Assembly: GCF_028641065.1 (NCBI RefSeq)
Contig: NC_073407.1
Coordinates: 27,838,001-27,902,000, forward strand
Origin: Leucoraja erinacea
Taxonomy: Eukaryota
DNA: 64,000 nucleotides
Direction: 5' to 3'
Below the pieces are notes generated by a model. It saw only the letters and a list, made by a program, of their open reading frames with translations. It made no database searches and was not told where the DNA came from. The position numbers and the translations under genes were made by a program. Shown here in pieces: positions 1-64,000 of the stretch. Position 1 is the stretch's first letter. The number at the start of each line of letters is the position of its first letter.

Positions 1-1234
1 GCAGAATAGACAAACAAATGTTAAATGAAGTTCAATACAAATAAATGCAAGGTTGTTGGAAATGGGTGGGGTGAAGGATTATTTAGTACCAGGCAGGTAA
101 TAGTTCTACATGGGATAGGGGAACTGAAAGATCCCGAGACAAATATCCAACAAGCGCAAGAAGATGCACTAGAATAGATAGAGAAAACATTTGCACTTGT
201 GCAGAAGAGCTGATCTAGGGCAGTCAATAACAGATGGTCACAGAAATCCACCAAAGCATTCAGAATTCACTTTTGACCAACAATGAGAGTGAGAATATGG
301 AATTTAGCCCCACAGGAATGAGTTGAAGTAAATGGTAAACATGAATTTAGGGGAGGTTGAACAGACCATGATGAGGGTGAAGCTACTAGATGTAGTTGAG
401 TACGAGGAGATCTGAATACTGCACAAGCACTAGCATGGGCTGGCTGAGCCACATAGCCGGTTTCCCCTCCTATATTTCCTCCATAATCCAGTGAAGCTGC
501 TAAGCAACACCACATTGTCAGTCGTTTCTGGGTAAAATTAGTCATCGTCCCACTTAAACTCTAAAGAATCTCCTGCTTGGGAATCTCCTGCCTGGATAAT
601 AAATGGAGGTATATGTTTGGGATGAGTGGATTGCAATCATGGATTGTCTTTCTACCGACTGGTTAGCACGCAACAAAAAAAGCCTCAGTACACGTGACAA
701 TCAACTAAACTGAACTGGATTACTGCCCATAAATGTTTCAAACAGCCTGTAGCATTTAGACAGTCATACTGCTACTACACACCCCATTAGCCACTTAATA
801 TAAAGGCTTATGTTCCCCATCAGTTATGGGGGAGTCGGTGGTGAAATGGTAAATCCGGCTACATTTAAAACACATTTGGACAGCTTTATGGATAGGAAAG
901 GTTTGGTGAGACATGGGATGGTGCAGACAAGTATAACTAGCTCAGTTAGGCAACATAGTTTGAATGGACATGTGGCGCGGTTTGGAGGGATATGGACAAA
1001 AAGCGGGCAGGTGGGACTAGTGTAGCTGGGACATGTTGGCCAGTGTGGGCAAGTTGGGCCGAAGGACCCCTTTCCACATTATATCACTCTCTGGATGAAG
1101 AGCCCGTTTCCATGCTGCAAAGGCTCTAGAACCATTACCTTGTTGAATGCCATAGGACCTTGTCAAGAGCACAGAACTATGTGACCCTGGACCAAATTGG
1201 CATTCTTACAGAAGCCAAAAGGTCATCTGTGAAT

Positions 1235-1367
1235 GTTTAAGAAGGAACTGCAGATGCTGGAAAATCGAAGGTAGACAAAAATGCTGGAGAAACTCAGCGG
1301 GTGAGGCAGTATCTATGGAACGAAGGAAATAAGCAACGTTTCGGGTCGAAACCCTTCTTCAGACCTA
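1235..1367 (-). mobile_element. Penelope-like element terminal-repeat fragment carrying a minimal hammerhead ribozyme motif
   Basis: Minus strand TAGGT-CTGAAGA-A-GGGT-TTCG-ACCC-GAAACGTT-GCTTA. The same repeat abuts the PLE ORF remnant at 33550-34560. Confidence 0.65.
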
Positions 1368-1626
1368 GGTCATTTGTGAAGTTGGGAAAGTGGACTGGGG
1401 AAGGGAGGTTTAAAATGATAACGTACTGCTGGGTTGCAACTTGACCTGAATGTTTTTGCAAAATTATGGTCAAAATTAGGCAATTGTAAAAATGAAATCA
1501 CATAATTCATCCAGCTAATCTTCTTTGGCACAAACAGACAAGGAAATATGGCAAATGACACCACCTGTCCATAAGAATTTGGCTCGCCTATAGGCAGCAG
1601 GTTATCACTTGAAATAAAATGCCTAC

Positions 1627-4017
1627 CTTCTTCCTGGTGGAGCCACTCTTGGACAGACAAGATCTCTCCAATGACAGATACCCTCCTATCACCTGGATAT
1701 CTTCGGCAGCTGGATAGCGCTTCTTTAATAACACCTCCAGTTTAACAAATGCCGGATCAAGATCTTCAACTAGCTGCTCAGCAGTTCCATTTGTATCAAC
1801 AGGAGCCTCTTGGCCAGTGTTTGCTGGTTTTCTTTGAGGAACAACAGTAAATGTATTCCCACTCTTCCGTTGCATAAAGAGGTGTTGTGGGTCACCAAAA
1901 GATTTGTCGGAAGGTTTGTCTTTTTTTACTGTTGGTTTTGCTATGGCTGGCTGTTTAAGAATTTCTTCAGTGTCCAAAATATCATCTATATTAGTAACAG
2001 GGAGATCACCTTTTCTAATTAATGTCACACTAGTTTCGTCATTCTGCTCTGCCTCTGGCAACTCTGTAGGCAATATGCTCGAAGTTTCTTCCCCAGGTGA
2101 AAATGATGTGTGCCTGGAAGCAATGCTATAACTACCCATGAATGTAGGCTTATTAAAGTTATCCATATCAAAATCTTCGTGTGAGGGAGAAGATTCTGCA
2201 TCCGATAGCATTTCTTCTTTTCCCTGATCACAGTCAGATGGGCTACTTATTTCCTGTGAAATAGCTGAAATTATGTCTGTTTGAATCTCAGTGGGAATGG
2301 ATGCACTAATGTCAGGTTTTGGCTCTTCATCAGATTTATTGCTCGTTTCCCAAGAATCACAAACATCAAGGTATGCCACAGAGGTTTCTGCTCTTTTCTT
2401 TGGAATCACAACAAATGAGTTCTTGGATTGCTTTTTAAGATTTGCTAATGCTCTTGACTGGATATCATCTTCTGGAATGGATTCAAAATCTGGTGGAGTG
2501 GCAGGAATGATCTCAAAGGAGTTATTGAGACTAGTGGAAGCAGACACGCCATTACATTGGTTTGGAGTGACTTTGGCTGAACCTTCCACCTTATGATTCT
2601 GCTTCACTTTCCCCAAGGGAATGGCACTGGGATTCACAGATGAAGGGACATAGTAACCATCAGATACAGTGGGTGGGGGTGCGTCAGGGCATGATTTGAG
2701 AGATTTTCTTGCATCCACTTCATATTTTGGCCTCCATTTATCAGCTCCTTTAGAAACCTCCATGCTGGGTGTTTGAAGAGGAGACACCTCACCATTCGCA
2801 ACGTGACTTGCATTAGCCCGATGTTCGCCCCCCTTCACTAAGTGTACATCATTTCCCACAAAATCAACCTCAGGGTGACCATTCTCCATGACCTTATTCT
2901 CCTTATCGGCGCAATCTTTCAACGTGTTCTGGTTACTCTTGTGTGACGGAACTTTCCTAACCAGCGACTGCTTCTGCCACCCATCGGCATGCATACCTTC
3001 AAACTGCTTACGATAGGAAGACACCGAGTACGAACGATCTTCAGAAATGCTGGTATCCTGATCCTTTAAGGCAACATGGGAAAGAGAAGGCATCCGCCCA
3101 GGGGACAGTGGTGCGGAATACCTGGTGGGGGAGAAGAGCGGAGATGATTTGGGATGAGAGGGAGCCGTGCTGTCCGGGTCAGGTGATCGTGCAAACTCCG
3201 AGTGCGAGGAGCCCCAGGCTGTGGAGTGGGGGTCGGGCCGTACTGGCCCTGGGTTGTGCTTTGTAAGGACCAGAGGTTTTGGCAACAAGAGTGGCTTGCT
3301 CTGTCGTTCCTTGGCGGAGATGCCGTCCAGCAGATTCTCCGTGCTCCGCGACCGGGCAGGCTTCACATAGTTTTGGTCGAACTTCTCTAGCAGGCGGCTG
3401 ACCTTGCCGTGCAGGTGTCCAGAGCCCTCCGTGCCCAGCGTGCTCAGGTTCTCCTCGCTGCGGCTCAGCGGCGCCTCGTACACGAACACCTCTGCGGCTC
3501 GGATCTCGGCCACGCCGGCCTCGCTCAGCCGGGACGAGTCGTCGTGCCTCAGGCCGACCTCAGTGAAGTAGTCGGGGTCGGACTCGATGATGATGATGTT
3601 GTCGGCGCGGATGGTGCGCACCCCCGGGATTTGGCTGTAGAGCTCCAGGAGCTGCGGCATAGAGCGGCCGGAGCCGGGGCCGGACCCCAGACCCAGACCC
3701 GCCGGCTCCCGCTGCCGCTGCCACCGCTCCCGCTTAATGAACGGGTTCTCCTGAACGGGAGCGATGTTCTCCAGCAGCACGGCGCCGCCATCCACCTCGT
3801 CCTCACCCAGCCCCCGGCTCGGGCCTTGTGTCCAGCCGCCACCGTGAGGGGCGTGAGGGGCGCTCCCGGCCCGAGCTCGCTCCCAGCCCGGGCTCGCCTG
3901 CTTGGCCTTGCGCCGCTCCAGGATCTCCCGCTTCCAGGCCGGCATCCTCGCCACCGCCTGCGCCTCTGGGCCCGGCTCCAGGGCGCGGGGCAGCGGCCTC
4001 TGTTCACTCAGCGACAT
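1627..4017 (-). CDS. TPRN: Taperin, first coding exon (797 codons); gene continues beyond the left edge of the window
   Basis: ATG at 4017 (MSLSEQ...). Phostensin/taperin N-terminal motifs MPAWKREILERRKAK, QENPFI and IPGVRTIRADNIIIIES. Ends SCLSKSGSTRKK followed by donor GTAGGC at 1626, just before the expected KISF PP1-binding motif. Adjacent to TMEM203/NDOR1 as in human. Confidence 0.92.
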
Positions 4018-4130
4018 GCCCGCCCGACCTCCCTCACTCAGCGTTGCCGACTCGACTGTCCTCTCCCGCCCGGCCCCGGTCCTCCAGCTCCTCTCCTCCA
4101 ACGTCCCGCCGGCCAACGCACCCCGCCCTC

Positions 4131-4200
4131 GTCTCCATGGCGACCGCCATAGTCACCGGTGGGCGGGCCGGGGAGCGCTCGGCATCGCCATCTAGCGGCA
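4131..4200 (-). promoter_or_regulatory. TPRN CpG-island promoter with X-box-like (RFX) and CTCF-like motifs
   Basis: On the minus strand, GTCGCCATGGAGAC at 4131-4144 and TGCCGCTAGATGGCGA at 4185-4200. CpG-dense region about 3400-4210. Confidence 0.5.
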
Positions 4201-4277
4201 GGCGGGCGGAGGCGGCAGGAGCTGCAGACACAGGTGTGTGAGAGAGAACCCACCTGGGGCACTCACTTATCCCCACA

Positions 4278-4612
4278 GGTAGACACAGAGTGTTGGAGTA
4301 ACTCAGGGGGACTGGACAGGCAGCATCTCTGCACAGAAGGAATGGGTGGCGTTTCGGGTCGAGACCCTCCTTCAGGCTGAGAGTCAGGGGAGAGAGAGAC
4401 TAGAGATATGGAAGGGCAAGGTGTGAAAACAACAGAGCAGAGCAGAGGGTTACACAAAAAAGCTGGAGAAACTCAGCGGGTGCAGCAGCATCTATGGAGC
4501 GAAGGAAATAGGCAACGTTTCGGGCCGAAACCCTTCTTCAGACTGAGCAGAGCAGACGCTGCTCAAGGAAATGTAGAATGGTTCATGGTTAGCTGAGGGG
4601 AAGGTGACAAGG
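4278..4612 (-). mobile_element. Nested Penelope-derived terminal-repeat fragments
   Basis: Two copies of the repeat (one reads gctggagaaactcagcggg...cccttcttcagactga). Hammerhead-like core at 4514-4541. Confidence 0.6.
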
Positions 4613-7056
4613 TAACATCCACTAAATTTCAACTCTTCCTCTGCACATCCTTTTGAAGCTGTTGTTTTTAAAAATATGTTTAAGGAACATTGATCAACTC
4701 AGGAAAGCGCTGGAGGTAATAAATTACCAGTGGTTTTATTTGAATGAAGAAGCAGACAAGGGGCCGAATGGTCCACTCTGGTATTTCTTTCCTTTCCCAC
4801 GACTCTCCTCATTTACCACATGCGTCCATGTTTATCTGTTACCCAACAGGCTAACAATGTATAGATGGTACTCACTGGCAAAGTAGTTTAATTTTTATCA
4901 ATGGTACTTTATTGTCATGTGTACCTAAGTACAGTGAAACTCTTATTTTTTAATGCAATTCAGTGACAAATCTACTACACGTTTGTCACTTTCATACTAA
5001 GCACTAGACTAGAGTGTAAGATATTAGACTATAGTGAGGCAGGACACAAGCGTCGCCACATTTTAGGTGCCATTTTGTAACCTTCACCGTTTTTTCTAAA
5101 TGTTTGAATCTTAACCTGGCCATACCGAGTCCACACTGACTATCGATCATCCGTTCACACTAGTTCTATGTTATCCCACTTTATCACCCACTCCCTACAT
5201 ACTAGAGACCATAGACAGCAGCCAAATAACCTACAAGGGAGCAACATTAGAGCTGCTGCCACACAGCGCCAGAAACCTGGGTTCAGTTTGTACCTTCTCC
5301 CTGTGACCACGTGGATTTTCCCTGGGTGCTCCAGTTTCATCCCACACTCCAAAGACATACAGGTTTGTTGGTTAATTGGCTTCGATAAAATTATAAATTG
5401 GCCCTAGTGTGTAGGATAGTGCGTGTACGGGATGATCGCTGGTCGGCATGGACTTGGTGGGCCAAAGGGCCTGTTTCAGCAGAGTATTTAAGTCTAAAAG
5501 TCTAAAAACCTGCACGTCTTTAGTGTGCCCTGCGAGATGCACAATAAAGATAATGTCACTGTGCTGTGGTTTTGGGGCTTTGGTATATAGATCTAACAGT
5601 GAAGAAATAATCTGTCAGGATACTGGGTAAATAAGGCAAAGCACAGTCGATGCTACAGATCTGAAATAAAACATTATCAGTTCAGGAGAAAGAGTTTCAA
5701 TTCAGTAAGATAATTGACTAGTGTGACAAAGTGCAAATCCTTGTAATCATTCAAAAAATATGTATGAGGACAGACATACATATTTGTCTAATCACACTGT
5801 AGAAGTTAATACTCCTCCAAAGGTCAGCGGATAAGACGTCACCCTGCCATTGAACTGAGGCACTAACTGCTCCCTGAATTCTCTCTGACTTGCATCATGA
5901 AACCATTCTATGACCTCTGGCTTGATGGATATGTTCAGTTGTGAGATTACTTGAAAATCTGGAAAAGGTTGCAGAAGATATTGGTATCCATTACTGTCAC
6001 ATGTACCAAGATAGAGTGAAGAACATTAGTGTGCTATTCAGGCAAACCATACCATAGATGAATACATCAAATAAGGCAAAAGAGAAAATAAAAGTTCAGA
6101 ATGTAGTGTTACAGCTATGGAGAAAATGCAGATTTTTTTTAAAGTGCAAGGGCTGCAATGAGGTACATTGGAAGATCGGGATTTCATTCTCAGCATGTGA
6201 GATATGTTCAAGAGCCTGTGACCAAGGGAAGAATGTGTTCTTGACTCTGGTGGTACATGCTTTCAGCATTTGTATCTTCCTGCAGTCCGTCCTTTCACAG
6301 GCCGTCTTTTCACAACAGAGTTGACAGAGTGTCTTTGACCTGTTGAGTATTTCCAATATAGTAGAAGCTGCCAGAGTTGGTATCTAGAATCAAGGGGCAT
6401 CATTTACGATGGAGATGAGGAGGAATGGCTACCAGATTTATCTACCCCACAGCCCTAAAAGCAGAATCACCTCCATTGATGTCTTTATTTAATTTATTTA
6501 AGGCTGGCAGACATATTTCTGGAGAAGAGCCAGGTTGAGGCGCAGGGAAATGGGCAGAAATGTGGGCAAGACCAGAGCATCCATGATCTCATTGACTGAC
6601 ACCATAGGCTCAAGGCCACATCACCGACTGCTGCTCTTATATCTGATGTCACTGTTGAGTCTGCAATGTCTCCCAACATCAGTGGGGTGATTCCACTCCA
6701 TGGTATTTATCCACCCTCTTTTCCGCTCTTTAAATATTTCTGCCTAGTTGTTATAGTAACAGGTCACACACTGGAATACAGAAACTCTCTCAGTAATGTT
6801 GCGTGTTCCACCCACTATGGCATTCACACAGTCAACACCCTGCGTGATGATTTCTGCAGCTCGTTTCCATAACACAGAGAGACTAAAAAACAATAAAAGT
6901 CTAGTTTGATAAATTAATCTGTATGTGAACAACTACTAAACTAAAAGGAACAATTGTGGAGACTATACAGACATGTTAGTATATAAATTGTTTCTATGAT
7001 CCGGTGATGCCTGTGACTGGTTGCTTGGGTTTGTGCATGCTAGTGAAATAAGTGTG

Positions 7057-7432
7057 NNNNNNNNNNNNNNNNNNNNNNNNNNNNNNNNNNNNNNNNNNNN
7101 NNNNNNNNNNNNNNNNNNNNNNNNNNNNNNNNNNNNNNNNNNNNNNNNNNNNNNNNNNNNNNNNNNNNNNNNNNNNNNNNNNNNNNNNNNNNNNNNNNNN
7201 NNNNNNNNNNNNNNNNNNNNNNNNNNNNNNNNNNNNNNNNNNNNNNNNNNNNNNNNNNNNNNNNNNNNNNNNNNNNNNNNNNNNNNNNNNNNNNNNNNNN
7301 NNNNNNNNNNNNNNNNNNNNNNNNNNNNNNNNNNNNNNNNNNNNNNNNNNNNNNNNNNNNNNNNNNNNNNNNNNNNNNNNNNNNNNNNNNNNNNNNNNNN
7401 NNNNNNNNNNNNNNNNNNNNNNNNNNNNNNNN
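7057..7432. other. Assembly gap (376 N)
   Basis: Run of N. Confidence 0.99.
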
Positions 7433-7901
7433 CACTCCATACACGCACCCACACAAGGTTCTGTAGGCACAACATGGGTACTGATTCTGGGTGATCAGCC
7501 ATGATCATATTGAATGGTGGTGATGGCTCGAAGGGCTGAACGTCCTACTCCTGCACCAATTGTCTATGTTTCTATGTTAACATACCACACAAGGGATGAT
7601 ACTGAATGCAGGGAGTTGAATAAAGCCTTACAGAAAGTTGCTGTTCTTCTCGGGGGAGTTTGCCTCGCACTCTGTGAGCTTTGCATGCTGAGCTCCCAGA
7701 ATGAGAGGAACATGTGCATCTTTAGGCTTGCAATAGCACGAGTGTGAAGAAGTAATAGACGTGATTCATTCCTTGACTTGGTATCAGTATCAGTTTATTA
7801 TTGTCGCTTGTGCCGAGATACAGTGAAAAGCTTTGCCTGCTGCCCTGTCAAATCATACTTATAACACTGGCAATAGCATCATATGCAGAAACCTTGGCAT
7901 G

Positions 7902-7982
7902 TAATTATCTTATGTCTGTTGGGGAAGGAAAACTGCTGAATCTAACAGCAGTTTTCCTTCCCCAACAGACATAAGATAATTA
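7902..7982. repeat. Perfect 37-bp inverted repeat with 7-nt loop
   Basis: taattatcttatgtctgttggggaaggaaaactgctg-aatctaa-cagcagttttccttccccaacagacataagataatta. Confidence 0.95.
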
Positions 7983-8409
7983 TTTGTATTTTAAAATCTA
8001 TCCAAAGTTTCCATGTGACATAGTTGATATCATTTTTCTGAAATATTTTGGTGGAATTTGAAGATCTCCCCCTGTCCCAGGAACAGAACCACACAGGGAC
8101 TGTAGCCCTGAAAGCAACTGATGATCAGTTAGTGACAACCTTCCTCTGCTGGGTGTGGCAAAGGGTTAAAGCACCACTCCACGTGATCTAACTACACGGT
8201 GAAAGGGCGATTCATTGCGCCCTGGGCTGGTCCTTGTTACAGCTTGTTCTGCCGCACACTCCTTCAACCTGCGTCGTTGTCACTGTCCAAGAGACAGAGA
8301 ATGTGCAGTGATTCTTCAGCACTCCATTTTAGTTTAGTAATGTGCAACACACGTTTCACATAATGGCCTGCTGTTGCTCTTCCATGCCAGGTAATGTCAC
8401 TCTTCCACA

Positions 8410-9105
8410 AGTTCATAAATTCCAGGAGCATTCCGGCCCATCACGTCTACTCCACCATTCAATCATGGCTGATCTATCTTTCCCTCTCAACCCCATTCTC
8501 CTGCCTTCTCCCCATAATCCCTGACACTTGTACTAATCAAGAATCTTCCAATCTCCACCTTAAATTGAATTGGCCTCCACAGCCTTTTGTGACAATGAAT
8601 TCCACAGATTCACCGCCCTCTGACTAAAGAAATTCCTCCTCATCTCCTTTCTAAAGGTATGTCCTTTATTCTGCGGCTGTGCCCTCTGGTCCTGGACTCT
8701 CCCTACCTACGTTTCCATCATTTTCTCGTGTTGCTGCCACCTCCTGCTTGATGGATTCTGCATTTTTCCGATGACAGGTGGCTCATCTAGTTTCTTGCTT
8801 TCTCTCTCCTTTCTTGAATTACATTTGCTGTTTTTCAATCATAAGTTCATGTCATAAGAGCAGGGTTGGGCCATTAGATCCATCGAGTCTACTCCGCCAT
8901 TCAATCACACTAATCTATCTTTCCCCCTCATCCCACTGTTCCTTCTTCTCCCTGTGATGTTTGATGCCGAACTAATCAAGAATCTGTCAATCTCCACCTT
9001 AAAATGACCTAATGATAACTACTCAGCTATCTGTGGCAATTAATTCCAGATTCACCACCCTCTGACTAAAGAAATTCCTCCTCATCCCCTTCCTAAAGGT
9101 ACATT
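8410..9105 (-). mobile_element. Two CR1-type LINE 3'-end fragments
   Basis: Reverse complement of the recurrent CR1 tail seen at 13310-13650 and 63240-63600. Confidence 0.7.
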
Positions 9106-10959
9106 CACTGATAACTATATTGGAACATCACTTCCAGCCTGTCCACTATTTCTTATCTTTATATAGATCAGATATAAGCCATCAAGTCTAAGTAAACCTT
9201 TGGTTCCAATGGTTTATGTAGTACTAGAGCAAAATGCAACAGAGACTACAATTAATACCAGCTACTAAATACACAGCCGTTCCAACCTTGAGATGCACTG
9301 ATACATCACCAGCTAAATTCATAACCTCGACCACCATGTCACTAGGACTCAATCATAGAATGTAAAACAGTACTCACAAGAACAGGCCCTTTGGCCCACC
9401 ATGCTTGTGCTGGACATGATGCCAAGGCCAACTCTTATCTGCCTGCACATAATCCATATCCCTCCATTTCCTACTGGTCCAAATGCCTTTACAAGTCGCT
9501 TAAATGCCATTCGACACCAATCACCAGCTCCTGCAATGCGCTCCAGAAACCCACCCTCTGTGTAAAGTAACTCTCCCCACCCCCCACCCCCCCCTGCACA
9601 TCTTTAAACGTTGCCTCCACTTTAAAGCTTTGCCACCCAGCGTTTGATTTCTCCACCCTGGGGGACAGGTTGTGACTGTCCACTCTATCTGTGCCTCTCA
9701 TACTTTATATACTTCCATCAGGTCTCCCTGCAACCACTTCTTCCCTCCTTTATTATATTCCTCAAAGGCCCTGTGGAATCATTTTAACCCTTGCATTGGT
9801 TACCTTTTTCTTTTGGACCAAATTTACAACTGTTTGGCCATCCAAGGTTCCCTTATCCTCATCATTATCCTTCCTAGAACATGCTGGTTCTAAACTTTGA
9901 TCAACTGGCCCTTAAACAACTCCCACGTCAGATGTGGACTTACCCATTAATAACTGCTCCCAGTGTACCCTCCGGAGCTGCCTAATAACGTTATTGATTA
10001 CCTTACAACAATATTTAAACCCTTTCCGTATGGTCCAACCTCCCTATTCAAAACAACCTTAAAACATACATTGTGATCACTATCCCCATAATGCTCCCCC
10101 ACTGAAACACCAGTCACATGGCTGTTTTCCAACACGGACGGAGCTTCGACTGCCCCGACCGTGGGAGAATAAAGATGAAGAAGACTAGACTTTATGGCCT
10201 TCCATCACATGAGGAATCCACTGTGGTAGATGTTTATGTAGTTGTGTGTCTTGTTGCTTTTTTTTTAGTATGGCTGTATGGTAATTGGAGTTTCACTGCA
10301 CCTTGATTGGTATATGTGACAATAAACTGACCTTTGAACATGTTCCCTTCTCAGGTTGGAGTATCCACATACTGTTTCAAGAAACCTTCTGCCCAATGTA
10401 AGCCTTTGTCACTGAGCAAGTCCCATTCAATATTGGGGAAGTTAAAGTCACAACTACCATAACACTGTTGCTATGGAGAGCAGGAGCAGCATGTTCATGG
10501 GAACACCGCCACCTACAGGTTCCCTTCCCAGTTACACACCAGCCCTTTCTCGTTTCCATTTTGACTAAATATTTCTGTAACTTTATGAGTGCTCTATAAT
10601 AGCCAATTATGGCATTAGCCGCAGCTAATCTTCCCCTTTTATTAGTATCTACAGGTTTTTATGTTGCTCACCAGATTCCTTTTTCCAATGTCCCTTATCT
10701 TAGGATTTGCTGCTTTTTTGGTAACATCAGCAGTCTTCTGCTTTGACCTATTTTTAAACTTAGTTTGATGGCCATAGCTGAACCATTTATTCTATTGAGT
10801 TTTTATTTTGCCTTAAATGGATATTTTCTACATTTAGATTATATTTACATTCTTTAAACGTTAGCCATTGCTTGTTTATTCCCATATCTTTTAATGCAGT
10901 TCTGCCAACTCAGCCGACTGACATAGGATCAGATAAGATTAGAGCTAATTTAGTTTAGA

Positions 10960-11240
10960 GTTTAGTTTTCAGGCCCTTCGGTCCACTGAGTCTGCGCCGA
11001 CTAGCGATCCCCGCACTAACACTATCCTACACACACACACCACACACACGAGGAACAATTTACAATTATACCAAGCCAACTAATTTACATGTCTTTGGAG
11101 TGTGGGAGGAAACCGGAGAAACCCACACAGTCACAGGGAGAACATGCAAACTCCATACAGACAGAACTCGTAGTCAGGATGGAACCCGGGTCTCTGGCGC
11201 TGTGAGGCAGCAACTCTATCCTTGCACCACAGTGCAGCCC
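10960..11240 (-). mobile_element. SINE-like interspersed repeat
   Basis: Related copies at about 5120-5520 and 25540-25775 (tgtctttggagtgtgggaggaaaccggag...gtcaggatggaacccgggtctctggcgctgtgaggc). Confidence 0.6.
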
Positions 11241-11459
11241 TTCTCTAACATCTAGTAACTATTACAGAGATGCGGTTACAGGGTCGCCAACTAAAGGTTC
11301 AGGTCTCCCGGTTGCTTTTTCAGATGTAATGCTCCGATTCCTGATGGAATTATTTCACTGTCAATCTTTATATTACACTCTCATATTATTGTCACTTTTC
11401 TTCAAAGACCAGATCACCTGCTTATTAGAAAATACTAGATACACAACACTAAAATACCA

Positions 11460-11780
11460 GCTTCCTTCCATGGTCTCCATCTACACTTCATACTGTCAGG
11501 GCAATGCCACCTGCATAATGAAGGACCAGTCTAACCCTTGTGAATCCATCTTCTCCCCTCTCCCATCAGGCCCGAGGTACAGAAGTTTGAAAAAGCATAC
11601 CGCCAGATTCAGGGATAGTTTCTTCCCAGCTGTTATCAGGCAAATAAACTGTCCTCTCATCTACATCTTTGATTAGACTTCATCTTGCACCAAATATTGT
11701 ACCATTTGATATCCTTTATTTGTGCACTGTAGATGTGTAGCCTTTTCTTTGAATGGAAAGCACATAAACAAAAGCTTTTA
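11460..11780 (+). mobile_element. LINE 3' fragment (L2/Rex1-like RT C-terminus)
   Basis: FSPLPSGPRYRSLKKHTARFRDSFFPAVIR. Paralogous to 43935-44400, 48070-48260 (-) and 60870-61010 (-). Confidence 0.65.
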
Positions 11781-13309
11781 ATTGTGTCTTGTTTTTTTTT
11801 GCAAAAATCGATCTCGCATCTTTTCGAGTTTAATGATGTCCACTTCCTTGTCCCGTCTGTATCAGAGTGCCTACAGATCCTTTCCCTACCACTCCATGTT
11901 TCTCTCCAGCCCAGAGATGTCCTTAACCCAGGCAGTCCAGAAATCTTCCAGTGGAACAATATCATCCTCCTAATGATATTGCCCCCTCCTACCACCTCAT
12001 CCCTTCTCACTCCCCACTTTTAATGCCCCTCTCTGTAAGGTAATGGGATCAGTATGCTCATTCATCTCACAGCCTCTGTTCTAAACTACACAGACTGGAA
12101 GAACCTCTACTAGATCCCCACTCTTGCCTCACTAATATTCACACCTTCCAGCCCTTCTACACTGACCAAGTCTAAAATATCTAACCCTCGGGATATGACT
12201 ATCTCCTGGAACAAAGTGTCCAGGTAACCTTCCCCTCCTTGATACATCAGGCTCCAAAGATGAGGCATAATCTTATTGAGAGAAGGCATCGTGGATCACC
12301 TACTCCCCTTTCCTACATTGTTACATTTGTTTAATCTTAAACCATAGATAGATAGTTGATGGACAGCTGCAAGATGATGAGAAACAGATCTTTATTACTT
12401 CAGGTTAGAAGAATGAATCGACTGGAATACAACTGCACGAGATCATCATGACTAAATGTCTATAAAAGCATCCATTTAAGCAAAAGTATCAGTTCAATTA
12501 AAATTCTTGTTTGAATGCAGATTACATTTTCTCTATAAGTCTCTGAAATGCAGAACTTAAAACAAGAGTGAAAGACAATGTGAAGCTTGTAGGCACCACT
12601 GCCAGGGAGCTGTGGGAGTAGCGTTACAGCTGGATACCTGTGAATGGAGTGGGAGAATGTACCAAGTCCTGCGTCCACAATAACTGCACATGGTGCAATA
12701 TTCTTGCTGCCGTCTACAGGTCAAGGATTCCTATCAGGTCGAGCTCAGTATGGCACAGGGATTTATTTGTGTAAGAAGGAACTGCACAAGCTGGTTTAAA
12801 CCGAAGATAGACACAAAAAGCTAGAGTAACTCAGCCGGACAAGCAGCATCTCTGGAGAAAAGGAATAGGTGACGTTTTGCGTCGAGACCCTTCAGACACT
12901 CTTCAGGGATTTATTTGTTAGTAGGACCAGGCCCACTATCTCACAGAACTGACACAACACAAACTGTGTGAATTATTTGTAGTGTGTGATGTTGAAATAG
13001 GGACTGTAATTACAACTGTAAAATAATTGATCAGCCTCTCAGTATTACCTGAAGCACATCACAACAAATCACTGCAATGATGTTACTGTTCCTTCAGTAA
13101 CTGGTCAACCATTATGTACACAGCAAAACCCATAATAAACAATGAAATGAATGACTGCCAAATGTTTCAGCCATTGTTGACTAAAGAAGGAATGTTGGGT
13201 GTGAAAAGCAAACTTACAACTCCTCAAAATTCACCTGCAACACCAACAAACTTTGGTTTTAACACTGAATCTATAACACCACCTTTAACCATGCAGCATT
13301 CCTCTGATA

Positions 13310-13650
13310 TAGTGGAAGGCCTGGATAGAGTGGATGTGGAGAGGATGTTTCCATTTGTGCGAGAGTCTAGGACAAGAGGGCACAACTTCAGAATTAAAAG
13401 ATGGTCCTTTAGGAAGGAGATGAGGAGGAATTTCTTTAGTCAGAGGGTGGTGAACCTGTGGAATAATTTGCCACAGACGGCTGTGGAGGCCAAGTCAGTG
13501 GATAGTTTTAAGACAGAGATAGATTCTTGATTAGTACGCGTGTCAGGGGTTATGGGGAGAAGGCAGGAGAATGGGGTTAAGAGGGAGATGGATCAGCCAT
13601 GTGAATGGGCCGAATGACCTAATTCTGCTCCAATCACTTATGACCTAATG
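13310..13650 (+). mobile_element. CR1 LINE 3' end
   Basis: GLDRVDVERMFP..ESRTRGH..RRNFFSQRVVNLWN, the typical CR1 ORF2 C-terminus. Confidence 0.8.
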
Positions 13651-13934
13651 ATATATGAAGGGCAGATCATTCTTAACCTTGATGCAGTAGATTCTGATTG
13701 ACGTCACTCAGTATAGTGACCCTGCTGTTACCCAATGTTAAGTGCAGGCCTTGCTCGATGTTCTGCTGAGCAATACTGTACCTCTTCTCACTAGGTCATT
13801 GTAGTCAAGCTCCTTAAGCTAGACCAATGTATCTTAGAAGACAAGGGAAATAAATACAATTTCACTGGCAGGATGCCTCGGTGTAGAGTAAAGATTGCAC
13901 AGGATGGCCATCTTTCACACAACACGGAAATAAA

Positions 13935-14265
13935 CAAAGAATGCTGGAGTAACTCAGCGGGACAGGCAGCATCTCTGGAAAGCGGAATGGGTGACGTTTC
14001 GGGTCAACACCCTTCTTCAAACTGAGGGTCAGGGGAGAGGGAGACTAGAGATATGGGTGGGTAAGGTGCGAAACATGACAGATCAAAGGCAATGTTGATC
14101 AAGAAAAATGTAGAATGGTTCATTGTTAGCTGAGTGGAAGGTAACAATGAGGCATACAATTTAATCAGCTGAAGAGTGAAACTAGTCGGAGAACTACGAA
14201 GTTGGAGGGACGGAGAGAGAGGGAAAGCATGGGTTACATGAAGTTGGTGAAATCAATATTCATTT
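13935..14265 (-). mobile_element. Penelope-like element 3' fragment
   Basis: Minus strand encodes MNIDFTNFM* (compare MHIDFSNFR* at 33776) followed by the terminal repeat. Confidence 0.6.
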
Positions 14266-14604
14266 GTAATCACGTACAGATGTTTGAACAAATGGGCTTA
14301 AAACATTCCGTTCACTAGAGTACAGGAGGCAGTGTGTTGGTGGCAGTGAATAGGCTGCCTGGATTTAAACTACAAACGACTGCAAGAGTCTCTTGACACT
14401 GGCAAACGTGAATTATTAATGCAATGGACACAGTAACTAAAACACCTCCCCCCTATAGATATATAATTGTCAGTTCTGTTAAGAATGGAAACAAATTATT
14501 GGTCAATCACTCATGACATCATTTTCAGAGACGTGAAATCAACAGTCGTTTTCAGATGAAAAATGTGAAACTCAATCCATACCAGGTAGTTTGCTTACAA
14601 AATA

Positions 14605-14610
14605 TTTATT
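14605..14610 (-). terminator. Candidate polyadenylation signal of TMEM203
   Basis: AATAAA on the minus strand about 700 nt after the stop. Confidence 0.45.
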
Positions 14611-15306
14611 CCACTCTCCTGGAGTCCAGCCAGGCAACTTGGTAATACAACATAGCAGAGGGAGCGGATCGACAGATGTTGCTGAACAATGAGGAAAAGG
14701 AGAAACAGGAAGAAAGGAGGATCAGGGACAATTTCTAAACTTAATTTAACATCAGGCTGGATTCATTCTCTCACTTCTTGTCCAACAAATATATCAGCCA
14801 CGTTTCTGCAAGAATCGCAGGACATAAACTCCACTGTATTTCCAACCTCTGAGAATCTTGAATAATGACCATCCAAACACAATATTCCAAATACCAGCCA
14901 AAGGGAATCTGTGGAGACATCCACTGATTGAAGTTTCACCAAAACATTAACACATTCGGGGAAGGGCGCGAGGAATCACGAAACCCTTTTCGACTGTGGA
15001 CTCTAATTACAGAACAATGGAACAACTCGAGGGCGGTCCAGGCCACTGGAGCTGAGGAACATAAATATGCTTGCTTTCAGCTTGTTTCCTTGCCGAGTTC
15101 TCTGTGCTTCTCCTCACCAGGGGCCAGCACCAAGTTCTTCATCTGCTCGTTCTGTGCTTGAATAGAGCAACACATCCCCTCACCCAGACAAGAGCTTCCG
15201 TTTAACCCAAGCCTCCATCCTTGCAACCGTCCCAATATCCCTGTGACTTGTCTATCTAGGAGTCCATCGACTTGAATGTGAAAGCCAGAGCAGGTAGTTT
15301 CAGGGT

Positions 15307-15717
15307 TCAGTTCACCCGGCAGGCCCGTATCATCAACAATTGGAGGAGAATGAAGACTGGAGACATGATGAGGCCGTACCACAGGTGGGTGCTCTGCTCG
15401 ACCAGCTTTTGGCACAGCAGCATCTCAAAGACAAACTTGAGGCTGAGAACAGTCAGGATCCAGAAGAGGCGTAGGATAGCCTGCCGTTTCTCACCGTACT
15501 GGAAGAGACGGATAGACACAATCATGGTGAAGTAGGTACTCAGCCCATCTGCAGTGAAAAGCGGGATGAAGACGTACCACCAGTCCAGTTGTCCCACAAA
15601 GTTGTCCACTTTCACGGCCAGTAGCATGGAAAATACCAGGAAGGCTGCCAGATGCAGCAGCATTTCAAACGTGGCAAAGCCCAACCACTGCACCAACTCA
15701 CGCAGTGAGAACAGCAT
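15307..15717 (-). CDS. TMEM203: Transmembrane protein 203 (136 aa, uninterrupted CDS)
   Basis: MLFSLRELVQWLGFATFE...LLQLLMIRACRVN; head-to-head with NDOR1. Confidence 0.97.
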   Translation of the reverse strand: MLFSLRELVQWLGFATFEMLLHLAAFLVFSMLLAVKVDNFVGQLDWWYVFIPLFTADGLSTYFTMIVSIRLFQYGEKRQAILRLFWILTVLSLKFVFEMLLCQKLVEQSTHLWYGLIMSPVFILLQLLMIRACRVN

Positions 15718-16849
15718 TGTGGTGGCGGTGTTGCCTGGGCCCAGAGTGCCCCGAGTCAGTCAACAGTAACCAGGGCTCACATCAGTGCAGCACCAGCTCC
15801 TGGTGTCCACTTTCCATAAACAAGCTCTTCATTCATCTTCTGGAACACAACACAAACATGACATTTTAACAGCTGGCAGTCCTCCTAATAATTATATCAG
15901 ATAATAACATATTCAAAACATGTTTGTGTAGGTAGTTCTGCTAGAATCCTTGTTTCTATAACCCCAATTTGATAGAACGTGCATGATAAATTAGGGAACA
16001 CCATTTGTATTATGTCGGCCAAATTGGTAACATCATCATTGCAATCGGGAACTACAGAACTACTTAGAAGTTACTATGGAAACTGTCAAGCTGCAAAAAA
16101 AACCTTTTAGGGGAATAACCTCCTTGGAATAATTAGACATGACTGACTCTTAACAACGTAGTTGTTACATTAACTGTGGGGTTCCATTAAAATTGACACC
16201 AATCACTTCTCTTGGCACTCGTCCAATGATACTCCATTAAACTATCAATCCAGCCATCAGTATTTATAGCTTACACTAAATAAAACAAATGTATTCCTAT
16301 TAAAAAGATGTGCAATCCTTCCTCTAGCTTCACGATTCGTATCTCTTCAACCTTTTTGTTTCATATCTCTGCTCTAATCCCTGGCCTTTGTTTCAATCAC
16401 CTGCCTGTAAAAAAAACCCTTGCCTGTACTCACCTATTACTTGCCTGCCCCCCCCCCCCTTTTACAACTTTCTTCTCCCCTCCCCACCATAATCAGTCTG
16501 AAGACAGGTCCCAACCCAAAATGTCACCTTTCCCTATTCTCCAGAGATGCTGCCGAACTTGCTGAGCTACTCCAGCACTGTCTCCATTAGTACGAATCCT
16601 GGGAGGCAGATTTGCACAACAGGAACAATTGATTGGGAGGAACCGTTACTCACGGGGATTTGGAAAATTAGAGATTATATTAATGAAACATAACAACTTC
16701 AAAGAGAGATTGGCAGGGGTTCTTCTGGCTGAGGAGACCAGAAGATGGATCCACCCTCACAAACTAAGAAATCTGCTTCAGTCCCAACAACACAGTGAAT
16801 GGGCAATAGAGGTAATAGAGGTAAAGTGAATGCAATATGGGAACATTGA

Positions 16850-17520
16850 CATAGAAACATAGACAATAGGTGAGTCAGCCATTCGGCCCTTCAAGCCAGC
16901 ACCCCCCATTCAATATGATCATAGCAGATCATCCAGAATCAGTACCCCATTCCTGCTTTCTCCCCATATCCCTTGATTCCGTTAGCCCCAAGAACAATAT
17001 CTAACTCTCGCTTGAATACATCCAGTGAATTGGCCTCCACTGCCTTCTTTGGCAGAGAATTCCACAGATACACAACTCTCTATGAGTGAAAAAGTTTTGC
17101 CTCATCTCAGTCCTAAATAGCCTACCCCTTATTCTTAAACTGTGACCCCGGTTCTGGACTCCCCCAACATGGAAAACATTTTTCCTGCATCTAGCCTGTC
17201 CAATCCCCTAATAATTTTATATGTTTCTATAAGACCCCCTCTCATCCTTCTAAATTCCAGTGAATCCAAGCCCAGTTGACCAATTCTTTCATCATATGTC
17301 AGTGAACCTCAATTTCCCTCAATAGCAAGAATATCCTTCCTCTAAACTAGGAGACCAAAATTGCACACAATACTCCAGGTGTGGTCTCACCAGGGCCCTG
17401 TACTGCTGCAGTAGGACCTCCTTGCTCCGAAACTCAAATCCTCTCGCTATGATGGCCAACATGTCATTAGCTTTCTTCTGCTGTACCTGCATGCTTACTT
17501 TCAGTGACTGATGTACATGG
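16850..17520 (-). mobile_element. CR1 LINE 3' fragment
   Basis: Reverse complement of the CR1 copy at 58474-59155. Confidence 0.8.
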
Positions 17521-17604
17521 ACATTATAAACTTTAGTAGAAAAGTCAAATACTGTTTGTTTAAATGCTGAGAGACAAGTGTTAACATGTCAGGACAGAAA
17601 GGAC

Positions 17605-18035
17605 ACTGGGCCTGTACTCACTGGAGTTTGGGAGGATGAGGGGGCACTTCATTGAAACTTACCAAAATAGTGAAAGGCCTGGACAGAGTGGATGTGGAGA
17701 GGATGTTTCCACTAGTGGGCGAGTCTAGAAGCAGATGTCACATCCTCAGAATAAAAGGAAGTACCTTTAGAGAGATGAGGAGGATTTTCTTTAGTCAGAA
17801 TGAGGTAAATCTGTGAAATTCATTGCCACGGAAAGCTGTGGAAGCCAAGTCAGTGGGTATTTTTAAGGCAGAGATTGACAGATTCTTAATTAGTTTGGGT
17901 CATGGGGTTATTGGGAGGAGGCAGGAGAATGGGGTTAAGAGGGAAAGATAGATCAGCCATGCGTGATTGAATGGTGGTGTAGACTTGATGAACCGAATGG
18001 CCTAATTCTACTCATATAACAAATGAACTTATGAA
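17605..18035 (+). mobile_element. CR1 LINE 3' fragment
   Basis: ctggagtttgggaggatgagggggc...gaaaggcctggacagagtggatgtggagagg, the CR1 tail. Confidence 0.75.
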
Positions 18036-18599
18036 GTGCTGGAGTAATTCAGCGGATCAGGCAGCATCCCTGGAGAACATGGATAGCCTCACATGTTACT
18101 GAGCAAACGATTATGGTGGCAGTGATTTGTTGGCCTTTATTGAAGAGGTTCTGAGTATAAGGGTAAAAATGTTTAATTGTAATTACATCGGGAGTCAGTG
18201 AGGTGGCATAAATATTCTGTACATTTTTTGTCTGTTTACCTAAAATATGATGTATTCACTGTAGAGTTAGTACATCAAAGATTGACCAGGCTGATTCCCA
18301 GGATGGGATGAGGAATGACTGAGAAGGCAGCACTTGTATTCTCTAGAATGTAGAAGAATGTGAGGAGATCTTATTGAAATGTAAAATACAATCAGAGAAT
18401 GCTCGCCAGATACGAGATGTTCCCCCTGAGTGGGTAGTCCTGAGCCTGGACTTCAAGCATCCAATATGAGACTAAAGGGCCATGGTTTATGTGCAGGTGG
18501 ATGTGGTGGTCCTGACATTATGCTGAGCACACACATTGTGGGCCGAAGGGCCTGTTCCCGTTCTGTGGATGTATGCCCCCCCCGCGGGCGACACATTGG

Positions 18600-19080
18600 A
18601 GGCCGGGACCCGGCGTGGGGGTTAATGCAGCCCGGGGCGGCTCAGGCCCAGGCCCAGGCCCAGCTCCACCCCGCCCTCGAGTCCGTGCTTACCCGGGGCC
18701 AGTCCAGTCCGATCCGATCCGTCGCTCGGGGCCCAGCGCTCCGCCCGGAGCCCACACGCCGCGCCGGGGAGCGGACAGCACGGTGTCGGTGTCGGTGTTG
18801 GGGAGGGGGCGGGGGGCGGGGCGGGCGGGGCGGGGGGGGGGCGGGGCCGGTGTCGGGGGGGTGCCGGGGCCGGTGCCGGGGGGGCGGGGCCGGTGCCGGG
18901 GGGGGGGCCGGTGCCGGGGGGCGGGGCCGGGCCGCTGCGGTGACCGGACACTCGACGCTGCCGGACCGACAGGAGGGGGCGCGCCGTCAGTGCGCAGGCG
19001 CGCGGGGAGCTCGCCTCTCGCGACACCGAATGCCGGGCTGCTGCGCATGCGCACTGGGAGCCGTCAGGTCACGGTCGGTG
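18600..19080. promoter_or_regulatory. Bidirectional CpG-island promoter of TMEM203/NDOR1 with putative non-coding first exons
   Basis: Perfect NRF1 palindrome TGCGCATGCGCA at 19042-19053, NRF1-like site at 18991-19002, TCTCGCGACA at 19016-19025 and many GC boxes. Minus-strand donor GTAAGC at 18692; plus-strand donor GTGAGA at 19081. Confidence 0.75.
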
Positions 19081-19084
19081 GTGA

Positions 19085-19305
19085 GAGGGGTGTGTGTGAA
19101 GGGGTGTGTGGAGAGAGGTGTGTGGGGATGGGGTGTGTAGGGGTGGGGTGTGTAGGGGTGGGGGTGATGGGTAGGGGTGGGGGTGATGGGTAGGGGTGGG
19201 GGTGTAGGGGTGTAGGTGTGATGGGTGGGGTGTGTAGGGGTGGGGGGTGTAGGGTGTGTAGGGGGGTGTAGGGGTGGGGGGTGTAGGTGTGATGGGGGTG
19301 ATGGG
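19085..19305. repeat. G/T-rich low-complexity tract (GGGGT-type)
   Basis: Direct inspection. Confidence 0.85.
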
Positions 19306-19363
19306 TGCCAAGTGCGATATATATTTAATTATTGACAATAGATGGCATCAGCTAGCAGCATGA

Positions 19364-40345
<20,982 letters not shown>

Positions 40346-40636
40346 GGGTCTCCGGCACTCATGGGTGGGAGGCCAGATCCCTGGACAGCTGTGAGTGCCC
40401 CTGCAGGGTGCCCGGTCTCAGGCTGGGATCAGTCTGCTGCTCACTGCTGAGGGGAAGGAGATTGCACGCTGTAACATCACTGGTCATTCAATGATTCACA
40501 AGTACAGTGAAATACTTGATAGCTCGATACAATCATGACTCCGACCTCACCTCAGCACAAGTGTCGCCACGTTCTGGCATTGACCAACTTACAATCTGTG
40601 ATTACATTGACCAGACTGAATGTGACAATGTAATGA

Positions 40637-40642
40637 AATAAA
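40637..40642 (+). terminator. Candidate NDOR1 polyadenylation signal
   Basis: AATAAA about 290 nt after the stop. Confidence 0.55.
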
Positions 40643-40754
40643 ATTGAGAGCAGCAGCTATGGGCTGCAGGATGGATCCCCTTGGTCTTGCTTGTGATGTT
40701 CTGAGCGTGATCACAGATCTGAGGCTACACGTGCGTTAGGTATCCTGTTCTTCC

Positions 40755-41105
40755 TGAAAGGCCTGGATAGAGTGGATATGGAGAGGCTGTTTCCACTAGT
40801 GGGAGAGTCTAGGACCAAGGGGTACAACCTCTGAATTAAAGGATGTACCTTCAGAATGGAGATGAGGAGGGATTTCTTTATCCAGGGGGTGGTGAATCCG
40901 GAATTCATTGCCGGAGACAGCTGTGGAGGCCAAGTCATTGGGTATTAAAGCAGAGATGGTTAGATTCTTCATTAGTAAGGGTGTCAAGAATTATAGGGAG
41001 AAGGCAGGAGAATGGGGTTGAGAGAGAAATATAGATCAGACATGATGGCTTGGCAGAGTTTACCTGATGGGCTGAATGGCCTAATTTTGCTCCTATTATG
41101 GTCTA
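40755..41105 (+). mobile_element. CR1 LINE 3' end
   Basis: gaaaggcctggatagagtgg...gagtctaggacc tail. Confidence 0.75.
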
Positions 41106-43934
41106 TATTTAATAATTGATTATGAATTATTCACAATATCTAAATAAAGGTTTTTTTCCTCATCAGTGATAAATGGTTTTGAGGAAATGTAACTGATAAA
41201 TATATATATATATATCTCATATGTTCATAGGATCATATAGGAGCATTTAACTCATCAAGTCTGCTTTTCATTTAATCTTAGCTGATCTATCTTTCCCTCT
41301 CAACCCTATTCTCTTGCCTTCTCCCCATAACCTTTGGCACCAGTACAAATCAAGAACTTGTAAATCTCTGCTTTAATAATGCCCATTGACTTGGCGTCCA
41401 CAGCATCTGTGGCAAGAGTTACACAGGTCTCAGGCACACTTGGCAACAGTGCATTGTGAAATGGTTCATGTAATTCCAAAGCTGATTTTTGTATCACAAG
41501 GCAATGATTGACTGTATTGAGCAACTGCCACATATGATTATGGATTGAAGCAGATGAAATTGAGACAGCATAGACTTTGGATGGACGGAAGAAAGGTATA
41601 ATTATAGTAGGAATGATCCACAGAGGGCAGTTACATACAGGTGTGTGTGATACAGAGGGTGGTGTGTGGTACAGGAGGCTCTTTGCTGCCTGTATCCAGG
41701 GACAGACACATAACTGAAGCTTTAGATGTTAATCTTCAATGAGGCTGACTGAAATAACAAGGGCAACTATCCAAGATCTTTCTATTATCCAGTGTTTCAT
41801 TTTGTTTAAACTTTTTGATGACTATTTTGAAGATAATCCCGTACTGTTTTCATAAGTTACTGTGGAATGCAAGAGCTTGCATCAACTGAACTTTGTTTTG
41901 AACATCACCGAGGGGAAGTTTAAATTAAAACAACAATATGCAGCCTGTGAGTCACCCTGTGAGGCAGAGGTGGAGATTTGGCATCAGAGTGAGAAATGTA
42001 AAAGTCATCGGGAAGAAGGTTTTTTTAGAAAAGAGACGGTGTTGGAACATGTGAAGAGTTGACGTGGTTGTGTGAGGTGGAGACACAAGGAACTGCAGAT
42101 GCTGGAATCTAGAGTATGTGATGTTAGTGAACCTTGATAGGACAGGTACTGAGAATTAGCAGCTCTCTTCAATTCACATGATAGTCATCAGTCAGGGTAA
42201 CAAGTATAGTTTATATACCTCCCTCTCCCGACATCAGTCTGAAGAAGTTCTCGACCTGAAACGTCACCCATTCCTTCTCTCCAGAGATGCTGCCTGTCCC
42301 ACTGAGTTACTCCAGCATTTTGTGTCTATGATGAGCATGGAAGCTGGGTCATCTTGGCTGGCATGGGCATGTTGGGCTGAAGGGCCTGATTCCGTGCTGT
42401 GTGCCTCTATCTATGCTGGCTGTACTTAAAACCGAAAAGAGTCTGTGTGGATTATGGTAGGCAGGAGGAGCCCTGAAAGAGATAGATAGGAATGCATTCT
42501 TATCTTGAAGCAGCAGCAGCACACTGGCTAGTGCATTCACTGTCAGGCTAATAAATGTCCAGAGTATTCAATGGGGGAAGGATCAATGGAGCAATGCTGG
42601 AACCACGAGGTTCATGCTGTCCTAATCAGTGAACATTGCTGTTAGAACTTCAGCCTGTTGTCAGCTACAGGAAGAATGGCTTTATTTGGTCCTGAGGAAA
42701 GATATACAAGGTTTAGTTTATTGTCACATGCACCAAAGTACAGTGAAAAGTTGTTTTGTTGCGTGCTATCCAGTCAGCGGAAAGACTATACATTATTACA
42801 ATCGAGCAGTCCACAGTGTGCAGATACAGGATAAAGGGAATGACGTTTAGTGCAAGGTCTGATTAAAGATAGCCTGAGGGTCTCCAATGAGGTGTAGATT
42901 GTAGTTCAGACTGCTCTCGAGTTGTGGTAGGATGGTTCAGTTGCCTGATAACAGCTGGGATGAAACTGTCATTCTGTCACAACAAGAATTTCCAGGAAGA
43001 TGGAAAAAAAAGTAATGCCATCACAAATTCATAGGAATCCCTGGCACTCAAAATGGAGAAGTGATGGCCAGGAAGGTGCTGATTGCACGGTTGTTCAGTT
43101 GTCTCATTCTCGCTGATCAATGCATGCGAGTGGTGAAGACTTGGCTGTCTTGTTGTCTAAAATCCACACGAAACAAGAATAAAAATGCTTGCAACACCTT
43201 ATGTTAACCCTCAGATCAACAATCGGACTATTATCAGGAGTAATATTAAGAGATGCAGCACACTCCTACCTCACGAGGTACAATCACCTGAGAATCTTCA
43301 CAATGATGTGCGCAAATTGTCCACTGTTTCCTACATTGTAACAGAGTCTGCATTTTAGAACATAGAACAGGCCATTCGGCCCACAATATCTCTGCCGATC
43401 ATCGTGCCAAGACCATTTCTTATCTACCTGCACATAATCATATTCCTCCAAATCTATGTGCCTATCCAAAAGCCTCTTCTATGCCACGATCGTATCTGCC
43501 ACCACCACCACGTTCCAGGCACTCACCACCCTCTGTGTGAAAAAAAAAGTTGCACACACATCTCCACAAAAGTACTCGATTGGCTGCAAAGCTCTTACAT
43601 GGAGAGGAATATCATCTGATTCTAGTTCCATTGACATATATGTTGCAACTCACTTCACAGTGTGTTACAGAAAGGGAGGTTCAGGAGTTTATGTGTTAGG
43701 TAGTTGAAAACAATGAACAAGTGAAGGCTGAGAGACTAGTTGGAGGAAAGCAGAGTTTAAAGTTTTGCAGTACTGAGGGAACTTTCAGAAACAGGAAAGG
43801 GCAAGGATGGAAATAGAAATAAACTCCTGGAATACAGTCAGGCTGCCGTGAGAAATCTTTCTCTTAGACTGTCCCACAGTTGAGGATAACTTGCTTCCAC
43901 TCGTTGTGAGGAGAGTGAAGAGTCCTGTGTGGAG

Positions 43935-44400
43935 TTAGTACAGAGAGTTATGTAGAGTAGTGGATGCAGCCCAGACCATCACACAAACCAACTTCCCATC
44001 CATGGACTCCACCTACACTTTGCGCTGCCTCGGCAAGACCAGCAGTATAATCAAGGACCAGTCTCATCCCAGTCACTATCTCTTCTCCCCTCTCCCATTG
44101 GGCAAGAGGTACAGTAGTGTGAAAACACACACCTCCAGATTCAGGGACAGTTTCTTCCCAACTGACATCAGGCAACTGAACCGTCTTCTTATCAGCCGGA
44201 GTGCAATCCTGAACCTCCCATCGACCTCATTGGAGACATTCAAACTATCTGTGATTGGACTTTTATCAGACTTTAACTTGCACTGAATGTTGCGCCCTTT
44301 ATCTGTGGACACCTTGCTTGTCATTGTGTTCTTTGTCTGGGTGGCACGCAAACTGAAGCTTTTCACTGCACCTCAGTACATGTGACAGTAATAACCTAAA
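43935..44400 (+). mobile_element. LINE 3' fragment (L2/Rex1-like)
   Basis: IIKDQSHPSHYLFSPLPLGKRYSSVKTHTSRFRDSFFP. Confidence 0.7.
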
Positions 44401-45014
44401 CTAGACAGGGGATATTGACAATGGTTTGCTTACCTTGCCAATTAATTTAGAAGATATTGTTTGAATTTCTCTAATGGAAGTTGAGATAATTTATAAATAG
44501 TACAATTATAAAAAGATATTCATGACTGATGCAGGTGCATAAGACTCAGTTTGAAAAGCAAGTTGAGAAAATGTGGTATTAAAAGCTACTGCTTAAAATG
44601 CAAGATTGTTGTGCTAATAATTTATAAAAGTTTGGTTAGGTTCAGGAAATATGTTTGACCTTAGAGAATACAGAAGGGATTTACTAGTCCCAGGAATCTT
44701 GGACTTTAGTAACTTGAAAAGGTGAGAGTATCTAGTGTGCGTTTGAGGCAGTGGGAAAACATTAATGGATGGAAAAGTGATGTCCAGCATCAGGAGGGTT
44801 TTTCACAGACTAAAAGTTCCATTCATTCATTTACGATTTAGTCGTTAACCGAAGGTCATTCATGAAAGTTAATTGACAAAAGAGCCACTGGTGTTATTTT
44901 ATAGTTGGCGAGGTTGTGGAACCAGTTTCGTGTTTACATTCCCGCTCCCTTTGGCCGTTTGTGTGTATTGAGGAATGTCCAGCAGCGCCCGGACGGGCTG
45001 AAGGGCCGCAGCTT

Positions 45015-45154
45015 GTCCCGCCTCCACACCTCGCCCATTGGCTGCTGCTCGCCGCAGCGCCCGCCCAGTGACACCAATCCACCAATCAGAGGGCGAAGCC
45101 ACGGAGACGTCATGTGTGTGTCCGTGTCCGCCCCGCAGTGGCGATCGCTTCCGG
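45015..45154 (+). promoter_or_regulatory. ALAD housekeeping-type promoter and putative non-coding exon 1
   Basis: ATTGG at 45037, CCAAT at 45074 and 45082, GACGTCA at 45106, GC boxes, ETS-like CTTCCGG, then donor GTGAGA at 45155. Confidence 0.65.
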
Positions 45155-45173
45155 GTGAGAGGGGCAGCGGGGC

Positions 45174-45760
45174 GGCCTGGGCCCGGGGGATGAAGCCTGG
45201 GGAGGGGGATGAAGCCTGGGGCCTGGGCCCGGGGGGTGAAGCCTGGGGCCTGGGCCGGGGGGTGAAGCCTGGGGCCTGGGCCCGGGGGATGAAGCCTGGG
45301 GCCTGGGCCCGGGGGATGAAGCCTGGGGCCTGGGCCCGGGGGTGGGCGATGAAGCCTGGGGCCTGGGCCCGGGGGATGAAGCCTGGGGCCTGGGCCCGGG
45401 GGTGGGGCGATGGATGGAGCCGGGGAGGGGGGTGGAGAATGGGGCCTGGGCCCGGGGGATGAAGCCTGGGGCCTGGGCCCGGGGGGGGTGATGAAGCCGG
45501 GGGCCTGGGCCCGGGGGAGGGGGGGGATGGATGGGGCCTGGGGATGGATGGGGCCTGGGCCCGGGGGATGAAGCCTGGGGCCTGGGCCCGGGGGTGGGCG
45601 ATGGATGGAGCCGGGGAGGGGGATGAAGCCTGGGGCCTGGGCCCGGGGGTGGGGCGATGGATGGAGCCGGGGAGGGGGGTGGAGATGGGGCCTGGGCCCG
45701 GGGGGGGGGGTGGAGCCTGGAGAGGGGGGTGGATGGGGCCCGGGGGAAGGGGCCCGGGGG
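45174..45760. repeat. GC-rich minisatellite, unit about 28 bp (GCCTGGGCCCGGGGGATGAAGCCTGGGG)
   Basis: Direct inspection. Confidence 0.9.
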
Positions 45761-46104
45761 ACGGAGTCGTGTTGACCGCAGGAGCAGGCCCTGGTGTGCA
45801 TTGGGCAGCGACGGGGGGTTTTTTTAAACACTGGACTGGTGGGGGCCGGAGTTGCCGCCAGGCCCAAGCAGGGAGGGAGGGACAGACAGACAGACTGACC
45901 ACAGACTCGCTGCTTTGCAGGTCAGCGGGGAATTGGGCGGTTCGGTTCCCTCCGCCTGACTTCCCGTCTCCGTGCTGCGGGCCCACACACGGTCAGGGTC
46001 ACTCTGGCGGGCTGCTGTGGTGGGGTTGGCCGCAGTCTCTGGTCCACCATCGTGTCCGAGTCCCGGCCTCTGGAAAAACAGGTCCGCAGCCACGGGGTAA
46101 CTAC

Positions 46105-46612
46105 CCACTCCCCTCTCTCCCCACCCCCCCCTCCTCTCCCACACCCCCCCCTCTCCCCACACTCCCCCCTCTCCCCCACTCCCCCCCTCTCTCCCCCCCT
46201 CTCTCCAACCAAACCCCCCCCTCCCCCCCTCTCTCCCCCACCTCCCCCCTCTCTCCCCACCCCCCCCCCTCTCTCCCCCACCCCCCTCTCTCCCCCTCCC
46301 CACTCTCCCAAAACCCCCCCCTCCCCCCCTCCCCCCACTCTCCCCCCTCTCTCCCCTCTCTCCCCCTCCCACCTCCCCTCTCTCCCCACACACCCCTCTC
46401 TCTCCCCCCTCTCTCCCCTCTCCCCCCTCCCCCCTCTCTCCCCCCTCCCCCCCTCTCCCCCCCCTCTCCCCACCACTCCCCCCTCTCCCCCACTCCCACT
46501 CTCCCCTCTCTCCCCACTCCCCCCACCCCCCCTCTCTCTCCCCCACTCTCCCCCCTCTCTCCCCACTCTCTCCCCACACCCCCCCCCTCTCTCCCCACAC
46601 CCCCTTCCCCAC
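46105..46612. repeat. C/T-rich low-complexity tract
   Basis: Direct inspection. Confidence 0.9.
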
Positions 46613-46691
46613 CACAGTTAGCTCCATGCCAGGCAACTTGGTGTTTGCGTTCTGCCCCACTGCAGTGAGAGGGTGGGGATGACGAGGGGGG

Positions 46692-46722
<31 letters not shown>

Positions 46723-46924
46723 TAAACGAGGGGGGTGGGGCTTCACTGGGGAGCTGAGAGACAAGAACCCCTCCCTGTGGATCCAGACTCTTGGGCTGAA
46801 GGTCCCGGTGACACAGTTGTCCTGTGAGCTGGGTCGTGGTGGTGTTGTCTCCCTGCCTCTCTGGGTCGTGGGTCTCATCGCCCCTTGCCCCGTGTGTTCC
46901 AGGCGCTGAGTGCCGGCCGGGACG

Positions 46925-54632
<7,708 letters not shown>

Positions 54633-55102
54633 TGTTGCTCTGCCTGGACACTGGACACATACATGGCTCGCTCCCCCCTCCTGCACCCATCTTCAGCCCC
54701 CCCAGCCTGCTCCAACCAACCTCCACTCTCCCCTGCCAGGTAGTTTGTCAGACACCAGCCTTTATACCTGAACTCTAGTGTTGAACAGAGAGTGAGATTC
54801 ACAGATGTTTAGCGCCTCTCGTGTGTGGTCACATTATGTTTTTGAATGAATCAGACCAAGAGGAAATATAAAAGATTCAAGGGACTGAGTGGATGATGTT
54901 TAAAAGATTCTGTGTGTGACTGATTTTACAAAGGATGTGAGTTTATTGCAATAGACAGAATCAGGGATTGTAAAATGAGCGAATGCAAAGGTGTTGTTAA
55001 TGAATCATGTATCTAGGGCATTACTGCTCTGTATAAAACTGCAGTTGCCGCCAGTACCATCTGTGTGAAACCATGTGGACAAATGAAATGGAATCCTCTT
55101 TT

Positions 55103-55108
55103 AATAAA
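55103..55108 (+). terminator. Candidate ALAD polyadenylation signal
   Basis: AATAAA about 470 nt after the stop. Confidence 0.45.
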
Positions 55109-55883
55109 CCCAACAATGAGAAATGACATTGTCTAGGAGACATGGGAATTGTTCAGTGTTTGCAATCATTAGTCAAACTGCAGGTGTAGATTGAATATTC
55201 CTTTGGCTCGGTGGTGTCGCTTGTCCACTGTGCCAAGTGGAACACCTTTATCCTGTTTTATCAGCTGTCGTGTCATGTACCTCCAGACCAGCTGATCATG
55301 GCTCGCACAACCCTTCATATCTGTCACTCCCTCACGGTCAAAAATGCCTTACTTCCACTGTCTCTGGGTCCACAGGTGGCTGATGAGGAACCTACAGACG
55401 CAGAGGCAGTGGGACCGGGGGGGGGGGGGGGGGGGGACAGTAATCTTAGACCCCTGTGTGCAAATTGTAAGTGATTAGACTGCAAGAGATTTGTGCGTGA
55501 GTGGCCATTACCAGTCCTTCATAACTTTTGATGTTGGAGCCACTGGGCAGCAGTCATTGACTGGTCATTATGCTTCTTGGGGACAGGGATAATGGAGATA
55601 TCTTGAAGCCGACAGGGACAATAGACTGAAGGAAGACATTGAAGATGTCAGTGAAGACTGGTCATAAGTCCAGAGTCCATCTGGGCCAGCTGCTTTCTGA
55701 GTGTTTCCCCTTGTTGAGAGCAGATCTAGCGTTTGCCACACGATGCTTGGGACAGAGCCTGCGGGAGGGGGGGGGGAGGGGGGAGGGCACCATTGGGGGA
55801 CCTCTTCCTGTTCATCTTTACGTGGCCTTTATCCGCACCCAGTAGAGATGTATCGGCTTGAGCATCAACTAACCAATGAGTGG

Positions 55884-55994
55884 CCTTTTTAAAGAGCTTT
55901 TGGTTTTGAACACGTACTACCCTTCGAACATTGAAAGAAAACGAGTACAAAAAAACAGGCAAAATACACAAATTTAATCCGAGAGCAGTTAGCC
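55884..55994. repeat. Direct repeat copy A (about 111 bp; copy B at 59464-59574)
   Basis: agagcttttggttttgaacac...aatttaatccgagagcagttagcc; about 5 mismatches between the copies. Confidence 0.92.
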
Positions 55995-56172
55995 TGGTCA
56001 GGGTTGGGAACAAAATGGCAATTGACCTTCTCATCAGAAACGCCATAATTGCCATTCTCATCAATTGTCCTGATTGTCATCACACTGATTACCCACCAGG
56101 TCTGAGTCATTGTCTTTCTGGATAGGGTTATGCATAATCTCTTTCAAGAGGTCCATCTGTTTCAAAATGTTC

Positions 56173-56296
56173 TTCCTGCGTATGGCGTGCACAGCCTAAA
56201 GTTGTCGGACAACTTGTTCTATTTGATTGTGCACGCCGGGTTGATTGCATTCATCGAAACAGGGCGGACCACGTGAAGGTTGCAATCTCCCACCAC
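56173..56296. mobile_element. Short 124-bp insertion with 13-bp target-site duplication
   Basis: tttcaaaatgttc at 56160-56172 and 56297-56309. Confidence 0.75.
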
Positions 56297-56440
56297 TTTC
56301 AAAATGTTCAACTTCTCTTTCTCTAGACCCTTGGTCATACAATGGAGCTCAAAATGCTTCAAGATTGTTGATCAAATGTGGTTTGTATTTCCAAAGTTGT
56401 GACCAAAGGCTTTGCACTTTGTCCTGATCTGTAAAGATGT

Positions 56441-57275
56441 TCTTTCCTCTGTATTGATCAGCTTTACATGATGCTGCAGGTAGCGATCAACCAGAAACAC
56501 CTTGTTACCTTCTGGGTGGGGGCAAGGTCTTTCACGCACCTCTTCATGCTGCTCTTTTATATGTTTCTTAAGTCCGTCATCTCCTTTGTAAACAGCACAG
56601 CAACCCTTATACTGACATCGATACACGGTGGGGAAATCTTCCCTTTCCAAGTTTGACTTTGGTTTCCGGCCACGTTTTTGTCCAGATTGTTTCTTCACAT
56701 CCTTAATGTTGCACTTCTTAACTGGTAACTTACTCTTCTTCTTCCAATATGGTTGAAAAGACTCATCTGAAGAGCCATTCTTAACTTTTATTTCTCTGTC
56801 ATCTTCACTTGATAAATAAATACCTTTCAGAAAGATCACTGGACTCCAATTCATCCACAACATAATTTCCTATAGAACAAGTTGTTTCATTGTAGTTAAC
56901 TTTTTTTTTTCTCTCACATTTAATGGTTGAGTTCCATCTTGTACTTGAACTTTTTCCCAAGAGCAGTCTGTATATTCAGGATCTGAGCAGAAGAACATAT
57001 CCTTCTTCAATGGGGATTCTGAGTTGTCCACATCCACCGACCGCAGTGGCTCCACTGTGTGTACAAGGCTGCAAGTCTGCTAACACTGGGACGGGTTGAT
57101 GCTTCGCAACATTATCACCCTCACCATTTTCAGTCACTGTTCCATTCCGAGGTAAAGGGTTATTGAACCATCCAGAACTTCCTCCATTGAGTCCTTATTT
57201 CTACTGGATGGGCACTGTCCCTCATTCAAAACAACACTGCGACTTGAATGCATGTCCAGGATGTAACTGTGTCCC
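56441..57275 (-). pseudogene. ZNF276: ZNF276 processed pseudogene, N-proximal segment (mid-protein to second C2H2 finger)
   Basis: EREDFPTVYRCQYKGCCAVYKGDDGLKKHIKEQHEEVRERPCPHP.GNKVFLVDRYLQHHVKLINTEER matches recalled ZNF276; no introns; stops and frameshifts present. Confidence 0.82.
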
Positions 57276-57555
57276 TCTGTTATCAGAGTTTTGAACAGAC
57301 CTTCTAATTGCTAGGATTCTGCCTGATTCACCTCTACCCCATTGCAGAAATTGGACTTTGTCTCTGGAACTGGTGTGCTATAATGCTCAGAACTATGTTC
57401 TCCACAATACCCTTTCCTTTACTACCTATTTTAGGTGAGCCTGCTTGATTACATTCTTCATGTTAATCCTTTGTGTCTTGCTGGCACTGAAAAATGGAGC
57501 AAGATTCTTTAGACTTGTCATTTAGCTGTTGAATAACTATTAACTGGGTTCCTGC

Positions 57556-57878
57556 TTAATTAATGTTTCTATACTTAGCTGACGATTCAATTTCAATAGG
57601 TTTGTTTTTATCTGTATTCTGGGTCAAGGGATGAACCATCGACATATGAACATTCAAATTGTGAGCCTTCACGAACCGCTTCTCACATTGGTCACAAGCA
57701 AATTCAAGTTCAGCTTCTGCCTTCTGCTTGGTCATATGGTATTTCAAGGATCTCTTTGCCTGCACTAGAAACCACAAACTTCACACAGCAAAGGTTTTAT
57801 TCCAGTATTGCTCATTTGGTGAACTGACAGTTGTTTCCGCTGTTTGAAAGTCTGTCCACATTCATCACAAATGTAGTT
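57556..57878 (-). pseudogene. ZNF276: ZNF276 processed pseudogene, C-terminal segment (fingers 3-5)
   Basis: NYICDECGQTFKQRK...CEVCGF*CRQR/SLKYHMTK...FACDQCEKRFVKAHNLNVHMSMVHPLTQ; TAG at 57765 and a frameshift. Confidence 0.85.
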
Positions 57879-58473
57879 TATTTTCACAAATCGAATCCTT
57901 CTTTCTCCCAAGTTGTCCCTCAGCGTGTGAAACCAGCATTCTTCTTCCTTCTCCATCAATGCCAACTGGCTGTCTGATCCATCCCAACTCAGCTCCTCAC
58001 TTTGATCTCAGCTGGGATTTATCTCAATCCAGTTCTGTAACTGAGTTGCACTCAAAACTCAAGGCTTTAAAAACTCCACAACCTGATTACTCTCCTTCAG
58101 CTGCTGTGTGATGGAAGTGAGATGGTCATTTTCAGACTGGGCATTGGTGAGCACATTTCTCATCTGTTTCAGCACTGTCTGTAGCTCCGGAATAAGCTGC
58201 CACCTTTTTCTGGCTACTTCAAGAACCTGTGGTAATGGATCCATCTTGGTCAGTGTTATAAACGTAAGGACAGTTGTCAGCCTTATTCAGGACGTCTTGG
58301 TGCAGGGGTGTTTCCCCAAGTCCAGCTCATCTTGGCCAACCTCAGGATAAAAAGTAGGGTCAATAGCCCCATTGTCCTTTCTTGGTTCTCCATTTACAGT
58401 CAATCGTATCAGATGTCTTCAACGGGAGTAAGCTTCAATCTTCAATCGTGGTTGGTGTCGTAGTAGCACCTGG

Positions 58474-59155
58474 TACTATCTAAATGGCGTCAAGTTGGGA
58501 AAAGGAGAAGTACAATGGGATCTGGGGGTCCTTGTACATCAGTCTATGAAAGTAAGCTTGCAGGTACAGCAGGCAGTGAAGAAAGCGAATGGCATGTTGG
58601 CATTTATAACAAGAGGAATCGAATATAGGAGCAAAGAGGTCCTTCTGCAGTTGTACAGAGCCCTAGTGAGACCACATCTGGAGTATTGTGTGCAGTTTTG
58701 GTCCCCTAATTTGAGGAAGGACATTCTTGCTATTGAGGGAGTGCAGCGTAGGTTTACAAGGTTAATTCCCAGGATGGCGGGACTGTCATATGCTGAGAGA
58801 ATGGAGCAGCTGGGCTTGTACACTCTAGAGTTTAGAAGGATGAGAGGGGATCTCATTGAAACATATAAGATTGTTAAGGGCTTGGACACACTAGAGGCAG
58901 GAAACATGTTCCCGATGGTGGGGAGTCCAGAACCAGGGGCCACAGTTTAAGAATAAGGGGTAAGCCATTTAGAACGGAGATGAGGAAACACTTTTTCTCA
59001 CAGAGAGTTGTGAGTCTGTGGAATTCTCTGCCGCAGAGGGCAGTGGAGGCAGGTTCTCTGGATGCTTTCAAGAGAGAGCTAGATAGGGCTCTTAAAAATA
59101 GCGGAGTCAGGGGACATGGGGAGAAGGCAGGAACAGGGTACTGATTGGGGATGAA
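58474..59155 (+). mobile_element. CR1 LINE 3' fragment
   Basis: DLGVLVHQSMKVS..KKANGMLAFITRGIEYRSKEVLLQLYRALVRPHLEYCVQFWSP. Confidence 0.88.
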
Positions 59156-59159
59156 TAGG

Positions 59160-59666
59160 AAAAAAAATTAAAGTTAAGAGAAAACAAAGAATAAACAATT
59201 AATTTTCAAGCTCATTCAATGGCATCCTATTTCATCTGACAAGAGGCATATATATATAAATATAGCCTGGGACTGCATCCCATATCTGTCAAGTATCCCG
59301 ATAGGCTTTGGGAGAAATTAAACAGACAGCAAAATCCTGAACACAGGAAAATCAAGCTGCTAGTATCTTGGTAGCATAGCCGTGAAAAGAACACGGAGCA
59401 CTCTAGTTAGATAAGAAACAGAACACTTGGATGAGTGACAACTTGAAAGAACCTTTTAAAATACCTTTTTGGAGAGCTTTTGGTTTTGAACACATACTAC
59501 CCTTCGAACATTGAAGGAAAACAAGTACAAAAAAACAGGCAAAATACACAAATTTAATCCGAGAGCAGTTAGCCAAAGTCGCGTAGCCCCCCTCGTTTCC
59601 AAACAAAAATCGTGCAAAACATTAGAGATGTCTCTCTATTAATCTTACATTCCCCTCCCTTCTCTG
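59160..59666 (-). mobile_element. Candidate LTR with upstream polypurine tract
   Basis: Minus strand AGAGAAGGGAGGGGAA|TGTAAG (LTR would start at 59649); contains direct repeat copy B; distal end undefined. Confidence 0.45.
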
Positions 59667-61359
59667 ACAAAAGCCGTTCTGTTTAAAAGAATCTTTGTTT
59701 CTATGGGAACCAACTTGCAGAATTACCACGCTAGGAAATTCCCCTGGCAGATTTTGTGAACTAGCACTTGGAGGTTTGCAAAAGTCATCGCCTTTGTTGG
59801 AGTGAGAATTTAAAATGAACAAAGGGAGTAGTTTAATGTAATGGTGGGCGGGTTAATGTTCAAACTGGGAGTGGTCTGAGTTGTGATTGGAAGTCTACGC
59901 CAAATGTAAAAGGCGGATATCAACAAAAACTGTTAAAGGTAAAACCATGGCAATCTTTAATTGATCAGACGGGAGTGGCAATAGATCTACAATGACCACA
60001 AATGTTGTTTAGTGCTTCTCGGGCTCCCACTCTCAGAACAAAGGCGAGTTAGCACAGTTATACATTTTTCTTATCAGTAAAACATTCCTACCAAGTCTGA
60101 ATATGGCATGACTGAAAGATTCTGTAGCCTTTCACAATATAGGAAAGCTGGGTCCAAATCAAGCTTATCCAATAATAAGTTATTACTTATCTCTGGAGTG
60201 TCAGCTATTTTTTTCAATCTTAGCTTCTTTATGGCCTTGAATGAAGCACATGTTATTACTGTAGACTGCCATCTTAATGTCTTTATTGAAAAGACAACCT
60301 GTCCTCCATATTGTGTTCCATATAATTTACAATGTTATTCAGACTTGGCACCGAGCCTTTCTTTTCTACTAGTCCATACTTTTGTAGAACAACTCCATTT
60401 CAGATTTGACTATTAGATCTTTCATTAGTACCCATTAATAAATGCCTTTAACTAGATAGATGAATACAGGAGGGAGAAATGAAAACAATATATTGGTGGC
60501 AGCAGGCACAGCTGGAATGTATTGCTATATCAGTCGTATCGAAGCCTGTACATTCCATTTGATTATGATGTACAATTGGAATGTACGGTAGCAACTACCG
60601 TAGCAACTTTGTGTTGGTGGACATTTCCCCAAGGTATCGGAATAGTTCCCCAATCCTGAAAGGATGTTCTGAATCACTTGAATGAACGTTTTAATTAATC
60701 CCAGACAGGCAATGTGAAAAAATGCACCACTTCATCAAGAGGTGCTAAGTTTGCCAGCTGTACTGTCATACAATTCAATTCAATTCAATTCAACTTTAAT
60801 GTCACAATGGGGACGGAGGGGCCGGAGAAATCTATCGGCGGGACTCCGAGTTCAGCAATGTAATTGTATTATTGTAGAAGCTGTTCCTCATCCTACTAGT
60901 ACGTGACCTGAGGCTCCTGTACCGCCTCCCTGATAGGAGGAGGGCAAACAGTCCATGGTTGGGGTGTGAGGGGTCTTTGATGATCTTCCCAGCCCGTCTC
61001 AGACACCGATGGAGACCAGATGGTTGATGGTTGATATAATGCTGTTTTGCTAAAAAAATACCTAAATTGATGTCAATCCATGAGCAAAAAGATGGCTCGT
61101 TATTTCACTCTGATCGCGATGCACATTACATTTCAGTTCTATGTTTCATAGAGAAACAAAGAACTGCAGGTGTGTGTTCATACACAAAAAGACAAAGTGC
61201 TGGAGTAACTCAGCGGGACAGGCAGCATCTCTGGAGAGAAGGAATGGGTGACGTTATGGTCGAGACCCTTCTTCAGACGGAGAGGGCAGGAGAGAGATAG
61301 ACGGTGATGGAGGTGGTGTTTGTGGTGGACAGAGCCATGCTGTGCCTGTGAGAGGAGCC

Positions 61360-61719
61360 AGTGCCCAGGGCGCGCTCCCGCGGGGGCGGACCCTGGCCCA
61401 GGGCGCGCTCCCGCCGCTGCCGCGCGCATTGTTTGAAGGCGCGGCGGTTGCCGGGCGCTGTGTGACGCCGTCCGGCGCTGTGTGACGTCACAGGGCGCAG
61501 TGTGACGCGACTGCGCATGCCCGTCGCCAGGCAACGCCCACTCAAACGCAAGCAACGCCCAGTGCCGGCGCACCGACCAATGGCGAGGCGCTGTGGATGA
61601 GTGGCAGCGCGGCGGGCCAATAGCGATGTGTCGGCGGTGACGCGGGATGATATAACCGGCACGGCGGGCGTTGGGCGCTCATTGCGCGACCGCTCGCTGC
61701 CCGCTCTACTTGCCTCGCC
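61360..61719 (+). promoter_or_regulatory. Beta-tubulin CpG-island promoter
   Basis: TTTGAA at 61432, CRE TGACGTCA at 61483-61490, X-box GTCGCCAGGCAAC at 61523-61535, CCAAT at 61577 and 61617, TATAA at 61651. Confidence 0.7.
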
Positions 61720-61776
61720 ATGCGGGAGATCGTGCACCTGCAGGCCGGCCAATGCGGCAACCAGATCGGGGCCAAG
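61720..61776 (+). CDS. TUBB4B: Beta-tubulin exon 1 (probably TUBB4B); the rest lies beyond the window
   Basis: gccATG MREIVHLQAGQCGNQIGAK|gtgtgt, the canonical 57-nt first exon. Paralogue assigned from VHLQ and synteny with NDOR1/TPRN. Confidence 0.85.
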
Positions 61777-62644
61777 GTGTGTAGCCCAGGCCGCCTCAGC
61801 CTTAGCAGCACTACAGCACATGGTGGAGGGGGGAGGGAGGAGATAATGGGCGCGACACCCCGCTGTGAGGCGGGCCCGCGCCGGCCCCCAGACCGTTAGG
61901 CGCGGGGCCCCAGCCTGTTCTCGCCGCCGACGCCGCCAGGCATTTGAAAAGGCGGCGAGTGCTTAGGCACGGCCCCAATCCCGGGATGGGCTTGTCTTGG
62001 CGGCGGTCGGGGGGTTAAGGCGGCGTCCCCGCCCCCGTCCCCGTCCCCGCCGGCTGAGGGTCTCCTCTGGGGCCAGCAACAGGCGGCTGACAACTCGCGG
62101 CATTCACTGGGACCGAAGATAAACACAATAAGCTGGAGGAACTCAGCAGGACAGGCAGCATATCGCATATAACATCGTTTCGGGTCGAGACCCTTCAGAC
62201 TGAAAGTCACGGGAAAGGGATACGAGAGATATAGACGATGATGTAGAGAGATAGCGAACAATGAATGAAAGATGCATTAGTGACTGGGACCATTGTCCCA
62301 CTCCTTACAGTGGGGCATCGTTTACACTTCAAATAGTATTTAACTACCGTGGGAAAAACCTACCGGTTATCGTGCTTAGGCACCTCTATCATCAGCAACC
62401 TATCCCGGTCCCATCACGCTAAGTAGTAGGTTGCATTTATAAAGAAGCCCAAGATTTTGAAAGCGTTTAACAGGTGTATGAGCATATCAAACGTTGTCAC
62501 TAAACCTCTGCGAAAGGTAGCCGTCGGACATAATCAGAGCATTGTAGGTCTTGATGTGCACTTGTGTTGACTCGGTGCTATCTCATCACGTTTCCCTGCC
62601 CCAGTCCAGCCAATCCAACCTCAGGCACAGACACATACCCCACA

Positions 62645-63600
62645 TTTCGATGAGGGGATTGAAGCCTTTGTGGTCAAGTTTGCGGATGATATGAAGATAG
62701 GTGGAGGGGCAGGTAATGTAGAGAAAGCAGGGACTCTGCAGAAAGACTTGCGCAGATTGGGAGAGTGGGCAGAGAAGTGGCAGATGGAATATGGCATAGC
62801 AAAATGTGGAGCCATGCATTTTGGCAGGAATAAAGGCGTAGACTATTTTCTAAATGGGGTGAGAATCTAGAAATTGGAGGTGCAAAGGGACTTGGGAGTG
62901 CTGGTGCAGAATTCGCCAAAAGTTAATTTGCAAGTTGAATCGGTAGTAAGGAAGGCAAACACAATGCTAGCATTTAATTATAGAGGGCTAGAATACAAAA
63001 ACAGTGATGTAATGCTGAAGCTCTATGAGGCACTGGCCAGGCTGCATTTTTAATATTGTGAGCAATTTTGAGCACTATACCTGAGGAAAGATGTGCTGGC
63101 TCTGGGGAGGATACAGAGGAGGTTTACAAGAATGATCCCAGGTATGAGTTGGCTAACATATGATGGGCGTTTGTCGGCACTGGTACTGCACTTGTTGGAG
63201 TTTAGAAGGTTGAGGGGGACCTCAATAAAACTAACGAATAGTGAATGGCCTGGATAGAGTGTATGTGGAGAGGATGCTTCCACCAGTGGGAGAATCTAGG
63301 ACTAGAGGCCACAGCCTCAGAATTAAAGGGCGTTCCCTTAGGAAGGAGATGAGGGATTTCTTTAGCCAAAGGATGGCGAATCTGTGGAATTCTATGCCAC
63401 AGAAGGCGGTGGAGTTCAAGTCAATGGATATATTTAAGGCAGAGATAAATAGATTATTGATTAGTACAGGTGTGGGGTTATGGGGAGAAGGCAGGAGAAT
63501 GGGGTTAGGAGGGAGAGATAGATCACCCATGATTGAATGGTGGAGTAGACAATGGGCCGAATGGTGTAATACTGCTCCTATCACTTATGTCCTTATGACA
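62645..63600 (+). mobile_element. CR1 LINE 3' fragment (RT C-terminal part)
   Basis: VKFADDMKIGG...LQKDLRRLGEWAEKWQM and GLDRV..ESRTRGHSLRI. Confidence 0.88.
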
Positions 63601-64000
63601 TTCACGTTCCCAGAACCGCATCACCGTCTCCCCTTCATCTGGTGAATGCACTGGAGGTTTTTGTATGAAATCTAGAATGATGCCCACCCCGTTGGGGTTT
63701 AAGGAGCACCACGATGAAAAAAAGTACGTACGTCGGCCAGTAAAATGCATAAGATCATAAGTGATAGGAGTAGAATTAGGCCATTCCACCTGATAAGCAG
63801 GAGAATTTTGGATGAGTGCATAATTTTGTCGTGAGGAACAAAGGAAAGTGATCGCAAGTTTTGGGATTATAAACATGGATGAGGGATTCAGTAATAAAAA
63901 AGCATTTTCTTCCATTGAATATTTGTGAAGGTTATAATTTTTAATTTCTGAATGCCATTTTGTACAAATATTCCATGAGTGCAATTAGCCAAGTCATGAG

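Follow-up and report, generated by a model that had tools for sequence, protein, structure and literature searches.

Ordinary processed pseudogenes made by LINEs are collinear with their mRNA, end in a 3' poly(A) tract, and carry a target-site duplication of their own. LTR-mediated retrocopies include multi-gene chimeras such as the mouse "Super" retrocopy and maize Bs1 (Tan et al. 2016, PMC5131818); the word "circular" is absent from the main text of that paper. Pseudogenes derived from circular RNAs (circRNAs) have been described for the circRFWD2 family and for a vtRNA read-through case (Dong et al. 2016, PMC4897178, accessible text). Duplications that pass through circular DNA have also been described, in a report whose accessible text cites cattle translocations (PMC7450558). 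In cartilaginous fishes, ZNF276 is listed among the five most retrocopied genes, and the accessible part of that preprint reads such lists as a bias in formation followed by selective filtering (bioRxiv 10.64898/2026.06.26.734816).

Here we describe a ZNF276 copy from the little skate, Leucoraja erinacea, in a 64-kb window (the whole stretch of DNA that was analyzed). The C-terminal part of this copy stands ahead of its middle part, and the copy lies within a mosaic of other mRNA pieces. The literature, in which subscription papers and supplements were thinly covered, gave no account of this element or of any chimeric retrocopy with permuted cargo. Like a LINE-made processed pseudogene, the copy is intron-less, decayed, and away from its parent; unlike one, it is not collinear, has no poly(A) and no target-site duplication of its own, and has junctions that are common to several copies.

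The likeness to LTR-mediated retrocopies, as characterized in the main text of PMC5131818, extends to partial mRNAs from several parents, replacement of part of a template, a lack of poly(A), and amplification. The mosaic joins ZNF276, Bicaudal-D, and thrombospondin and has amplified sisters, as that class allows. Short homology occurs at the switch points of those retrocopies, and here 6 to 8 bases are repeated at the outer junctions. Unlike that class as described there, the skate mosaic yielded no LTRs or remnants of LTR elements, one of its cargoes is circularly permuted, and cargo is nested in cargo. Without LTRs, it cannot be filed as an LTR-type template-switch chimera, although it works like one.

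As in the circRNA-derived pseudogenes of PMC4897178, a spliced copy is non-colinear, lacks poly(A), and exists in many copies. In the cases given in that source the join runs from an exon end to an exon start, whereas here a repeat that lies beyond the stop codon is joined to a point in mid-exon. The duplications of PMC7450558, as far as its accessible text goes, resemble this locus in flipped order, in distinct closing and opening points, and in junction microhomology with a 1-base loss. They differ in that their donor is a large genomic segment, whereas the donor here is a spliced mRNA of about 1.8 kb and the target is a repeated mosaic of mRNA pieces.

The permuted copy and the mosaic around it

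The features of the region, in the order in which the minus strand reads them, are as follows.

59464-59574, unstranded: 111-nt direct repeat, copy 1 (5 differences between the copies)
58474-59154, plus strand: 3' part of a very high-copy LINE, inserted later (depth about 1e7, which is not a copy number; loose ends at 58474 and 59154)
58300-58473, minus strand: multi-copy stretch, parent unnamed, starting with the acceptor-like end of a pyrimidine tract
58240-58299, minus strand: thrombospondin type-3 repeat fragment a (2rhp_A 256-275, E 0.04, weak alone)
58065-58199, minus strand: Bicaudal-D (BICD2-like) coding fragment of 45 aa (Pfam BicD, E 2.5e-9)
57879-58064, minus strand: left flank, common to sister copies, in which the 133-aa ORFs of the sisters have their ATG
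57543-57878, minus strand: ZNF276 C-terminal piece, aa 519-631, with the last three zinc fingers (1 stop, 2 frameshifts)
57408-57542, minus strand: stop codon and probable ZNF276 3' UTR, at low-copy depth
57278-57407, unstranded: fragment of a high-copy repeat, located at the inner join and recognized by depth, with edges to bin resolution and last codons common to sister P0133
56441-57277, minus strand: middle piece of ZNF276, covering aa 242-518 with 4 frameshifts (aa ~106-241, kept in a sister, are missing)
56139-56440, minus strand: right flank, common to sister copies, from a contig and sister comparison
56173-56296, unstranded: later high-copy insert of 124 nt between 13-nt direct repeats (56160-56172 and 56297-56309), absent from P0121
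56067-56138, minus strand: thrombospondin fragment b, resuming 14 aa after fragment a (2rhp_A 290-316; sisters P0121 and P0127)
55994-56065, minus strand: thrombospondin fragment c (1ux6_A 77-100), separated from fragment b by a 32-aa gap that is common to both sisters
55884-55994, unstranded: 111-nt direct repeat, copy 2, truncating the thrombospondin reading that the sisters continue

In a frameshift-aware alignment to ZNF276 of Amblyraja radiata (P0002, 631 aa), aa 519-631 (57878-57543) precede aa 242-518 (57277-56441) on the minus strand. An earlier reading made from the sequence alone had placed the C-terminal piece ahead of an N-proximal piece with almost nothing lost at the opening; its coordinates and order hold in the alignment, and 0 residues are gone at the opening between residues 518 and 519. 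Identity to the reference is 91% (103/113) for the C-terminal piece and 89% (249/281 columns) for the middle piece, with tblastn E values of 9e-121 and 6e-30 for the two pieces. The closest proteins to 56441-56860 are the skate ZNF276 proteins (Amblyraja and Leucoraja, 94%). With six frameshifts and one stop in total, the copy in the window is dead. The window's own genes, one taperin-like and one TMEM203-like, show that this locus differs from the parent locus of ZNF276.

Exon edges of ZNF276 were placed at 184/185, ~364/365, 516, and 549 from isoforms and from ORFs that read through introns, that is, from proteins and not from the gene. The copy crosses the three supported edges (~364/365, 516, and 549) with no intron at any of them, in agreement with the intron-less pieces that had been reported from the sequence. 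The opening point lies 8 bases into the exon that begins in codon 516, so the permutation is no exon swap, and aa 242 falls within exon 184-364, which ZNF276 isoform X2 skips. Mapped against these edges, no junction falls at an exon edge, which speaks against the back-spliced circRNA that had been listed among the possible sources of the copy.

Both outer junctions carry AAC, as the sequence-only reading had noticed, and the true overlap is longer: 6 shared bases, or 8 with one gap, with one A lost on the right. The residue preceding Asn519 is Arg in two sister ORFs and Ile in the window. Since the sisters have Arg518 to the left of Asn519, each side of the junction has a version of codon 518.

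At the inner join, the summed depth in run X1 is 200,577 (57274-57407) against 340-1,000 in neighboring bins, summed depth not being a copy number. We take this repeat (57278-57407) to be the 3' part of a LINE in antisense. It had no Pfam match in three frames, no second copy within the 64-kb window, and 0 matches to its 21-base motif in metagenome and viral contigs. The LINE fragment that had been placed at 57275-57440 is thus borne out as a high-copy repeat at the inner join and corrected in extent, since it ends by 57407 and not at 57440. The candidate identity of 57275-57440 as 3' UTR alone was ruled out by read depth. The low-copy stretch of 135 bases that precedes the repeat on the minus strand (57408-57542) contains no AATAAA or ATTAAA and no poly(A) tract, its longest A run being 4. 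In the window copy, aa ~106-241 are missing between two Glu-Gly codon pairs. Because a sister keeps these residues, the inner join as it stands in the window is a later deletion.

The ZNF276 copy is flanked not by anonymous genomic DNA but by pieces of other mRNAs, including Bicaudal-D and thrombospondin, which together form a mosaic on one strand. The pieces are nested: thrombospondin encloses Bicaudal-D and unnamed sequence, which in turn encloses ZNF276. Thrombospondin is thereby left and rejoined around ~2.1 kb of other cargo, with 14 aa skipped. Sisters P0121 and P0127 have the same downstream thrombospondin junction and gap and match TSP_3 at 1e-12 and 1e-9, respectively, the window's own PDB matches being weak alone. 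The 111-nt direct repeats bracket the whole mosaic, which is interrupted by two later retroposon insertions (56173-56296 and 58474-59154), the second of them presumably CR1-like. A pyrimidine tract (59155-59195, minus strand) and a CAG (58470-58473, minus strand) resemble a 3' splice site that was split by this LINE insert.

Outside the 111-nt repeats, 59575-59800 and 55800-55883 are likewise covered in runs X1 and X2, and a contig of run X2 links repeat copy 2 to the downstream flank, differing at 3 of 184 bases. This cover indicates either that the unit ends further out or that the locus is shared. No LTR pair surrounds the mosaic, only the 111-nt direct repeat. Families of gag, pol, integrase, and transposase were absent from six frames of 54500-56440, 57879-58527, and 59150-61400 and from 42 of the window's 115 long ORFs. 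A gag-like reading of the flanks was dropped for lack of Pfam support. A representative search with the flanks returned seven matches, three of them skate-like sisters or repeat copies and four unrelated or generic. There were 0 PDB matches for three frames of 59575-60503, and the ESM Atlas gave no usable match for the left flank. A 16-base purine tract followed by TG (59650-59665, minus strand) resembles a retroviral polypurine tract before an LTR; the motif at 59665 is 1 of 15 on the minus strand, and depth there is not above that of the interior.

Sister copies and their junctions

The mosaic has sister copies in several skate genomes. Parts of the stretch are present in 20 of the 21 listed runs, none of which contains half or more of it, and the DNA-type runs of organisms A-F contain 0.34-0.48 of the stretch. 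Among the four runs compared, the DNA runs X1 and X2 cover 30 of 30 bins, with at most 25 variant contigs per site; X15 and X18 are presumed to be RNA runs. The joints tabulated from the contigs are dominated by the LINE. An outer junction is bridged by at least 31 letters in at least three pieces among the 32 listed (165,422 others), and the window's inner join is bridged by 0 of the same 32 (165,422 others). The left junction is represented by three sister proteins (P0128, P0134, and P0133) and one contig (X15 record 14), and the right junction by two contigs (X15 record 10 and X2 record 26). A junction search gave five proteins, of which one, P0128, spans the junction, and a second, P0134, belongs to the cluster of P0128.

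From a search for short proteins, 1 of 13 candidates was returned, the little-skate protein P0133 (XP_055501298.1). It reads from the left flank into aa 519-535, the end of the repeat, and ZNF276 aa ~106-280; metagenome contigs gave no confirmed relative. P0133 is a predicted gene model, which skips part of the locus and stops short of the right junction; as such a model, it fixes the permuted ZNF276 order in the little-skate assembly. In that species, three different contigs carry the full-length ZNF276 gene model (P0003; 43.8 Mb), P0133 (55.8 Mb), and P0127, the thrombospondin sister (113.5 Mb).

The window's His534Gln and aa-619 frameshift recur in P0128 and P0134, a sign that a single capture was copied afterwards. 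Both have an open chimeric frame of 133 aa with three C2H2 fingers, and P0134 is identical to the parent part at 100 of 102 residues. Five of the window's six frameshifts do not occur in other contigs. Since the outer junctions are common to dispersed sisters, the event that made them predates the insertion at the window locus.

Proposed template switching and other possible origins of the permuted order

The explanation that we prefer, and to which we give about an even chance, is that a reverse transcriptase of a retroelement, switching templates at short homologies, read ZNF276 as a loop and added it to a multi-gene passenger mosaic, which was then amplified. An enzyme on a carrier RNA would have switched to the ZNF276 mRNA at codons 518-519 and moved upstream along it as far as about codon 106. 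A second jump would have taken it from there to the repeat downstream of the ZNF276 stop codon, and it would then have run back up to codon 519. It would have gone back to the carrier at the 6 to 8 shared bases of its entry, which presumes that the flanks originally adjoined each other, and its exit was perhaps forced, the template having already been cut by RNase H at the first entry point. By analogy with retroviral copy-choice, a template cut by RNase H would force such an exit without a closed circle. The template would have been read as a loop, and a linear mRNA with switching would yield the same product as a closed circle, which makes the closed circle of the sequence-only reading dispensable as an intermediate. 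The mosaic likely spread afterwards as a non-autonomous unit, or it may have spread by DNA-level or segmental duplication. Later changes confined to the window copy would be the disappearance of aa ~106-241, all but one of the six frameshifts, and one or more retroposon insertions.

Entry and exit at the same point, the short overlap, and the equal decay of the two pieces argue for one event with circular topology. The earlier proposal that a circle was opened and inserted here thus stands as to the single event and its topology and falls as to the place, the outer junctions being common to sisters. We favor template switching on account of the target, which is likewise a nest of spliced pieces on one strand, with an outer template that was left and rejoined at the cost of a small loss. 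Leaving and returning, multi-gene chimeras, and re-amplification are described for template-switch captures in the main text of Tan et al. (2016, PMC5131818), and Dong et al. (2016, PMC4897178) remark that reverse transcription may yield non-colinear joins with no closed circle and describe one such pseudogene from an unclosed RNA. Against this reading, three genes would lie on one strand by chance in 1 of 4 cases, and three jumps are needed, against a single closure and a single crossover for a circle. The lack of an LTR pair or a carrier gene also counts against it.

A DNA circle, whether a circularized cDNA or an eccDNA from an older retrocopy, is the main rival, a possibility that we hold more tentatively. 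Closed from the repeat to about codon 106, it would have crossed into the ancestral mosaic at the 6 to 8 bases and duplicated them, and the mosaic would then have spread; this is the mechanism of the sequence-only reading shifted to an ancestor. It takes the fewest steps and accounts both for the identity of entry and exit and for the overlap at both ends, and the same flip, with microhomologies alone, is found in the human duplications via circular DNA (PMC7450558, accessible text). However, it leaves the nested, spliced, same-strand target with its leave-and-return signature unexplained, the poly(A) scar that an older retrocopy would leave is missing ahead of the repeat, and the published cases are genomic segments. 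A genomic segment as donor is contradicted by the lack of introns at three exon edges; an older retrocopy may still have served as one. A retroposed circRNA, back-spliced through cryptic splice sites, is improbable. It would account for a non-colinear join without poly(A) in a multi-copy family, as in the circRFWD2 pseudogenes (PMC4897178, accessible text), and Gln105, whose codon could end in AG, precedes the join of the sister. However, aa 242 and aa ~106 both lie off the isoform-supported edges (edges taken from proteins): aa 242 is inside the exon that isoform X2 skips, and no isoform among 119 proteins shows an edge at 105/106, with alignment starts clustering at 59-63. On its donor side, the join has a repeat located beyond the stop codon.

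We consider it very improbable that ZNF276 was captured twice, in separate events, or that a head-to-tail dimer lost both of its ends. Serial captures do occur here, as the mosaic shows, but by our own estimate independent ends would meet within 6 bases over ~1.8 kb in less than 1 in 100 cases, and decay is equal in the two pieces. Two independent insertions had been named as the reading that would overturn the sequence-only one; the pieces meet at 518|519 with a short overlap, as expected of one event and not two. Misassembly, the other such reading, has next to no probability. The window does contain a run of N and much low-complexity sequence, and its inner join is unbridged among the contigs listed, but both outer junctions are bridged by contigs of independent runs from two other studies, and the predicted little-skate gene model has the same permuted order.

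If template switching is the right reading, one natural record unites multi-gene template-switch retrocopies with permuted copies, and a permuted retrocopy need not derive from a back-spliced circRNA. Amplification of one capture may explain the rank of ZNF276 among retrocopied genes; if most ZNF276 copies share the 518|519 opening, one capture has been multiplied, which offers a direct test of the published count. Tentatively, we suggest that skates carry an undescribed non-autonomous family of nested host mRNA pieces, one of them looped without back-splicing, that amplification, rather than repeated retroposition or selection, lies behind the rank of ZNF276, and that copies keeping the open 133-codon frame with three fingers could encode a new protein.

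Elsewhere in the window, an open frame of 854 codons (1588-4152, minus strand) matches both Phostensin families and belongs to the taperin-like gene, and a single frame at 15307-15759 (minus strand), TMEM203-like, matches Tmemb_185A. An assembly gap of 376 N occupies 7057-7432. Tandem arrays consist of a 10-mer repeated 167 times (22519-24189) and a 66-mer repeated 9.8 times (30104-30750). On the minus strand, a GC-rich, CpG-island-like stretch (61300-62100) precedes the mosaic by about 1.7 kb and could drive read-through into it.
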